Part shown: one piece after another, positions 1-64,000 of the stretch | Layout: every line of letters begins with the position of its first letter | Numbering within the stretch: the first letter of the stretch is position 1 | Origin: Colwellia psychrerythraea | GTDB lineage: Bacteria > Pseudomonadota > Gammaproteobacteria > Enterobacterales > Alteromonadaceae | Reading direction: 5' to 3' | DNA length: 64,000 nucleotides | Assembly (NCBI GenBank): GCA_002163005.1 | Contig: MAAF01000024.1 | Coordinates: 1,933 to 65,932, forward strand | Made by a program: the position numbers and the translations under genes | The notes under the pieces: model-generated | The model's database searches: none | What the model was told of the DNA's origin: nothing | What the model saw: the letters and a program-made list of their open reading frames with translations, nothing else

Positions 1-839
1 GCAGCTACAATTTCAGTTAAAGCCGGCTTATCAATAAGCTGAGTTATTAATGTTTGATGCTCTCTTAAAGGTGACATTGGCAATTTATTTGCTGAGCTTT
101 GCTCAAACTCTTGTAACAGTTGTGAGGTTTTGTCATGATTTAGTGGGATTGTCTCTCCCCAGTTGACCATTTTAAGTTGAGTAAGTAAGTTATCTTTGTG
201 TTGTTGCTCAACAAAATAATCAGCAAGTTGACAATACTTGGCATCTGCCGCATTGATAGATGCCCCTGTTAACGCTAAGAACAAACCACAACCGGGAGGC
301 ATTTTATTTAGAAAATAACTGGCGCCCACATCAGGGAATAAACCAATACTGATTTCTGGCATGGCTATACGAGAACTTTCGGTTACGACTCGATGACTCG
401 CTCCAACGAGCATACCTAATCCTCCACCCATGACAATACCATTACCCCAAACGATAAAAGGTTTGTTAAAGGTGTGAATTAAAAAATCTAATTGGTATTC
501 TTGGGTAAAGTAATCTTCAATTTCTGGCGCAAATTTATTGTCTGCATTTAATGCCTCAGCTAAATTTCCAGTGCTGTTATTACTTTTCATAGTACAGTTT
601 TTCATAGCACTATATAGATGTACGATATCTCCGCCGGCACAAAATGCTTTCTCCCCTTCGCCTTGCAAAAATACTGCGGCAATATCTTGCTGTTGCTGCC
701 ATGTAAGTAATTGGGGATAAAGCAGAGCTACCATCTCGCCACTTAATGCATTGAGGGATTTAGGTGAATTAAGGGTGATTAGCCCAATCTTTTTACCATT
801 ACTACAATCGACTTCTTGAAAAATAACTACATCTGTCAT
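1..839 (-). CDS. Enoyl-CoA hydratase/isomerase family protein, 3-hydroxyisobutyryl-CoA hydrolase-like (runs off window start)
   Basis: Manual translation from ATG at 839: MTDVVIFQEVDCSNGKKIGLITLNSPKSLNALSGEM..., crotonase motif AFCAGGDI; AGGAG RBS at about 845-849. Absent from ORF track because it is truncated by the window edge. Confidence 0.85.
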   Translation of the reverse strand, partial: MTDVVIFQEVDCSNGKKIGLITLNSPKSLNALSGEMVALLYPQLLTWQQQQDIAAVFLQGEGEKAFCAGGDIVHLYSAMKNCTMKSNNSTGNLAEALNADNKFAPEIEDYFTQEYQLDFLIHTFNKPFIVWGNGIVMGGGLGMLVGASHRVVTESSRIAMPEISIGLFPDVGASYFLNKMPPGCGLFLALTGASINAADAKYCQLADYFVEQQHKDNLLTQLKMVNWGETIPLNHDKTSQLLQEFEQSSANKLPMSPLREHQTLITQLIDKPALTEIVA

Positions 840-1078
840 AATTTCTCCTATTCATAATTTTTCTTATATTAGTCTTGTTTACGTTTTAAAGTACCAAGAC
901 TACTTATTTAGCCAAACGGGCTTAGGTTAATCTGAAAAAGTTATACGCCTTCTTTTTGGTAAGGTGAGTTACATAACTCAACAAAAGCCTGACGCTTGTT
1001 CAATTGGTCTAACACGATTTCTTTGAATTAATTTTTACAGGCTATTACAGCAGGACTTTATTCTTCACCTTGTGCAAC

Positions 1079-1136
1079 TATACCCGTTACCAATCAAAGC
1101 ACTCTTAAACCTGCATCTTGAATGATAACGGGTATA
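1079..1136. repeat. Short ERIC-like palindromic repeat (TATACCCGTTA...TAACGGGTATA)
   Basis: Terminal inverted repeat seen directly; related copies at 28212-28271, 30907-30940 and 60754-61005. Confidence 0.7.
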
Positions 1137-1141
1137 ATAAG

Positions 1142-2302
1142 CTATAATAATTGCCCTGCCCCTTCGGCTAACAAGCGGCGAGCAATAATAACGCGCATAA
1201 TTTCATTGGTGCCCTCAAGGATTTGATGGACACGTACGTCTCTAAAGTGGCGCTCTAATGGATATTCTTTGATATAACCATAACCACCATGGATTTGCAG
1301 CGCCGCATCACAAACCTGAAAGCCTATATCGGTAGCAAAACGTTTCGCCATAGCGCAATATGCGGTTTTTTCACTGTTATTATTATCTAATTTATAAGCC
1401 GCTAAACGCACTAGTTGTCTAGCTGCCACAAGTTCAGTGGCCATATCAGCGAGTTTAAATTGTAATCCTTGAAATGCTGCAATAGGTTTTCCAAATTGTT
1501 CTCGCTCTTTCATATAGGTCATTGCAGAATTAAGTGCTTGCTGTGCTGTACCAATTGAACAAGTAGCAATATTAATACGCCCACCATCTAAACCTTTCAT
1601 CGCTAATGAAAAGCCTTCCCCTTCATTGGCAAGTAAGTTTTCAACAGGCACTTTGACATTATCAAAGGTGATCTGTCTGGTTGGTTGTGCATTCCAACCA
1701 AGCTTTTCTTCTGCCTTGCCATAAATAACTCCCTCAAGATCAGCAGGAATAACTAAAGCGGAAATGCCTTTAGGTCCCGCTTTTCCCGTGCGAACCATTA
1801 CCACCAGTACATCGGTTTCACCTGCACCAGAAATAAACACCTTTGAACCATTAATAATATAATGATCACCAACTTTTTTGGCACTTGTGCTAAGTGATGC
1901 TGCATCAGAGCCTGAACCTGGCTCGGTTAAACAATACGAGGCAAGTTTTTTACCTGTTACTAATGAAGGACACCAACTATCTTTTATAGATTTTTTCCCC
2001 CACGTGGCGATCATCCAAGTAGCCATATTATGAATAGTCATCATGGCCGTTGTGGTTGTACATCCCATTGAGAGCTGTTCAAAAATTATTGATGAATCTA
2101 ATCGACTTAATCCTAATCCACCTGCATCTTCAGGTGCATATAAACCACAAAAGCCAAGTTCTCCAGCTTTGGCTATCACCTCTTTTGGGAAGGTATGCTC
2201 TACATCCCACTTGGCCGCATTGGGTAATAATTCGCTGTCGCTAAATTGCTTAGCGGTATCAGCAAACATTTGCTGATCTTCAGTTAAATCAAAATTCATC
2301 AA
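1142..2302 (-). CDS. Acyl-CoA dehydrogenase (isobutyryl-CoA dehydrogenase-like)
   Basis: 386 aa ORF; motifs YCLTEPGSGSDA, QIHGGYGY, ILEGTNEIM; sits in BCAA catabolic cluster. Confidence 0.9.
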   Translation of the reverse strand: MMNFDLTEDQQMFADTAKQFSDSELLPNAAKWDVEHTFPKEVIAKAGELGFCGLYAPEDAGGLGLSRLDSSIIFEQLSMGCTTTTAMMTIHNMATWMIATWGKKSIKDSWCPSLVTGKKLASYCLTEPGSGSDAASLSTSAKKVGDHYIINGSKVFISGAGETDVLVVMVRTGKAGPKGISALVIPADLEGVIYGKAEEKLGWNAQPTRQITFDNVKVPVENLLANEGEGFSLAMKGLDGGRINIATCSIGTAQQALNSAMTYMKEREQFGKPIAAFQGLQFKLADMATELVAARQLVRLAAYKLDNNNSEKTAYCAMAKRFATDIGFQVCDAALQIHGGYGYIKEYPLERHFRDVRVHQILEGTNEIMRVIIARRLLAEGAGQLL

Positions 2303-2456
2303 TAATTCCTATATTAATAAAACATCTATATATAACCACTTATAATTGTTCAGGTTAAATCTTTATGCTTCTATTAAAAGAAAAAAGTACTCATTGACGA
2401 TAATCAATGAGTACTTTTGATATATAAAATGAGCTATTGTGCAATCAAATGTGTAA

Positions 2457-3641
2457 TTACAACATTTCTAATGCGATTGCAGTCGCTTCACCGCCACCAA
2501 TACAAAGAGAAGCAACACCTTTTGATAAACCTTTATTCTTTAATGCATGAATAAGCGTTACCATAATGCGCGCTCCACTTGCGCCTAATGGGTGACCTAG
2601 GGCACAAGCACCACCATTAACATTGACTTTATTGATATCTAAATCCATTTCTTTAACAGCAAGCATAGTGACCATAGCAAACGCTTCATTAATTTCAAAT
2701 AAATCAACATCTCTTGCAGTCCAACCGGCTTTATCTAGTAATTTATTCATCGCACCTACTGGTGCTACGGTAAATTCTGCCGGTGCTTGTGCATGTGTAG
2801 CATGAGCGACAACTTTACAAAGTGGTGATAAACCACGTTTTTCAGCTTCTGATAATTTCATCATCACAAGCGCTGCTGCGCCGTCTGAGATTGAGCTTGA
2901 ATTAGCCGCGGTAATAGTGCCTTCTTTTTTAAATGCTGCACGCAATGATGGGATCTTATCTGGACGAGCATTGCCTGGCTGTTCATCTGTATCAATAATA
3001 GTTTCTTTACGTCGATTAACTACGGTTACAGCTGCAATTTCATTTTTAAAAGCGCCAGATTCAATCGCTTGATTTGCACGACTCAATGAACGGATAGCAA
3101 ATTCATCCATTGCTTCACGCGTAAAGCTAGCTTCATCGGCAGTATCTTGAGCAAAACACCCCATAGAAATTCCGTCATACGCATTTTCTAAGCCGTCTTG
3201 CATCATATGATCTATGACTTGACCATGCCCCATGCGTAAACCGGTTCTGACTTTTGGTAAAATATAAGGCGCATTACTCATGCTCTCCATGCCGCCAGCA
3301 ATGGCAACATCGATAGAGCCCGCAAGTAATGCGTCATGCGCTTGCATAGCAGCTTTCATGCCTGAACCACATACTTTATTGATTGTGGTACACACCGTAG
3401 ATAAAGATAAGTCAGCAGCAATCGCTGCTTGTCTTGCTGGTGCTTGCTTTAAACCTGCAGGTAAAACACAGCCCATAATGAGTTCATCAACTTGATCATT
3501 GGCTAAATTAGCTTGGGTTATAGCGGCTTTGATTGCGGTAGCACCTAATTCAGGCGTAGTTACCGGCGACAAACAACCGCCAAAGCCACCCATAGGGGTT
3601 CTTACAGCGGAAACAATAACAATAGGATCTGATAATGACAT
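2457..3641 (-). CDS. Acetyl-CoA C-acyltransferase (thiolase)
   Basis: 394 aa; NKVCGSG active-site Cys, GHPLGASG, CIGGG motifs. Confidence 0.93.
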   Translation of the reverse strand: MSLSDPIVIVSAVRTPMGGFGGCLSPVTTPELGATAIKAAITQANLANDQVDELIMGCVLPAGLKQAPARQAAIAADLSLSTVCTTINKVCGSGMKAAMQAHDALLAGSIDVAIAGGMESMSNAPYILPKVRTGLRMGHGQVIDHMMQDGLENAYDGISMGCFAQDTADEASFTREAMDEFAIRSLSRANQAIESGAFKNEIAAVTVVNRRKETIIDTDEQPGNARPDKIPSLRAAFKKEGTITAANSSSISDGAAALVMMKLSEAEKRGLSPLCKVVAHATHAQAPAEFTVAPVGAMNKLLDKAGWTARDVDLFEINEAFAMVTMLAVKEMDLDINKVNVNGGACALGHPLGASGARIMVTLIHALKNKGLSKGVASLCIGGGEATAIALEML

Positions 3642-3720
3642 TGAACTCTCCAGTTTCTGAATGATAATAAGTTTAAATAAATTCGAAAATATTGATAGCT
3701 TAGCCTAACCTAACATTTAA

Positions 3721-3737
3721 GTTTACGTCAACGGAAC
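3721..3737. promoter_or_regulatory. Probable LiuR operator upstream of the thiolase gene
   Basis: GTTTACGTCAACGGAAC, imperfect version of the palindrome at 3853-3868; overlaps a TTGACG -35-like hexamer on the minus strand. Confidence 0.6.
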
Positions 3738-3851
3738 TTTAGTCTTATTAGGCTGACTTAGATTGGATTAAATTAATCTTGTTGATAGTCAGGAAAATTA
3801 TAAATTATTTTTACTGAAAAATTTAATAGATTAACCACCTTAAAACTTACC

Positions 3852-3869
3852 CTTTACGTTAACGTAAAC
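3852..3869. promoter_or_regulatory. LiuR operator upstream of liuR
   Basis: Perfect 16-bp palindrome TTTACGTTAACGTAAA (3853-3868) followed by TAATAT; matches the LiuR-type TTTACGTnnACGTAAA motif as I know it. Confidence 0.75.
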
Positions 3870-3924
3870 TTAATATAAGATAAATCAATAAATGATTTTC
3901 AAGAAGAGATATACGAGTAAATAA

Positions 3925-4323
3925 ATGACCCTAAAAATTAGCCAAGCCAAATACTCTATTAGCGATTTATCAAAAGAATTTGATATCACTACACGCAGCA
4001 TTCGTTTTTATGAAGATCAAGGGCTAATCTTTCCTGCGCGTAAAGGGCAAACAAGAATTTACAATCAAAGGGATAAAGTTCGTCTGAAATTGATTCTCCG
4101 TGGTAAACGATTAGGATTTTCATTAGCCGAAACTGGCCGTTTGTTTGAGCTTTATGATGTTGATAAAACCAGTGCTACACAGTTAAGTACCATAATGACT
4201 TTGATTAACAACAAGAAGAACGATTTAAAACAGCAACTTGAAGATATCAACGCGATATTAATAGAACTAAATGACTTAGAGGATAATTGTAAAACCACAC
4301 TCAAAACACTTGAGAACAGTTAA
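3925..4323 (+). CDS. liuR: MerR-family regulator of BCAA catabolism
   Basis: 132 aa; YSISDLSKEFDITTRSIRFYED MerR HTH; directly upstream of isovaleryl-CoA dehydrogenase. Confidence 0.85.
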   Translation: MTLKISQAKYSISDLSKEFDITTRSIRFYEDQGLIFPARKGQTRIYNQRDKVRLKLILRGKRLGFSLAETGRLFELYDVDKTSATQLSTIMTLINNKKNDLKQQLEDINAILIELNDLEDNCKTTLKTLENS

Positions 4324-4349
4324 TTACAACGAAAATTTTATAAAGAATA

Positions 4350-4478
4350 TATACCCAAACTACCTGAAGATACAGGTTTCAGCTGGAATTAGAAATGCCT
4401 TTAGGCAAGGCATTGATTGAAGAGAATAGTTATTCTATTGTCGAAATCAATAACGCCCCATAAAGCGTTTCTAAACCC
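4350..4478. repeat. Palindromic interspersed repeat between liuR and liuA
   Basis: Outer arms TTAGAAATGCCTTTA / TAAAGCGTTTCTAA; core GGCAAGGCATTGATTGAAG.GAAT.GTTATTC shared with 30948-31216 and 34905-35106; 5' end TATACCCAAACTACCTGAAGAT shared with 30160-30206. Confidence 0.75.
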
Positions 4479-4539
4479 ATTCAACCGTTACTAACTCACC
4501 ACTGCAAAGCGGGACTGAGTTTCACTAAAAGGATAAAGC

Positions 4540-5709
4540 ATGATTTCAAAATTCAGCTCACTTAACTATAACTTAGGCGAAACCGTGGATATGATCCGCG
4601 AGACTGTTAACGCTTTTGCCCGTGATGAAATTGCGCCACGCGCCCAACAAATAGATATTGATAATGAATTCCCTGCTGACTTATGGAAAAAATTTGGCGA
4701 CATGGGTCTTTTAGGTATGACTGTTGAAGAAGAATATGGCGGTTCAGGTTTAGGCTATTTAGAACACATTGTTGCTATGCAAGAAATAAGTAGAGCTTCA
4801 GCATCTGTAGGTTTGAGCTATGGTGCAATGTCAAACTTATGCCTTAACCAATTACGTAAAAATGGTTCACATGAGCAAAAGTTAAAGTATCTACCTAAGC
4901 TTTGTACTGGTGAGCATGTAGGTGCACTAGCTATGAGTGAACCTAATGCTGGTTCAGATGTTGTAAGCATGAAACTTCGCGCTGATAAAAAAGGCGATAA
5001 GTACATTCTTAATGGCAACAAGATGTGGATAACCAATGGCCCAGAAGCTGATGTCTATGTTATTTACGCTAAAACAGATACCAGTGCGGGTTCAAAAGGC
5101 ATTACCGCTTTTATCGTTGAGCGAGATTATCCTGGTTTTTCTCGTCACCAGAAATTAGATAAGTTAGGCATGCGTGGCTCAAACACTTGTGAGTTAGTTT
5201 TTCAGGATTGTGAAGTACCAGCGGAAAATATTTTAGGTACTGAAGGAAAAGGCGTTCGTGTATTGATGTCAGGTTTAGATTATGAGCGTGTCGTTTTATC
5301 TGGCGGTTCTTTAGGGATTATGGATGCTTGCATGGATTTAGTCGTACCTTATATTCATGACAGAAAACAATTTGGCCAATCCATTGGTGAATTTCAATTA
5401 GTACAAGGCAAAGTAGCCGATATGTACACTCAAATGAATGCAGCTAAATCTTATGCCTACATGGTTGCCCAAGCGTGTGACCGTGGTGAAACTACTCGAA
5501 AAGATTCTGCCGCCGTTATTCTTTATGCCGCTGAATTAGCAACTAAAATGGCACTTGATACCATTCAATTACTTGGTGGTAATGGTTATATCAATGAATT
5601 CCCAGCTGGTCGTTTACTCCGTGACGCCAAATTGTATGAAATAGGTGCTGGTACTTCAGAGATTCGTCGCATGTTGATAGGCCGTGAATTATTCAACGAA
5701 TCTAACTAG
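4540..5709 (+). CDS. liuA: Isovaleryl-CoA dehydrogenase
   Basis: 389 aa; [25 protein letters not shown]; followed by methylcrotonyl-CoA carboxylase genes. Confidence 0.93.
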
Positions 5710-5782
5710 TAATTCAGTTTTAAGTTGAATCATTACTCAAATAACTAATTTAATGGGTATTTAAACAGGTAATTAGTTAACC

Positions 5783-5906
5783 AGTAATTGTTTAGTTTGC
5801 AGCGGTTTAATTCAAATACAAGGCAAAAAAGCAGAGTTGACGTTAGTCAATGAGCAGTTTTAAACGCAGTAGTTGAGTTAAATCGCAATAAAATAAATTA
5901 TTACTA
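5783..5906. repeat. Long imperfect palindromic repeat between liuA and liuB
   Basis: Arms GCGGTTTAATTCAA / TTGAGTTAAATCGC; inner TTGAC-GTTA-GTCAA; CAAGGC at 5819 and AACGC at 5863. Confidence 0.6.
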
Positions 5907-5927
5907 TCAAATAAAAGGCTCTCTCCC

Positions 5928-7535
5928 GTGGCAAAAATAATAAGTAAAATAAACACTCGCAGCCAAGACTTTCTTGACAATGCTGCTCATATGCAAACCC
6001 AAGTTGATGATTTACGAGAAAAACTAAGTGAAATCAAACTTGGCGGTGGCGAACGTTCTCGAGAGCGACATGTCGGACGTGGTAAGTTATTACCAAGAGA
6101 CAGAGTCAATGCTTTACTAGACGATGGCTCCGCATTTTTAGAGTTCTCGCAACTTGCCGCCTACCAAGTTTATGATGATAACGTGCCTAGTGCTGGTATT
6201 ATCACAGGTATAGGCCGAGTGGCTGGACAAGAGTGTGTTATTGTTGCCAATGATGCCACAGTTAAAGGGGGGACTTATTACCCACTCACAGTTAAAAAAC
6301 ATCTTCGTGCACAATCTATTGCAAAAGAAAACAACCTGCCTTGTATTTATTTAGTTGATTCTGGTGGCGCTAACTTACCAAATCAAGATGATGTATTTCC
6401 AGATAAAGAACACTTTGGTCGTATTTTCTTTAACCAAGCGAATATGTCAGCCAATAACATTCCTCAAATTGCTGTGGTCATGGGCTCTTGTACTGCAGGT
6501 GGTGCTTACGTTCCTGCGATGGCAGATGAATCAATTATTGTTAAAGAACAAGGTACAATATTCTTAGCTGGTCCTCCACTGGTTAAAGCAGCTACGGGCG
6601 AAGTAGTAAGCGCTGAAGATCTCGGTGGTGCAGATGTACATTGTCGTACTTCAGGTGTTACCGATCATTATGCACAAAACGATCACCATGCACTCGAAAT
6701 AGCCCGCTCTGCCGTTAAAAATTTGAACAGAGTAAAACCAGTAACAATAGATTTCCAAGAAGTTGTTGAACCCGAATATCCAAGTGACGATATCTACGGC
6801 ATTATCCCTAAAGACACTCGTCAGCCTTATGATGTACGTGAAATTATTGCTCGTATTGTTGATGGCAGTGAATTTAACGAGTTTAAAGCCCTTTATGGCA
6901 ATACCTTAGTTTGTGGCTTTGCCAATATTTATGGTTACCCTGTTGGTATTGTCGCTAATAATGGGGTGTTATTTGGTGAGTCTGCCGAAAAAGGTGCCCA
7001 CTTTATTCAATTGTGTGCACAACGAAAAATTCCCCTAGTATTTTTACAAAACATCACTGGTTTCATGGTTGGCAAACAGTATGAGTCAGGCGGTATTGCT
7101 AAGCATGGCGCTAAGATGGTTACCGCTGTTGCGACAGCACAAGTACCTAAGTTTACCATTTTAATTGGTGGCAGTTTTGGCGCAGGAAATTATGGCATGT
7201 GTGGTCGCGCTTATGATCCTCGCTTCTTATTTATGTGGCCAAATTCACGTATATCAGTGATGGGTGGCGAGCAAGCTGCTGGCGTTATGGCACAAGTAAC
7301 ACGTGATAAAAAAGAGAAACTGGGTGAAAGCTGGAGCGAAGCCGACGAGCAAAGCTTTAAGCAACCTATCATAGATAACTATGAACACCAAGGTCATCCT
7401 TATTACGCCTCGGCGCGCTTATGGGATGATGGCATTATCGATCCTGCTGATACTAGACAAGTTTTAGGTTTAGCTATTTCAGCCTCATTAAACAAAACAA
7501 TTGAAGAGACCAAGTTTGGCATCTTCCGTATGTAA
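5928..7535 (+). CDS. liuB: Methylcrotonoyl-CoA carboxylase, carboxyltransferase (beta) subunit
   Basis: 535 aa; [26 protein letters not shown] motifs; GTG start. Confidence 0.93.
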
Positions 7536-7565
7536 TCGTATGAACAAGGGTAAAGCGTACTTATT

Positions 7566-8354
7566 ATGAAGTCCAATAACGACACAGTTTTGTTAGAAGT
7601 TAATGAGCAAGGTATTGCCACCGTCACTTTGAACAATCCAGAAAAACACAATGCTTTTGATGATGTCATCATTAAACAGTTAACTGATATTTTTAATGAC
7701 ATCAGTCAGCGCGATGACATTAGCATTCTGATTTTAGCCTCAAACGGCAAGAGTTTTAGTGCAGGTGCTGACTTAGGTTGGATGAAGCGTATGGCTGGTT
7801 ACTCGTATGAAGATAACTTGAAAGATGCCAACGCGTTAGCGCAAATGTTAAAGGCATTAAATTTTTTGCCACAAACGACTATTGCCAAAATTCAAGGTGC
7901 CGCTTTTGGTGGTGCTGTCGGTTTAGCTAGCTGTTGTGACATTGTTATCGCGAGCACTAAAGCAAGCTTTTGTTTAAGTGAAGTCAAATTGGGTTTAATA
8001 CCCGCAACTATCAGCCCTTATGTAGTAGATGCTATTGGTTTAAAGGCTAGTCGCCGTTACTTTCAAACTGCCGAACGTTTCTTTAGCGATAAAGCGCAAC
8101 AACTTGGTTTAGTGGATGAAGTGGTAGCGCCTGATGCGTTAACTGATGAAGTCAATTCGATGGTAGCCAAGTTATTAGTTAATGGTAGTCAAGCTAGACG
8201 ACAGGCAAAAAAACTTAGTCAAGATGTCGCCTTTCAAACAATTAATGAAAACTTACTCAAAGACACCAGTGAGCGTATAGCAGCTATTCGCGTATCAACT
8301 GAAGGACAAGAAGGTTTAACCGCTTTTTTTGAAAAACGAGCGCCTAATTGGTAA
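7566..8354 (+). CDS. liuC: Methylglutaconyl-CoA hydratase (crotonase family)
   Basis: 262 aa; FSAGADL, GGAVGL, SEVKLGLIPA; operon position. Confidence 0.88.
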   Translation: MKSNNDTVLLEVNEQGIATVTLNNPEKHNAFDDVIIKQLTDIFNDISQRDDISILILASNGKSFSAGADLGWMKRMAGYSYEDNLKDANALAQMLKALNFLPQTTIAKIQGAAFGGAVGLASCCDIVIASTKASFCLSEVKLGLIPATISPYVVDAIGLKASRRYFQTAERFFSDKAQQLGLVDEVVAPDALTDEVNSMVAKLLVNGSQARRQAKKLSQDVAFQTINENLLKDTSERIAAIRVSTEGQEGLTAFFEKRAPNW

Positions 8355-8422
8355 AAGTTAGCGTCTAGTTATCCGTTGTTAAGTGATATTAAGTGATACT
8401 AAAAGAATAAAAGGATAGATAA

Positions 8423-10462
8423 ATGTTCAGTAAAATTTTAATTGCCAACCGTGGTGAAATTGCCTGCCGCATTATTAAAACAGCCAAGAAAATGGGTGTA
8501 TTAACCGTTGCCGTTTATTCAGATGCCGATAAAGATGCTTTGCATGTTCATATGGCCGATGAAGCCGTTTACATTGGCCCTTCGCCATCACGCGAAAGCT
8601 ATTTGTTAGGTGATAAAGTCATCGCTGCCGCCAAGCTGACAGGAGCACAAGCGATTCATCCTGGTTATGGCTTTTTATCTGAAAATGCTGGTTTTTGTCG
8701 TAACTGTGCAGCTGAGAACATCACCTTTATCGGCCCTCCTGTTGGCGCCATTGAAGCGATGGGTTCAAAATCTGCCGCTAAAAACATTATGGAAAAAGCC
8801 GACGTGCCATTAGTGCCTGGTTATCATGGTGATGATCAGTCACGTGATATCATCAAAAAAGCGGCTGACGACATGGGCTATCCAGTGCTATTAAAAGCCA
8901 CAGCAGGTGGTGGTGGTAAAGGCATGCGCCAAGTTTGGAGCGAAGCAGAATTCGATGAAGGTTTAGCCGCTGCAAAACGTGAAGCGATGTCATCATTTGG
9001 TGATGACACTATGTTAGTTGAAAAATATCTAACGCAGCCTCGCCATGTTGAGATCCAAGTGTTTTGTGATAATCACAAAAATGCTGTTTATTTATTTGAA
9101 CGTGATTGCTCAGTACAGCGTCGCCATCAAAAAGTAATTGAAGAAGCCCCTGCTTTTAGCATGAGCGAAGAATTACGCGCTCAAATGGGCGAATCTGCAA
9201 TAAAATCTGCCCAGGCGATAGGCTACCAAGGTGCTGGTACTGTTGAGTTTTTACTTGATATCGACGGCTCTTTCTATTTTATGGAAATGAACACCCGCTT
9301 ACAAGTTGAACACCCTGTTACTGAAATGATCAGTGGACAAGATTTAGTAGAATGGCAGTTACGCGTAGCCGCTGGTGAATTACTGCCTAAAACACAACAA
9401 CAACTTGTACTTAACGGTCATGCTTTTGAAGCGCGTATTTATGCAGAAGATGCTAATAACGACTTTTTACCCGCAACAGGAAAGTTGACTCTATTAAAAA
9501 CACCTATTGAGAGCGAACATGTTCGTATAGATACCGGTGTTCGTCAAGGCGATGACGTTAGTGTGTATTATGATCCCATGATTGCTAAATTGATTGTCTG
9601 GGATGAAAATCGTGAAAAGGCACTGCAGCGCTTAGCAAAAGCATTGAGTGAATACCGTATTAATGGTGTAACGACTAATATTGATTTTCTTTATAATTTA
9701 GCCACATCAGCTCCTTTTAAAGCCGCTGATATTGATACTGGTTTTATTGAAAAAAATCATGACCTGATTTTTCATAACGATGAAAAACCACTAGTTAATG
9801 AGTTACCTATTGCAGCGTTATTCCTTGTTCTATCTAAAGAAAGCAAGGCAAAACAGCAAGCGCAACAAAGTAATGACCCACATTCGCCTTGGTATAACGC
9901 GAATGCATGGCGCCTAAATGAAGCTAATTTACATACGCTAATACTCGCGCACAATGATACCGAGCACACGGTAACAGTTGAACAAAAACGTCAGGGTAAT
10001 GATGCCTATTATTCCATTAATGTAAATGGTGAAAAGTTTGATTGCCAAGGCGAAATATTAACTACGCCCCATAATAATGACACTATCATAGCGACTATTA
10101 ACGGACATCGTAGCCAAACTACCTTTAATCACTTTGAAAATAACATAAATCTATATAGGACTAATGGCGTATTTAACTTTACTCATATTCTGCCAGACTG
10201 TGGTCAGCATAACGAAGATGATAATCATGGTGGTTTAGCAGCACCAATGAATGGCACCATGGTGAGTGTTTTGGTTAAATCTGGCGAACAGGTGAGTAAA
10301 GACCAACCATTATTGATCATGGAAGCGATGAAAATGGAACATACTATCAAAGCGCCAAGCGACGGTACTATTGATGAGATATTTTTCCAAGTAGGTGACA
10401 TGGTAGATGGTGGTGCTGAGTTATTAGCGTTCACTGAACAAGAAAATAGCAGTGAAGATTAG
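8423..10462 (+). CDS. liuD: Methylcrotonoyl-CoA carboxylase, biotin carboxylase/biotin-carrier (alpha) subunit
   Basis: 679 aa; [26 protein letters not shown] biotinylation motif. Confidence 0.93.
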
Positions 10463-10467
10463 GAGCA

Positions 10468-11397
10468 ATGATGTTATCAAACAAATTACCACAACAGGTT
10501 AAAGTTGTTGAAGTTGGTCCTAGAGATGGTCTGCAAAATGAAGCGACTCCCATTAGTGCTAACGATAAAATTCAGCTGATAGAAAAACTCAGCGCTGCTG
10601 GTGTTAGTTATATTGAAAGTGGCAGTTTTGTTTCACCTAAATGGGTGCCACAAATGGCAACCTCTACTGAAGTATTTGAAAAACTCAATCGCAATCAGAA
10701 GGTAACCTATGCCGCATTAACGCCTAATATGCGTGGTTTTGAAGCTGCAATGGCAGTCAACGCCGATGAGGTCGCTATTTTTGGCGCTGCCTCTGAAAGC
10801 TTTAGCCAAAAAAACATAAACTGCTCTATTGAAGAGAGCCTTGAGCGCTTTGCGCCTATTATGGAAGCGGCTAAAAAAGCTAATATCAAAGTACGTGGTT
10901 ATGTTTCTTGTGTATTAGGTTGTCCCTATGAAGGTGATGTAGCTCCTGAGCAAGTTGCTTTAGTCGCGGAAAAACTCTTTGCCATGGGCTGTTACGAAAT
11001 TTCATTAGGTGACACCGTAGGTGTTGGTAACCCAGACAGCGTAACAAAAATGATACAAGCCGTTAGTGCCCGTGTACCAACAGATAAACTAGCGGTTCAC
11101 TTTCATGATACCTATGGGCAAGCGTTAACCAATATTTACGCTGCATTACAACTGGGTGTCAAGGTAGTCGATAGTGCTATTGCTGGTTTAGGCGGTTGTC
11201 CTTATGCTAAAGGAGCTTCAGGTAATGTAGCTACTGAAGATGTTGTTTATATGCTTAATGGTTTAGGTATAACGACAGGCATCAATTTCAAGAAGTTATT
11301 ACAGGCAGGTTGGTTTATTAGCGATAAGTTAGGTAAAACACCTATATCTAAAGTATCAAATGCTTATTTAGCACAAGAAAAAGTTTCAGAAGAATAG
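10468..11397 (+). CDS. liuE: Hydroxymethylglutaryl-CoA lyase
   Basis: 309 aa; [24 protein letters not shown]. Confidence 0.93.
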
Positions 11398-11507
11398 CAG
11401 TTTCTTCGCACAGAGATAAAAGCAACAAATAGACTGATTAATTCTTTTGTTTATTCTTACTCTCTGTTAAATTTTTATAAAATATCAAACCGAATGAGGA
11501 GAATAAA

Positions 11508-12233
11508 ATGGCAGGATTCGACAAAGTAGTATCAAGCTATGAGGAAGCCATGGCTGGACTAACAGATAACATGACCGTTATTGCAGGTGGTTTTGGTTTA
11601 TGTGGTATCCCTGAAAACTTGATCAGTGAAATCAAACGCAAAGGCACTAAAGGTTTGACCTTAGTTTCTAATAATTGTGGTGTTGATGATTTTGGTTTAG
11701 GTGTTTTATTATCTGATCGACAAATAAAAAAAATTGTTGCCTCTTATGTTGGTGAGAATGCTGAATTTGAACGTCAAATGATGGCAGGAGAACTAGAAGT
11801 AGAATTAACACCACAAGGTACGCTTGCAGAAAAGATGCGCGCTGGTGGTGCCGGTATTCCAGCTTTTTACACTGCAACTGGTGTTGGTACGCCAGTAGCT
11901 GAAGGCAAAGATGAACGAACATTTAATGACCGTCAGTATATTTTAGAAGAAGCCATTACTGGTGACTTTGCCATTGTCAAAGCATGGAAAGCTGATAGAT
12001 ACGGTAATTTAGTTTTTAGAAAAACGGCGCGAAACTTTAATCCTATGGCGGCAACCGCAGGTAAAATTACGGTGGTTGAGGTAGAAGAAATAGTTGAAGT
12101 GGGTGAGTTAGATCCAGACCAAATTCATACACCTGGTATTTATGTTGATCGCCTAATTCTAGGCACTTTCGAAAAACGCATCGAACAACGCACTACGCGT
12201 CCATCAGACAAGCACGAAGCAAAGGGAGAATAA
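11508..12233 (+). CDS. scoA: Succinyl-CoA:3-ketoacid CoA transferase subunit A
   Basis: 241 aa; [22 protein letters not shown]. Confidence 0.9.
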
Positions 12234-12235
12234 TC

Positions 12236-12892
12236 ATGGCTTTAACAAGAGAACAAATAGCCCAGCGTGTCGCCCAAGAACTAAAGGATGGTTATTACGT
12301 TAATTTAGGCATAGGTATCCCTACCCTTGTTGCAAACTATGTTCCGCAAGATATTGAAGTGATGTTGCAATCAGAAAATGGTTTACTTGGTATGGGACAA
12401 TTTCCAACTGAAGAAGAAATTGACGCTGATCTGATTAATGCCGGCAAACAAACAGTCACTATGGCAACTGGTGCGTCTGTCTTTGACTCTGCAGAGTCTT
12501 TTGCCATGATACGAGGCGGCCATGTAGATTTAACTGTTCTGGGCGCATTTGAAGTCGATGTTAACGGTAATATTGCTTCGTATATGATCCCAGGTAAATT
12601 GATCAAAGGCATGGGCGGCGCTATGGATTTAGTGGCTGGTGCAGATAATATTATTGTCACCATGACACATGCTTCTAAGCATGGCGTATCAAAGCTACTT
12701 AATAGCTGTTCTTTGCCGTTAACTGGTAAAGGTTGCATTAAGAAAGTATTAACTGATTTAGCTTTTATTGAAATTAAAGAAGGTAAGTTTCATTTACTTG
12801 AACGTGCCCCTGGTGTTTCAGTTGAAGAAATAATTAAGTTAACTGAAGGCGAACTTGTTGTGACTGGTGATATACCAGAGATGAAGTTTTAA
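12236..12892 (+). CDS. scoB: Succinyl-CoA:3-ketoacid CoA transferase subunit B
   Basis: 218 aa; NLGIGIP, SENG catalytic Glu, GMGGAMDL. Confidence 0.9.
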   Translation: MALTREQIAQRVAQELKDGYYVNLGIGIPTLVANYVPQDIEVMLQSENGLLGMGQFPTEEEIDADLINAGKQTVTMATGASVFDSAESFAMIRGGHVDLTVLGAFEVDVNGNIASYMIPGKLIKGMGGAMDLVAGADNIIVTMTHASKHGVSKLLNSCSLPLTGKGCIKKVLTDLAFIEIKEGKFHLLERAPGVSVEEIIKLTEGELVVTGDIPEMKF

Positions 12893-12969
12893 TTCTATAG
12901 TACTTTGTAACTAAGTAACACCTTATTTCTGAGCGAAAGCAAAGAGATGCATTGTTCTGAAAAATCAAC

Positions 12970-13004
12970 AAAAAGGTAATAGGAATCAAACCATTACCTT
13001 TTTT
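12970..13004 (+). terminator. Intrinsic terminator after scoB
   Basis: AAAAAGGTAAT / ATTACCTTTTT stem with T-run. Confidence 0.6.
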
Positions 13005-13114
13005 ATTTACACGTTTAGTCTAGTATTATTTCCATTTCCTCTCCCATTTTATGTTGCCCTCTAGCCCATTTCACTTGCACTTTGGTAACAATTACGTGAT
13101 ACTAATTTTGACAA

Positions 13115-13212
13115 AGAAAAGGCAAAGCACGCGAAAACGTGTCACGCAAAACCACCGGTCTAAGGGTAAAGTTTAATTATTTCTACTTTATCTATGACAG
13201 CGGAGTCACCTC
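13115..13212 (+). ncRNA. Cyclic di-GMP-I (GEMM) riboswitch
   Basis: GGCAAA-gcacg-cGAAAa-cgtgt-cACGCAAAAccaCCG-GTC-TAA-GGGTAAAGT...ACTTTATC-tat-GAC-AG-CGGagtcACC: P2 with GAAA loop, conserved GCAAA junctions, TAA receptor and P3 pairings all visible; in the leader of the 13272 CDS. Confidence 0.85.
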
Positions 13213-13271
13213 GTTAATAGGTACATCCCGTGGTTTTTTCTTTTATTAACTCCATTATTAAGGTTTATAAA

Positions 13272-13631
13272 ATGAAAAAATTATTAATAGCTTCAACCAT
13301 CACAGCTTTAACATTAACCTCTGCACTAACGACACCAAAGGCACAAGCTGCTGACATTGCAACAAGTATATGTGAGTACGTGGCAGCCGATGACAAGAAA
13401 CGCATGCGTTCATTTTTAAAGACTAATAAACTTAAAATTCGTCGTATTTTCGACGGTATTCAGTGTAATGGTAAGAACTTATTAGAGTTTGCATCAACCT
13501 CTGGCTCCGTAAAAACTGGCTCTTTGATGATTTCAAAATTACCAAAGAAAGTAGTTTCTGCGAACCTAGCGTTTCTTCAAACTGGATCGCAACCATTGAT
13601 AGACGCTGCCAACGCTCGCGTTAGCAGTTAA
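13272..13631 (+). CDS. Small secreted protein, DUF3718-like
   Basis: Signal peptide MKKLLIASTITALTLTSALTTPKAQA then ADIATSICEYV...IQCNGKNLLEFA with two Cys; ATG at 13272 preferred over the track's GTG at 13230. Confidence 0.75.
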   Translation: MKKLLIASTITALTLTSALTTPKAQAADIATSICEYVAADDKKRMRSFLKTNKLKIRRIFDGIQCNGKNLLEFASTSGSVKTGSLMISKLPKKVVSANLAFLQTGSQPLIDAANARVSS

Positions 13632-13720
13632 AATTATTTTAAAGTAGACCTTAATACCTTTTAGCAATGAAAATGGATGAGTAAAAGCTATACTATTTAA
13701 TAATTCTATGTCATTTGATA

Positions 13721-13747
13721 AAAAGCCAGCTTTGCTGGCTTTTTTTT
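13721..13747 (+). terminator. Intrinsic terminator after the DUF3718-like gene
   Basis: AAAAGCCAGC-TTT-GCTGGCTTTTTTTT. Confidence 0.8.
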
Positions 13748-13875
13748 GTCTAAAGCTCTACTCATCCCTAATAATAATCCTATCAATGCCTAGCGAAGTA
13801 AATCAAAAGCACTTACACTTAAGTCATTGAAGCCGATTAATAAATTACTGTTTAAAAATAAAAAAATCATTATCT

Positions 13876-15027
13876 ATGACACTAAAAAGAAACTATCTTA
13901 ATAATAAAAACGCCTTGGTGTTAACGGGAGGTGGTGCCCGTGCAGCCTATCAAGTTGGTGTTTTATCAGCTATTTCAAAATTTATCCCTAGAAATCATGG
14001 TATTCCCTTTTCTATCCTTTCAGGCACTTCCGCTGGAGCGATTAATACCACCTCATTAGCTTGTTATGCATCATGCTTTCAATTAGGGGTTAAAAAGCTG
14101 GAATGGGCCTGGAAGAATTTCAATATATCAAGTATCTACCATAGTGATCCGCTCAATGTATTTAGTCATATAACTCAAGGGATGTTAGCTAGTTTCCAAG
14201 CTGATTATGCGAATAAAAACCCTCAGAGTTTACTTAATAACGCCCCTCTTAGAGCATTACTTAACCAAATCCTCGACTTTAATCGCATTGATAATAATAT
14301 AGCGCGCGGCTACTTATCAGCTGTATCAATTACGGCATCAAGTTATAGCAATGGTGATTCGATTAGCTTTTATCAATCAGATGGTTTAGCACTACCTTGG
14401 TCCCGCGTTAAAAGACGTGGTGAATTATGCCAGTTAAACACAGAGCACTTAATGGCTTCAGCTGCAATTCCCATGGTTTTTCCTTCGGTTAAAATTAAGA
14501 ACCAACACTTTGGTGATGGTTCAGTGCATCAACTTTCCCCATTGAGTCCAGCGATACATTTAGGCGCAAAAAAAATCTTTGTGATTGGTGTAGATCAACC
14601 AAAGGAGCCTCTACATGCAAGAGAAAACACACCTCATCCTCCAAGCTCAGCAACTATCGCGGGTCATCTACTCGATTCCATTTTTTCAGATACCATGCAT
14701 AGCGATCTTGAACGTATGGCACGTATAAACGAAACACTTAAGTTGATATCAGCTCAAAATAGAAAGGAAAACGAGGGATTACAGCATATAGATAGTTTCG
14801 TTATTAATCCTAGCCATGATTTTAATGAGATTGCGGCGCAGTATTATTATGACTTGCCCTTATCTATTCGCTTGCTATTACGTTGCGCAGGCATAGGAAA
14901 CGATTCTGAGTCAAGTCTTGTCAGCTATTTATTATTTGAAAAGAATTTTTGTGGAGAATTAATAAGATTAGGGTTTGCTGATGCAATGGAGCAAGAACAG
15001 ACCATTAGAAGCTTTCTTGATATATGA
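13876..15027 (+). CDS. Patatin-like phospholipase
   Basis: 383 aa; GGGARAAY, GTSAG nucleophile, DGS motif. Confidence 0.88.
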   Translation: MTLKRNYLNNKNALVLTGGGARAAYQVGVLSAISKFIPRNHGIPFSILSGTSAGAINTTSLACYASCFQLGVKKLEWAWKNFNISSIYHSDPLNVFSHITQGMLASFQADYANKNPQSLLNNAPLRALLNQILDFNRIDNNIARGYLSAVSITASSYSNGDSISFYQSDGLALPWSRVKRRGELCQLNTEHLMASAAIPMVFPSVKIKNQHFGDGSVHQLSPLSPAIHLGAKKIFVIGVDQPKEPLHARENTPHPPSSATIAGHLLDSIFSDTMHSDLERMARINETLKLISAQNRKENEGLQHIDSFVINPSHDFNEIAAQYYYDLPLSIRLLLRCAGIGNDSESSLVSYLLFEKNFCGELIRLGFADAMEQEQTIRSFLDI

Positions 15028-15218
15028 TCATGCTAAGGTAGGCTTTAGAGTGAAAGTTTAGCTATTCCCCTAAAGGCACCATCTTAGGATCTATCTTCTT
15101 AGAGAAATCTATTTAGAGCTAATTATTTTAAGAGCAGTTCTCACTTATTAAAGGATATTGCTCTTATTAAAAATACTGTTCTTTTCCTAAAGAAGATAAT
15201 AGTTGTTCTATTAAAAAA

Positions 15219-17186
15219 TTACTTACCCTCTTGTGCATAATGATCTGCCTTTTCTACTCCTCTAGGCTTACCGCGGATAATCAGGGTATCTTGAGATTGT
15301 AAAATAGTATTTTCCTCTGGTGATTCACATTCAATCTCACCACGGCGTAAAGCAACAACATTCACCTTCATTTTCCCAAGATTTAATGACTCAATGCTTT
15401 TACCACAACCAAAAGAATCATCATTAATTAAAATCGCGTGAGCAAATTCAATTCTATCTATCGCTTGTGGGCTCATATCAGTGTGCTCTCCCTGAAAGAA
15501 ACCATGCAAGTGATTATAATGGTTTTTACGTTCTTTTTGTACACGACGCATAATGCGAGAAAATGGCACACCTGTAAGCGATAGCACTTGTGAAACTAAC
15601 ATCAAACTACCTTCTAAGCTTTCCGGCACAACCTCATTAGCGCCCGCCGCCTGTAGCGCATCAAGCTGGTCATCATTACGAGTTCTTACCAAAATAGGGA
15701 CATCTTCATTCATGCTTCTAATTTTTTGAATCACCTCTAGTGATTGCTTATCATCACCAAAAGCAATGACTACTAACTTAGCTTCAGATAAATGAGCCGC
15801 ATTAAGGACTTCAGTTTGTCTAGATGAACCAAAGAGTACTTTCTCTCCTGCTTCTCTCGCTTTTTGAGTACGAAGTGGATCAACATCGATGGCAACGAAA
15901 TCTATTTCGTCTTGTTTTAAAAATCGACTGACTGTTTGTCCTACTCGGCCAAAACCACAGATAACAACATGATTTTCTAATACTTTATTTTCAGGTAATT
16001 GCGATAAATCGAGCGATTCCGGTGATTTTTCTTGACTCAAAAATAGTGCCCAAGATCTGGCGTTGTTGATCATAAAAGGAGTAATCGCCATACTGATAAC
16101 ACCTGCGCCAAGTAACATTGAAGCAACATCTAGCGGCAAGATTTGACTTTGATTTGCTAACGCTATTAACACAAAACCAAACTCCCCCATTTGCGCCAGC
16201 ATTAAGCCCGATGCCCAAGCATCTTTACTCGATTCGCCAGCCTTAACCGCAAGGATTTTAATAACCATAATTTTGACTAGCATAAAGCAGAGCATCAGCC
16301 CTAATAAGCTAAATGGTGATGAGATTAATAAATTCACGTCAAGTTTCATACCGACAGTGATGAAAAATAAGCCGAGTAATATATCTCGATAAGGCCTGAT
16401 ATCAGCTTCAAGTTGATGTTTATACTCACTCTCACTTAACATCATACCAGCAAGAAAAGCACCTAACGCCATTGATAAACCAAACCATTGGGTGAAAGCT
16501 GAGGCTAATAAAGTCACTAATAAAGTGGTTAACACAAAGAGTTCATCAGTACGCACTTGCGCAATAATGTTAAATACTTTTGGTAGTAACCACTTACCAA
16601 TTAATAATAATAATGCGACAACCACGACACCTTTCACCATGGCTAGCATTAACGCCCAGACCATAGAGCTTTGACTATCCATAGCCAACATAGGAATAAT
16701 GATTAATAACGGTACAACAGCAACATCTTGAAACAGTAAAATGGCGACCGATAGCTGGCCCGATTTTCGTTTCATGGCACCAGTTTCACTTAGCTGCCTG
16801 ATAACAATAGCGGTTGAAGAGAGTGCGAGTATACTGCCAACAACAAAAGCTTCAGAAAAACTTAAGCCAAAAAACAGCCCTGCAATATTAAAGACAAGCA
16901 GTGAAATCCCTACTTGCAAGCTACCTACAGAGACCACCAAATGGCGCATAGCCATTAATCGTGGTAATGAGAATTCAAGCCCTAAAGTAAAGAGTAAAAA
17001 TACAATACCCAGTTCGGCAAAGTGATCATAATCGACTTGGTCATGAACTATATTTAAACCATGTTGACCAACAACCATGCCTGCGACTAAGTAAGCTAAA
17101 ATCGCTGGTAAATTTAGCCGACGAAAAAGCCATACCACAAATACAGCACAGGTTAATATCGCAAGTATTTCAAAATAACCGCTCAC
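15219..17186 (-). CDS. CPA2-family monovalent cation/H+ antiporter with RCK (TrkA-N/TrkA-C) domains
   Basis: 655 aa; hydrophobic N-half with LLFQD, GFGRVG Rossmann motif, C-terminal TrkA-C-like region; GTG start with AAGGA RBS. Confidence 0.88.
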   Translation of the reverse strand: MSGYFEILAILTCAVFVVWLFRRLNLPAILAYLVAGMVVGQHGLNIVHDQVDYDHFAELGIVFLLFTLGLEFSLPRLMAMRHLVVSVGSLQVGISLLVFNIAGLFFGLSFSEAFVVGSILALSSTAIVIRQLSETGAMKRKSGQLSVAILLFQDVAVVPLLIIIPMLAMDSQSSMVWALMLAMVKGVVVVALLLLIGKWLLPKVFNIIAQVRTDELFVLTTLLVTLLASAFTQWFGLSMALGAFLAGMMLSESEYKHQLEADIRPYRDILLGLFFITVGMKLDVNLLISSPFSLLGLMLCFMLVKIMVIKILAVKAGESSKDAWASGLMLAQMGEFGFVLIALANQSQILPLDVASMLLGAGVISMAITPFMINNARSWALFLSQEKSPESLDLSQLPENKVLENHVVICGFGRVGQTVSRFLKQDEIDFVAIDVDPLRTQKAREAGEKVLFGSSRQTEVLNAAHLSEAKLVVIAFGDDKQSLEVIQKIRSMNEDVPILVRTRNDDQLDALQAAGANEVVPESLEGSLMLVSQVLSLTGVPFSRIMRRVQKERKNHYNHLHGFFQGEHTDMSPQAIDRIEFAHAILINDDSFGCGKSIESLNLGKMKVNVVALRRGEIECESPEENTILQSQDTLIIRGKPRGVEKADHYAQEGK

Positions 17187-17261
17187 ACAACTTCCTTTCG
17201 TTTGCTTTGATAATTTTAGATGTGGTCAATAACATCGCTAAGATTTAGCCTCATTTGCCAA

Positions 17262-17279
17262 GCGGCAAAATATTGCCGC
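17262..17279. promoter_or_regulatory. Palindrome, candidate enhancer-binding-protein site
   Basis: GCGGCAA-AATA-TTGCCGC, about 160 bp upstream of a sigma54 -24/-12 element. Confidence 0.4.
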
Positions 17280-17434
17280 CCACATTATGACTCAAGTGAA
17301 AAACTGATAATCTATTCATAGTTTACCTAGCCTTAAAGTATATTAACAACAAAAATAATTCACATTTCAATCAGTAAATATATTTCATCGAAAATTAGTA
17401 GCATTAACCTGAAAAAAAACGAACTTTTATTAAG

Positions 17435-17450
17435 TGGTACGTTTATTGCT
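17435..17450 (+). promoter_or_regulatory. Sigma54 (-24/-12) promoter of the GGDEF gene
   Basis: TGGTAC-GTTTA-TTGCT with exact GG-N10-GC spacing, about 100 bp upstream of ATG 17548. Confidence 0.6.
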
Positions 17451-17547
17451 TTTATCATAATAGCTAAAAAATACCGTCAAAATATGCTCTTAGAGCAACC
17501 ATTTTTTGTCAATTGACGCTATAAGATAAAGTTAATGAGGTTGTCGT

Positions 17548-18465
17548 ATGCAAACACTGAACGTACTTGATAATAGGTTTTCACCATTCAATACCTATAG
17601 CACATTAAGCACAGATGCACTTGTTGCTGAAACTTTTACGGATACTGTTTTTGATAAACGTCAAATGTTAGCACTGATGACGCAGTTACAAACTACACTT
17701 GATATTGATGAACTATTAAATATTTTTGCAATAGAAGTTACACGGTATATTGATTTTTCGGGCCTCTACTTTAAAAGCCTGAATTTGAATACTGTGCTTC
17801 CCGGCAGCAGAAAGGCTAAGAAAGAGCAGCGTTTCGAGTTAAAAGTTGATGATAATTTTATAGGTACACTCACCTATGGTATTAATAGCCCTATCAGCTT
17901 AACTAACTTTAAAGTTTTAGAACAACTTCACCAATGCCTATTACACCCGATTAAAAATGCCATTGCTTATCATGCAGCGATGCAACTTGCTATGCAAGAC
18001 GGTTTAACGGGCCTAGGTAATCGTCGATATTTTGACGAGCAATTAAAACGATCAATGCATAACGCTAACCGACATCATAGTTTGGTTGGCTTAGTTTTAG
18101 GTGATTTAAATAAATTCAAAGCGATTAACGATACTTATGGTCACATTGCTGGAGATAATGTATTACAAGAGTTTGCTAATGTTTTACGTCTATGTACCCG
18201 AGACTCAGATAGCCTATTTAGGTTTGGCGGAGATGAATTTGCAATAATTGTCGAAAATGCTAACGATTCCGCTTTAACCATCATTGAAAACAGAATAAAC
18301 CTGTCGCTGGCTAATAATCTACAATTAAATAAATACCAACTTGGTTGTAGTATAGGCTCAACGTTTATGAACAGAGCAGATAATGAATTAAGCTTTTTTG
18401 AGCGAGCAGACGAAATACTTTACCGCAGAAAGATGAAAGTATCTACGCACTTAAGTGTTGTCTAA
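17548..18465 (+). CDS. Diguanylate cyclase (GGDEF)
   Basis: 305 aa; DGLTGLGNRR, DLNKFKAINDTYGH, RDSD I-site five residues before intact GGDEF; no obvious TM segment. Confidence 0.9.
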   Translation: MQTLNVLDNRFSPFNTYSTLSTDALVAETFTDTVFDKRQMLALMTQLQTTLDIDELLNIFAIEVTRYIDFSGLYFKSLNLNTVLPGSRKAKKEQRFELKVDDNFIGTLTYGINSPISLTNFKVLEQLHQCLLHPIKNAIAYHAAMQLAMQDGLTGLGNRRYFDEQLKRSMHNANRHHSLVGLVLGDLNKFKAINDTYGHIAGDNVLQEFANVLRLCTRDSDSLFRFGGDEFAIIVENANDSALTIIENRINLSLANNLQLNKYQLGCSIGSTFMNRADNELSFFERADEILYRRKMKVSTHLSVV

Positions 18466-18500
18466 GCTTCTACAATTACCAAGTAATCGAGAAGTAATCA

Positions 18501-19244
18501 CTAACCTTTAGCGATTAGCGCCTTGAAAGCCACTTTACGCTCGTTTGGGCTGGCATTAACCAATAACCGACAAAAACGGACCGCTTGGGCAAATGATTTC
18601 TCATCAATACCACCATTGTCCAAGTGTTGTAAAACAGCGGTAACATAGTGTTCATCTAATAAAAATATCTTTGCATAATGGGCAATAGCATCAGATAAAG
18701 AGGGATACAATACACCGTCAAAGTTAAAGGTCTCGACTTCTAGTTCTTCGAGATCAACCTCTTCAAGTTCAATACCATTAGCTACCAGTGGCCAACCTAA
18801 ATAGCTGACTCTCGCCTTTGCCACTTGATACATAAACCAGGCACTTCGAGCAAAACCAGAAAAATTCCCTTGGTCAAATTCACTGGTTGCCAGCTCTTCC
18901 TCTGTCCAATTAACACCAATAGCAAGGTCTTTAGCATAGCGCTTTAATAGCTGTTTCTTTACATAACCTTTGGCTGCTAAAATTGTATTTTCTTTGGCTT
19001 TATTTGCAAGTTGCTGGCATTCGCGACAACTAGGAACAGAGATTGCGGGATATGAACTTGAGAGTGACAAGTACTTATCACTCTCATCAGGAAAAAGGGA
19101 ACTATAAGATTGAAAAATAAAAACAACATGGCTAGGCTCACCACAAAACCAGCAACAATGCCTTTTATCAAAAGGCGTTTCTGTCATCACTACGGCTGTT
19201 GCCACTGGTTTTACTAACTTACTATTAACATGTTGATCAGACAA
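18501..19244 (-). CDS. Hypothetical protein with paired CxxC motifs
   Basis: 247 aa ORF (TTG; alternative ATG at 19187); CCWFCGEP and CRECQQ; starts 3 nt after the helicase stop. Confidence 0.65.
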   Translation of the reverse strand: MSDQHVNSKLVKPVATAVVMTETPFDKRHCCWFCGEPSHVVFIFQSYSSLFPDESDKYLSLSSSYPAISVPSCRECQQLANKAKENTILAAKGYVKKQLLKRYAKDLAIGVNWTEEELATSEFDQGNFSGFARSAWFMYQVAKARVSYLGWPLVANGIELEEVDLEELEVETFNFDGVLYPSLSDAIAHYAKIFLLDEHYVTAVLQHLDNGGIDEKSFAQAVRFCRLLVNASPNERKVAFKALIAKG

Positions 19245-19247
19245 ACT

Positions 19248-20615
19248 TTAGCGTTTTTTCTGAATTTTATTATTATATTTACTGTTAGTTCGTGCCGTTT
19301 TATTTTTACTTAGTTTTTTAATTTTTACGTCTTTTTTCGCTAAATTTTGATTCTTTTCTTGGGTTGCACGATACCTATTTTTACTATCACGCTTGACCGT
19401 TGCTTCTTGGTACTCACTAGCTTCTAGTCGGTTAAATTCATAACCAGGAGCTACAATACGTTCAAATTTACGTTCAATTAATTGCTCTATATTTTCTAAG
19501 AACCGCTCATCTTTAGGACTTACTAAAGAAATTGCCGTACCTGATTTACCCGCTCTACCCGTACGACCAACACGGTGGACATAATCTTCAGGTAAAAATG
19601 GTAAGTGAAAGTTAACAACATAAGCAAGATCTGGTATATCTAGTCCTCGAGCTGCAACATCTGTAGCGACTAATACACGTACTTTACCTTCACTAAACTG
19701 TTCTAATGCTTTATTTCTTGCGCCTTGAGTTTTATCACCATGACATAACGCGGCTTTGATTCCATCAAGCTTTAATTCTTTTGCTAACGTATTTGCACTT
19801 TCTTTTGTACCAGCAAACACCAGTACTTGCTGCCAATTATTCACGCCAATGAGTTCTGAAAGTAATTCTCGCTTACGTTCTTCGGTAACCCAATAAACGG
19901 CTTGTTTAATTTTACCCGAAGTCGTATTTTCTTTAGAAACACTGATTGTTTTTGGTGATTTCAATAACTGATTTGCTAACGATTTTACGCGGTCTGAAAA
20001 AGTTGCCGAAAACATCAACGTTTGATGCTTATGCTTAACAGCTAGCAATAATTTTTCAATATCGGTTAAAAAGCCCATGTCTAACATGCGATCAGCTTCA
20101 TCAAGCACAAGAAATTTTACTTGTGATAAATCAACATTGTGCAGAGCTAAGTGCTCTAACAAACGACCTGGTGTCGCCACTAATACATCAAGACCTTGTT
20201 TTAGCATCTTTGTTTGTGATGCCATTTTACCGCCACCATAAACCACACCACTTTTTATCGGTAGGTATTGGCTAAACTGTTTGATGTTATCGCTAACTTG
20301 ATTGGCAAGTTCACGGGTAGGTGTCAAAATCAACGCTCGAATTGCTTGTCCTGATGCGCTTTTTTCATCGCCAGAATTTTCATCTGTAGAAATAGCCGAA
20401 CTCTTGGCTGCATGATTGGCTTTGGCAATTGCATCTAAAATAGGTAAGCTAAAAGCAGCTGTTTTACCTGTGCCTGTTTGTGCGCTTGCTAAAAGGTCAA
20501 CGCCTTGGCGAATAACTGGAATTGCTTCTTGCTGAATTGGGGTTAAATTCTTATAACCACACGCCTTAACTGCTTTTAATAAATCTGCTGATAAGCCAAT
20601 TGCATCAACACTCAT
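19248..20615 (-). CDS. DEAD-box ATP-dependent RNA helicase
   Basis: 455 aa; Q motif, AQTGTGKT, PTRELA, DEAD, SAT, ARGLD, HRVGRTGR; basic C-tail. Confidence 0.95.
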   Translation of the reverse strand: MSVDAIGLSADLLKAVKACGYKNLTPIQQEAIPVIRQGVDLLASAQTGTGKTAAFSLPILDAIAKANHAAKSSAISTDENSGDEKSASGQAIRALILTPTRELANQVSDNIKQFSQYLPIKSGVVYGGGKMASQTKMLKQGLDVLVATPGRLLEHLALHNVDLSQVKFLVLDEADRMLDMGFLTDIEKLLLAVKHKHQTLMFSATFSDRVKSLANQLLKSPKTISVSKENTTSGKIKQAVYWVTEERKRELLSELIGVNNWQQVLVFAGTKESANTLAKELKLDGIKAALCHGDKTQGARNKALEQFSEGKVRVLVATDVAARGLDIPDLAYVVNFHLPFLPEDYVHRVGRTGRAGKSGTAISLVSPKDERFLENIEQLIERKFERIVAPGYEFNRLEASEYQEATVKRDSKNRYRATQEKNQNLAKKDVKIKKLSKNKTARTNSKYNNKIQKKR

Positions 20616-20986
20616 ATGTCACCTGAACCCTAAATAAACTTGTAAAATACTGAAATAGCATAATTGGCGCGGATTATAATACAAATTGTCGTTAAAAGCA
20701 GAACTAGTCTTGAAAAATTAGTTTGCATATTTAGTAAGAAGAGTTATTTTCAGGTGGATAAGTTAGGATTATCGGCATAAAAACACACCGAGAACGACTT
20801 AGTAGATTGTTAGTTACATTGAAAGTAATGTCGTTATCATCATAGTGAAATTAATTAGCCTCGCTTATCGCACTAAGTGCGAATAAACAAGGTAAGTTAT
20901 GCTCTAACTAAAATTTATGATTACTTCATTCATACTGAATTGATGAGAAGTTTACTGTAGTGTTTTTGATGTTTAAGATAAAAGCA

Positions 20987-21634
20987 TCAAACTAGAGACA
21001 ATGGCTCAATTTTAGTAATTGGCGCGCCAACACCCGCAGCAACATAAGGAATAACTCGCTCAATAACGCCGGCTATATCTAGCTTATTGTCAAAGTCGTT
21101 TTGAGCAATATCAATCAAAGCTTCACTTGAGGACATGGTAAAAACAATAGTACCCATCGTAAAATGTAAACGCCAAAATATTTCTTCTGCGCTTAATTCT
21201 GGGTAAGCTATGTTAACTGCTTTGGTAAAATTAGTAAAAACATCAGGGTATTGCGTTGTTAGAAACCACCGTAAAAAGCCCTGGCTGTCGGTATAGCCAC
21301 GTCCTAATAACTGCAAAAAAGTACTGGTACCATTTTCTTTAAACTCATTAAGGTGTAAAAGTGGCCCTATAAAAGCAGAGAACACCTCATGTAAGGTTGG
21401 TTTAAGCTCTGCTTGGCAAATGAGTGAAAGCGCTGACTCCAATCGAGGAGATAACTCATCCATGTAGCGTGACATAACCGCTTTAATTAACTCTTTTTTC
21501 GAGCCAAAATGATAGTTTACGGCCGCTAAGTTGACATTAGCTTGGCTAGTAATTTCTCTTAAGGAAGTACCATTAAAGCCTTTATTGGCAAAAAGTACAT
21601 CGGCGGCATCTAATATTTTATTTTTGGTACTCAT
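20987..21634 (-). CDS. psrA: TetR-family regulator, PsrA-like
   Basis: 215 aa; TetR HTH with VNLAAVNYHFGSK and FWRLHF...GT motif typical of PsrA; matching palindrome in its own leader. Confidence 0.75.
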   Translation of the reverse strand: MSTKNKILDAADVLFANKGFNGTSLREITSQANVNLAAVNYHFGSKKELIKAVMSRYMDELSPRLESALSLICQAELKPTLHEVFSAFIGPLLHLNEFKENGTSTFLQLLGRGYTDSQGFLRWFLTTQYPDVFTNFTKAVNIAYPELSAEEIFWRLHFTMGTIVFTMSSSEALIDIAQNDFDNKLDIAGVIERVIPYVAAGVGAPITKIEPLSLV

Positions 21635-21699
21635 ACTTCAACTTCTAACTGTTTGCTGTTTTAATTATTTAACGATTTAGCATATAAACCAAACAACTA

Positions 21700-21719
21700 T
21701 TTTAAACATCCGTTTAAAA
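21700..21719. promoter_or_regulatory. PsrA-type operator
   Basis: Perfect inverted repeat TTTTAAAC-ATCC-GTTTAAAA, fitting the AAAC-N2-4-GTTT PsrA motif, 65 bp upstream of the TetR start. Confidence 0.65.
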
Positions 21720-21781
21720 TAGCGTATTCTTTGTAAACAGGTCAAGCTTTTAACAATCACTAAACCAGATTTTTTAAAAAT

Positions 21782-22018
21782 GTATTATACACCAACTCTA
21801 TTACAAATCGTTACGCTATCTATACAGTAAAACACAGGCTGAACATTTATTATTAACTCAGTTTCTAGCAAGCAGTGATTTTAACAACTCTCTGCTCTTA
21901 TTAACTCCCTTATATATCATTGTTTTTGTTTATTATTGTTTTTATATCTCAACCCAGTTTCATGTTGTAGTTTGCTCATTCATTTTGAATGAGCTTTTTT
22001 TTGCCCAAAATTCGGGCT
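21782..22018 (+). ncRNA. Tandem non-coding unit, copy 1 (candidate sRNA with own upstream region and terminator)
   Basis: 260-bp period duplicate; U-rich tract at 21912-21942; terminator GCTCATTC-ATTTT-GAATGAGC-T8 at 21974-22002. The duplication is certain; the sRNA call is inference. Confidence 0.55.
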
Positions 22019-22041
22019 GTTGGACCAAGTTTATTCAAAAG

Positions 22042-22277
22042 GTATTGTATACCAACTCTATTACAAATCGTTACGCTATCTATACAGTAAAATACGGGCT
22101 GAGCATTTATTATTAACTCAGTTTCTAACAAGCAGTGATTTAAAATACTATCTGCTTCTATTGACTCCCCCATATATCATTGTTTTTGTTTATTATTGTT
22201 TTATATATCAACCCTGTTTCATGTTGTAGTTTGCTCATTCATTTTGAATGAGCTTTTTTTTGTTCAAAATTCAAGCT
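22042..22277 (+). ncRNA. Tandem non-coding unit, copy 2
   Basis: 16 differences including one indel over 212 nt versus copy 1 by hand alignment; identical terminator ending at 22261. Confidence 0.55.
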
Positions 22278-22368
22278 ACTTTTATCCTAAGTAACTATTT
22301 TACTTATAAACTGTGTATCACCCCACCAATTTTATATACTAGCTTCACCTAACAACTGCACTTTAATA

Positions 22369-24240
22369 ATGATAATAAAAATGAAACATATTACGAAAAC
22401 ATTTAAATTTACAGGTCTTGCTTTAGTTATTGCCGCTTCTTTAACTGCGTGTACTCAAGAATCAAGTCAACAAGCCTCAGAAAATAAAGCGGTAGAAATT
22501 AGTAAACAAGCAGCATTAACAGCAACAGATGCACAACAATTCTTGGATAATGTTGCAAAAGAAATGGTGACATTAAACTTAGAAGGTTCACGTGCTGCTT
22601 GGATTTACGCTAATTTCATAACTGAGGATACGGCTTCATTAGCCGCTGAAGCCGATCAGAATTCGACCGATGCTGGTGTTAGATTCGCTATGCAAGCAGC
22701 GACTTTTGATAAGGTAGACGTTAATGCGATACAGCGACGTCAGCTAAATATATTAAAACAAAGCTTGGTTATGCCCGCTCCACAAGATTCAAATAAGTCA
22801 GCTGAGCTTGCAACTATTGGCGCTAAACTTGGCAGCATTTACGGTAAAGGTAGCTATACCACTAAAGCAGGTGAAAAGCTTAGCTTAGGCGATATGACAG
22901 CTAAAATGGCCACCTCTCGTGATTATGATGAGCTACTTGAAATGTGGTCTGGCTGGCGTGAAATTAGCCCTGAAATGAAACCACTTTATACCCGTCAAGC
23001 TGAGCTTGCCAACGAAGGTGCTAAAGGCCTAGGTTATCAAGATTTAGGTGCAATGTGGCGTTCAAATTATGATATGCCTGCTGATGATTTTGCTAAAGAG
23101 CTTGATCGTTTATGGGGACAAGTTAAGCCGTTATATGATGACTTACATTGTTATGTAAGAAGTGAGTTAGGTGAAACTTACGGTACTGATAAAGTAGCCC
23201 AAGACAAACCTATTCCTGCACATTTACTCGGTAATATGTGGGCTCAATCTTGGGGTAACATCTATGATTTAGTCGCTCCAGAAGATGCCGATCCCGGTTA
23301 TGATGTAACGAAGCAATTAGCTGCACATAACTACGATGAAATTAAAATGGTTAAAGGCGCTGAGAAGTTCTTCACGTCATTGGGCTTTGATGCTTTACCA
23401 GAGACTTTTTATAGCCGTTCATTATTTACTAAACCTGCCGATAGAGACGTAACTTGTCACGCCAGCGCATGGGACCTTGATGCCAAAGATGATATTCGCA
23501 TCAAGATGTGTATTCAAAAAACAGGTGAAGAATTTAACGTTATTCACCATGAATTAGGGCACAACTTCTATCAACGTGCTTACAAAGACCAACCAGTATA
23601 TTTCCAAAACAGTGCTAATGACGGTTTCCATGAAGCAATTGGCGATACTATTGCATTGTCAGTTACGCCGAAATACTTAAAAGAAATAGGCCTAATTAAG
23701 ACCATTCCTGATGAGTCAAAGGATATTGGCTTATTAATGAAAAAAGCTCTTGATAAAATCGCTTTCATTCCATTTGGTTTGATGGTTGATCAATGGCGTT
23801 GGAAAGTTTACTCAGGTGAGATTACCCCTGAAAACTACAACACGTCATGGTGGGAATTACGTGAGAAGTATCAAGGTGTAGCAGCGCCTATTGACCGCGA
23901 TGTTAATGCATTCGACCCTGGTGCTAAGTATCATGTACCCGCAGGTGTTCCTTATAGCCGTTATTTCTTAGCACACATTCAGCAATTTGAATTTCATCGT
24001 GCGTTGTGTGAAATTTCAGGGAATACTGATCCAATTCACCGCTGTTCAATCTATAACTCAAAAGACGCCGGTACTGCACTTAATACCATGTTAGAAATGG
24101 GTTCAAGCCAGCCATGGCAACAAGCTTATAAAGTCATTACCGGTAATGAACAAATGGATGCTACCGCTATTTTAGATTACTTTGCACCATTACATGTATG
24201 GCTTAAGAACAAAAATCAAGGTAAACAGTGTGGCTTTTAA
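22369..24240 (+). CDS. M2-family peptidyl-dipeptidase (ACE-like), probable lipoprotein
   Basis: 623 aa; HHELGH zinc motif, FHEAIG third ligand, AHLLGNMWAQ; LTAC lipobox; ATG at 22381 is an alternative start. Confidence 0.88.
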   Translation: MIIKMKHITKTFKFTGLALVIAASLTACTQESSQQASENKAVEISKQAALTATDAQQFLDNVAKEMVTLNLEGSRAAWIYANFITEDTASLAAEADQNSTDAGVRFAMQAATFDKVDVNAIQRRQLNILKQSLVMPAPQDSNKSAELATIGAKLGSIYGKGSYTTKAGEKLSLGDMTAKMATSRDYDELLEMWSGWREISPEMKPLYTRQAELANEGAKGLGYQDLGAMWRSNYDMPADDFAKELDRLWGQVKPLYDDLHCYVRSELGETYGTDKVAQDKPIPAHLLGNMWAQSWGNIYDLVAPEDADPGYDVTKQLAAHNYDEIKMVKGAEKFFTSLGFDALPETFYSRSLFTKPADRDVTCHASAWDLDAKDDIRIKMCIQKTGEEFNVIHHELGHNFYQRAYKDQPVYFQNSANDGFHEAIGDTIALSVTPKYLKEIGLIKTIPDESKDIGLLMKKALDKIAFIPFGLMVDQWRWKVYSGEITPENYNTSWWELREKYQGVAAPIDRDVNAFDPGAKYHVPAGVPYSRYFLAHIQQFEFHRALCEISGNTDPIHRCSIYNSKDAGTALNTMLEMGSSQPWQQAYKVITGNEQMDATAILDYFAPLHVWLKNKNQGKQCGF

Positions 24241-24294
24241 TACTCAAGTATTAATTAATACCAGCCAGTTAACTTTAATTAACAGGCTATAAAC

Positions 24295-24343
24295 AAAAAG
24301 CCCCGTTACCTTCTGGTATTAACCAATGATAACGGGGCTTTTT
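24295..24343. terminator. Bidirectional terminator between the M2 peptidase and bkdB
   Basis: AAAAAGCCCCGTTA ... TAACGGGGCTTTTT between convergent genes. Confidence 0.7.
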
Positions 24344-24400
24344 TAATGCTATAGATAAGTAACTAGAAAATATGTAACTTAACTATTTATGATTAAAGCG

Positions 24401-25660
24401 CTAGCTCATATGAACTAACATATGACTTGGTTTCTCTAGGAATGATTTCCATAGGTTACAAAAGCGTGCGATAGTCCCGCCATCTATAACTCGGTGATCA
24501 CCAGACCAGCTCACTTGCATAATACTGCGTGCTTCGACTTCGCCTTGCTCATTAAAGCGCGGTAATTTTTGTAACTTGCCCAATGCAACAATAGCAACTT
24601 CTGGCTTATTAATGATAGGGGTTGCCACAGTTCCACCGATTGCACCAATATTAGAAATGGTAATAGTGCCCCCTTTTAGATCTTCACTGGCAACACGTCC
24701 GCTACGGGCATCATTTGTTAAGCGCATAATGTCGTTAGCTAAATCTAATATTGACTTAGTTTGTACCTGTTTAATATTAGGTACAAGTAAACCGACTTTA
24801 GAATCAACCGCCATACCAATATTATGATCATTAAAGTAAGTGAGCTCAGTGCAATCATCATTTACTTTTGAATTAACCAATGGGTACTCTTTAATCGCTA
24901 ATGACATAGCTTTCATAAAGAATGGCATCATAGTTAACTTAATATCTTGCTTAGCGTAGACTTCTTTTAATTCTCCGCGTAAAGCGATAAGTTCAGTTAA
25001 ATCGATTTCTTCACAATAGGTAAAGTGAGGAATAGTACTGACACTGTTTTGCATCGCTGTTGCCATCACCTTTTTAATACCGCGAATAGGCTCTACGCTC
25101 GTACCTCCAATAACAGTACTATTTGCCACAACAGCGGATACAACACTCGAGCCATTTTGACTATAAGCAACGACATCACCTTTATAGACTCGCCCTTTTT
25201 TACCACTACCTTCAACTTGATGAATATTAATATCAAGTTCGCGAGCTACACGTCTAACCGCAGGGCTTGCTAATGCTTTACCACTTACAGGTTCATCTTT
25301 TACTGATGATGGAGCAGCTGATGGTGTTGCGACTTCTTTTGCTACAAAATTCGTCTTTACGGTATCAACTTGTGCTTTAACTTCAGTTTCAGCGGCAACA
25401 GTATCGTTAGTGCCAGTATCACCTTCAGGAGTCATAGCAAAAAGAGGCGAATGCACTTTAGCAATTTCGCCTTGCTTATAATAAAGCTTTTCTACAACAC
25501 CTGAATGCATTGCTGGGATTTGTACTAAGGCTTTATCTGTCATCACATCAGCAATAGGCTGATCTTCAACAATAATTTCACCTTCTTTAACTAACCATTC
25601 GACGAGCTCACACTCAACGATACCTTCACCAATATCAGGTAATATAAAATCAATACTCAT
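24401..25660 (-). CDS. bkdB: Branched-chain 2-oxoacid dehydrogenase E2 (dihydrolipoyl acyltransferase)
   Basis: 419 aa; lipoyl domain MTDKA, ASPAVRR E3-binding, DHRVIDG. Confidence 0.92.
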   Translation of the reverse strand: MSIDFILPDIGEGIVECELVEWLVKEGEIIVEDQPIADVMTDKALVQIPAMHSGVVEKLYYKQGEIAKVHSPLFAMTPEGDTGTNDTVAAETEVKAQVDTVKTNFVAKEVATPSAAPSSVKDEPVSGKALASPAVRRVARELDINIHQVEGSGKKGRVYKGDVVAYSQNGSSVVSAVVANSTVIGGTSVEPIRGIKKVMATAMQNSVSTIPHFTYCEEIDLTELIALRGELKEVYAKQDIKLTMMPFFMKAMSLAIKEYPLVNSKVNDDCTELTYFNDHNIGMAVDSKVGLLVPNIKQVQTKSILDLANDIMRLTNDARSGRVASEDLKGGTITISNIGAIGGTVATPIINKPEVAIVALGKLQKLPRFNEQGEVEARSIMQVSWSGDHRVIDGGTIARFCNLWKSFLEKPSHMLVHMS

Positions 25661-25689
25661 GTTCTGTGTCCTGCTAATAAGGGTTATCG

Positions 25690-26667
25690 TTAAAAATTAA
25701 CGCTCTTTATGATTGCTTCATATACTTTTAAGTGATCGCTAACATACTCTTTTTCTAACGCTAATGGATAAGGTGTATCAAGACCACATACACGAGCAAT
25801 AGGCGACTCTAGGTGTAAAAAACATTCACTTTGAATAGTGGCGGCAATTTCACTGGCAAATCCAGCCGTTAATGGTGCCTCTTGACTAATAAGCAAACGG
25901 CCTGTTTTCATCACAGAATTACTAATAGTTTCTATATCCCAAGGTAAAATAGTACGTAAATCTACCACTTCACAAGAGATACCATCATTGCTAGCCATTT
26001 GCGCTGCTTTTTCAATGATTTCCATTTGCGCACCCCAAGCGAGTAAAGTGATATCAGTACCTGTTTGTACCACTTCAGCTTTACCCAAAGGCAATTGATA
26101 ATCTTCTTCTGGTACTTCGCCAACTGATGCTCGGTATAAACGCTTTGGTTCAAAAAATATCACCGGGTTATCATCACGAATAGAAGCAAGCAATAAGCCT
26201 TTAGCTTGGTATGGATTACGTGGAATAACCACTTTTAAACCAGGCGTATGAGCAAAGTAAGCTTCAGGCGATTGACTATGATACAAGCCACCCGCAATAC
26301 CGCCACCGTATGGACTACGAATGGTAAGTTTACCAACATTAAATTCATTACCGCTACGGTAACGAAATTTGGCCGCTTCATTAACGATTTGGTCAAAAGC
26401 TGGGAAAATGTAATCGGCAAATTGAATTTCAGCGATAGCAACACTGCCTTGGGCAGCTAGGCCATTAGCAAAACCAATAATCCCCTGCTCAACTAATGGA
26501 GTATTAAAGCAACGTGCTTTACCATACTTTTCTTGCAGACCACTTGTGGCGCGAAACACTCCACCAAAATGACCTACATCTTCACCAAAACATACCGTGC
26601 TTTTATTTTCAGCCATGGCAATATCAAGTGCACTATTAATAGCCTGTAATAAATTTATTTGCGCCAT
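25690..26667 (-). CDS. bkdA2: Branched-chain 2-oxoacid dehydrogenase E1 beta
   Basis: 325 aa; [22 protein letters not shown]. Confidence 0.92.
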
Positions 26668-26669
26668 GA

Positions 26670-26756
26670 TTAAAATTTCCCTGCTGCTGTAGTTGGGTAA
26701 GCTTCATGGAAGTCAGTGTTGATACTACACACTTGCTCAATAAGGATTTGCGTCAT
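26670..26756 (-). repeat. 89-bp junction repeat unit 2, encodes 28-aa mini-ORF
   Basis: [37 protein letters not shown], identical to 26759-26845. Confidence 0.85.
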
Positions 26757-26758
26757 GA

Positions 26759-26845
26759 TTAAAATTTCCCTGCTGCTGTAGTTGGGTAAGCTTCATGGAA
26801 GTCAGTGTTGATACTACACACTTGCTCAATAAGGATTTGCGTCAT
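26759..26845 (-). repeat. 89-bp junction repeat unit 1, encodes 28-aa mini-ORF
   Basis: Same ORF; starts 2 nt after the bkdA1 stop. Confidence 0.85.
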
Positions 26846-26847
26846 GA

Positions 26848-28029
26848 TTAAAATTTCCCTGCGGTAAATGGGTAAGCTTCTGGGTATTTATTAACGTGAG
26901 CTTTGACTTCCTCTAATTGCGCTTGTAACTGCGCTGATGGCACATCATAAACATCCGTTATCATGGTATCTATATGTGGTTTATCAATTTTCTCCGCTAC
27001 TTTGACTGCCGCTAACACTTCTTCTCGATACTTTTCGAATAAAGTCGTTTCTTGTGCTTCATCCCACCAGTTTTGTTTTATTAACCAGTTTTTCATCCGT
27101 AAGATAGGATCATGACTTTGCCATTTAGCCTCTTCTTCTTTGGTACGATAACCCGATGGATCATCCGAAGTAGAATGTGCGCCAAGACGATAAGACATCG
27201 CTTCAATTAAGACAGGTTTGCTTTCTTTTACCGCATAAGCGCGAGCAATTTGTGTTGCTTTAAGTACTGCAAGAATATCATTTCCATCAATACGGATTGT
27301 TTTAATACCATAACCAACACCACGAGAAGCAATACCGTTACCTTTAAACTGTTCATCTGAAGGCGTAGAGATAGCATAACCATTATTTCGGCAAAAAAAG
27401 ATTACCGGGGCTTCTTGTACTGCTGCCATATTGAGACCCGCATGAAAGTCACCTTCTGATGCAGCGCCTTCACCAAAGTAACAAATGGTTACCGCATCAG
27501 CACCTTGCAATTTTTGCCCATACGCATAACCTGTTGCTTGCGGAATTTGTGTGGCAAGCGGTGAAGAAACAGTCATACAGTTCAGTGCTTTAGAACCATA
27601 ATGTATTGGCATTTGACGGCCTTTACCTAAATCACCCGCATTACTAAATAACTGATTCATTAGGTCTTCAAGATCAAAACCACGATATATTAAGGCGCCT
27701 TGTTCACGATATTGCATCATGATCATATCTTGAGGCTTTAAGCCCGCAGCACCACCAACACTAGTAGCTTCTTCGCCTAATGCTGTCATATAAAAACTCA
27801 AACGACCTTGGCGCTGTGAAGCAACCATACGTTCATCTAATACTCGATGAAAGGCAAGACTATGATAAATTTTAGTCGCCAACGCTTGATCTATATCCGG
27901 TAAATCAGCACCGGGGTAAGTGATACCGTCTTGGTCTAAAATTCTTAATTCAGGAATTTCAACGCTGGTTCCATCAATAAAAGTAGCTTGATGCACTACG
28001 GGTCCATCATTATAAAGTTCTGTGCTCAT
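26848..28029 (-). CDS. bkdA1: Branched-chain 2-oxoacid dehydrogenase E1 alpha
   Basis: TPP motif GEGAASEGDFH...RNN, YRLGAHSTSDDP; ATG at 28029 preferred over the track start 28059. Confidence 0.92.
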   Translation of the reverse strand: MSTELYNDGPVVHQATFIDGTSVEIPELRILDQDGITYPGADLPDIDQALATKIYHSLAFHRVLDERMVASQRQGRLSFYMTALGEEATSVGGAAGLKPQDMIMMQYREQGALIYRGFDLEDLMNQLFSNAGDLGKGRQMPIHYGSKALNCMTVSSPLATQIPQATGYAYGQKLQGADAVTICYFGEGAASEGDFHAGLNMAAVQEAPVIFFCRNNGYAISTPSDEQFKGNGIASRGVGYGIKTIRIDGNDILAVLKATQIARAYAVKESKPVLIEAMSYRLGAHSTSDDPSGYRTKEEEAKWQSHDPILRMKNWLIKQNWWDEAQETTLFEKYREEVLAAVKVAEKIDKPHIDTMITDVYDVPSAQLQAQLEEVKAHVNKYPEAYPFTAGKF

Positions 28030-28211
28030 AATGTTCTCTTCTGTTTCCCTAACGCGCAATATTTAGCGGTTAAAGTCTGCGAAAGTTGATTAAATATAGA
28101 GAAACTATACTTAACAAATTTTGTTTATTTTAAGTACGCTCATGTAACTCTGAGTTGTTAGTAAATTAAATGGGTATTAGCTAGGCTTATTATTTTTTAG
28201 TATAGACAATT

Positions 28212-28271
28212 TATACTCGTTACCAATCAAAATGCATAATTCACCGTGCACTTGAATGCTAAGGGGATATA
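28212..28271. repeat. Short ERIC-like repeat
   Basis: TATACTCGTTACCAATCAAA...CTTGAATGCTAAGGGGATATA, homologous to 1079-1136. Confidence 0.65.
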
Positions 28272-28307
28272 CATTGGTAAGGTCTGCCGTGACAACCTAT
28301 TTTCAAC

Positions 28308-28328
28308 CTTACCTTTACGTTAACTGAC
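28308..28328. promoter_or_regulatory. Probable LiuR site upstream of the bkd operon
   Basis: CTTACCTTTACGTTAACTGAC versus CTTACCCTTTACGTTAACGTAAAC at 3846-3869. Confidence 0.5.
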
Positions 28329-28478
28329 ATTCAATAAACGAAGACAATGAGTTGACTTGTAAGTCACAAAAAGTGAGCAACATTCTTTACAGTGGCGTTA
28401 GAATAAATAAATAGAAGGGGGTTAAACGAGCTAAAGAGTTATTACTAAGTTTAGTAATAACTCTTTAATAGTAGCAAC

Positions 28479-30140
28479 TTACAAGCCAGCCGCTTTAAAT
28501 GAAGCACTTACAATGGCTTGCGCTTCACCAATAATGCTCTGGAGGTGGCTATCATCAATAAAACTTTCAGCGTAGATTTTATAAATTTCTTCCGTGCCAG
28601 AAGGACGAGCAGCAAACCAACCGTTATCTGTTACCACTTTTATGCCACCTATGGCGGCATTATTACCTGGCGCATGTGAAAGCACGTGGAGAATTTTATC
28701 ACCGGCAAGGTTTTGTGCTTTAACGTCATCACAAGATAACCCTGTTAGCACACGCTTTTGCTCAAAGGAAGCAACAGCTTCAACTCGCCCATAACAGGGT
28801 TGACCCAAATCTTTAGTTAATTCGAGGTAATATTGATAAGGGTCTTTGCCGGTAACAGCAAGAATCTCAGCCGCTAATAAAGCCAATATAAAGCCATCTT
28901 TATCTGTGGTCCACGTACTGCCATCACGAGATAGAAAAGATGCACCAGCACTTTCTTCACCACCAAAGGCATAGCTTGAATCAGCTAAACCATCAACAAA
29001 CCATTTAAAACCTACAGGTACTTCTGATAACGGCAGTGAAAGCTGCTTAGCAACGCGATCAATGAGTGAGCTTGACACTAACGTTTTACCAATTTTACAG
29101 CTTTTTGGCCAATCTCTATGGGTCATTAAGTAATGAATGGCTACAGCGAGGTAATGATTAGGGTTCATCAAACCACCACTTGGCGTTACAATGCCATGTC
29201 GGTCAAAATCTGGGTCATTACCGACACTGATATCAAAGTCATCTTTCATAGCAATTAATCCTGCCATGGCATATTTTGACGAACAATCCATGCGAATTTT
29301 ACCGTCTTTATCCAATGGCATAAAAGCGAAGCTGCCATCGACTACTTCATTAACAACGGTAATATTCAATTTATAGTGCTCAGCGATAACAGGCCAATAA
29401 GCAATGCCCGACCCGCCAAGAGGGTCCACACCAATGTTTACTCCAGCTTTAGCAATCGCCTGCATATCAATAACTTGATTAAGCTGTTCAACATAATGGT
29501 CGATAAAGTTTTCTTTAGTGAGTAATGGTGATTGTAACGCCTGTTGGTAAGCTAACTGTTTAACATCTGTTAAATTTGCGGTAATAATTTCATTAGCGCG
29601 CTGCTCAATTTTTTTGGTGATATCGCCTTCTGCAGGGCCGCCATGAGGAGGATTATACTTAATACCGCCATCACTCGGTGGATTATGGGAAGGCGTGATA
29701 ACAATACCATCAGCAACTTTTTCAGAAGCTGATTTATTATGACTAATGATTAAGCGGGATATTACTGGTGTAGGCGTAAAGCCCTTTCCTGATAAAGAGT
29801 CATTTTGGATAACGACATTAATGCCATTTGCAACGAGTACTGATATAGCACTGGCAAAAGCCGGCTCAGATAACGCGTGGGTATCTTTACCTAAAAAAAG
29901 TGGTCCACTAATAGCATTTTGCTGACGATATTCAGCGATAGCCTGACAAATAGCGATAATGTGTTGTTCATTAAAGCTACGCTTATTAGCACAACCTCGG
30001 TGACCTGACGTACCAAAGCTAACTTGCTCTGCTGCTAAGCTCACATCAGGTATTTGCAAAAAATAGTCACTAACTAACTGACCAATATTAATTCTATCTT
30101 CAGGACGTGCAGGTTTACCAGCAAAAGGGTGGATACTCAT
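28479..30140 (-). CDS. pgm: Phosphoglucomutase
   Basis: 553 aa; FGTSGHRG, TPSHNPP, DPDFDR, GEESAG; follows seqA. Confidence 0.95.
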   Translation of the reverse strand: MSIHPFAGKPARPEDRINIGQLVSDYFLQIPDVSLAAEQVSFGTSGHRGCANKRSFNEQHIIAICQAIAEYRQQNAISGPLFLGKDTHALSEPAFASAISVLVANGINVVIQNDSLSGKGFTPTPVISRLIISHNKSASEKVADGIVITPSHNPPSDGGIKYNPPHGGPAEGDITKKIEQRANEIITANLTDVKQLAYQQALQSPLLTKENFIDHYVEQLNQVIDMQAIAKAGVNIGVDPLGGSGIAYWPVIAEHYKLNITVVNEVVDGSFAFMPLDKDGKIRMDCSSKYAMAGLIAMKDDFDISVGNDPDFDRHGIVTPSGGLMNPNHYLAVAIHYLMTHRDWPKSCKIGKTLVSSSLIDRVAKQLSLPLSEVPVGFKWFVDGLADSSYAFGGEESAGASFLSRDGSTWTTDKDGFILALLAAEILAVTGKDPYQYYLELTKDLGQPCYGRVEAVASFEQKRVLTGLSCDDVKAQNLAGDKILHVLSHAPGNNAAIGGIKVVTDNGWFAARPSGTEEIYKIYAESFIDDSHLQSIIGEAQAIVSASFKAAGL

Positions 30141-30159
30141 TTCATCTTCCTAATTTTTA

Positions 30160-30206
30160 TATACCCAAGCCACTTGAAGATGCGTGTTTCAGGTAGTTTG
30201 GGTATA
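30160..30206. repeat. 47-bp ERIC-like hairpin between seqA and pgm
   Basis: TATACCCAAGCCACTTGAA-GATGCGTGT-TTCAGGTAGTTTGGGTATA; related to the 5' end of 4350-4478. Confidence 0.75.
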
Positions 30207-30237
30207 AGTATTAATCTAAGTCACATTAATTTTAAAG

Positions 30238-30840
30238 CTAGAGTAACTCACGAATTTTTTCTACATCACTATCACTATAACCCAATGAGATTGAGGCTTT
30301 AGTTAACATCATTTTTTTACGCGTAGTGTTAGAATTGGTTATGACCCAAAAAGGACTTTCTGGTATTTGGCGAGGTTTGGTACTACTACCACTTTCTGCC
30401 AATTTATTTTCACTATTAGCAAAATATAATCGATCACGGCCACTTATCTCAGTCACCACAGAAAATTGTTCAGGGTGAGCACGATATAACGCAGCAAGAA
30501 TTAATAAGAACCGCCCTACAGCACCACGTTGCATTGCCAACTCTTCTTTATTAATAAAGTTAAAAACTGTTTCATGACTATCAGAGGTAACCTTAACAGC
30601 TGTTTTATTTTTTGGCTCATCAAGCTCAGTAGTTTCAACTTCTGCTGCACTCTCTTCAGGCTCAGGAAGTGTATTCACTTCTACCACATCTGAAGGTTCG
30701 TTAACGGTAACGGTCTCAAGCTTGGTTTCTACACCCAAATTTAGCAAACGACGTAAAATGGCAGAAGCACTCTCACCAATAAACTGAGTATTGGTGGCAA
30801 TATATTGATAAAGCTCTTCATCTATTTCGATGTTTTTCAT
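30238..30840 (-). CDS. seqA: Replication initiation negative regulator SeqA
   Basis: [16 protein letters not shown]-terminus (start 30840, not 30921), [19 protein letters not shown]. Confidence 0.92.
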
Positions 30841-30947
30841 TGTTACCCTTAACTTAAATAATTCGCGAAAGATTATATAGGGAAATGGCAGTCGGTTGAA
30901 CTCATTTATACCCATTACCATTCAAAGTGCATAATTACAGTGGGAAT

Positions 30948-31216
30948 TAATACCAAGTACATTAATTAATTAACCACTTAGCGAGAATTAAAAGGCTTAG
31001 AGGCAAGGCATTGATTGAAGCGAATGGTTATTCCCTTCTCAAAATCAATAACGAGGCATGTAAGCCTTTTAAACTCGCCCTTTGGGAGTTCACTAGCAAA
31101 CTAATAACCGCTCAAAATTAAAGAAATATAGAATGACTATGTTTAAGTAATTTTGATTGTTTTAAGCTCGCTAATATAACTCTAAGTTGATCAATTTATT
31201 AGTATAATTGGTATAA
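30948..31216. repeat. MITE-like element with TAATACCAA / TTGGTATAA ends
   Basis: Termini seen directly; internal arms AAAAGGCTTA / TAAGCCTTTT; homologous to the reverse complement of 34905-35106. Confidence 0.7.
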
Positions 31217-31348
31217 CATGACTTTAGGCAAGATAATTAATTTAAGCATAGTTATTCATGGTTTTATTATTTAACGGGGATATTTGCAAATAGTAGTTAA
31301 AAATATGACAATATTCCCAATAATTGGCAGATAAAAACGAATAACATA

Positions 31349-32140
31349 ATGACAATACAATCATCAATACTGAACTATAAACAAATGGGTACTGGCAAGC
31401 ATATAGTACTGATCCATGGTTTATTTGGTAGTTTAGAAAACCTTAATATGGTGGCCAAGCCATTAGCCCTAGACTATTGTGTTACCTGTGTCGATGTAAG
31501 GAATCATGGTGATTCATTTCATGCTAGTTCCATGGACTACACTGAATTAGCACAAGATATAATTAATTTATTAGACCATTTAAATATTGATTCTTGCCTG
31601 TTATTAGGGCATTCAATGGGCGGGAAAATTGCCATTCAGGTCGCGCTAGAGCAACCAGATCGTATTACAAAATTACTGGTTGCTGATATCGCCCCCGTTA
31701 GTTACCCACCACATCATTTAACAATAATAGCAGGTTTACAAGCTATCGATTTATCAAAAGTTATGAAGCGTAGGGACGCTGATACGCAATTAGCGCCCTT
31801 TGTCGATAATATGGGAGTTAGGCAATTTCTATTACGTAATTTAGCATTAAATTCACAAGGTAAATTTTCCTTTAAATGCAGCCTTGCCAATATCAGTTTA
31901 TGCTATCCGCAGATAATGAAAGCGAATCAAATACCTGATAATAAAAAGGCTTATGCTGGACCAACCTTATTCATCAAGGGAGGTGATTCTGATTATATTC
32001 AAACTGAACATAGAGCAGCTATCGCAGCACTATTACCCAATAGCAAAGCCAAAATTATTCAAGGCGCAGGACATTGGCTTCATGCTGAAAAGACTATTGC
32101 TTTTAATAAAATAGTCAGCGATTTTATAAAGACTGAGTAG
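31349..32140 (+). CDS. ybfF: Alpha/beta hydrolase esterase YbfF
   Basis: 263 aa; HGLFGS, GHSMGGK, GHWLHAE; divergent from seqA. Confidence 0.88.
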   Translation: MTIQSSILNYKQMGTGKHIVLIHGLFGSLENLNMVAKPLALDYCVTCVDVRNHGDSFHASSMDYTELAQDIINLLDHLNIDSCLLLGHSMGGKIAIQVALEQPDRITKLLVADIAPVSYPPHHLTIIAGLQAIDLSKVMKRRDADTQLAPFVDNMGVRQFLLRNLALNSQGKFSFKCSLANISLCYPQIMKANQIPDNKKAYAGPTLFIKGGDSDYIQTEHRAAIAALLPNSKAKIIQGAGHWLHAEKTIAFNKIVSDFIKTE

Positions 32141-32349
32141 CCAGGACATTAATTATAATAGATAAATTATACCTATCAGTTCTACTATCATTGATAAAGA
32201 TCAAAATGCTTACCAGCAACAAACGCTATTATTATTTTGTTAATAGCCACAAATGCTAATGGTATGGCGCAAATGGTGTGTTATAATGCGGCCAATTTTT
32301 TTGGCCTTAATGTTTTTTGGCCTTAGTGTATAAGAAACAAACAACCACT

Positions 32350-32571
32350 ATGCTAGCAGAACATTTAGAACTTATTGAGGCAATTGGCCTTAATTTATTT
32401 TTCCTTTTTATCTTTGGTTTTATTGGCCTTTCTATTTATGATGTAATGAATAAAAACGATGTGCCAAAAATGGGTAAAGTGGTCGTTTATTTTGTTTTAT
32501 TTTTAGGCTGCGCAGGCTTTATCGCGAAAGGCATTATCCAGTTTATCTGGGAAAGTCAGGGTGTTGGTTAG
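32350..32571 (+). CDS. Small two-TM membrane protein, DUF2788-like
   Basis: MLAEHLELIEAIGL... two hydrophobic helices, FLGCAGFIAK; ATG 32350 preferred. Confidence 0.65.
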   Translation: MLAEHLELIEAIGLNLFFLFIFGFIGLSIYDVMNKNDVPKMGKVVVYFVLFLGCAGFIAKGIIQFIWESQGVG

Positions 32572-32574
32572 CTC

Positions 32575-32856
32575 ATGGCAAAAGAAATTACCGACTTAAC
32601 CACTATCGACTTATTTAGCGATGAAAAACGTCCAGGGCGTCCGAAAACAAACCCTAACCCGCGTAGTGTACAGATAAAAATCAACAAACGAAATCAGGTA
32701 AAACGTGATAAAAACAAGGGTTTAAAGCGAGTAGAGTTTAAAGTCCATCACAGTTTATTCGAACAATTAGAACAATTAGCTGAAACTCAACAAGTGAGTC
32801 GTAGCGAATTAATCGAGTCGCTACTAATAGAGTCATTAGCAGCACATATTAAGTAA
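32575..32856 (+). CDS. ybfE: YbfE-family ribbon-helix-helix protein
   Basis: 93 aa; TIDLFSDEKRPGRPKTNP, SRSELIE; upstream of fldA. Confidence 0.85.
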   Translation: MAKEITDLTTIDLFSDEKRPGRPKTNPNPRSVQIKINKRNQVKRDKNKGLKRVEFKVHHSLFEQLEQLAETQQVSRSELIESLLIESLAAHIK

Positions 32857-32883
32857 TATGAAAGCATAATAAGGTAATATTTC

Positions 32884-33408
32884 ATGGCAATCGTAGGTTT
32901 ATTCTTTGGCAGTGATACAGGTAACACTGAAGCAATTGGTAAAATGATCCAGAAAAAATTAGGCAAGCAAATGGTTGATGTCAAAGACATCGCCAAGAGC
33001 ACTAAAGAGGAAATCGCAGAATTCGATTTACTTATTTTAGGTATCCCTACCTGGTATTACGGCGAAAACCAATGTGATTGGGATGACTTTTTACCTGATT
33101 TAGAAGCAATAGATTTTACTGATAAATTAGTAGCGATCTTTGGCTTAGGCGACCAAGAAGATTACGCCGAATACTTTTGTGACGCTATGGAACCATTACG
33201 TGATATCGTTGAGAGTAAAGGTGCCATCGTTGTTGGTAACTGGTCAACCGATGGTTATGAGTTTGAAGCGTCAAAAGCTCTTGTCGATGAGAATACTTTT
33301 ATTGGCTTATGCATTGACGAAGACAGACAAAGTGAGTTAACTGAAGCGCGTGTAGATAAATGGCTTACTCAATTAAATGATGAAATGTGTCTAGCCGAAT
33401 TCGCCTAG
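32884..33408 (+). CDS. fldA: Flavodoxin 1
   Basis: 174 aa; GSDTGNTE, GIPTWYYGE, GLGDQEDY. Confidence 0.95.
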   Translation: MAIVGLFFGSDTGNTEAIGKMIQKKLGKQMVDVKDIAKSTKEEIAEFDLLILGIPTWYYGENQCDWDDFLPDLEAIDFTDKLVAIFGLGDQEDYAEYFCDAMEPLRDIVESKGAIVVGNWSTDGYEFEASKALVDENTFIGLCIDEDRQSELTEARVDKWLTQLNDEMCLAEFA

Positions 33409-33582
33409 TAACCTTACTTAAAACATGGTTACTGCTAGAAAAGTCCATTTATTGGGCTTTTTTTTTAGCTTTTACGACCAAAGCGAACAATTTCTTCAAA
33501 GAATAAAACTAAAGCTTTTCTCTTTCTCGATAACCCCCTATAATTTTAATATTAAATTACTTAATCACTTTAGAGACTTAAT

Positions 33583-34026
33583 ATGGCTGAACAAAACGAA
33601 GAACTAAAAAGAGCTGGATTAAAAATCACCCTGCCTAGAATAAAGATCCTCAGTATTCTTCAACAGCCAAATAATCAGCACATCAGTGCAGAAGATGTTT
33701 ATAAAATATTATTAGAACAAAATGAAGAAATTGGTTTAGCGACTGTATACCGAGTATTAAACCAATTTGATGATGCTGGCATCGTTACCCGTCACCATTT
33801 TGAAGGGGGTAAATCCGTATTTGAACTAGCCCACAAGGCTCACCACGACCATTTAGTTTGTCTAAAATGTGGCAAAGTTGTTGAGTTTGAAGATAATGTC
33901 ATTGAACAAAGACAAAGTGATATTGCTGTAGCACATAAGATTAAGCTAACTAATCATAGCTTATACCTTTACGGTGAATGTGAAGATGAAATTGCTTGTG
34001 AAGCTTATAGAAAGAAAAATCAATAA
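33583..34026 (+). CDS. fur: Ferric uptake regulator
   Basis: 147 aa; GLKITLPR, GLATVYRVL, HHDHLVC..CG. Confidence 0.96.
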   Translation: MAEQNEELKRAGLKITLPRIKILSILQQPNNQHISAEDVYKILLEQNEEIGLATVYRVLNQFDDAGIVTRHHFEGGKSVFELAHKAHHDHLVCLKCGKVVEFEDNVIEQRQSDIAVAHKIKLTNHSLYLYGECEDEIACEAYRKKNQ

Positions 34027-34065
34027 AAGCGAAATTTCCAACTCACTTTTAAGCTATATATAAAT

Positions 34066-34100
34066 AAAACGCTATGATAGAAATATCATAGCGTTTTTTT
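34066..34100. terminator. Bidirectional terminator between fur and the PhnA-domain gene
   Basis: AAAACGCTATGATA / TATCATAGCGTTTT stem. Confidence 0.75.
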
Positions 34101-34115
34101 GTAATAGAGAAGCTT

Positions 34116-34685
34116 CTATGCTTTTTTCAAGTAAGCTGAAACCAGTACGATACGAGTACCATTAACTTTGCCTTCAATATGCTCAGGATTATCAGTTAAG
34201 GTAATACCTCGTACCATGGTACCTTGCTTAGCAGTAAAGTTTGCCCCTTTAACTTTTAAATCTTTAATCAAGGTGACATTATCACCATCTTGTAGTTCTG
34301 CACCATTACTATCACGCGTTGGTCCATTACTGCGCTCTGCAGCAATGCCCTGCTCTGCCCACGTTTTAACTTCATCTTCTAAGTAGATCATATCTAAAGC
34401 ATCTTGTGCCCAACTCTCAGAAGAAAGCTTGTGCAGCATACGATAAGACATAACTTGAACGGCTGGTTCTTGATTCCACATACTGTCATTTAAGCAGCGC
34501 CAATGATTCAGGTCTAACTCACTTTGTCCTTCTATTTGAGATAAACAATTTGGGCATAAATAAATAGATTGCTGAGCACTTAAATCACTGGTTGGCGGTA
34601 CCGGATAAACTACCAAGGTTTCTGTACTGGTACATAATTCACAGCTATTATTGCTACGTTTTTTTAATGCTTGTTCTGTAGGCAT
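34116..34685 (-). CDS. PhnA (YjdM)-domain protein, long form
   Basis: CELC and CPNC motifs, C-terminal DSNGAELQDGDNVTLIKDLKVKG; ATG 34685 preferred (track 34706). Confidence 0.82.
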   Translation of the reverse strand: MPTEQALKKRSNNSCELCTSTETLVVYPVPPTSDLSAQQSIYLCPNCLSQIEGQSELDLNHWRCLNDSMWNQEPAVQVMSYRMLHKLSSESWAQDALDMIYLEDEVKTWAEQGIAAERSNGPTRDSNGAELQDGDNVTLIKDLKVKGANFTAKQGTMVRGITLTDNPEHIEGKVNGTRIVLVSAYLKKA

Positions 34686-34904
34686 AGTTTTTCCAAAGAT
34701 GATCATTGTTTTAATGGCGCAATTATACTCGCATCATCTTATATTTCTATGAAAAAACCCGCTTTAACGCTTAATTATCCTTGTTTAACGATAATACCAA
34801 CTTCACTAATTTTGTTCCCCGCTCAGAGCTGTCTTTGTATGATAAGAACAAATAAAATTTGTGATGGTCTAATTATTTTAAATCGAACACATTTGTGCCG
34901 TTAT

Positions 34905-35106
34905 TATTTTACAAAGAAGCTCCCAAGGGCGAACTTAAAAGGCTTCTATGCTTCGTTATTGTTTTTGACAAGGACGATGCATGGATGCAGCTTATTAGAG
35001 AATGCAGGAGCTTATTCTCCTGAATAACCATTCTCAGCAATCAATGCCTTGCTTAAAAGCCTTTTAATTCTCGCTGAGTGGAAAGAAACTTAATGAATTT
35101 GGTATT
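34905..35106. repeat. MITE-like element, inverted relative to 30948-31216, with a 48-bp internal insertion
   Basis: Reverse complement aligns to the 30948 element on both sides of 34974-35021. Confidence 0.75.
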
Positions 35107-35177
35107 TCCCCTAGACAATGCCTATTCTTCAATGATAAAACTCGCTCATAATAAAACCTTCAATAACAGGCTTACCT

Positions 35178-36416
35178 ATGACGAGCGAAAAGACACATAA
35201 CACATCTTTTATTCACAAAATAAAATCAACCAGTTTGGTTATCCAAATAATTATCGCTATTATTTTAGCTAGCTTACTCGCAATAATATCTCCCGAATCA
35301 GCCAAAGCATTTGGCATGCTCGGTAGCTTATTTGTTAACGCCTTAAAAGCTGTTGCTCCTATTCTCGTCTTGGTATTAGTTACGTCAGCAATAGCTAACC
35401 AAAAAATTGATAGCAGTGCTGAACTAAAACCTATTGTTGGCTTATATTTTTTAGGCACCTTAAGTGCCGCTTTTGTTGCTGTTCTATTAAGCTTTGCTTT
35501 TCCCACTGAACTTACCTTAAACCTTGCAGGAGCCACTGCTAATCCTCCACAACAATTAACAGAAGTATTGGCTACGCTCGCCTTTAAAGTTGTTGAAAAT
35601 CCAGTGACGGCTGTTGCTAGTGGTAACTTTATTGCTGTGCTTGCTTGGGGATTAGGTTTAGGCTTTTCATTAAAGCATGCAAGTGGATCAAGCAAGAGGA
35701 TGGTGCATGATTTAAGTGAAGCCATCTCTAGTATTGTGCGCATTGTAATACGTTTTGCGCCACTAGGTATTTTTGGTTTAGTGGCCAATACCATCGCCAC
35801 TACTGGTTTTGGGGCTTTAGCTGAATACAGTCATTTGGTTGCAGTACTGCTTGGTGCAATGTTAATTATCGCTTTGCTAGTTAATCCTTTAATTGTCTTT
35901 ATCATCACTAAGAAAAACCCTTATCCTTTAGTTTTTACTTGCCTAAGAGAGTCTGGCATTACCGCATTTTTCACCCGTAGCTCAGCCGCAAATATTCCGG
36001 TTAATATGGCTTTGTGTAAAAAGTTAGATTTACATGAAGATACCTACTCAGTATCGATTCCATTAGGCGCAACCATTAATATGGCGGGCGCTGCGATTAC
36101 AATTACTGTATTAACTTTAGCCGCTGCTTATAGTCTACATATTGAAGTTAGTTTTGCGACGGCTATTTTATTATCGGTGGTTGCCTCTATTTCAGCTTGT
36201 GGCGCTTCTGGTGTAGCCGGTGGTTCACTATTACTCATCCCATTAGCCTGCAGTTTATTTGGCATTAACAATGATGTCGCCATGCAGGTTGTTGCTATTG
36301 GCTTTATTATTGGTGTTATTCAAGACTCAGCTGAAACGGCTTTAAACAGCTCTACTGATGTGGTGTTTTCCGCGGCAGCTTCCCACCATATAACGAATAC
36401 CAATCAGACTAACTAA
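35178..36416 (+). CDS. sstT: Serine/threonine:Na+ symporter
   Basis: 412 aa; [38 protein letters not shown]. Confidence 0.92.
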
Positions 36417-36558
36417 GTGATCTTTTTAAATGGCCTAAATACTTAATAACATCGTTGCTTTCAATCACAATAAGCCAGCTATTGCTCAATCAAGCGCCTT
36501 GTTCTTGAAAATTTATCCTCATTAAAATTTGAACCATTAATTAATCTGATTGGTATTA
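36396..36558. repeat. About 163-bp MITE-like element overlapping the sstT 3' end
   Basis: AATACCAA...TTGGTATTA ends; homologous to 39235-39397 and, inverted, to 59723-59893. Confidence 0.8.
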
Positions 36559-36593
36559 CTAGGATAAAATTGTTGCCAGAAGCAGTGTTTATA

Positions 36594-36632
36594 AAAAAGG
36601 CGCATAGTACAAATTGTACTATGCGCCTTTTT
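36594..36632. terminator. Bidirectional terminator between sstT and tilS
   Basis: AAAAAGGCGCATAGTAC-AAATT-GTACTATGCGCCTTTTT. Confidence 0.85.
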
Positions 36633-36689
36633 ATTTAATTGAACGTTCCGCCTAACAGCCTACTCTTTATTGTCTAATTAGCCGGTTAA

Positions 36690-38078
36690 CTAAGTATGGC
36701 GTATATACATACCTAATTGTGAGTCACTGACAATAAAGGGTTGGCAGATAAAGTGACCAATTGCCGCTACCAATTCATTGTCGTAATATAAAAAGGCAAT
36801 ACGTTTACGCTGCCATGGCGCTATATTTAACTCTTGTAGTACTTTTTTAACCGTACGAGAGTGTTGTCTAAAATGAGGCAAGCATTTCGGGTTTTCATGG
36901 CGAAAACGAACGCTAACGAGCTGATCTCGTTTAGGCAAAGCAATACGGGGCAATGGGTTGTTTTGATTTTTACCAAGAGTAGAATTTATCATACTATTAG
37001 TATTAAAAATCAGTTCACCTAGGTTGTCCGGTAAGGCCAATACACTAGTACCAAGAGGTAGGGTATCTTGGAATAATTCAACTTGTCCTTGCCAGTCACT
37101 AATATCATTATATGCTGGCGTTAAAAATAATATACCTTTAAAGCGTCTGAAAACGTGCTGTGCGACTTTAATTTGAGGGTTTTTGTCTTCATCAGCCTGC
37201 AGCTGATGTCTTACTTGATTAACTTGTTCTGTACTTGGCATTAAAGAACCTTTTTGCGCCATAAAAAAGCGAATTAGGTTATTAAAGCGTGCTGGCGATA
37301 GTGCCGTTAATGCCTCAATATGTAAGCCCGCTTCACCCGTTTTACAAACCGTTAAGTCTTGCTCGGCAAGTTCATCTAATAACTCTTGCCCTGCTAAACA
37401 GTGACTAGCGCTACGGTTAATCGTGTTATTAATACTAGGCCAACGCTCACGCAAGAGTGGTATTATTTGTTGTCTGATAAAATTACGATCAAAACAAGTA
37501 TCATGGTTTGATTCATCTTCCACCCAACTAAGTTGATGAGTTTTAGCATAACCTTCTATTTCCTGTCGAGACACTTTCAGTAAAGGACGAACTAATAGAT
37601 GCTGACCAAGCTGAGTTTGCACTGACATTGCAGAGAGTCCTTTTAAACCAGCACCACGTTTAAGTGCTAATAAAAAGGTTTCACTTTGATCATCGCTATG
37701 ATGCCCCGTTAACACTAAGGACTTTTTATTCCTCAATGATTTAAGCGCATCATATCTGGCGTCGCGTGCCAATGCTTCCAATGACTGTTGTGCTTTTGAC
37801 TGTACATTGACGCACTTAACAACAAGATTAACTGACAACTTAGCGCACTCTTGTTTAGCAAATTTCTGCCAGCGCTTAGCATTGTCACTCAAGCCATGAT
37901 TAACATGACAAACAGTGATTTCATTGCTGATAAGTTTTTTTTGCTTTAGTTGAGCTAAAGCATGCAAGAGCACCTGAGAGTCGATACCACCACTATAGGC
38001 AATAATTAACTCAATATTTCCGTGTATTTCGAAAAGAAGCTTGAGGGTGTTATGAAGGGATGAAGTTAGTTTATTCAT
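36690..38078 (-). CDS. tilS: tRNA(Ile)-lysidine synthase
   Basis: 462 aa; AYSGGIDS, GHHSDDQSET, RPLL, DRNFIR. Confidence 0.93.
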   Translation of the reverse strand: MNKLTSSLHNTLKLLFEIHGNIELIIAYSGGIDSQVLLHALAQLKQKKLISNEITVCHVNHGLSDNAKRWQKFAKQECAKLSVNLVVKCVNVQSKAQQSLEALARDARYDALKSLRNKKSLVLTGHHSDDQSETFLLALKRGAGLKGLSAMSVQTQLGQHLLVRPLLKVSRQEIEGYAKTHQLSWVEDESNHDTCFDRNFIRQQIIPLLRERWPSINNTINRSASHCLAGQELLDELAEQDLTVCKTGEAGLHIEALTALSPARFNNLIRFFMAQKGSLMPSTEQVNQVRHQLQADEDKNPQIKVAQHVFRRFKGILFLTPAYNDISDWQGQVELFQDTLPLGTSVLALPDNLGELIFNTNSMINSTLGKNQNNPLPRIALPKRDQLVSVRFRHENPKCLPHFRQHSRTVKKVLQELNIAPWQRKRIAFLYYDNELVAAIGHFICQPFIVSDSQLGMYIRHT

Positions 38079-38142
38079 AGGAAAAAGTGTCGACAGCTAT
38101 AAACTGTCGACGGTATATTTGACACTTGTATTACGAGTCTGT

Positions 38143-39099
38143 TTAGCAATAACCAAATGACATTAATCTATCGTAACGCTGCTCGATAAGCTCTTCTTTA
38201 CTTAAGCCTTCGAGATCAGTTAAGTCCTTCTTGAGAGCTTGTTTAAGCTGAGCAGCCATTAGATCGATATCTCGATGCGCGCCACCTAATGGCTCTTCAA
38301 CGATGCTATTAATTAAATCTAGCTCTTTGATACGATGTGCTGTAATCCCCATTGCTGCTGCTGCTGAAGGCGCTTTCTCAGCTGTTTTCCATAAAATAGA
38401 GGCACAACCTTCAGGTGAAATGACTGAATATGTTGCATATTGCAGCATATTAACTCTGTCGCCCACACCAATAGCTAATGCACCGCCCGATCCGCCTTCA
38501 CCAATAACAGTACAGATAATAGGAACAGATAAACGTGCCATCACTTTTAAGTTACGGGCAATAGCTTCACTTTGTCCGCGCTCTTCTGCGCCAACACCAG
38601 GATATGCACCGGGAGTGTCGATAAAGGTGATAATTGGCATATTAAAACGTTCCGCCATTTCCATTAAGCGTAGCGCTTTACGGTAACCTTCTGGACGAGG
38701 CATACCAAAGTTTCGCTTAACTTTTTCAGCGGTTGAACGACCTTTTTGATGACCAATGATCATAACAGGTTTACCGTCTAAACGTGCTGTACCACCAACA
38801 ATAGCACTGTCATCAGCATAAGCACGGTCACCTGCTAATTCATCAAATTCAGTAAAAATACGCGGTATATAATCTAACGAATATGGACGTTGTGGGTGAC
38901 GAGCCACTCGCGCAGTTTGCCATGGGTCTAAATTGGCAAAAATTTTCTTCGTTTGCTCTTTATTTTTTTCGCGTAATTGTGCGATTTGATCTTCTATATC
39001 AAGATCTAATTCTTGGCCGTTATTGACTAACTGTAGCTCTTCTATTTTTGCATCAAGCTCAGCAATAGGCTGCTCGAAATCTAAAAAGTTTAATGACAT
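38143..39099 (-). CDS. accA: Acetyl-CoA carboxylase carboxyltransferase alpha
   Basis: 318 aa; [28 protein letters not shown]. Confidence 0.96.
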
Positions 39100-39234
39100 G
39101 CTTATTTTACCTAATAAATCTAGTTAATTTTTTAAAATCGTTTTTCACTACTTAACCAAAATACCTTGAGTTTAGTACCTTAAGCAATACTTCACATAAA
39201 GTACACTTACTCAATATCTTAAGCTAAGTAGTTG

Positions 39235-39397
39235 TTATACCAATTGCACTAACTAAGTGGTCATTTTCAAATGGCCTAAATATCCAATAACGTCGTTGCT
39301 TTCAATCCCAATACTCCCTATTGCTCAATCAAACGTCTTGTTCTTGAAAATTTAATCTCATTGATTTCTGTAATCTTAGCTAATCCAAATGGTATTA
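39235..39397. repeat. About 163-bp MITE-like element abutting the dnaE stop codon
   Basis: TTATACCAA...ATGGTATTA; same orientation as 36396-36558. Confidence 0.8.
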
Positions 39398-42300
39398 TTT
39401 AAATTCCATGGCGACACGTTCTTCACCAAGCAATGTTTTTAATTCGTATAGTAACATATCGGTTGGCGTTACTCGCCATTGAACGCCTAACTCAAGCATA
39501 GCTTGGGCTTCTTCGCGCTGATAAAAAACTCTCACTGGACAGGTACCTTCTTTAAAAGGGGTTAATACCTGAGTAAACTGTTCGATAAAATCATCTGCTA
39601 TCAAGCTGTTATCCACTTGAATATCAATAGAGCTAAGATAATTTTCTCGCGCATCAGTGATTGTCATTATATCCCGAGCGGTCATTGTATTACCACCAGA
39701 ATAATCATCAAAGCTGACCTGTCCACTACAAACCAAAATAGCGTCATTTACCAGCATCTCTGCAAAACGATCATAGTCATCTGGAAAAAGACGGATATCC
39801 ATGCGGGCACTTTTATCATCTAGAGTCACTAATGCCCAGCGACGCCCGCGTTTATTGACTAAGACACGCACACCTATCACTAAACCAACAGCAACCGCTT
39901 GCCTATCTCGACCCGTTGGTTGCATGACAACTAGTCGGCTCGAAGAATATTTTTTTATTTCAGTCAGGTAGCGATTAATGGGATGACCGGTTAAATAAAG
40001 CCCTAAGGTTTCTTTTTCGCCATCTAACCACTTTTCCTCTGGCCAAGCTCTGACTTCTTTAAAAGTTTGTCTGGAATCAGTTTGTTCGTCATTAATTAAA
40101 CCAAATAGGTCATTTTGACCTAACGATTCTGCTTTCGCATGTTGTTCTGCTGCTTTAATTGCTTCAGGTAAGGTTTCAAAGAGAGCCGCTCGGTTAGCGC
40201 CCTGCTCTTTTGCGGTCCCTTGTACATACTTAGGACCGAGACTATCCATAGCTCCCGATTTGATTAATTTCTCTAAAACGCGTTTATTGGTTTTTTTAAG
40301 ATCAAGACGGGCACAAAAATCAAATAAGTCAGTGAAAGGGCCGTCTGATTGTCGGGCACTAATAATGGCTTCAATAGGGCCTTCACCAACCCCTTTAACA
40401 GCACCGATACCATAAACAATTTGGTTATCATCATTAACGGTAAATTTATATTGCCCAGCGTTAACATCGGGTGGCAATAAATCTATTTCCATATTGCCAC
40501 ACTCATCAACTAAGGTGACAATTTTTTCAGTGTTGTCCATATCAGCAGACATTACCGCGGCCATAAACGGTGCAGGAAAATGTGTCTTCATCCATAACGT
40601 TTGATAAGACACTAATGCATAAGCCGCAGAGTGCGATTTGTTGAAACCATAACCAGCAAATTTTTCAACCAAATCGAATATTTTCATGGCAAGTTCGCCA
40701 TCAACACCACGATCTTTCGCACCTTGTTCAAAACCGGCTCGCTGCTTAGCCATTTCTTCTGGTTTTTTCTTACCCATTGCACGGCGAAGCATATCTGCGC
40801 CACCAAGGGAATAACCGGCAAGTACCTGCGCAATTTGCATTACTTGCTCTTGATACAAGATAATTCCGTATGTTGGCTCAAGCACAGGTTGTAAATCTTC
40901 ATGTTGCCAAGTCGCATCAGGATAACTGACTTCTTCACGGCCATGCTTACGCTCAATAAAGTTATCAACCATGCCTGATTGTAATGGCCCAGGTCTAAAT
41001 AAAGCCACCAGTGCGATAATATCTTCAAAGCAATCAGGCTTTAATTTATCAATTAAAGATTTCATTCCACTAGATTCAAGCTGAAATACTGCTGTAGTTT
41101 TCGAGGCAAGTAATAACTTAAAGCTGGCTTTGTCTTCAAGATTAATTTTGGTGATATCAATTGGCTCTTTGCCGGCTTTAAGCAATTTTGCATCAGCCAT
41201 TTCAATGGCCCATTGCAAAATGGTCAGTGTTCTTAGTCCTAAGAAATCGAACTTAACTAAGCCAGCGTCTTCTACATCATTTTTATCAAACTGGGTTACT
41301 GGGTTATTACCTTCATCATCACAATATAAAGGTGCAAAATCGGTAATAGTAGTAGGCGAAATAACAACGCCACCGGCATGTTTACCGGCATTACGCGTTG
41401 TTCCCTCAAGAATACGGCACATATCAATGAGATCTTTTACTTCACTATCTTGCGCGTATATTTCAGGTAATTTAGGCTCTTCTTCAAACGCTTTCGCTAA
41501 AGTCATGCCAGGAGTTGGTGGGATCAGCTTTGAAATTCTATCAACAAAACCATAAGGATGCCCAAGCACACGACCAACATCACGGATAACCGCTTTCGCC
41601 GCCATGGTACCAAAAGTAATGATTTGTGAAACCGCATCACGACCATAAAGTTCAGCAACGTGATCGATAACTTCGTCACGTCTATCCATACAGAAATCAA
41701 TATCAAAATCAGGCATAGAGACACGTTCAGGATTTAAGAAGCGCTCGAAAAGCAAATCATATTCAAGTGGGTCAAGGTCGGTAATATCGAGTGCATAAGC
41801 AATGAGAGAGCCTGCACCTGAACCACGCCCAGGGCCAACAGGGATATTGTTGTCTTTACTCCACTGGATGAATTCCATCACGATCAAGAAATAACCGGGG
41901 AAGCCCATGTTATTAACAACTTCCAGCTCAATAGCTAAACGTTCATCATAAGGTTTTCTTATTTGGGCAAAATCATCCGCTTGCCGGTCGAATAATTGAT
42001 CAAGTCGTTTTTCTAAACCTTTTTCAGATACTTTAATAAAAAAGTCATTTATCTCCAAACCTTCCGTGGGGAAATCGGGTAATACGTACTCACCTAAGGT
42101 GACCGTGACATTACAGCGTTTAGCAATTTCGACACTATTGGCTAAAGCTTCAGGGATGTCACTAAAAAGCTCACACATTTCCGCTTCACTGCGTAAGTAT
42201 TGCTCTGAGCTATAACGTTTAGGGCGACGTTTATCATCTAGGGTAAAACCATCATGAATGGCTACACGGATCTCATGCGCATCAAAGTCATCAGGAGAAA

Positions 42301-42961
42301 GAAACATCACCTCATTAGTGGCGACCACGGGTAAGTTTTCTTGTTCGGCTAAGTCGACTGCAAGGTGGATGTAATTTTCTTCATCGTCTCGACCCGTTCT
42401 CACTAATTCAAGAAAAAAACAACGATCGAAATGTTGCTGATAGAAGCTGACCATTTCAGCAACTAATTCTGTATTGCCTTTTAATAAGGCTTTACCAATA
42501 TCTCCTTCTCGTCCCCCCGAGAGAATGATTAAACCTTCTTTAAATTCAACTAGCCATGACTTATCAATAACGGCTTTATTTTGTACGTGTCCACGCATAT
42601 AAGCTTTAGAGATAAGTTCAGTTATATTTTTATAACCAACATTGTTAGTTGTAAGCACGACTATCCGTGATAGCTCATCTTCTAACTCTTCACTTTTCAC
42701 CCAAAAGTCGCAACCTATAATGGGTTTAATACCAGCACCATGAGCAGCATGATAATACTTAACAAGACCGCATAAGTTAGTTTGGTCTGTTAAGGCAAGC
42801 GCTGGCATATTGAGCTCAACAGCTTTGCCAATGATGGGCTTAACTTTCTTTAAACCATCACACATAGAAAAGTCACTATGTACGCGTAAATGGATAAATT
42901 TAGGTGGTACAAAAACGTTTGGTTCTTCTTCTGTAAATATCTCAGTCGTGCTTTTAGTCAT
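39395..42961 (-). CDS. dnaE: DNA polymerase III alpha subunit
   Basis: 1188 aa; [37 protein letters not shown]-fold. Confidence 0.97.
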
Positions 42962-43607
42962 GGTATGTACCTAATACTCTCGCTACAGGTTTAAAGCTTT
43001 GTCGATAGCAATCAAGTACGCCATGCTCGATAATTTTTTCTAAATGGAGTTTGGTTGGATAACCTTTGTGTTTGGCAAAGCCATACTGGGGGTAGAGTTC
43101 ATCTAAAGCAATCATTTCACTATCACGTGCTACTTTAGCAATTATGGAAGCCGCACTTATTTCTGCCACTCGAGCATCACCTTTAACCACTGCTTGGCTA
43201 GCTATTTTCAAACTGTGTTGCTCCGCCTCACTAGCATTACACAGGAATGTAGGACAACGATTACCATCGACAAGTACAAAATCAGGTTCAACATTTAGGC
43301 CTGCAACAGCGCGCTGCATGGCAAGCATAGTTGCGTGTAATATATTTAAGGTATCAATTTCTTGTGGGTTTGCACGCCCTATTGACCAAGCAACTGCCTT
43401 TTTCTTTATTTCAATAGATAATAAGGTGCGTTTCTTTTCTGACAGTTTTTTTGAGTCCATCAATCCTTCAATAGGGTTGTCGGGATCTAAAATAACAGCC
43501 GCGGTAACCACATCACCAACCAAAGGACCGCGGCCAACTTCATCAACACCAGCGATACAGTAGGCTATCGGGTACTCAAAATCGGGAAAAGTTTGCTTAG
43601 TCGCCAT
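42954..43607 (-). CDS. rnhB: Ribonuclease HII
   Basis: 217 aa; [29 protein letters not shown]. Confidence 0.95.
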
Positions 43608-43636
43608 AAATATATTCTTATATTATTAGTTGGTTG

Positions 43637-44824
43637 TTAGTTATTAGTTGTTATTGCTAAAGGCTTAGTAGATAAAACATCAAGTACCGCTTTAGCTGCT
43701 TGTTTACTCGCGTCACATTTTAGTTGTTGATGTATTGCAGTAAAACTATCATTCAATTGGCTTTGATCCTGATATAGACGCTCTTTAACCAAAGGCACAA
43801 TATTTTCAGGGCAAACTTCTTTTTGCAATAATTCAGGTACTAAGGATTTGTTTGTTAATAAGTTTGGAAGAGAGAACCACTTTAACTTAACAAACCTACG
43901 GCCTAAGAAAAAGGTTATTGGGCTAAATTTATAACAAATAACCATGGGCCGTTTAATTAACGCTGCTTCTAAAGTGACAGTACCTGAAGCAGTTAATAGA
44001 CAATCACTTGCTGTCATTACTTCTTGCGTTTGATTAAGGATAATCTCTACAGTTAAGTCAGGAGCAAACTCTGCTTTAAGGGTTTTAAATTGCTCGACTC
44101 TCTGCTCACTGATCATAGGCGCCACAAAAAGCAGCTCACTATCTTGATCTTGCAATTGCTTAGCACTTTCAAAAAAGTCTTCAAGTAAACGTGATAATTC
44201 ACCGCCACGGCTACCCGGCATCAATGCCAGAATTTTTTTATCCTGTGCTAAACCAAGATTATTCCTAGCTAAAACTTTATCACTTTGCATCGGAATATCA
44301 TCTGCAAGAGGATGACCAACAAAGGTGCAAGGCACATTGTGCTTATCATAAAATGCTTTTTCGAAAGGCAACAAAGCTAAGACCATGTCTGTTGCTTTGG
44401 CTATTTTGAAAATACGCTTTTCACGCCACGCCCAAACTGACGGGCTAACATAATGAACAGTTTTAATACCTTGTTTTTTAAGCTTTAATTCAAGACCTAT
44501 ATTAAAGTCAGGTGCATCAATACCAATAAACACATCAGGTTTATTAGTAATAAAAAAATCGGTTAAGGTTTTACGGACATGTAATAAACGTCTGATTCGG
44601 CCAAGCACTTCAACGAGTCCCATGACCGATAATTCGTCCATAGCGAATAGGCTTTCAAAACCTAATGCTTGCATCTTGGGACCGCCAATACCGATGAATT
44701 TAGCATTCGGATGAGTCTGGCGTAAGGAAGTTATAAGGCCTGCACCGAGCGTATCACCTGAATGTTCACCAACAACAATGGCAAAGATAGTTTGTGGGTC
44801 AGCATTTTGATTTTGAGTAGTCAT
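43637..44824 (-). CDS. lpxB: Lipid A disaccharide synthase
   Basis: 395 aa; GEHSGD, IDAPDFN, HYVSPSVWAWR, PGSR. Confidence 0.95.
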   Translation of the reverse strand: MTTQNQNADPQTIFAIVVGEHSGDTLGAGLITSLRQTHPNAKFIGIGGPKMQALGFESLFAMDELSVMGLVEVLGRIRRLLHVRKTLTDFFITNKPDVFIGIDAPDFNIGLELKLKKQGIKTVHYVSPSVWAWREKRIFKIAKATDMVLALLPFEKAFYDKHNVPCTFVGHPLADDIPMQSDKVLARNNLGLAQDKKILALMPGSRGGELSRLLEDFFESAKQLQDQDSELLFVAPMISEQRVEQFKTLKAEFAPDLTVEIILNQTQEVMTASDCLLTASGTVTLEAALIKRPMVICYKFSPITFFLGRRFVKLKWFSLPNLLTNKSLVPELLQKEVCPENIVPLVKERLYQDQSQLNDSFTAIHQQLKCDASKQAAKAVLDVLSTKPLAITTNN

Positions 44825-44899
44825 AGGCGTTAAAGGTACTTAGAGTTAATAGTACTTGTATTAAGATGAATACTTAATACAAGTACTAACGGCACATGT

Positions 44900-45670
44900 T
44901 TAACGAATGATACCGCGATTAGATTCTTTGATTGAATTACAAAATGCTAGTAATTCTGGAGATTGTTCAGGCATGTCACTGATAGCACTTAATGCTTCTT
45001 CAACAGAAAGCCCTTGGCGATATAGTACTTTATAGGCACGTTTTATTGTTAAAATAGTCTCTTTAGTAAAACCACGGCGCTTTAACCCTTCACTATTTAA
45101 GCCAAATGGTTTTGCCGGTTGACCTGAAGCCATAACATAAGCAGGTACATCTTTCAGTATTAAGGCATTACCAGCAATAAAACTATGAGCGCCAATATGA
45201 CAGAATTGATGAACACCTACCATGCCGCCAATAATGGCATGATCACCGACATGGACGTGACCTGCAATAGAAGCATTATTTGCAAAAATACAATGACTAC
45301 CAACGATACAATCGTGGGCGACATGGGTATAAGCCATAAATAAATTGTTACTGCCAATTTGAGTAATACTCTTATCTTGAATCGTGCCACGGTGAACAGT
45401 GCAAGACTCTCGAAAAGTATTGTTGTCACCAATGATCAATTCGGTTGGTTCGCCAGCGTATTTAATGTCCTGACAGTCTTCACCAATACTGGCAAATTGA
45501 AAAATACGGTTACCTTTACCAATACGGCTTGGGCCATTAATAACCACATGCGAGCTGATTTCACAGTTATCACCAATAACAACGTTACTAGCGATATAAG
45601 TCCATGGACCTATGGAAACATTTTTGCCGATAACGGCACCTGGTTCAATAATAGCTTGAGGATGAATCAT
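44900..45670 (-). CDS. lpxA: UDP-N-acetylglucosamine acyltransferase
   Basis: 256 aa hexapeptide repeats; HVAHDC, GVHQF. Confidence 0.95.
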
Positions 45671-45728
45671 ACATTTAATCTTCTAATAGGTAAGTAAGCG
45701 TTTTCTAAATAACAGATGTAATGGCAAT

Positions 45729-46181
45729 TTATAAAGGACGTCTTGCACACATAAGATCGGCACTACAAACCACTTTACCATCAACCCTAGCTTCACCATA
45801 GAACTTCCACATACCTCGACGTTCTTTAATAAACTCAACATGCAAGTGCATGGTGTCTCCTGGTAATACTGGTTTTTTAAATTTAGCTTTATCTATTGAG
45901 GCAAATAAATACATCTCATTGGCATCACGTCCTTCTGTGCTTTTAAAACCCAAAATACCTGTCGCCTGTGCTAACGCCTCTAAAATCAAAACACCTGGAA
46001 AAATTGCTAACTCAGGAAAATGCCCCGTAAAAACAGGCTCGTTTATCGTGACATTTTTAATAGCATGTAACGTTTTACCTGGTTCATGATCAATAACTTT
46101 ATCTACTAATAACATCGGGTATCTGTGAGGTATCAACGTTTTTATTTCGTTAAGATCGATAGGTTTTTTTACAGTTTCCAA
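45729..46181 (-). CDS. fabZ: 3-hydroxyacyl-ACP dehydratase
   Basis: 150 aa; [25 protein letters not shown]; TTG start. Confidence 0.95.
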
Positions 46182-46308
46182 ATGAATATTCCTTGTTGGC
46201 TAGCGCGATTAACTAATAAATTAGCTAACCGCTCACTATATTTACGTCAGCGTCGTCTTGAGTGATAGAAAGACTTTGGAGTATTTTACTCATTGGTGGG
46301 GTTAATAG

Positions 46309-47352
46309 CTAGTTTTTCGCGAGTAATTTTTCTAACTCTTTAACACGTTTAGTCAAGCTATCGAGTCGTTTAAGTCTCGCATTATTTTTATTCCATTCTT
46401 TATTTGGTACTACTGGCATACCAGAAGAATACACCCCCGCTTGAGTGATATTCTTAGTTACCATTGCCATACCAGTAAATACACAGTTATCGGCAATAGT
46501 GATATGACCATTAACGCCTACCAGACCAGCAATAGTACAATTTTTACCTATGACTGTGCTACCAGCAATAACAGTACAACCTGCTATGGCAGTATTTTCG
46601 CCAACGATGACATTGTGAGCTATTTGAATTTGGTTATCTAAAATTACACCATCTTTTATTTCAGTATTATCCAGTGCCCCTCTGTCAATAGTAGTACTCG
46701 CACCAATCTCAACATGATTACCAATAATTACGCTGCCAAGCTGTGGAATTTTATGCCATTTATACTGACCTGTTACAGGCGCATAGCCAAAACCATCCGA
46801 GCCAATAACGGTGTTTGCCTGAATTAAGCAATGATGGCCAATTTCTACTCGATGATAAATAGTAATATTGGCCCAGAGTGTCGTTGACTCACCAATTTTA
46901 GCACCATGACCAATAAAGCAGCCTGCACCAATACTAACGTTATTAGCTAATTGTACACCTGACTCAATAACCGTATTAGCGCCAACGCTAACATTTTCAC
47001 CGATAAAAACATCTTCGGCAATAACAGCATTGGGATGAATCCCACAAGACACTTTTGGGGTACTATCGAGTAAACTCGCAAGCATGGCATAGCCCATATA
47101 GGGGTTATCCATAACAAGTGCACTCACTGGACAGCATTCTACGGCATCAGGGGATACAATAACGGCACTCGCATTAGTTGAACTCAGTTGTTGCTTATAT
47201 TTACTATTAGCAAGAAAAGCTATATCTCCTGTGCCAGCATTTGCTAAGGTTGCTAAGCCACTGATTTTAGTTAGTGCTTGCTGTTCTAGCGCTGCTGGCA
47301 CTATTAATTTAGCGTCTAGCTTGATAGCAATTTCAGCTAACGTGTAAGTCAT
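46309..47352 (-). CDS. lpxD: UDP-3-O-acylglucosamine N-acyltransferase
   Basis: 347 aa; hexapeptide repeats, GSDGFGY, IDRGALD, QIAHNV. Confidence 0.95.
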   Translation of the reverse strand: MTYTLAEIAIKLDAKLIVPAALEQQALTKISGLATLANAGTGDIAFLANSKYKQQLSSTNASAVIVSPDAVECCPVSALVMDNPYMGYAMLASLLDSTPKVSCGIHPNAVIAEDVFIGENVSVGANTVIESGVQLANNVSIGAGCFIGHGAKIGESTTLWANITIYHRVEIGHHCLIQANTVIGSDGFGYAPVTGQYKWHKIPQLGSVIIGNHVEIGASTTIDRGALDNTEIKDGVILDNQIQIAHNVIVGENTAIAGCTVIAGSTVIGKNCTIAGLVGVNGHITIADNCVFTGMAMVTKNITQAGVYSSGMPVVPNKEWNKNNARLKRLDSLTKRVKELEKLLAKN

Positions 47353-47410
47353 AATGGGCCTTTACTGTGATTAGTAACATAAGTATCTGTCTTAATGATA
47401 ATTAAGTAGC

Positions 47411-47929
47411 CTATTTAAGTTTACTTACTTGCTCTACCACAATATCAGTGAGGCTAGCATCTGGTTTAGCATAAACCACAGCTTGTTGAGAAAGCACTAA
47501 GTCATAATCTTGTTTAACTGCAATATTGTCTACCGCTTGACGAACTAAGGCTATAATTTTATTAGTTTCTTGGTTTTGACGTTGGCTAGCTTTTTCTTGC
47601 AAAGCTTTCCCTTTTACTTGGTATTCTTGAAATAGAGACTTAACTTTTACATTAAGCTCTTCTTTTTCTTTTACGCTCATTAATGAACCATCACGCTTGA
47701 GCTTTTCTTGATAATATTTAATATCTTTTTCAAGCTGTGTAATAATAGCTTTTTCGTCTTTAAATTCGGCTTCTAAGCTTTGCATTAATGCGGCCGTTTG
47801 CGGTATTTTACTCATCACTTCTTGAAAGTTAACTACCCCAATTTTTTGATCTGCTGCCATAGCTGAACTTGCTAATAACATACCTGATGCTGCGACGCCC
47901 ATAACCATAGTTTTGATAACTTTATTCAA
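47411..47929 (-). CDS. skp: Periplasmic chaperone Skp/OmpH
   Basis: 172 aa with signal peptide and coiled coil; between bamA and lpxD. Confidence 0.9.
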   Translation of the reverse strand: MNKVIKTMVMGVAASGMLLASSAMAADQKIGVVNFQEVMSKIPQTAALMQSLEAEFKDEKAIITQLEKDIKYYQEKLKRDGSLMSVKEKEELNVKVKSLFQEYQVKGKALQEKASQRQNQETNKIIALVRQAVDNIAVKQDYDLVLSQQAVVYAKPDASLTDIVVEQVSKLK

Positions 47930-48038
47930 CGTTGTTCCCCTTTATTTATTATTTGTTACTTGCAATTTTCACAGAGTAAGTATACCTGCCGATTAATATA
48001 ACAAGATTAATTCATTTCACGCAGTTAAAACCTGCATT

Positions 48039-50498
48039 TTAAAATGTTTTTCCTATGTTAAAGCTAAAGAATGATAAATCATCACCCTCTTCTTCTCTAA
48101 CCGATCTAGCAAAACTAAAAATCATTGGTCCCATTGGCGAAAGCCATTGCAATGAAATACCTGCGGAGCTACGAAAGCGCCCTGGATCTGAATAGTCATC
48201 AATTTTAGCGAATTCTTCAGGCGATAAATTGGAATAACTTGCCATGTTAAATTCTGTGTCCCAAACGGTACCAGCGTCCCAAAAAATACTGGTACGTACG
48301 CTGTTTGAGTAACTTTCATCTAAGAAAGGCGTTGGCACTATTAATTCTAAACCCGCAAGTGCCATCGCATTACCACCGACAGAGCTTTGCGATAAAGCAA
48401 TAGAGTCATTGTCAGGGCCTAAACAACAACCACCACCGGGGAGTTGTTTCGGACTACGGTATACTGCGCGAGGTCCAACGCTGTTATTTTCAAAACCACG
48501 CAAAGAATCAGAACCACCTGCACTAAAGTTCTCCCAAAATGGTAATAATTGATCATTGCCATCAACGCTTCCGTAACCATTGGCGTAACCTAACTGTATA
48601 CGCGTTAATACTGACCATTTTTGACTTCGTGTTAGTGGGAAGTAAAATTTAGCATCATAGTTTAGTTTGAAGTATTGTAAATCAGACTTTGGTGACGTCA
48701 TTTTCGCATTAAATCTTTGTTGAGAGCCTGACGTAGGGAAAGTTCCTCGGTTTAATGTACTTCGCGATAACCCCGCATTTAAATCTAACGTTTTAAAGGC
48801 AAGTTGGCCATCGGGATCGTTAGGGTCGGCATAGATGTCATAAAAGTTTTGAATTTGATCATATGCTTGTAATTGTGATATTTGGTTATATTTCCAACCT
48901 ACACCAAAGTTTAAACGAAGATATTCATTGACTGGAAAACCCCAATTAAGACCTAAGCCAAAGGTTTTGTTTTTATATTCAACCAAGTTGGCATTGCCAG
49001 CATCATACTCACTGTAATACACCTGTCCACCAAGCGAAACAGCATCAACGGTAAAGTAAGGGTCAGTGTACGAGATCGTGGCATTTTTCTGATAACTATT
49101 TCTCGCTATATTAAAACCAAGTTGATTACCAGTACCTAAAAAGTTATTTTGTTGTACACCAGCATTAATGCTTAATTTTGTTTCTGAACCGTAACCTATA
49201 CCCGCATTAAATGACCCTGAAGGCTGCTCTTTGACGGTAAAGTCGATATCAACTAAGTCATCTTCACCTTCAATTTGCTTAGTTTCAAACTCAACAGTTT
49301 CCATATATGGTAGACGTTGTAGCCAGGACTTTGATGACTCGACCACACTGTTAGATAACCAGGCACCCTCCATTTGTCGCATTTCACGGCGTAATACGTT
49401 ATCAGCAGTGACATGATTACCCGTGAAGTTTATACGATTTACATAAACGCGCTTCCCTGGGTCAACTGATATTGATAATTTAACGGTGTGGTTTTCATCA
49501 TTCACCTCTGGAATGGTTCTCACTTTAGGGTAAGCATAACCATAGCGCCCTAAGAATTTACTAATAACTTCTTCAGTATAAGTAACCTCTGCACCGTTAT
49601 ATAGCTCATCTGCTTGTAATGGGTTAATAGCACGGATGGTATTTTCAAAACCTGCCATATCCCCGACAAAATCAACACCACTGATGGTATAAGTTTCACC
49701 TTCACTGACGTTAAGGGCAATATAAACCGCTTTTTTATCTGGTGTCATTGATACTTGAGTAGAGTCTACCTTAAAGCGCAAGTAGCCACGATTAAGATAA
49801 TAACTATTAATCGTTTCCATATCCCCTTGTAACGTTTGCTTCTGGTATCTATCTTGCGCCATAAAATTCCACCAAGGGGAATCATACGTTAACTCAATTT
49901 TATCCAGAATTTCAGTATCAGAAAAAACCTCGTTACCGACAATATTTATTTGCTTGATAGCTGCGGAATCGCCCTCAACAAAAGAAAACTCTAAATTAAC
50001 TCGGTTTCTTGGTAAATGAGTAACTTTAGCAGTGACTTTAGCATTGTACTTACCGACACTATGATAGAAGTTCTCTAACCCCATTTCTATACCAGAGATA
50101 ACGGTGCGATCAAGGGTTTCACCTACACGAATATTACTGCCATCAAGACTTTCTGTTAGCTGTTCATCTTTAAGGTCACTATTACCATCAAACAGAATTT
50201 CACTTATAGTTTCTCGTTCTCTAACACGATAGACCAGACGGTTACCATCACGAAAAACTCGAATATCATTAAAGTGACCGGCTTGATATAAGGCCTTTAT
50301 CGATTGTGAAATTCGAAAGTCATTAAGTTCATCACCAACATTGAAAGGAATATGAGTTAACGCGGCCCCTAAAGCAACACGTTGTAGACCCTTAACTTCG
50401 ATGTCTTCAACTTGAAAGCTTGATGCAGCTTGAGCAGTAGGTACTGATGTTCCTAGCGCACCTAAGAGTAGGGTTAAGGCAATTTTTTTCATGATCAT
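48039..50498 (-). CDS. bamA: Outer-membrane protein assembly factor BamA
   Basis: 819 aa; POTRA region, LRGF motif, C-terminal FNIGKTF. Confidence 0.96.
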   Translation of the reverse strand: MIMKKIALTLLLGALGTSVPTAQAASSFQVEDIEVKGLQRVALGAALTHIPFNVGDELNDFRISQSIKALYQAGHFNDIRVFRDGNRLVYRVRERETISEILFDGNSDLKDEQLTESLDGSNIRVGETLDRTVISGIEMGLENFYHSVGKYNAKVTAKVTHLPRNRVNLEFSFVEGDSAAIKQINIVGNEVFSDTEILDKIELTYDSPWWNFMAQDRYQKQTLQGDMETINSYYLNRGYLRFKVDSTQVSMTPDKKAVYIALNVSEGETYTISGVDFVGDMAGFENTIRAINPLQADELYNGAEVTYTEEVISKFLGRYGYAYPKVRTIPEVNDENHTVKLSISVDPGKRVYVNRINFTGNHVTADNVLRREMRQMEGAWLSNSVVESSKSWLQRLPYMETVEFETKQIEGEDDLVDIDFTVKEQPSGSFNAGIGYGSETKLSINAGVQQNNFLGTGNQLGFNIARNSYQKNATISYTDPYFTVDAVSLGGQVYYSEYDAGNANLVEYKNKTFGLGLNWGFPVNEYLRLNFGVGWKYNQISQLQAYDQIQNFYDIYADPNDPDGQLAFKTLDLNAGLSRSTLNRGTFPTSGSQQRFNAKMTSPKSDLQYFKLNYDAKFYFPLTRSQKWSVLTRIQLGYANGYGSVDGNDQLLPFWENFSAGGSDSLRGFENNSVGPRAVYRSPKQLPGGGCCLGPDNDSIALSQSSVGGNAMALAGLELIVPTPFLDESYSNSVRTSIFWDAGTVWDTEFNMASYSNLSPEEFAKIDDYSDPGRFRSSAGISLQWLSPMGPMIFSFARSVREEEGDDLSFFSFNIGKTF

Positions 50499-50825
50499 AT
50501 ATTATAAACTTCGTTACTTCTTTTTATAAAAACGGTTAGCTACACACTCAATATACTGCAGTGACTCTAACACTAGACTGAGTTCATTAAATGATTCTTA
50601 GTCTATAATATTAGAGTGTTAAGGCTTTAACCTTAAAACTAGCCTCTTCGACTTCCTTTATCCTTCCTTTGAAATCTCATAAAGCTTAATAGCAATATAG
50701 AGCGTATCCTTCCTTCAAACTGTTTAACGTAAAATTATTCTTACATTTATTTCTTAAAATTTTTCAGTTACTTCTTTGTCGCACGCTTTTATAAACGTAA
50801 TATTGGCAAATTTTTTTACAATGAT

Positions 50826-52184
50826 TCAACCCAGAACACGACTAAAATCGTTAAATAAACCAATAGCCATCAACATTAATAATGCTAACGCGCCAAACTT
50901 AAATCCTGTCTCTTGAATTTTCTCTGGCACTTCTTTACCAGTTAAAAGCTCTATAAGATAATAGAGTAAGTGTCCGCCATCAAGTACTGGAAGCGGTAAA
51001 AGGTTAATTATTCCTAAATTAATACTAATTAACGCTAAAAAGCCTAGAAAGTATACAAAACCATGACCTGCACTATTACCTGCACCTTGAGCAATACCAA
51101 TAGGGCCACTTAGATTTTTTACCGATACATCGCCAGTAATAAGTTTCCCTATCATACTGAATGTTAAACTTGTCAAATTCCAAGTACGCTGAGCACTTTC
51201 TTTGAGAGAATCAATAGGCCCATAGCTTAATTCAATTAATAATGATTTTGGCCATGCATCTACTTTAGGAGCAACACCAATATATCCGATGATCTTTCCA
51301 GATTGTTTTACTGCATTAGGAATCACAGATAAAGTTATGATCTTACCTTGGCGATTAATAGTTAGTGGCACTTTTTCTTTTGGGAAGCGCTTTATCTCTT
51401 TAGCAAAAGCTATCCAGTCATCGGTCAATATCTCATTAACAGCAATGAGCTTATCACCGACTAAAAGACCAGCCAACTCAGCAGGACTCGCTTCTGCCAC
51501 AGCAGCCAATTCATTATGTACTTTAGGTCTAAAAGGCGTAATACCTAAACTTGTTAAGGCCGACATTTTCTCTGGCGAGAACTGCCAATTACTGGTATCT
51601 AAGGTAAAAGTAGAAACATATTGGCTATCACCTTTTTTCGTTCTAATTGTAATTTCTTTATTGCCAATTTGCCCAATTAGCGCAAGGTTAACGTCTTGCC
51701 AGTCCCGAGTTGTACTGCCCGCGACACTAACAATCTCTGTGTCCTTTGTTAGATTAGCTTTTGCTGCAATTGAGCTTGGTATAATATTGCCAATCATTGG
51801 TTTTACACTTGGAACACCAATGAGGAACATTATATACAAAGCAAGTATCGCAAAAATAAAGTTAGCCAAAGGGCCTGCTGCGACAATAGCGATACGCTGG
51901 TAAACCGTTTTCGCGTTAAATGTTTTATCTTTATCTTCGGGCCGAACATCATCAACACGCTCATCTAACATTTTGACATAGCCACCTAAAGGTATTATTG
52001 CCAAAACATATTCAGTGCCGTCTTTGCCTATTTTTCGCCAAAGTGGTCGACCAAAACCAACAGAAAATCGCTCAACTTTAACACCGTTTTTTCTAGCAAC
52101 CCAAAAATGGCCATATTCGTGTACTGTGACTAGGATACCTAAAGCAATAACAAAAGATCCTAGGTTCCAAAAAAAATCAATCAT
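50826..52184 (-). CDS. rseP: Intramembrane zinc protease RseP
   Basis: 452 aa; HEYGH, PDZ region, NLLPLPVLDGGH. Confidence 0.95.
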   Translation of the reverse strand: MIDFFWNLGSFVIALGILVTVHEYGHFWVARKNGVKVERFSVGFGRPLWRKIGKDGTEYVLAIIPLGGYVKMLDERVDDVRPEDKDKTFNAKTVYQRIAIVAAGPLANFIFAILALYIMFLIGVPSVKPMIGNIIPSSIAAKANLTKDTEIVSVAGSTTRDWQDVNLALIGQIGNKEITIRTKKGDSQYVSTFTLDTSNWQFSPEKMSALTSLGITPFRPKVHNELAAVAEASPAELAGLLVGDKLIAVNEILTDDWIAFAKEIKRFPKEKVPLTINRQGKIITLSVIPNAVKQSGKIIGYIGVAPKVDAWPKSLLIELSYGPIDSLKESAQRTWNLTSLTFSMIGKLITGDVSVKNLSGPIGIAQGAGNSAGHGFVYFLGFLALISINLGIINLLPLPVLDGGHLLYYLIELLTGKEVPEKIQETGFKFGALALLMLMAIGLFNDFSRVLG

Positions 52185-52185
52185 G

Positions 52186-53421
52186 TTACTTATTACCCTT
52201 TCGCAATACCGACATTGTTTGCAAGAAATCTGTTAACAATGTTTGCGCAAATGAACGCGCTTGCTCATCTAGGGCAATGACCTCATTAATATTATCTACC
52301 TTCTGTGAGACAAATTTTTTCACAGAAGTTTCATTTATTTTATAAATATCGGTAAATTTTATTTTTTCGTCTAAAAAAGCAGCGACAGCTATTTCATTGG
52401 CTGCATTAAGGGCAGTACAAGCAGCTTGACCTTGTTTACACGCTTCAATCGCGAGTTTTAGATTTGGATACCTTTCAAAATCAACAACTTGAAAATCAAA
52501 AGAGCTAGTATTAAAAAAATCTAGCGGTGCTACACCCGATTCAATACGATCAGGAAAACTCAAAGCGTGGGCTATTGGGGTACGCATATCTGGATTGCCC
52601 ATTTGCGCGATCACCGAACCATCTTTGTATTGTACCATTGAATGTATAGTGCTTTGGGGATGTAAGACTACTTGAATATCTTCAGCCTCAACATTGAAGA
52701 GCCACTTAGCCTCAATAAATTCAAGGCCTTTATTCATCATAGTGGCTGAATCAACTGATATTTTACGGCCCATATCCCAGTTGGGGTGGGCGCATGCCTC
52801 TGAAGGTGTTACAGATTCGAGGGTTTCTATAGCTCGGGTTCTAAACGGTCCGCCAGAGCCAGTTAACAATATCTTACTGATACCGTTAGCAAGCAGTTGG
52901 CACTCCCCTATTTTAGTTTGTTGCTGAGATGGCAAACATTGAAAAATGGCATTATGCTCACTGTCGATAGGCAAAAGTTCTGCCCCAGAGGCTTTCACAG
53001 CAGCCATAAAAATAGCGCCTGATGTCACCAAAGCTTCTTTATTTGCTAATAGCACACGTTTCCCGGCATTCACGGCTGCGAGTGTGGGTAACAAACCAGA
53101 GGCGCCGACAATGGATGCCATCACTGTATCTGAAGTTTGACACTCGGCAATGTCAATTAAGGCTTGTTTGCCTGATAACACGGCAATATCACTAACATCA
53201 GCATCAAGTAGTTTTTGAGAAAGCAAAGAGGCATGCTCACTAGAAACTAGCACTACTTGCGATGGTTTAAATTCAATACATTGCTCAAACATCACCTCAA
53301 CACTAGTAAAAGCAGCTAAACTGATTACTTGAAAACGATCAGGGTGGAGTCTTACCACATCGAGAGTACTACAACCAATAGAGCCCGTTGAACCTAATAT
53401 ACAAAGTTGACGTTTAGACAC
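52186..53421 (-). CDS. dxr: 1-deoxy-D-xylulose-5-phosphate reductoisomerase
   Basis: 411 aa; GSTGSIG, LANKE, DSEHNA, KISVDSATMMNKGLE. Confidence 0.96.
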   Translation of the reverse strand: MSKRQLCILGSTGSIGCSTLDVVRLHPDRFQVISLAAFTSVEVMFEQCIEFKPSQVVLVSSEHASLLSQKLLDADVSDIAVLSGKQALIDIAECQTSDTVMASIVGASGLLPTLAAVNAGKRVLLANKEALVTSGAIFMAAVKASGAELLPIDSEHNAIFQCLPSQQQTKIGECQLLANGISKILLTGSGGPFRTRAIETLESVTPSEACAHPNWDMGRKISVDSATMMNKGLEFIEAKWLFNVEAEDIQVVLHPQSTIHSMVQYKDGSVIAQMGNPDMRTPIAHALSFPDRIESGVAPLDFFNTSSFDFQVVDFERYPNLKLAIEACKQGQAACTALNAANEIAVAAFLDEKIKFTDIYKINETSVKKFVSQKVDNINEVIALDEQARSFAQTLLTDFLQTMSVLRKGNK

Positions 53422-53469
53422 GTATTTACCCCAATTAATTTATCAAAATGCTAGAAAATAAAGAAACTA

Positions 53470-54333
53470 TCAAGCAAGTAATAGGTAACAAAGAGCAAAA
53501 ACAGGTGCTGTTGCCGTTAGACTATCTATTCTATCTAAGATACCGCCATGACCGGGTAGTATAGTACCACTATCTTTAACCCCAGCTTGTCGTTTAAACA
53601 TACTCTCGGTTAAATCACCTAAAACAGAAATTGAGGTAATCAATAGTGTCACTAACAATGCAGTCATGAATTTATCACTTGACCATTGTAATGAAATTCC
53701 GACTATCACGGTTAATATGCCAGCACAAACAACACCACCTAAAAAACCTTCAATGGTTTTCCCAGGGCTAACATTGGGCATTAGTTTATGTTTACCGAGT
53801 GATTTTCCGACAAAGTAGGCACCTACATCCGCACTCCACACCAGCATAAACAAGTACATCAACAACTGCGCACCTTGAAACTCATCTAACATATAATCAT
53901 TAGTACGCAAAACCATAAAGGCAAGCCATGTAGGTACTAAAGTTAACCAACCAAATAATGCAATTATAAATTTATTATTGGCCCAAAAGGGGCTCGACTT
54001 GGGGTATGAAAACATCAAAAAAGCAGCGAATAACCACCAAATAGTACTTAACCACAGCATTGAAGTAATTTCATGTTGTATACCAGATATCACTAACCAT
54101 GTTTCATCCACCGGTAACATAAACCATAAAAGCGCTATTAAAGCGCTAGTCATTACAACATAGCCTAAACGTTGAATAGTATTAACCAACCCCATAAAAC
54201 GGGCCCATTCCCATGCACCTATGGCAATAATTGCCATTAAAAGTCCTGCGAAATAGCTAATGGGTAAATAGAAAATTGCTGAGACTGCAGCTGGTGCTAA
54301 TATTAAAGCCGTTATAATTCGTTGTTTTAACAA
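53470..54333 (-). CDS. cdsA: Phosphatidate cytidylyltransferase
   Basis: 287 aa; SPGKTIEG, GHGGILDRIDS. Confidence 0.95.
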   Translation of the reverse strand: MLKQRIITALILAPAAVSAIFYLPISYFAGLLMAIIAIGAWEWARFMGLVNTIQRLGYVVMTSALIALLWFMLPVDETWLVISGIQHEITSMLWLSTIWWLFAAFLMFSYPKSSPFWANNKFIIALFGWLTLVPTWLAFMVLRTNDYMLDEFQGAQLLMYLFMLVWSADVGAYFVGKSLGKHKLMPNVSPGKTIEGFLGGVVCAGILTVIVGISLQWSSDKFMTALLVTLLITSISVLGDLTESMFKRQAGVKDSGTILPGHGGILDRIDSLTATAPVFALCYLLLA

Positions 54334-54455
54334 GGGCTACCCTTTTATTTTTAGTAGATAGTTTAATGGACTATACGCTAGTCAGGCAAGCTCTGAGTAC
54401 TGGTACTCGGCTTGCTGTTTTTAATTATATTTTTCTTAATTATATTGTTTGCTAA

Positions 54456-55220
54456 CTATATTTTTGCGTTTCTTGCTTGTTCGCCAGTTTTACCAAAACG
54501 ACGCTCACGGTGATCAAAGCAGCTAATGGCTTCTAGAAATTGCATTTCATTAAAATCAGGCCATAGCGTATCTGTGAAATAAAGTTCAGCATAAGCTGCT
54601 TGCCATAAGAGAAAATTACTAATGCGATAATCACCACCGGTACGAATGAGCAGATCTAATGTAGGGAGGTCTGCTAGACAGGTTTGCTCATTGAGTGACT
54701 CTTCGTTGATATCATCAAGGGTCATAGTGCCTTGCTTGACATCAGAGGCTAATTTTTTAGCCGCTTGAACGATATCCCAACGACCACCATAATTTGCTGC
54801 AATAGATAAAACTAAACCTGTATTATCTGCGGTAAGTTGCTCTGATTTAGCAATGTTTTTTTGTAATTTATCAGAAAAACGGCTTAAATCACCCACCACT
54901 TGAAAGCGAATATTATGCTTATGTAAACGCTTAACTTCTTTAGTTAACACATACATAAACAAATCCATCAGTACACCAACTTCTTTTGCCGGGCGTTGCC
55001 AATTCTCACTACTAAAAGCGAAGAGTGTCAACGCTTTAATATTCGATTTTCGTGCACTAGCAACAACCGCTCGCACTGATTCAACACCAGCTTTGTGCCC
55101 TGAAACTCGTCCCTTACCTTGTAGCTGTGCCCAGCGACCATTACCATCCATGATGATAGCAATATGTTGAGGAATATTTTTATTATCAGCCTGTTCAGCT
55201 AAAACTTCGATTTTATTCAC
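54456..55220 (-). CDS. uppS: Undecaprenyl diphosphate synthase
   Basis: 254 aa; [23 protein letters not shown]. Confidence 0.95.
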
Positions 55221-55314
55221 TTAACAATTTTCCATTTATTATCTAAGTCACTATTAATAAAAAAACGCCAGTTGACTGAATAGCAGCAACATGGCGTTAT
55301 TTTATTAGAAGAAC

Positions 55315-55872
55315 TTATATTTCCATTAGTTCCGCTTCTTTCTTCACAAGCACTTCATCCACTTGCTTCACAAAAATATCGGTGATCTTTTGAATTGAAT
55401 CTTCAGCTTGATGATGATCATCTTCACTGATTTCCTTTTCTTTTAACAGACTTTTAAAATCAGAATTTGCATCACGGCGAATATTACGGATAGCAACTTT
55501 GCCGCCTTCGGCTTCACCACGAACTACTTTAACCAAATCTTTACGACGTTCTTCTGTAAGCGGTGGTAATGGAATACGTATTAGCGTGCCATTCGATTGA
55601 GGATTTAAACCTAAATCAGATTTCATAATTGCTTTTTCAACAGCTGAAATCATACCTTTATCAAAAACCGTAATAGAAAGATTACGTGCATCAGGCACTG
55701 AAACATTACCTACTTGATTTAATGGGGTATCCATGCCGTAATATTCAACAACAATATTATCTAATAATGAGGCATGTGCACGACCCGTTCTTATTTTAGT
55801 CAAACTAGTTTTCAAAGCATCGATACTTTTGCCCATACGGTCTTGAGCATCTTCAATTATTTCATCTATCAC
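55315..55872 (-). CDS. frr: Ribosome recycling factor
   Basis: 185 aa; [15 protein letters not shown]. Confidence 0.96.
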
Positions 55873-55952
55873 GATAATTTCCCTAAATATTAATAAGTTA
55901 ATTTAAGCCCAGGTTTTGTATCCCTCTAGGCTTACTCACTCTTAGTTTTGAC

Positions 55953-56696
55953 TTAAGTCTCAATACGTTTTTTGTGTGAAATCACTGTGCCTTCACTACC
56001 GCCCATAATGACAGATTTCAATGCACCAGCTTTATTCATATTAAATACACGAATAGGCATATTATGATCACGTGCTAAAGTAAAGGCAGCTAAGTCCATC
56101 ACTTTTAATTCTTTGTCGAGTACTTCATCATAACTTAGTTCAGTATAAAGCTCAGCTTCGGGGTTTTTCACTGGATCTTCTGAATATATCCCATCAACTT
56201 TTGTTGCTTTAAATACAGCATCAGCTTCGATTTCTATACCGCGTAAACATGCTGCTGAATCTGTAGTGAAAAATGGATTACCTGTACCAGCAGAAAAAAT
56301 CACTACACGACCAGATTTTAATAAACTGATGGCATTTGCCCAATTGTAACGTTCACATACACCGGCTAAATCTATGGCTGACATCAAACGTGTATTTACA
56401 AATGCACGATGTAGCGCGTCACGCATTGCTAAGCCATTCATTACGGTAGCAAGCATACCCATTTGATCGCCAACAACACGATTCATACCGGCTTCAGCTA
56501 AACCAGCACCACGAAATAAATTACCACCGCCGATAACTAGACCCACTTGGATACCCATTTCTACCAGCTCTTTGATTTCTTGAGCCATGCGGTCAAGTAC
56601 TTTAGGATCAATTCCAAAACCCTCGTCCCCCATTAGCGCTTCACCACTGAGTTTTAATAGAATTCGTCGATAAGCAGGTTTAGGATTGGTTGTCAT
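55953..56696 (-). CDS. pyrH: UMP kinase
   Basis: 247 aa; [23 protein letters not shown]. Confidence 0.96.
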
Positions 56697-56852
56697 AGGG
56701 AGAAATTCCTGTCGCGGTTAAAGTAATAAAATTTAAGCAAAAAAATAGCCGAGGTCAAAAGACCGCGGCTATTTTAATACGTTTAGCCCACACACGATAG
56801 TCTAAACTGAAAAAACTCTATTTTTATTCCATAAAGAGTAAAAAATAGGCAT

Positions 56853-56883
56853 AAAAAAACGCCTACCAAAGTAGACGTTTTTT
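56853..56883 (-). terminator. Terminator after tsf
   Basis: AAAAAAACGCCTAC-CAAA-GTAGACGTTTTTT hairpin. Confidence 0.65.
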
Positions 56884-56941
56884 AGTAATTCAGGCTATTT
56901 GATTCTGCTAGTAATAAAACTAAACTATCAAATAAAACGAA

Positions 56942-57790
56942 TTAAGCTTTAGCAGCAGCAATCTGTGCTTCTACTTCAGCAGCGAAATCTTCTTCTTTCT
57001 TCTCGATACCTTCACCAACTTCTAAACGTACGAAGTTAGAAACAGTGATACCTTTCTCAGTAAGAACAGCACCAACAGTTTTCTTAGGTTCCATGATGAA
57101 AGCTTGACCAGTTAAAGAAACTTCACCTGTAAACTTCTTCATGCGGCCTGTAACCATCTTCTCAGCGATTTCTTCAGGCTTGCCTTCGTTCATCGCCATT
57201 TCGATTTGAATGCGCTTTTCATTGGCAACAACATCAGCGGGAACGTCATCAGGAGTTAAGAACTCAGGCTTGCTTGCAGCAACGTGCATAGCAATATGCT
57301 TAAGTGATTCTGCATCACCTTCACCAGCAACAACAACACCAATAGTAGCGCCATGGCTATATGATGCTAAAGTAACACCTTCAATGTATTCTACGCGACG
57401 AACATTGATGTTTTCACCAATTTTAGTCACAAGCGTAATACGCTTTTCTTCGAATTGTGCTTGTAGCTCTGCGATTGTTACTTTTGAAGCAAGGGCCGCA
57501 TCAGCAACTTCGTTAGCAAAACCTAAGAAGTTATCATCTTTTGCTACGAAATCAGTTTGACAGTTAACTTCAACTAATGCAGCAACGCCGCCAGCAGTTT
57601 TAATTAAAATAGCACCTTCAGCAGCGATATTACCAGCTTTCTTAGCCGCTTTAGCTTGACCGTTCTTACGCATATTTTCAATCGCAAGTTCCATGTCGCC
57701 TTCAGCTTCTACTAAAGCATTTTTACAATCCATCATGCCCGCAGCTGTGCGTGCACGAAGTTCTTTAACCATTGCAGCAGTAATTGCCAT
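56942..57790 (-). CDS. tsf: Elongation factor Ts
   Basis: 282 aa; [15 protein letters not shown]. Confidence 0.97.
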
Positions 57791-57924
57791 GAGTTAATTC
57801 CTCGGTTTTCAGTTATCCCCTAATTTGAATTATCAGTAAATCAATGTAGGGTATAAATATTAAATAAGTTGCCACAAAAGCGTGCTTTTGTGGCAATAGA
57901 AAATAAACGTATTGTTAACTAAGA

Positions 57925-58653
57925 TTACTCAGCTTCAACAAAACCGTCTTTTTCAGCTTGTACTACGATGTTTTGCTCACGGCCGCTAAGCACTGAGTTA
58001 GCAACAGCATCACAGTATAAAGTGACAGCACGAATTGCATCATCGTTACCTGGAACAACGTAATCAACGCCATCAGGGTTTGAGTTAGTATCAACAACAG
58101 AAATTACTGGGATACCAAGGTTGTTTGCTTCTTTAATAGCAATGTGCTCGTGATCAGCATCAATGATAAATAAAACGTCAGGTAAACCACCCATGTTTTT
58201 GATACCACCTAAGCTTTTATCAAGCTTTTCCATTTCACGAGTACGCATTAACGCTTCTTTCTTAGTTAACGCTTCGAAAGTACCGTCAGTGCTTTGAGAT
58301 TCTAAATCTTTTAAACGTTTGATAGATTGACGAACTGTTTTCCAGTTAGTCAACATACCACCTAACCAACGGTGGTTAACGAAAAACTGATCAGATTTGA
58401 TCGCAGCGTCTTTGATTGCATCACTTGCAGCACGCTTAGTACCTACAAATAATACTTTACCTTTTTTCGATGAAACATTGTTTACAAAAGCAAGTGCTTC
58501 ATTGAACATTGGAACTGTTTGTTCAAGGTTAATGATATGAACTTTATCGCGAGCACCAAAAATGAACGGTTTCATTTTTGGATTCCAGTAACGAGTTTTG
58601 TGACCGAAGTGAACACCTGCTTTAAGCATATCGCGCATTGAAACGTTTGACAT
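57925..58653 (-). CDS. rpsB: 30S ribosomal protein S2
   Basis: 242 aa; [24 protein letters not shown]. Confidence 0.97.
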
Positions 58654-58668
58654 TTTTCTTTCCTTTAT

Positions 58669-58772
58669 GGGGTTAAGCGTTCATACATCCAATATACACG
58701 ACTCTTTTATTTCGACTTTCATAGCCAAAAGCTGAGCACCCCGGTATACCTTTAATAGATGTATGTGAGTTT
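58669..58772 (-). ncRNA. rpsB leader (t44 / S2 autoregulatory element)
   Basis: Minus strand CACATAC...CCGGGGTGC...GTCG...GTATG...TAACCCC, the conserved blocks of the gammaproteobacterial S2 leader. Confidence 0.8.
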
Positions 58773-58903
58773 ATAATAATGACTTATAAGCCAAAAAACT
58801 AAAAAGCCTCTTGTTCAAATAGCCGATTTAAATTGTCACTTAACCAAGCTAACCCCTTTATTGTCGTTTATAAAAAAGACAAATCAGATTAACTAAAAAT
58901 TAA

Positions 58904-58921
58904 GCGCCGCATTTTATACCA
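58904..58921 (-). promoter_or_regulatory. Extended -10 promoter with GC-rich discriminator for rpsB-tsf
   Basis: Minus strand TGG-TATAAA-AT-GCGGCGC. Confidence 0.55.
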
Positions 58922-59058
58922 TAAAAAGGATCCTTTAGCGAGGTAAAAATGATTTGTCATCAAATGTCGATTTATAGTGGGATATTCGGACAAGGCGAGT
59001 TAAAATCATCAGATATAGATATATTTAATTAAAATCATCAACTTTTGTAGAGTAAATA

Positions 59059-59679
59059 ATGGCAGCAGAATTATTTTTCATTTATGACAGTCACTGTCCG
59101 TGGAGTTATGCAGCAACTCCCTTAGTGAATGCGGTAAACCAAGCGTTACCAGAAGTGGCTTTGAATTTATGGCATTGCGCCTACTTTTCAGATGCCGACG
59201 GCGAGAATATAATAACCAAACAACAAATAGCTCAAGTTAAAGAATTGTCTTCGGTTAACTTTTCACCTGATTATATGAGTAAGTTAACACAAGGAAAAGA
59301 TTCTACCTTATGTGCCAACCTCATGACTTGGGCTGTAGGTAAAACACCACAGCAAGCATTAGCATTATTAAACGCTCTGCAAGCAGCACATTTCTCAGCA
59401 GGTAATGACCTAAGTGAGCAAGCAGATTTGAACGACATCATTGATGAGTTCAAATTATCTGTACCGGCAAAAGTGATTAATAAAACCAAATTAACCACTG
59501 ATGCGGCGGCACAAGTGCATGAGATTTATGCACTACAAGATATAATAGGAACTCAAGCCATTCCTGCATTATTATTGGCTATAGATGATGAACTCATCCT
59601 ACTTAATCACAATTTTTACCTAGAAGATCCTAATGCCATCGTTGATGCGATAAAATTAGAGTTAAATAAATACAGTTAA
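59059..59679 (+). CDS. DsbA/thioredoxin-fold protein with CxxS motif
   Basis: 206 aa; FFIYDSHCPWSY near the N-terminus and QAIPALLL near the C-terminus, resembling 2-hydroxychromene isomerase/DsbA-family layout. Confidence 0.6.
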   Translation: MAAELFFIYDSHCPWSYAATPLVNAVNQALPEVALNLWHCAYFSDADGENIITKQQIAQVKELSSVNFSPDYMSKLTQGKDSTLCANLMTWAVGKTPQQALALLNALQAAHFSAGNDLSEQADLNDIIDEFKLSVPAKVINKTKLTTDAAAQVHEIYALQDIIGTQAIPALLLAIDDELILLNHNFYLEDPNAIVDAIKLELNKYS

Positions 59680-59722
59680 CTTGCTATCTTATTAGCACGT
59701 TGTTCATCGATAATGATGAAAT

Positions 59723-59893
59723 CATACCAATGACATTAATTATGGATTATAGCTTCCATTGTAAATAAGCAATGAAAATAAATCTTCAAAAGCAAGGCGC
59801 TTGATTGAGTAATAGCTGACTATTACAATTGAAAGCAACGACGTTATTGGATATTTAGGCCACTTACAAATGATCACTTAGTTATTGGTATTA
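59723..59893. repeat. MITE-like element upstream of map, inverted relative to 36396 and 39235 copies
   Basis: CATACCAA...TTGGTATTA; GCAAGGCGCTTGATTGAG...GAAAGCAACGACGTTATTGGATATTTAGGCCA matches the reverse complement of the other copies. Confidence 0.8.
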
Positions 59894-59959
59894 AAATTAA
59901 TTGAAAGCTTAGTCACAAATAATAATGCGACTAGCGTAAACTAAAAGAGATAGAACACG

Positions 59960-60748
59960 ATGGCCATCACCATAAAAAGCCAAGACGAAATAGCCAAAAT
60001 GCGTATTGCTGGACAATTAGCTGCTGACGTTTTAGAAATGATCGCTCCGCATGTAAAAGCTGGTGTTAGCACTGATGAACTCAATACCTTATGTGCCGAT
60101 TACACAGAAAATGTTCAACACGCTATATCTGCACCACTAAACTACCATCACTTCCCAAAGTCTATTTGTACTTCTGTTAATCATGTTGTTTGCCACGGTA
60201 TTCCTGATGCAACAGTGTTAGGTGATGGCGATATTATTAATATTGATATCACCGTAATTAAAGACGGTTATCATGGTGATACCAGTAAAATGTTTATTAT
60301 TGGTGAACCATCAGCTGAAGATAATCGCCTATGTCGTATTACTCAAGAGTCACTTTATTTAGCACTCAAGAAAGTTAAGCCAGGCGCCACTTTTGGTGAA
60401 ATTGGCGCAACTATTCAAAAGTTCATTAAAAAATCAGGTCGTTATTCTATTGTTAAAGACTATTGTGGTCATGGTATAGGTAAAGAGTTTCATGAAGAAC
60501 CACAAATTATGCACTATAAAAATAATGACAAAACTAAAATGGAAGTAGGCATGTGTTTCACCATTGAACCCATGGTGAACTTAGGCCGCGCAGGTACTAC
60601 TTTAGACAAAACTGATAACTGGACTGTTTATACAGCCGATGGTAAAAGATCCGCGCAATGGGAACACACCATTGTAGTAACTAAAACCGGTTGTGAGATT
60701 TTAACTTTACGTAAAGAAGAAACAATTGCGCGTATATTACATAATTAG
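59960..60748 (+). CDS. map: Methionine aminopeptidase
   Basis: 262 aa; CTSVNHVVCHGIP, DITV..DGYHGD, CGHGIG..FHEEP, EPMVN, QWEHT. Confidence 0.96.
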   Translation: MAITIKSQDEIAKMRIAGQLAADVLEMIAPHVKAGVSTDELNTLCADYTENVQHAISAPLNYHHFPKSICTSVNHVVCHGIPDATVLGDGDIINIDITVIKDGYHGDTSKMFIIGEPSAEDNRLCRITQESLYLALKKVKPGATFGEIGATIQKFIKKSGRYSIVKDYCGHGIGKEFHEEPQIMHYKNNDKTKMEVGMCFTIEPMVNLGRAGTTLDKTDNWTVYTADGKRSAQWEHTIVVTKTGCEILTLRKEETIARILHN

Positions 60749-60753
60749 TATAT

Positions 60754-61005
60754 AAACCTGTTACCACTCAAAGTGTAGGATTTCAGTAGGCGTTGAAATG
60801 ATTGTAGGCAAGTAAAATAATTAAAGCATAACCATTCTATGATTTGATTGTTTAGCCTTGTGTAAAGTAATTTTACGCCCATCAAAGAATTGTTAGAGTA
60901 ACATTACTCAGCATTGCTGTGACTTATAATATAATAAGTGTCAGCGTTTTGAATTGGACTAGCTAAAGCACTCTGAAGTATATATCTTGACTGGTAGCGG
61001 GTATA
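60754..61005. repeat. Long ERIC-like element between map and glnD
   Basis: Ends AAACCTGTTACCACTCAAAG / CTTGACTGGTAGCGGGTATA resemble 1079-1136; minus-strand CAAGGC (60860-60855) and AACGCC (60794-60789). Confidence 0.55.
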
Positions 61006-61047
61006 AAATACCTAACAGATTAACCGCTATAGATAAAAGGTAAGCTC

Positions 61048-63684
61048 TTGACTAGTCATTCCGTATCAGAACATATAGTACCACCGCATTTTATTGAGAA
61101 GTTAGCCGTTAGTGCTGACTTTTTATCTACTCGTGATATCTGCCAATTAAGCCAAACATTTAATACTTGGATAAAAGACGTTTTTATCGATAACGATATA
61201 AATGATTTATTAGCTGCGCGGGCTGTTTTTGTAGATGCTATTTTAAAGAAGCTTTGGTGTCAGCACCACCTTGATGAGTTTCAAATCACCTTGATTGCGG
61301 TGGGCGGCTATGGTCGTGGAGAATTACACCCTCAATCCGACGTTGATATATTACTATTAACACAAGAAGAAGTTGAGCTAGAACTTGAAGAAAAAATATC
61401 AAGTTTCATTACCCAACTTTGGGATATTAAACTTGATATTGGCCACAGTGTTCGTTCCATTAAAGAATGCTTAAAACAAGCGGTAAAAGAAGTAACCGTT
61501 GCTACCAATTTAATGGAGATGCGACAAGTTGCTGGTAATGAGACGCTTACTCAGCAGTTAACTCCTTTATTAAGTGAAGATGTTTTTTGGACCTCTGAAA
61601 GGTTCTTTATTGCCAAATGTAAAGAACAAGAAGCTAGACACCAACAATACCGTGGCGCCGCATATACCCTTGAACCGAATTTAAAAGCGAATCCCGGTGG
61701 TTTACGTGATATTCAAACTATCGCTTGGGTGGCCAAACGACACTTTTCAGCCGACTCTCTAGAAGAGCTTGTTGAGCACAACTACCTCTATCCAAATGAA
61801 TTTTTTGAGCTGTTAGAATCACAAGATTATCTATGGCGAATGCGCTTTGCATTGCACTTTGTTGCGGGACGTAGTGAAAACCGCCTCTTATTTGATTATC
61901 AAGCTGATGTTGCGAAAATGATGGGTTTTGGTGATGAAGGCAAAGCCCCTGTAGAACGAATGATGAAGCGTTTTTTTCGTATTATCGCTCGAGTGACTGA
62001 ATTAAATACCATGCTGCTACAGCATTTTGAACAAGCTATTATTAAAAAGCCTGAACAGAGTAGCGTGAGTATTATCAATCAAGATTTTGAAATGGTTGAT
62101 AAACTAATCAATACAAGAAATGATCGTATTTTTATGCGACCTGTCAAAATGATTGAAATGTTTTTAATTATTGCTCAAGAGCCTGGTATTAAAGGTATAC
62201 ACTCACATACGATGAGATTAATGCGCAATGCACGCAGACGATTAATTTCTGGGTTAATTGATTATGCTGAATGTCGCCGAATGTTTATGGCGATTATTCG
62301 TCATCCACGTGGTTTGGGTTTAGCATTAACTTTGATGCACAGACATAGCATACTAAGTTCATACTTACCGCTATGGCGTAATATTGCCGGGCAAATGCAA
62401 TTCGACCTTTTCCATGCATACTCAGTGGATGAGCACAGCTACCGAGTGATTAAGAATTTACACCAGTTTAGTCAAAAAGAGCATAATCATAAATTTCCAT
62501 TGTGTAGCAAAATAGTACAAAAAATTCGAAAGCCTGAGGTACTCTATCTAGCTGGATTTTTTCATGATATTGGCAAAGGTCGTGGTGGTGATCATGCTAA
62601 ATTAGGTGCTGTAGATGCCTTAACTTTTTGCTTATCGCATCAATTGAGCAGACATGACAGCAATATGGTGGCATGGCTTGTTGAACACCATTTATTAATG
62701 TCGGTTACTGCCCAGCGTCGTGACATTAATGACGAAAACGTCATTCGAACTTTTGGTGAAATAGTCCGAGACGAGGCACATTTAAATTACCTCTATTGTT
62801 TAACCGTTGCTGATATGCGCGGTACTAACGAAAGCCTTTGGAATAACTGGAAAGCAAACCTACTTGAAGAGCTTTATTTTAATACCTTGAGTGCTTTTAG
62901 ACATGGCTTAGAGAAACCCGTAGAAGTACGCTCTAAGATTCGTGAAAACCAGCAACAAGCTTTGGCTTTATTAAGCGAACAAAATATAGATGAACAAAGT
63001 ATTAAAGCCTTATGGCGTGAATTTAGAGTTGACTATTTTTTACGCTACTCACCAGAGCAAATAGCCCGACAATGTCAAAACATTCTCGAACATGATAGAG
63101 AGAAACCACTGGTATTAATTAGTCCTGTACCCTATAGAGGTGGTACGGAAGTATTTATTTTCACAAAAGAGAAAAATAATACTTTCGCCAATACCGTTTC
63201 CTTTTTGGTCACGAAAAAATTATCGATTCATGATGCAAAGATTATTACCACGAAAACCGGCTATACCGTAAATACCTTTGTAGTACTCGACAGTCGTAAT
63301 AAGCCTTTAAGAGAACGCTTTTATACCAAGGAAATGAGTCAAACCTTAGTTGATAGACTACAGCAAGTAAATATCTGCGAGCTTCCTGAACCAAAGCTTG
63401 CAAGACACATGAAAAAATTTAAAGTACCACTGCGCGTCAGCTTTATTAAAATACATGCAAAAAGCCGAACCATGATAGAGATAATAGCCTTGGATAGACC
63501 CGGTTTATTGTCCAATATTAGCCAAGTATTTCTAGAAGAACGGATTAATATTCACTCAGCAAAAATAACCACCTTTGGTGAGAAAGCTGATGATGTTTTT
63601 ACTATTTCTACTATAGAAGATGATGCCCTAACCGTGGAAGAGCAAGAAGCCCTAGCACTGCGATTAACACAAGAAATTGATTAA
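61048..63684 (+). CDS. glnD: PII uridylyltransferase/uridylyl-removing enzyme
   Basis: 878 aa; [20 protein letters not shown] motif HDIGKG, C-terminal ACT domains; TTG start. Confidence 0.95.
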
Positions 63685-63726
63685 TAAATTCTTTATAAAC
63701 AAATAAATTTCAAATAGGAAAGCCTA

Positions 63727-64000
63727 ATGACAGATTTAACACATTTAGCCAGCGTAATTGAACAAGCCTTTGAAGAAAGAGCCAATATTTCGCCTGCAAC
63801 CGTTTCAAGTGATATTAAAAACGCAGTGCTTGATGCTTTAGCCGCATTAAACAACGGTAGTGCGCGCGTAGCAGAGAAAGTAGATGGCAGTTGGCATGTA
63901 AACCAATGGCTTAAAAAAGCGGTATTACTTTCTTTTCGTATCTGGGATAACCAAGTAATTGATGGTGCAGAAAGTACTTTTTTTGACAAAGTACCCATGA
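63727..64000 (+). CDS. dapD: Tetrahydrodipicolinate N-succinyltransferase (partial, runs off window end)
   Basis: Manual translation [19 protein letters not shown]...[17 protein letters not shown]...FFDKVPM; follows glnD. Confidence 0.92.

Follow-up and report, generated by a model that had tools for sequence, protein, structure and literature searches.

Tandem non-coding units beside psrA in Colwellia psychrerythraea: members of a conserved Colwelliaceae family and probable relatives of the small RNA VrrA

Introduction

In the 64,000-nt stretch of Colwellia psychrerythraea DNA analysed here (hereafter the window), the gap between a psrA-like regulator gene and an M2 peptidase gene holds the same segment twice in direct orientation. 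This raises the question of what the two copies encode, what drives them and to which known genes, if any, they are related. A first-pass annotation had taken them for a duplicated small RNA (sRNA) with a U/G-rich, GcvB-like seed. Here we describe the units as members of a conserved non-coding family and argue that, with a probability of roughly 0.6, they are duplicated vrrA-like trans-acting sRNAs, the Colwelliaceae counterpart of VrrA under a rewired promoter.

Results

Two promoter-to-terminator units between psrA and an M2 peptidase gene

The whole duplicated segment lies on the plus strand at 21764..22018 (copy A; repeat search, families D1/D2) and 22024..22277 (copy B; repeat search and alignment). 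The copies are direct repeats with a spacing of 260/259 bp and an identity of 89-92%, in agreement with the 260-bp period reported in the first-pass annotation. The 16 differences counted there over 212 positions were recovered in an exact recount between 21791-22002 and 22051-22261, as 15 substitutions plus a single-nucleotide indel at 21939. Search and alignment also reproduced the three blocks described as identical: 42 nt of upstream sequence (21792-21832 = 22052-22092 by direct search, with 21791 also matching in the alignment), a 31-nt tract (21912-21942 = 22172-22202; two matches in the window versus 0.00 expected) and the final 46 nt, hairpin included. As had been proposed, each copy closes with a hairpin and T8, which the terminator scan found as terminator-like GCTCATTCATTTTGAATGAGC plus T8 at 21974-21994 and 22233-22253 (mean of 0.5 such sites in shuffled sequence). 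The suggestion that the differences cluster in the loop of an AGCAG/CTGCT stem needs refinement: the loop holds only 4 of the 16, and three others (21903, 21910 and 21911) flank a conserved CUCCC motif.

Within these copies, transcripts of 167 nt (unit A, 21836..22002, plus strand, its 3' end being the T8 run) and 166 nt (unit B, 22096..22261, plus strand, with the terminator at 22233-22253 and U8) are predicted. A covariance model built from Colwelliaceae members only (model R1) matched 21835-22002 with 72.8 bits (E 1.5e-9) and 22095-22261 with 69.4 bits (E 5.6e-9), consistent with the independent non-coding promoter-to-terminator units, and their ends, proposed earlier. In transcriptome data the unit region was represented by Logan metatranscriptome contigs of relatives only, which are strandless and without true ends. 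Some of these contigs cross the promoter or the inter-copy spacer, and their ends fall at repeat boundaries (e.g. 21810 and 21988) and are therefore uninformative on transcript ends. Given their even depth, doubled over the repeat, runs X33, X37 and X38 look like genomic DNA.

The psrA-like gene (20987..21634, minus strand; TetR regulator, PF00440 and PF17939) is divergent from the array, and its product is 100% identical to PsrA of Colwellia demingiae ACAM 459. The units start at least 166 nt upstream of it on the opposite strand. Outside the repeated unit, a palindrome read from the sequence, TTTAAACATCCGTTTAAAA (21700..21718), overlaps a minus-strand promoter-like site found by promoter scan at 21745-21716, and similar AAAC-N4-GTTT palindromes adjoin psrA in every locus inspected; it is probably an autoregulatory operator of PsrA. 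Downstream of the units and co-oriented with them lies the gene for an M2 (ACE-like) peptidase (22369..24240, plus strand; PF01401, Peptidase_M2, 743 bits). Most related loci have M2 on the far side of psrA, and the psrA-M2 gap widens as the sRNA copy number rises. Terminator read-through from the units may possibly reach this gene.

The units belong to a Colwelliaceae-wide non-coding family

Among 80 Colwelliaceae psrA loci (a set without Colwellia psychrerythraea 34H), iterated nhmmer searches revealed the family in 45, as 66 copies with promoter, body and terminator kept. The copies are always on the strand opposite psrA, in tandem arrays of one to four, and always upstream of the M2 peptidase gene wherever M2 is present. 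Members measure 107-173 nt, with a shorter form of 107-154 nt. Closely related species differ in copy number, and the paralogues of one genome mostly group together. An independent promoter-motif scan of metagenomes yielded 32 contigs, of which 31 carried a family member after the motif and 30 had psrA divergently upstream. No reading frame was found to be conserved across the family alignment, which bears out the earlier argument from the 1-nt indel against a shared ORF. Scanning the window and 19 related loci against Rfam gave no name for these units or for the 'type 2' units described below. These findings indicate that the units are members of a conserved, Colwelliaceae-wide non-coding family.

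The same psrA gap in related genomes also holds sRNAs with σE promoters. They comprise the 'type 2' units, which occur in 27 loci, and the RybB/MicV-like genes beginning GCCACUGC that occupy the gap in Enterovibrio, V. stylophorae and Aeromonas.

A conserved promoter that is not of the σE type

Column conservation places the unit A promoter at 21800..21828 (plus strand): a -35 element ATTACA (21800-21805) within ATTAC-N5-GTTAC (21800-21814), a 17-nt spacer and the -10 element TACAGT (21823-21828). By direct search the same sequence precedes unit B at 22060..22088 (plus strand). In 52 copies, ATTACAAA is kept in 45-52, GTTAC in 39-52 and ACAGT in 51-52, and conservation begins sharply at 21800, with none upstream of that position. 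The pattern was recognised in 43 of 49 copies examined, always with a 17-nt spacer, and the family consensus is ATTACA, 17 nt, nACAGT. Such conservation suggests that ATTACA-17-nACAGT acts as a promoter. The transcript likely starts 8 nt past the -10 element, at the purine 21836 (A in unit A, G in unit B) that comes directly after an invariant C21835.

The xTTAC-N5-xTTAC direct repeat with its 10-bp period probably binds a regulator, possibly as an OmpR- or CpxR-like site. Elsewhere in the window ATTACAAAnnRTTAC occurs at chance level only, and in metagenomes the long promoter motif is restricted to the psrA locus, so that no regulon can be inferred from it. None of the 49 upstream regions matches the σE pattern GAAC[TA]-N15-18-TC-N-[AT]-A or a looser form of it, although this pattern is present at the vrrA promoters of two Vibrionaceae loci (L081 and L082) and at 'type 2' units. 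σ54 and σ28 were rejected along with σE as sigma factors for the units, their motifs being missing. LexA was dismissed as promoter regulator because of the wrong CTG/CAG spacing and a palindrome that is not conserved, and PsrA because the motif is not palindromic.

Internal elements and a candidate seed

The intrinsic terminator of unit A (21974..22002, plus strand; terminator scan) consists of a 9-bp stem, a 3-nt loop and U8. In 49 members 96.7% of the alignment cells at its pairs are paired and 5 of 8 pairs have changed on both sides, a result equalled by 0 of 500 shuffles. RNAalifold on 25 close relatives predicted the terminator as the sole structure. Immediately before it lies the conserved GUUUCAUGUUGUAG (21957..21970, plus strand), found as UUUCAUGUUGU with at most two substitutions in 43 of 49 members; it is a possible Hfq-contact region. 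The 9-bp stem with U8 and the conserved GUUUCAUGUUGUAG upstream fit the pattern of Hfq-dependent trans-acting sRNAs, in which a U/A-rich single strand leads into an intrinsic terminator and a long U-tail.

Alignment of relatives further defined a central hairpin, AGCAG.GA / UC.CUGCU (21871..21896, plus strand), in which 21871-21878 pair with 21889-21896. In the 25 close relatives its seven pairs are paired in 76% of cells and five have changed on both sides, paired changes that lend it moderate support; in distant members a stable hairpin is predicted at the same place. A 5' helix between 21839-21843 and 21857-21861 was rejected as weak (69% of cells paired), and single-sequence folds of the units gave no unusual stability (z = -1.5 and -1.9). 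Upstream of the hairpin, U/A positions 21848-21853 vary hardly or not at all in the family alignment, which also keeps CAGUUUC. Column conservation marks here a 5' block, UUAUUAACUCAGUUUCU (21850..21866, plus strand), whose first 10 nt repeat the block discussed next: UUAUUAACUC stands twice in unit A, at 21850-21859 and 21898-21907.

The candidate anti-Shine-Dalgarno seed of unit A, UUAUUAACUCCCUUAUAU (21898..21915, plus strand), is found as UUAACUCCC with at most two substitutions in 37 of 49 members; by comparison with unit A, unit B has the variant CUAUUGACUCCCCCAUAU (22158-22175, plus strand). The anti-SD block itself reads UUAUUAACUCCC at 21898-21909 in unit A and CUAUUGACUCCC in unit B. 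Since the copies differ beside it (ACUCCCUUAUA versus ACUCCCCCAUA), they may split their target preference. Fold prediction gave the seed block a mean unpaired probability of 0.80 across the family, compared with 0.51 for the remaining body, and of 0.88 and 0.98 in units A and B. These predictions point to UUAUUAACUCCC as the conserved, mostly unpaired candidate seed of the family.

Relation to VrrA

In Vibrio, vrrA is located between vc1741 and vc1743 (PMC2628432), and vc1741 is a regulator gene that shares its operon with fadE (PMC7148568). Vibrio VrrA associates with Hfq and acts as a repressor of ompA, ompT, pal and lpp through pairing to their ribosome-binding sites; at the ribosome-binding region of ompA this blocks 30S binding. 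Pairing involves two conserved regions, and the effect on pal and lpp is exerted through one of them. Pairing region R1, common to VrrA, MicV and RybB, is CRCUGCUUUU (PMC6694218), and the block UUAUUAACUCCU before the VrrA terminator presumably represents region R2 of Peschek et al. 2019. The vrrA promoter is of the σE type (GGAACTT, about 16 nt, TCNAA), and expression is σE-dependent.

The Rfam VrrA model (RF01456) matched divergently upstream of the psrA-fadE operon in Vibrio sp. TH_r3 (42.4 bits) and Enterovibrio (37.4 bits), and the gene arrangement in the window is the same as in L081 and L082, loci with Rfam VrrA matches. Alignment of a C. echini copy (L017_1) with TH_r3 VrrA gave z = 8.9 (0 of 500 shuffles). 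A four-sequence profile found TH_r3 vrrA at E = 0.0037, and short-form profiles returned vrrA as the top match in all three Vibrionaceae loci. Model R1 matched vrrA of TH_r3 (L081) over its full length with 43.2 bits (E about 3e-5, with rough calibration), a score to be read against a high noise floor because the model also gave a 30-bit match to an unrelated terminator. The whole-family profile failed to find vrrA, and VrrA as a single-sequence nhmmer query against 705 kb reached only E = 2. The Rfam VrrA model gave no match at E up to 10 on window positions 21000-23000 or on eight short-form loci, and none at its gathering score (50 bits) in the whole 64-kb window; the matches adjoining psrA in the outlying Vibrionaceae are also below that score. 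The earlier statement that the units are not a named family needs to be divided: Rfam indeed produced no family match, but position, seed block and profile search suggest a link between the units and Vibrio VrrA.

Both VrrA and the units are encoded divergently upstream of a psrA-type TetR regulator gene (vc1741 in Vibrio), are of comparable length (140 nt for VrrA, 107-173 nt in the Colwelliaceae family), end in an intrinsic terminator, expose UUAUUAACUCC shortly before it and have a co-oriented downstream gene within reach of read-through. The single-stranded pairing block UUAUUAACUCCU has its counterpart in the units, where the seed block, predicted unpaired, shares 11 identical nt with the VrrA consensus of Rfam, UUAUUAACUCCUAUA. 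Just 5' of the seed block both carry a CxCUGCU element. In unit A this is part of CUCUGCUCUU (21890..21899, plus strand), which agrees with pairing region R1 at 8 of 10 positions and whose greater part belongs to the 3' strand of the central hairpin; the unit B counterpart, AUCUGCUUCU (7 of 10), is also mostly hairpin 3' strand, and the equivalence of this element to pairing region R1 is uncertain.

There are also differences. All 49 Colwelliaceae copies lack the σE promoter of vrrA, the conserved promoter being ATTACA-17-nACAGT with its direct repeat, and the Rfam model does not recognise the units. VrrA has a long 5' stem-loop, whereas the units have a single-stranded arm and a short hairpin. 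The Colwelliaceae genes are amplified in tandem (1-4 copies), and in Colwellia sensu stricto they carry a U/G-rich insertion of about 30 nt between seed and terminator.

Discussion

The most probable reading is that the tandem genes specify a base-pairing, trans-acting sRNA of about 167 nt that would be the local, divergent counterpart of VrrA, itself encoded beside the psrA orthologue vc1741 in Vibrio. Every copy would be expressed from its own σ70-like promoter (ATTACA, 17 nt, TACAGT) and stopped at its own intrinsic terminator. The predicted RNA begins with a 5' arm that is single-stranded, followed by a central hairpin that varies, then by the exposed anti-SD block UUAUUAACUCCC and finally by a 3' module rich in U (GUUUCAUGUUGUAG, hairpin, U8), of the type bound by Hfq. 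We infer that the exposed block would pair with the ribosome-binding sites of target mRNAs and so block their translation; by analogy to VrrA, targets may be envelope proteins such as OmpA, Pal and Lpp, and duplication would raise the dosage.

Other sRNAs resemble the units in part. OmrA/OmrB of E. coli, PrrF1/PrrF2 of Pseudomonas and LhrC1-5 of Listeria are tandem sRNA paralogues whose supposed benefit is dosage or target spread. Like the units they are adjacent duplicates with their own promoter and terminator, conserved ends and a variable middle, but they are unrelated in sequence, gave no Rfam match, and have OmpR and Fur as regulators. MicA, RybB and MicV share the proposed logic of occluding the ribosome-binding sites of envelope protein mRNAs, but the seed of the units is internal rather than 5'-terminal and the σE promoter is absent; MicA matched the window with only 18.8 bits (E = 8.2).

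The rival readings assign the same units a different seed, a cis role or no role. According to the first-pass annotation, the U/G-rich tract (21912..21942, plus strand) is the main seed of GcvB-like sRNAs, its partners being C/A-rich leaders of the AACAAUAAUAA type on mRNAs for the uptake or catabolism of amino acids and peptides. The units do share with GcvB a U/G-rich stretch in an sRNA-like RNA with a U-tail, and the tract is the same in both copies and nearly invariant within Colwellia sensu stricto; the L002 paralogues differ in it and could thus have different targets. When duplexes of the whole RNA with 49 start regions were predicted, long interior-loop structures of no meaning resulted, and segment-wise prediction within the window produced a single outlier, in which the tract can pair across the start codon and ribosome-binding site of the gene for HMG-CoA lyase (10440-10475) at -22.6 kcal/mol (background -10.0 ± 3.0; best of 400 random windows -20.3). 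This pairing contains many G-U pairs, is A/T-rich and is one outlier in about 200 segment-gene tests. What decides against the tract as main seed is its distribution: of 49 aligned members only 17, every one from the Colwellia sensu stricto clade, have it, and the other 32, including every member of 107-154 nt, lack it, so that it is a late insertion rather than the defining seed of the family. Moreover, part of it pairs internally in the minimum-energy fold, the Rfam GcvB model found no match, and the neighbours in the window are psrA and M2 rather than gcvA. We consider the GcvB analogy, as proposed, rather unlikely.

Less likely still is that the units serve mainly as cis leaders of the M2 peptidase gene, each a promoter with an attenuating terminator at which regulated read-through sets M2 expression, the short RNAs being by-products. 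In most of the 80 genomes the units are co-directed with M2 and directly upstream of it, the promoter scan found no strong σ70-like promoter in 22262-22368, metatranscriptome contigs link the sRNA 3' half to the pre-M2 spacer, and in V. cholerae weak read-through from vrrA gives vc1743 the same transcription start (PMC2628432). Against this, M2 stands beside psrA without any unit in many genomes (gap of 214 nt in Parashewanella, 199-400 nt in several Colwelliaceae), copies vary from one to four, and some arrays are not followed by M2 (locus L073 has no M2 match and a tRNA gene downstream). A 9-bp stem with U8 is also a strong terminator, and the internal element with the highest conservation, the anti-SD block, fits trans pairing; the cis-leader and trans-pairing roles are not mutually exclusive. 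That the units are functionless remains of a decaying tandem duplication, or genes for tiny peptides, is very improbable. Spurious ORFs of 30-69 aa overlap them and an ATG-TTG-TAG is conserved just 5' of the terminator, but promoter, seed block and terminator are kept across Colwelliaceae genera and in 31 metagenome contigs, and the terminator shows covariation. Members differ by 1-nt and variable-length indels, no ORF spans the alignment, and the ATG lacks a Shine-Dalgarno sequence and is absent from some members.

Beyond the vrrA-like reading itself, a fuller scenario can be offered tentatively, and we would not expect all of it to hold. An envelope sRNA of the VrrA lineage may have been cut from σE and moved, by way of xTTAC-N5-xTTAC, to another regulator, possibly an OmpR/PhoB-type response regulator. 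Within Colwellia sensu stricto the gene might then have been amplified to up to four paralogues with diverging seeds, and the U/G-rich tract might act as a second pairing region that extends control beyond envelope proteins to amino-acid and peptide catabolism (e.g. the liu operon, or M2 through read-through).

VrrA has been described for vibrios, and the literature consulted treats its σE dependence as strict throughout. If the Colwellia genes are relatives of VrrA, the family extends into the Alteromonadales, and a conserved seed can outlive its promoter, so that regulatory input is rewired and pairing output kept. The psrA-upstream gap, whose contents include VrrA, RybB/MicV-like genes, 'type 2' σE units and the 1-4-copy arrays described here, would then be a long-lived site of birth, duplication and replacement of envelope sRNAs, and thereby a handy natural system in which to follow how sRNA genes arise, duplicate and gain new seeds. 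The result is a specialist contribution rather than a new principle; in Colwellia, a model heterotroph of the cold ocean and deep sea, it reveals an RNA family that annotation had missed.

Two tandem units between psrA and the M2 peptidase gene

Repeat search and alignment placed two direct copies at 21764-22018 and 22024-22277, with a spacing of 260/259 bp and 89-92% identity. The first-pass annotation had described these copies with 16 differences over 212 nt and three identical blocks, and this description was confirmed in full. A recount on the alignment gave 15 substitutions plus one single-nucleotide indel, at 21939. The blocks are an upstream stretch of 42 nt (21792-21832 by direct search, to which the alignment adds 21791), a 31-nt U/G-rich tract (two matches in the window versus 0.00 expected by chance) and the terminal 46 nt, including GCTCATTCATTTTGAATGAGC + T8, a site found twice in the terminator scan versus 0.5 expected.

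The units are flanked by a gene for a TetR regulator with a PsrA-type C-terminal domain (psrA, 20987-21634, minus strand) and by an M2 peptidase gene (22369-24240, plus strand). The source of the window is a close relative of Colwellia demingiae ACAM 459: PsrA identity between the two is 100%, and unit A shares 97.6% identity with the corresponding copy in that strain. A palindrome, TTTAAACATCCGTTTAAAA, at 21700-21718 overlaps a promoter-like site of psrA (21745-21716, -) and probably serves PsrA as an operator for autoregulation; loci of Vibrio, Aeromonas, Moritella and Catenovulum have an equivalent palindrome adjoining psrA. Elsewhere in the window, a c-di-GMP-I riboswitch (13111-13213, +; 58.7 bits, cut-off 35) lies directly 5' of a DUF3718 gene (13230-13631), near a gene for a GGDEF protein (17548-18465).

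A conserved gene family upstream of psrA

Three rounds of nhmmer over 80 psrA loci fetched from Colwelliaceae genomes yielded 66 family copies in 45 loci. All 66 are upstream of psrA and divergent from it, in tandem arrays of one to four (four in C. psychrerythraea ND2E). In most loci the M2 gene is on the far side of the array, and its distance from psrA rises stepwise with copy number. An independent scan of metagenome contigs with the promoter motif gave 32 contigs. In 31 of them the motif is immediately followed by a family member and in 30 psrA is divergently upstream, here too with one to four copies. Units A and B are members of a conserved gene family. A covariance model (R1) of 13 short-form members, with the window members left out, gave just two matches in the 64 kb of the window, one of 72.8 bits at 21835-22002 and one of 69.4 bits at 22095-22261; the transcript boundaries first proposed for units A (21836-22002, +) and B (22096-22261, +) were thus well chosen.

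Paralogues mostly group by genome, a pattern indicative of repeated duplication or of gene conversion. The divergence of unit B is unusual: its nearest relative is 91% identical to it. The two copies of C. demingiae ACAM 459 (locus L001, including copy 3311-3477) are 97% alike; unit A is 96-98% identical to them, and unit B 89-91% identical to any other copy. Copies appear to have been homogenised in the C. demingiae lineage and one copy left to diverge in that of the window. At a MAG locus (L073), a tRNA gene (3092-3165, +; 57 bits) lies beyond a two-copy array and no M2 peptidase match was found there, so the array is not always paired with M2. Type-1-like promoters (e.g. AATTACAAACTGTTAAACATTCTATACAGTAGAAAA) at loci L027 (~3700-3660, -), L051 (~3705-3665, -) and L035 (~3709, -), followed by no recognisable sRNA body or terminator, may be decaying copies.

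Where the family is missing, the psrA-M2 gap is often occupied by another, shorter sRNA-like unit ("type 2"), present in 27 loci. Its promoter has the canonical σE-like form (TTGAACTA-N16-TCAAA), and where a locus has both, the type 2 unit is always located between psrA and the family. Its body of ~65 nt ends in ...CUUCCUGA or CUCCCUG and its terminator is CUCAGUGGCCUGAUCUGUCAAUC...CUGAG+U8; it ranges over loci L019-L066 and L080 (e.g. L027, 3870-3774, -), is absent from the window and has no Rfam name. σE-promoter sRNAs also lie in the psrA-upstream gap of Enterovibrio, V. stylophorae and Aeromonas (L082 ~3290-3200; L083 ~3345-3265 and 3172-3094; L087 ~2400-2295; all -). Their 5' end, GCCACUGC(U/A)..., resembles the RybB/MicV seed, and the second V. 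stylophorae unit has CCACUGCUUU together with AACUCCUAAAUUGUGU. Envelope sRNAs appear to recur in the psrA gap.

Anatomy of the RNA and its promoter

Across 49 members, 96.7% of terminator cells are paired and five of the eight pairs are changed on both sides, which 0 of 500 shuffles reached. Support for the central hairpin among close relatives is moderate (76% of cells paired; five pairs with double changes), and a stable hairpin is predicted at this position in distant members. Conservation further covers a 5' block (UAUUAU...CAGUUUC), the C-rich block UUAACUCCC (37 of 49 members, at most two substitutions) and UUUCAUGUUGU immediately 5' of the terminator (43/49). In predicted folds the C-rich block is mostly single-stranded (unpaired probability 0.80, versus 0.51 for the remaining RNA). 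The 10-mer UUAUUAACUC occurs twice in unit A, in the 5' arm (21850-21859) and at the start of the seed block (21898-21907), which may reflect a duplication inside the unit or a second site of pairing. No conserved ORF or reading frame was found across the family, and indel lengths are arbitrary.

Upstream, column conservation over 52 copies starts abruptly at 21800, with nothing conserved beyond. ATTACAAA is retained in 45-52 of the 52 copies, GTTAC in 39-52 and ACAGT in 51-52; downstream of ACAGT come an A-rich stretch, an invariant C (21835) and a purine. The spacer measures 17 nt in all 43 copies showing the pattern, among 49 examined. The block reads as a predicted promoter (-35 ATTACA, 17-nt spacer, -10 nACAGT) from which transcription would start at 21836, the base being A in unit A and G at the equivalent position of unit B. 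A pair of xTTAC pentamers, offset by 10 bp, overlaps the -35 and the spacer and suggests a regulator bound at this repeat. A σE-like motif was found in 0 of 49 family upstream regions, whereas the Vibrio vrrA promoters inspected carry one (TGAACTG...GTCATAA and TGAACTA...GTCAGAG), as do the type 2 units from bacteria of the same family.

The U/G-rich tract and similarity to VrrA

The first-pass annotation had proposed two paralogous sRNA genes with the U/G-rich tract as a GcvB-like seed. The kind of element holds; the seed and the analogy do not. The tract occurs in 17 of 49 aligned members, all of the Colwellia sensu stricto clade, and none of the members of 107-154 nt has it; nothing else in Rfam scans ties the units to GcvB. 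Its strong conservation inside the clade makes a clade-specific role possible, and it may be a second pairing region or an Hfq-binding stretch. The tract (21912-21949) is predicted to pair at 10440-10475 (+) with the start region of the HMG-CoA lyase gene of the liu operon (MCCase alpha gene at 8423-10462), across both the Shine-Dalgarno sequence and the start codon. The duplex energy is -22.6 kcal/mol with unit A and -22.2 with unit B (background -10 ± 3; best of 400 random windows -20.3). As a single outlier rich in G-U pairs, this candidate target is a lead only.

In V. cholerae, vrrA is located between the genes vc1741 and vc1743, the latter having the same start site as vrrA (PMC2628432); vc1741 encodes a regulator in one operon with fadE (PMC7148568). 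Among Vibrionaceae loci found via representative-protein search, cluster names and a second homologue search, the Rfam VrrA model matches divergently upstream of psrA-fadE in Vibrio sp. TH_r3 (42.4 bits) and Enterovibrio norvegicus (37.4 bits). The VrrA consensus has UUAUUAACUCCUAUA a few bases 5' of the terminator, and unit A has UUAUUAACUCCCUUAUAU at 21898-21915. Just 5' of its C-rich block, unit A carries CUCUGCUCUU, mostly in a stem, which agrees at 8 of 10 positions with the R1 element CRCUGCUUUU common to VrrA, MicV and RybB (PMC6694218).

Local alignment of a C. echini copy with TH_r3 VrrA gave z = 8.9 (0/500 shuffles), and in that of copy L015_1 the aligned part extends over most of this copy, from its 5' end as far as the seed block. 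A four-member profile searched against three Vibrionaceae loci matches TH_r3 vrrA (E = 0.0037), and a short-form profile has vrrA or a vrrA-like gene as top match in all three (E 0.6-1.4). Covariance model R1 matches TH_r3 vrrA over its full length (43.2 bits, E ~3e-5 by shortened calibration); its noise reaches 30 bits on an unrelated terminator. The Rfam VrrA model gave no match at E up to 10 in the window and eight short-form loci, the whole-family profile missed vrrA in the Vibrionaceae loci, and single-sequence nhmmer with VrrA against 705 kb reached E = 2 only. On balance, common descent of the Colwelliaceae units with VrrA is likely rather than proven (probability about 0.65).

Proposed mode of action

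We infer that each unit would be transcribed separately, ending at its own terminator, and that the RNA would expose an anti-Shine-Dalgarno block, flanked by a hairpin on one side and, on the other, by a U-rich 3' module of the Hfq-bound kind. Pairing with ribosome-binding regions would then block initiation, by analogy with VrrA, which blocks 30S binding on ompA and acts through a second region on pal and lpp. Next to this block, units A and B differ in sequence (ACUCCCUUAUA versus ACUCCCCCAUA) and may therefore prefer different targets. Read-through into the M2 gene, paralleling vrrA-vc1743, is possible. It is consistent with metatranscriptome contigs in which the 3' half of the sRNA is joined to the M2-proximal spacer; these are assembled contigs, with ends that reflect repeat boundaries.

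The most fitting class for the units is that of VrrA-like sRNA genes from outside the Vibrionaceae that are amplified in tandem, have a promoter of non-σE type and, in one clade, carry a U/G-rich insertion. Homology of the RNA bodies with VrrA would imply that the regulatory input has been replaced.

Follow-up and report, generated by a model that had tools for sequence, protein, structure and literature searches.

The closest analogue of the locus described here is the set of MIRU repeats in the mycobacterial senX3-regX3 operon, a MIRU-VNTR locus (Supply et al., 1997, as described in PMC12548453, PMC3184786, and PMC4213456). In these accounts, tandem units of 77 and 53 bp lie between co-transcribed genes, each unit holds a short ORF that abuts or overlaps the stop and start of its neighbours, coupling is possible through the array, and copy number varies among strains. 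For instance, the array is described as three 77-bp units in H37Rv and as two 77-bp units plus one 53-bp unit in CDC1551. MIRUs are dispersed over approximately 40–50 loci per genome, are thought to be mobile, and have target-site duplications, imperfect inverted repeats, and –4 nt overlaps. Those of senX3-regX3 also show promoter activity. A second relevant system is classical coupling by termination-reinitiation, as at trpE-trpD and galT-galK (surveys by Huber et al., 2019, 2023, as cited in PMC12548453), where co-oriented genes encode subunits of one heteromeric enzyme, stop and start are a few nt apart, and the SD is inside the upstream ORF. A third comprises upstream short ORFs that deliver ribosomes and synthetic bicistronic designs, in which it matters little what peptide is encoded (PMC12548453); these stand at the 5′ end of the message, where ribosomes initiate de novo.

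We analyzed 64,000 nt of Colwellia psychrerythraea DNA (hereafter the window) in which a bkd operon is encoded on the minus strand. The ORF list places bkdA1, encoding the alpha subunit of 2-oxoisovalerate dehydrogenase (E1alpha), at 26848..28059, ending in KYPEAYPFTAGKF-TAA. Its product is 403 aa long with a TTG start, or 393 aa from an ATG ten codons in that is used by other gene callers, and the protein ends in EAYPFTAGKF, followed by TAA and then TC. The Pfam E1_dh domain was found on products identical to that of bkdA1, and human BCKDH E1alpha structures match it at 1e-121 with an alignment that extends through the tail. The E1beta gene, bkdA2 (25690..26667, minus strand; 325 aa; Pfam Transket_pyr and Transketolase_C), opens at 26667 with ATGGCGCAAAT and has the start ATGGCGCAAATAAAT (MAQINLLQ...). 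In the same operon, bkdB (24401..25660, minus strand), which encodes the 419-aa E2 dihydrolipoyl transacylase, starts 29 nt past E1beta.

Between bkdA1 and bkdA2 are two 89-nt units that are 100% identical, each consisting of a 28-codon ORF that runs from ATG to TAA and a 2-nt spacer. Mini-ORF 1 is at 26759..26845 on the minus strand (26757-26845 with its TC spacer) and mini-ORF 2, of the same sequence, is at 26670..26756 (26668-26756 with the spacer). The 20-nt coupling signal, GCAGGGAAATTTTAATCATG, is made up of a weak SD (GGGA), TAA, the TC spacer, and the following ATG. On this strand it occurs where E1alpha meets mini-ORF 1 (26843..26862), at the unit-to-unit junction where the tail of unit 1 meets mini-ORF 2 (26754..26773), and where the tail of unit 2 meets the E1beta ATG (26665..26684); these are its only three occurrences in 64 kb, compared with 0.02 expected by chance. 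The period-89 repeat is exact over 26665-26862, that is, two units plus the shared 20 nt, and TRF called 26657-26880 with a period of 89 and 2.6 copies. The sequence-only reading had described two identical mini-ORFs in an exact 89-bp repeat at the E1alpha/E1beta junction with the coupling signal present three times, and all of this was confirmed. No second copy of the unit core was found elsewhere in the 64-kb window. The coupled junctions are co-oriented and read TAA-TC-ATG at 3/3 positions in the window and TAA-NN-ATG at all junctions of the 16 units in relatives. In none of the loci retrieved had gene callers annotated the 87-nt mini-ORFs.

This arrangement is like that of the mycobacterial MIRUs in having tandem units (89 bp in Colwellia) with coupled short ORFs between co-transcribed genes and a variable copy number. 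However, as judged by a search of the window, the Colwellia unit derives from its own flanking genes at one locus rather than being a dispersed element. It also has a +2 nt spacer, no inverted repeats, and no promoter-like site, and it contains a copy of the C-terminal tail of the upstream protein. Compared with classical coupling, which it resembles in gene orientation, stop/start spacing, and SD position, the single junction is replaced by a chain of two to five identical junctions with 28-codon ORFs between them. By contrast with the ribosome-delivering short ORFs, the Colwellia unit is internal, would be fed by ribosomes leaving E1alpha, and retains some constraint at the amino-acid level in its C-terminal half. 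A literature search for a tandemly reiterated natural coupling junction found none, and to our knowledge no such case has been described.

The sequence-only reading had proposed comparing this junction across other assemblies. We found that assemblies with an identical E1beta protein carry one, two, or four units, and that in three further assemblies the contigs break off within the array. Independent assemblies contain two, three, and four units, some with distinguishable variant units. Logan unitig depths gave ratios of unit core to flank of approximately 3.0, 3.4, 2.8, and 2.2 and ratios of unit-to-unit junction to flank of approximately 1.9, 2.2, and 2.6. These depths, from independent runs, correspond to approximately 2 to 3.5 copies rather than the single copy expected of an assembly artefact. 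In runs X1 and X3, adding one to the unit-to-unit junction depth nearly gives the core depth, with a looser fit in X7, so that extra dispersed copies are unnecessary. The unit-to-unit junction unitig was seen in DNA runs and in two RNA runs, the metatranscriptomes X2 and X14, and 6/6 metagenome matches to the junction pattern were bkd loci. In the raw-read run X22, reads from this organism were absent. Sister lineages hold zero to three units, mostly one, and the range in the clade is zero to four; these copy numbers derive from assemblies and unitig depths at the contig level, and the two units of the window may be a collapsed higher count. Together, these data demonstrate that the tandem repeat is real DNA and that the array is a copy-number-variable, VNTR-like locus, its units of tens of bp lying inside one operon between two genes. 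The window's exact copies represent a recent amplification.

Homologous but diverged units were found at this junction in 10 other lineages, within a Colwellia clade that includes C. demingiae, and the unit exists in 16 distinct versions. The dS of the flanking genes in lineages bearing diverged units is 0.6–1.1. The unit is absent from the outgroups Litorilituus, L096, L110, Cognaticolwellia, and Thalassotalea and from more than 20 other genera, where the junction is –8 to +3 nt. In the first 29 relative loci examined among the matches listed, which cover many genera, all 28 that retain E1alpha had no unit and a junction of –8 to +3 nt. Among the matches listed, no species exceeded 91% identity in E1beta, and closer relatives were reached by an E2 search and contig look-ups. 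From this distribution, the unit appears to have arisen in the ancestor of the Colwellia clade that includes C. demingiae. One lineage nested in this clade, L104, has no unit and is sister to L095, which has one (bootstrap 100%); the loss in L104 means that the unit is dispensable. An old junction duplication that diverged, followed by a fresh duplication, had been proposed from the sequence alone. The first step is supported by diverged units in sister species with none in outgroups, and the second by the one to four copies among assemblies with the same E1beta protein. We also considered import from the junction of another species; this foreign-donor origin was dropped given the diverged homologous units in sister species.

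Both ends of the unit match the flanking genes. The unit tail is identical to that of E1alpha over 12 + 20 nt (GAAGCTTACCCA and GCAGGGAAATTTTAATCATG), a match that takes in the TAA, the spacer, and the coupling signal. The unit head matches the E1beta head at 10/11 nt in the window and at 11/11 nt in C. demingiae, L103, and variant unit 3 of L081, and MSQ-type unit heads resemble the MSQ head of E1beta in L110. These matches uphold the earlier suggestion that the C terminus of the mini-ORF copies the E1alpha tail and that its start resembles that of E1beta. In the middle 36 nt of the unit, 13–16/36 positions agree with the E1alpha tail when the two are aligned in register, compared with 9.3 ± 2.5 in other registers. 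We infer that the founding event was a tandem duplication of a segment that would have begun approximately 21–22 codons short of the E1alpha stop and taken in the first few codons of E1beta. Because such a segment spans the junction, the extra copy would be an in-frame chimera with an E1beta-type start and an E1alpha-type tail. Since the similarity to E1beta spans only about 11 nt, later conversion from E1beta may also explain the head match. The motif GCGCAA (Ala-Gln codons) in the E1alpha tail (26917..26922, minus strand) shares its codon phase with the GCGCAA of E1beta codons 2–3 (26659-26664) and is a possible, low-confidence candidate for the microhomology behind the founding duplication; this model implies an 80-nt founder unit and a later in-frame insertion of 9 nt.

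Tandem duplications with end-points in two adjacent genes are known to make chimeric ORFs at the join point, and the majority of them are large, unstable, and short-lived. The Colwellia unit is similar in three respects: it joins the start of the downstream gene to the end of the upstream one, outgroups are without it, and recombination between repeats can remove it precisely. It differs in being 89 nt long, in having persisted through a dS of about 1 with 16 intact variants, and in having been re-amplified.

To determine whether the units are under selection, we compared the 16 distinct versions. They differ by approximately 76 parsimony substitutions, a count that is approximate and comes from phylogenetically related units, with 0 indels and 0 stops, and all keep the ATG, the TAA, the 28 codons, and the 2-nt spacer. 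Approximately 3.4% of single changes in the unit make a stop, and the probability of seeing no stop is approximately 0.07–0.12; stop-freeness alone as a sign of selection was rejected at this non-significant level. Because it is insufficient, we judged indels and the retention of start and stop against neighbouring true intergenic spacers of the same taxa instead. These spacers have lengths of 104–291 nt and 278–501 nt and accumulate 0.045–0.125 gap events per substitution. With rates borrowed from these neighbouring spacers, 3–13 indels are expected in the units versus the 0 observed, and the joint neutral probability of the retained architecture is between approximately 2e-3 and <1e-6. Judged by this comparison of sequences, the absence of indels together with the kept ATG, TAA, and spacer length shows that the architecture is under selection. 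The claim of the sequence-only reading that the units stayed stop-free and in frame is true of 16/16 units, with the signal of selection coming from the lack of indels and the retained ATG, TAA, and spacer. The frameshifts or stops in orthologous units that would have counted against that reading were seen in none of the 16.

The two halves of the peptide evolve differently. Codons 2–16 have an omega of approximately 1.4 and no third-position excess, and they change at about the rate of intergenic DNA. In codons 17–28 omega is approximately 0.29. Within this half, codons 17–25 have an excess of synonymous changes (omega approximately 0.25–0.29; P = 0.003), and residues A19, Y20, P21, T23, A25, and G26 are identical in 16/16 units. 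Other tail positions have changed: C. demingiae has FR in place of HE; L103 has V for E, A for T, and L for F; and L113 has E for K. In E1alpha itself the tail does not vary, unlike those of the units. The codon-periodic constraint in codons 17–25 would not be predicted if the unit did nothing but pass on ribosomes, and it hints at either peptide-level selection or gene conversion from E1alpha. The unit Tyr codon (TAC or TAT) agrees with that of E1alpha in the same genome in 7/13 unit/genome pairs. Codons 22–25 (TTAA) differ from E1alpha, so gene conversion cannot explain their conservation. Part of the tail conservation is due to the SD/stop/start signal. Selection on frame only should also tolerate in-frame indels, yet 0 were observed among the 16 units.

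We also examined the RNA of the junction. Each ATG is preceded at 10 nt by an SD-like GGGA(AA) that belongs to the final part of the upstream ORF. The SD/anti-SD duplex, with the anti-SD assumed to be gammaproteobacterial, is weaker than in other genera (–5.1 versus –7 to –12 kcal/mol). Folding of the junction region yields less structure than shuffled sequence does, with an MFE of –40.7 versus a shuffle mean of –50.5 (z = +2.2). Folding revealed no hairpin or inverted-repeat structure in the unit region, and no promoter or terminator-like site was found in the unit. The unit had no match in Rfam, and a Pfam search with four peptide variants returned nothing at E ≤ 10. A structured RNA element or attenuator was ruled out based on the z of +2.2, the lack of an Rfam match, and the lack of a terminator in the unit.

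We favour, with a probability of roughly 60%, the explanation that the 89-nt unit is a relay mini-cistron, which was formed by the junction duplication and is kept open because translation of E1beta relies on termination-reinitiation. Each unit would bring its own junction signal, consisting of the weak SD GGGA, TAA, 2 nt, and ATG. A ribosome would end E1alpha at its TAA, re-initiate 2 nt further on at the mini-ORF, read 28 codons, stop at an identical TAA-NN-ATG, and restart on the next unit or on E1beta. We propose that, with a weak SD and unstructured RNA, E1beta output depends on this hand-over and that because of this dependence a stop, frameshift, or loss of start in a unit would be polar and purged by selection. 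The N-terminal half of the peptide would drift freely. Whole units would be gained and lost via unequal recombination or slippage between the repeats, resulting in a VNTR of zero to four copies, and the precise loss of a unit would recreate the ancestral junction and be tolerated. Short ORFs that merely deliver ribosomes, as well as MIRUs, provide precedent (PMC12548453). That the units are translated, and that re-initiation is the reason for their conservation, we infer from the pattern of what is kept. A guarded frame, start, stop, and spacing with half of the peptide drifting is what re-initiation would predict, unlike de novo initiation. Copy number may have a quantitative effect on this relay.

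Whether such an effect is itself adaptive is a separate matter. We consider it rather unlikely that the array is a contingency locus for tuning expression, in which each relay step would shift the ratio of E1beta (and E2) to E1alpha, or loosen the dependence of E1beta on E1alpha translation, and populations would hold a range of stoichiometries. Copy numbers of 1, 2, approximately 3, and 4 among assemblies and runs sharing an E1beta protein are consistent with this, but a neutral VNTR predicts the variation equally well. Since all junctions are identical, the simple recursion J(k) = a + r*J(k-1) applies, and in this toy model, which serves as an argument only, each added unit would move output a step closer to a fixed point. 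However, most sister lineages are at one unit, the arrays of diverged units in L092, L113, and L116 point to long-lived copies and no rapid switching, and an 89-nt period is far slower to change than classical contingency repeats. A little less probable, in our view, is that the 28-aa product is what selection maintains, as a functional microprotein whose C terminus mimics the E1alpha tail and binds E1beta as an assembly chaperone, placeholder, or competitor at the alpha-beta' interface, with copy number setting its dose. The constraint on the C-terminal half fits this idea, including the synonymous excess over codons 22–25 that are unlike E1alpha, the six constant residues, and a strict length that in-frame indels could have altered with the relay intact. 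In addition, the Tyr of EAYP aligns with Tyr393 of human E1alpha, where the substitution Y393N is reported as impeding E1 assembly (Fisher et al., 1991, as cited in PMC4190873). The N-terminal 15 residues are nonetheless neutral, the tail accepts non-conservative changes that the invariant E1alpha tail does not, part of the tail conservation comes from the SD/stop/start signal, there is no domain match, and the unit is absent from all other genera examined. The loss of the unit in L104 and the neutral N-terminal half argue against an essential peptide. The modest amino-acid-level constraint on the tail may keep the mimic idea alive. In its specific form, which we regard as doubtful, a microprotein derived from the detached E1alpha tail would dock on new E1beta through its invariant AYP.T.AG core, with the tyrosine that corresponds to Tyr393 of the human alpha-beta' assembly interface, and guide or gate assembly of the alpha2beta2 E1 tetramer. 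If the microprotein reading is true, the tandem copy number would be a heritable, reversible dose control of an assembly factor.

It seems improbable that the units are an untranslated neutral spacer, a tolerated duplication remnant with an accidental open frame behind which translation of E1beta starts de novo from its own SD. The dispensability of the unit in L104, the near-intergenic rate of the N-terminal half, and an absence of stops that alone is compatible with chance are consistent with such a remnant. By contrast, the missing indels and the ATG, TAA, and exact 2-nt spacer length retained in 16/16 diverged units are not, true spacers nearby differ two- to three-fold in length in the same genomes, and the SD is weak. 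We give very little credence to an assembly artefact or to a dispersed mobile repeat (MIRU/MITE/REP-like) inserted at the junction. Short-read assemblers do miscount tandem repeats, several contigs stop in the array, and MIRUs are an existing example of mobile units with coupled ORFs. However, unit-to-unit junction unitigs at approximately 1.9–2.6 times flank depth in independent runs, and arrays of two, three, and four units in independent assemblies, some with variant units, argue against an artefact. A mobile element is at odds with the lack of a further core copy in the 64-kb window, the lack of hairpins or inverted repeats, the homology of both unit ends to the local flanking genes, and the six metagenome matches, all at bkd loci; a single locus also roughly accounts for the core depth (closely in X1 and X3, less so in X7).

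The relay reading bears on how translational coupling works, since according to a 2025 review the mechanism is still not firmly established, with RNA unfolding and re-initiation as the models (PMC12548453). The bkd junction is a natural experiment on coupling, with zero, one, two, three, or four reiterations in close relatives. With its weak SD and no inhibitory structure, the bkd mRNA at this junction suits a test of coupling. Because C. demingiae is cultured and there are natural copy-number alleles, the efficiency of the relay per junction would be directly measurable. For annotation, the locus is a warning that "intergenic" tandem repeats within operons may be translated. It also indicates that a gene pair encoding a heteromeric enzyme can tolerate a small junction duplication, from which a VNTR or a new microprotein can then arise.

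On the minus strand, the E1alpha gene (bkdA1, 26848-28059) ends in ...KYPEAYPFTAGKF-TAA and is separated by a TC spacer from a 28-codon mini-ORF (26759-26845). After its own TC this is followed by a second mini-ORF of the same sequence (26670-26756), another TC and then directly the ATG of E1beta (bkdA2) at 26667. The two 89-nt units, each consisting of ATG, 28 codons, TAA and spacer, are 100% identical; the exact period-89 repeat covers 26665-26862, and TRF applied to the window returned a period of 89 with 2.6 copies. The 20-mer GCAGGGAAATTTTAATCATG, which carries the weak SD, TAA, TC and ATG of every junction, occurs three times where 0.02 occurrences are expected by chance. No second site for the unit core was found in the 64-kb window. 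These data confirm the exact tandem repeat, the order of genes and mini-ORFs with TAA-TC-ATG junctions, and the thrice-occurring coupling signal described in the sequence-only reading. E1beta is followed by E2 (bkdB), and genes for a phosphoglucomutase and an M2 peptidase flank the operon. E2 itself (24401-25660, minus) is of a short form in this clade (419-429 aa), and homologues of ≤78% identity from other Colwelliaceae are mostly 515-556 aa with additional precomputed Pfam hits; this suggests domain loss or gain, possibly of a second lipoyl domain.

The two units of the window are an assembly-level count, and an assembly artefact was considered. Among public assemblies encoding an identical E1beta, the E1alpha-E1beta gap was 91 nt (one unit) in five, 180 nt (two units) in one (MAAC01013824.1) and 358 nt (four units, the third encoding a variant peptide) on one 308-kb JGI contig; three further contigs end inside the array. 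Logan unitig depths from five sequencing runs gave an independent count. In run X1 the flanks had a depth of ~258, the unit core 776 (3.0x) and the unit-to-unit junction 493 (1.9x), corresponding to 3 copies; X3 (~42, 146 and 91.5) gave ~3 copies. Because core depth in these two runs is about junction depth plus one, the values do not call for further identical copies at other genomic sites. X7 (~160, 448 and 414) gave 3-3.6 copies, the core (~2.8x) and junction (~2.6x) estimates disagreeing, X4 (flank ~9, core 18.8) gave ~2, and X8 (3.6-5.9, 6.84 and 4.8) gave 1.5-2. The units are thus real DNA. The unit-to-unit junction is also present in metatranscriptome contigs (X2 and X14), which indicates that the array is part of the operon mRNA, DNA carry-over being possible.

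We then compared this junction among relatives. An E1beta scan of species-representative genomes was used, and in the first 29 loci listed, from many genera, the unit was absent from all 28 that retain E1alpha, with a tight junction of -8 to +3 nt; the closest of these 29 was Litorilituus (91% E1beta identity). Closer relatives, obtained by searching metagenomes for the junction signal and by looking up contigs of E2 homologues (87-94% identity), have homologous, diverged units at the same position. There is one unit in C. demingiae (L097, VOLT01000003.1), in L103 (peptide MAQIYIDQVCSINTDFHVAYPATAAGKL), in L093/L095 and, of an MSQ type, in L091, L094, L099, L100 and L111. Two differing MSQ-type units occur in L092 and L113 and three differing units in L116 (peptides MTQIYIDQVCSIHIDF..., ...SINIDF... 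and MMQIYIDQMCGINTYF...), and L104-L109, L110 and L096 have none. Flanking-gene dS over the unit-bearing clade is 0.6-1.1. In a tree of E1alpha and E1beta, zero-unit L104 is sister to one-unit L095 with 100% bootstrap, so the unit was lost in the L104 lineage. After this loss the junction is back in its exact ancestral form, as would be expected of recombination between flanking direct repeats. The unit is not a recent single-strain oddity, and the history proposed earlier, an old junction duplication with a recent re-duplication, is supported but reaches further back in time and beyond a single strain. The zero-unit L104-L109 and one-unit L093/L095 lineages come from the same JGI samples. In one X14 metatranscriptome contig, with ~93-95% identity to the window, positions 26664 and 26843 are directly adjacent. 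This contig is a zero-unit transcript of a related organism, alongside unit-bearing transcripts in the same sample. In zero-unit L110 a phage-integrase-like fragment (1-440) precedes the operon in place of the phosphoglucomutase gene, which is present there in all other clade loci whose upstream sequence is long enough, so this locus has been rearranged.

The last 12 codons, stop and spacer of the unit duplicate the end of E1alpha. There is full identity over GAAGCTTACCCA and over the 20-mer, and the unit tail has one Ala codon more than EAYPFTAGKF. At the other end of the unit, the first 11 nt are those of the E1beta start (ATGGCGCAAAT) in three lineages, with 10/11 matching in the window. 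Both resemblances had been proposed and are borne out. Compared in register with the preceding E1alpha codons, the middle 36 nt are still weakly similar (13-16/36 versus 9.3 +/- 2.5, P ~0.01-0.12), and 21 E1alpha codons, TAA, 2 nt and 7 E1beta codons add up to 89 nt. Because a tandem duplication over the junction explains tail, head, middle and length, we regard this origin as well supported from sequence comparison, exact break-points aside. As an alternative route, in-phase microhomology could have seeded the in-frame duplication: GCGCAA (Ala-Gln, minus) is found at 26917-26922 in the E1alpha tail and, with identical codon phase, at E1beta codons 2-3 (26659-26664), the starts being 80 nt apart at the ancestral unit-free junction and 258 nt apart in the two-unit window.

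Neither indels nor in-frame stops occur among 16 distinct units, which are separated by ~76 parsimony changes, and every unit keeps its ATG and TAA. Spacer length is fixed at 2 nt, with differing bases (TC, TT, TA, TG, CT). The claim that the units stay stop-free and in frame thus holds in 16/16, but stop absence alone is unremarkable (stop-creating share of changes ~3.4%, P ~0.07-0.12). Two true intergenic spacers adjoining the operon in the same taxa (104-291 and 278-501 nt long) show 0.045-0.125 gap events per substitution, and at these rates the units should have 3-13 indels. Under neutrality, the joint probability of the observed architecture is ~2e-3 by the most conservative count and <1e-6 otherwise. 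Codons 2-16 had 7 synonymous and 46 non-synonymous changes (omega ~1.4), no third-position excess (15/16/13) and a rate like that of the neighbouring spacers. Codons 17-28 had 12 and 11 (omega ~0.29, P = 0.003), with A19, Y20, P21, T23, A25 and G26 invariant; the E1alpha tail itself is invariant at the protein level across the clade.

A relay function of the units is well motivated, and we infer it as follows. Ribosomes finishing E1alpha would re-initiate 2 nt on at the unit ORF, translate 28 codons and, through an identical junction, pass on to either another unit or E1beta. Mutations breaking the relay would be polar and hence purged, the N-half of the peptide would be irrelevant, and whole-unit gain or loss through unequal recombination would be nearly neutral. 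Every junction has a weak SD (-5.1 kcal/mol versus -7 to -12 in other genera, assuming a gammaproteobacterial anti-SD), and shuffled controls are more structured than the mRNA surrounding the array (z = +2.2). Given this weak SD and the lack of a structure that would need unfolding, we propose that E1beta depends on ribosome delivery. The same z value, together with no Rfam match for the array and no promoter-like or terminator-like site found within the unit, argues against a structured RNA element. It may also be that the peptide itself is functional, its tail resembling that of E1alpha. No Pfam family matched the unit peptides. The main reason for keeping this idea is the residual codon-level constraint on the tail, which a pure relay does not predict. 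The Tyr of EAYP aligns with human E1alpha Tyr393, where the change Y393N reportedly impairs the assembly of E1 (Fisher et al. 1991, as cited in PMC4190873). With respect to the relay, in a simple recursive toy model, J(k) = a + r*J(k-1), initiation at E1beta approaches a fixed point with every extra unit and becomes less dependent on E1alpha, so that copy number could have a quantitative effect; it may tune alpha:beta stoichiometry, as suggested in the sequence-only reading.

Other repeats occur in the window. Upstream of the M2-peptidase gene, an intergenic ~260-bp tandem duplication (21764-22277, plus) has two copies 89-92% identical, each ending in an intrinsic-terminator-like hairpin GCTCATTCATTTTGAATGAGC and then T8; it had no Rfam match, and the copies could be two tandem paralogous small-RNA genes. 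An 84-nt dispersed repeat with internal palindromic segments (4393-4476 and 30991-31074; 76% identity, 26.6 kb apart) may be a REP/MITE-like element. A ~160-nt intergenic repeat (36397-36558 and 39237-39397; 79-88% identity, 2.84 kb apart) adjoins ORFs 36690-38078(-) and 39395-42961(-); it could be a small RNA, or a regulatory region or terminator common to both sites.

Among described systems, the closest is the senX3-regX3 intercistronic MIRU array of the M. tuberculosis complex, with tandem 77/53-bp units, coupled short ORFs and strain-variable copy number (PMC12548453, PMC3184786, PMC4213456). The Colwellia array likewise has tandem intercistronic units with coupled short ORFs and variable copy number. 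Unlike MIRU, its unit is single-locus as judged from the 64-kb window and the unitig depths, is derived from its own flanks, lacks inverted repeats and is not a family member. It fits the concept of ribosome-delivering short ORFs in a 2025 coupling review (PMC12548453). The literature covered, which is incomplete, yielded no description of a 2-oxoacid dehydrogenase operon in which a coupling junction is reiterated. The interest of this array lies mainly in its natural alleles of 0-4 units, because in a cultivable genus these make re-initiation efficiency directly measurable.
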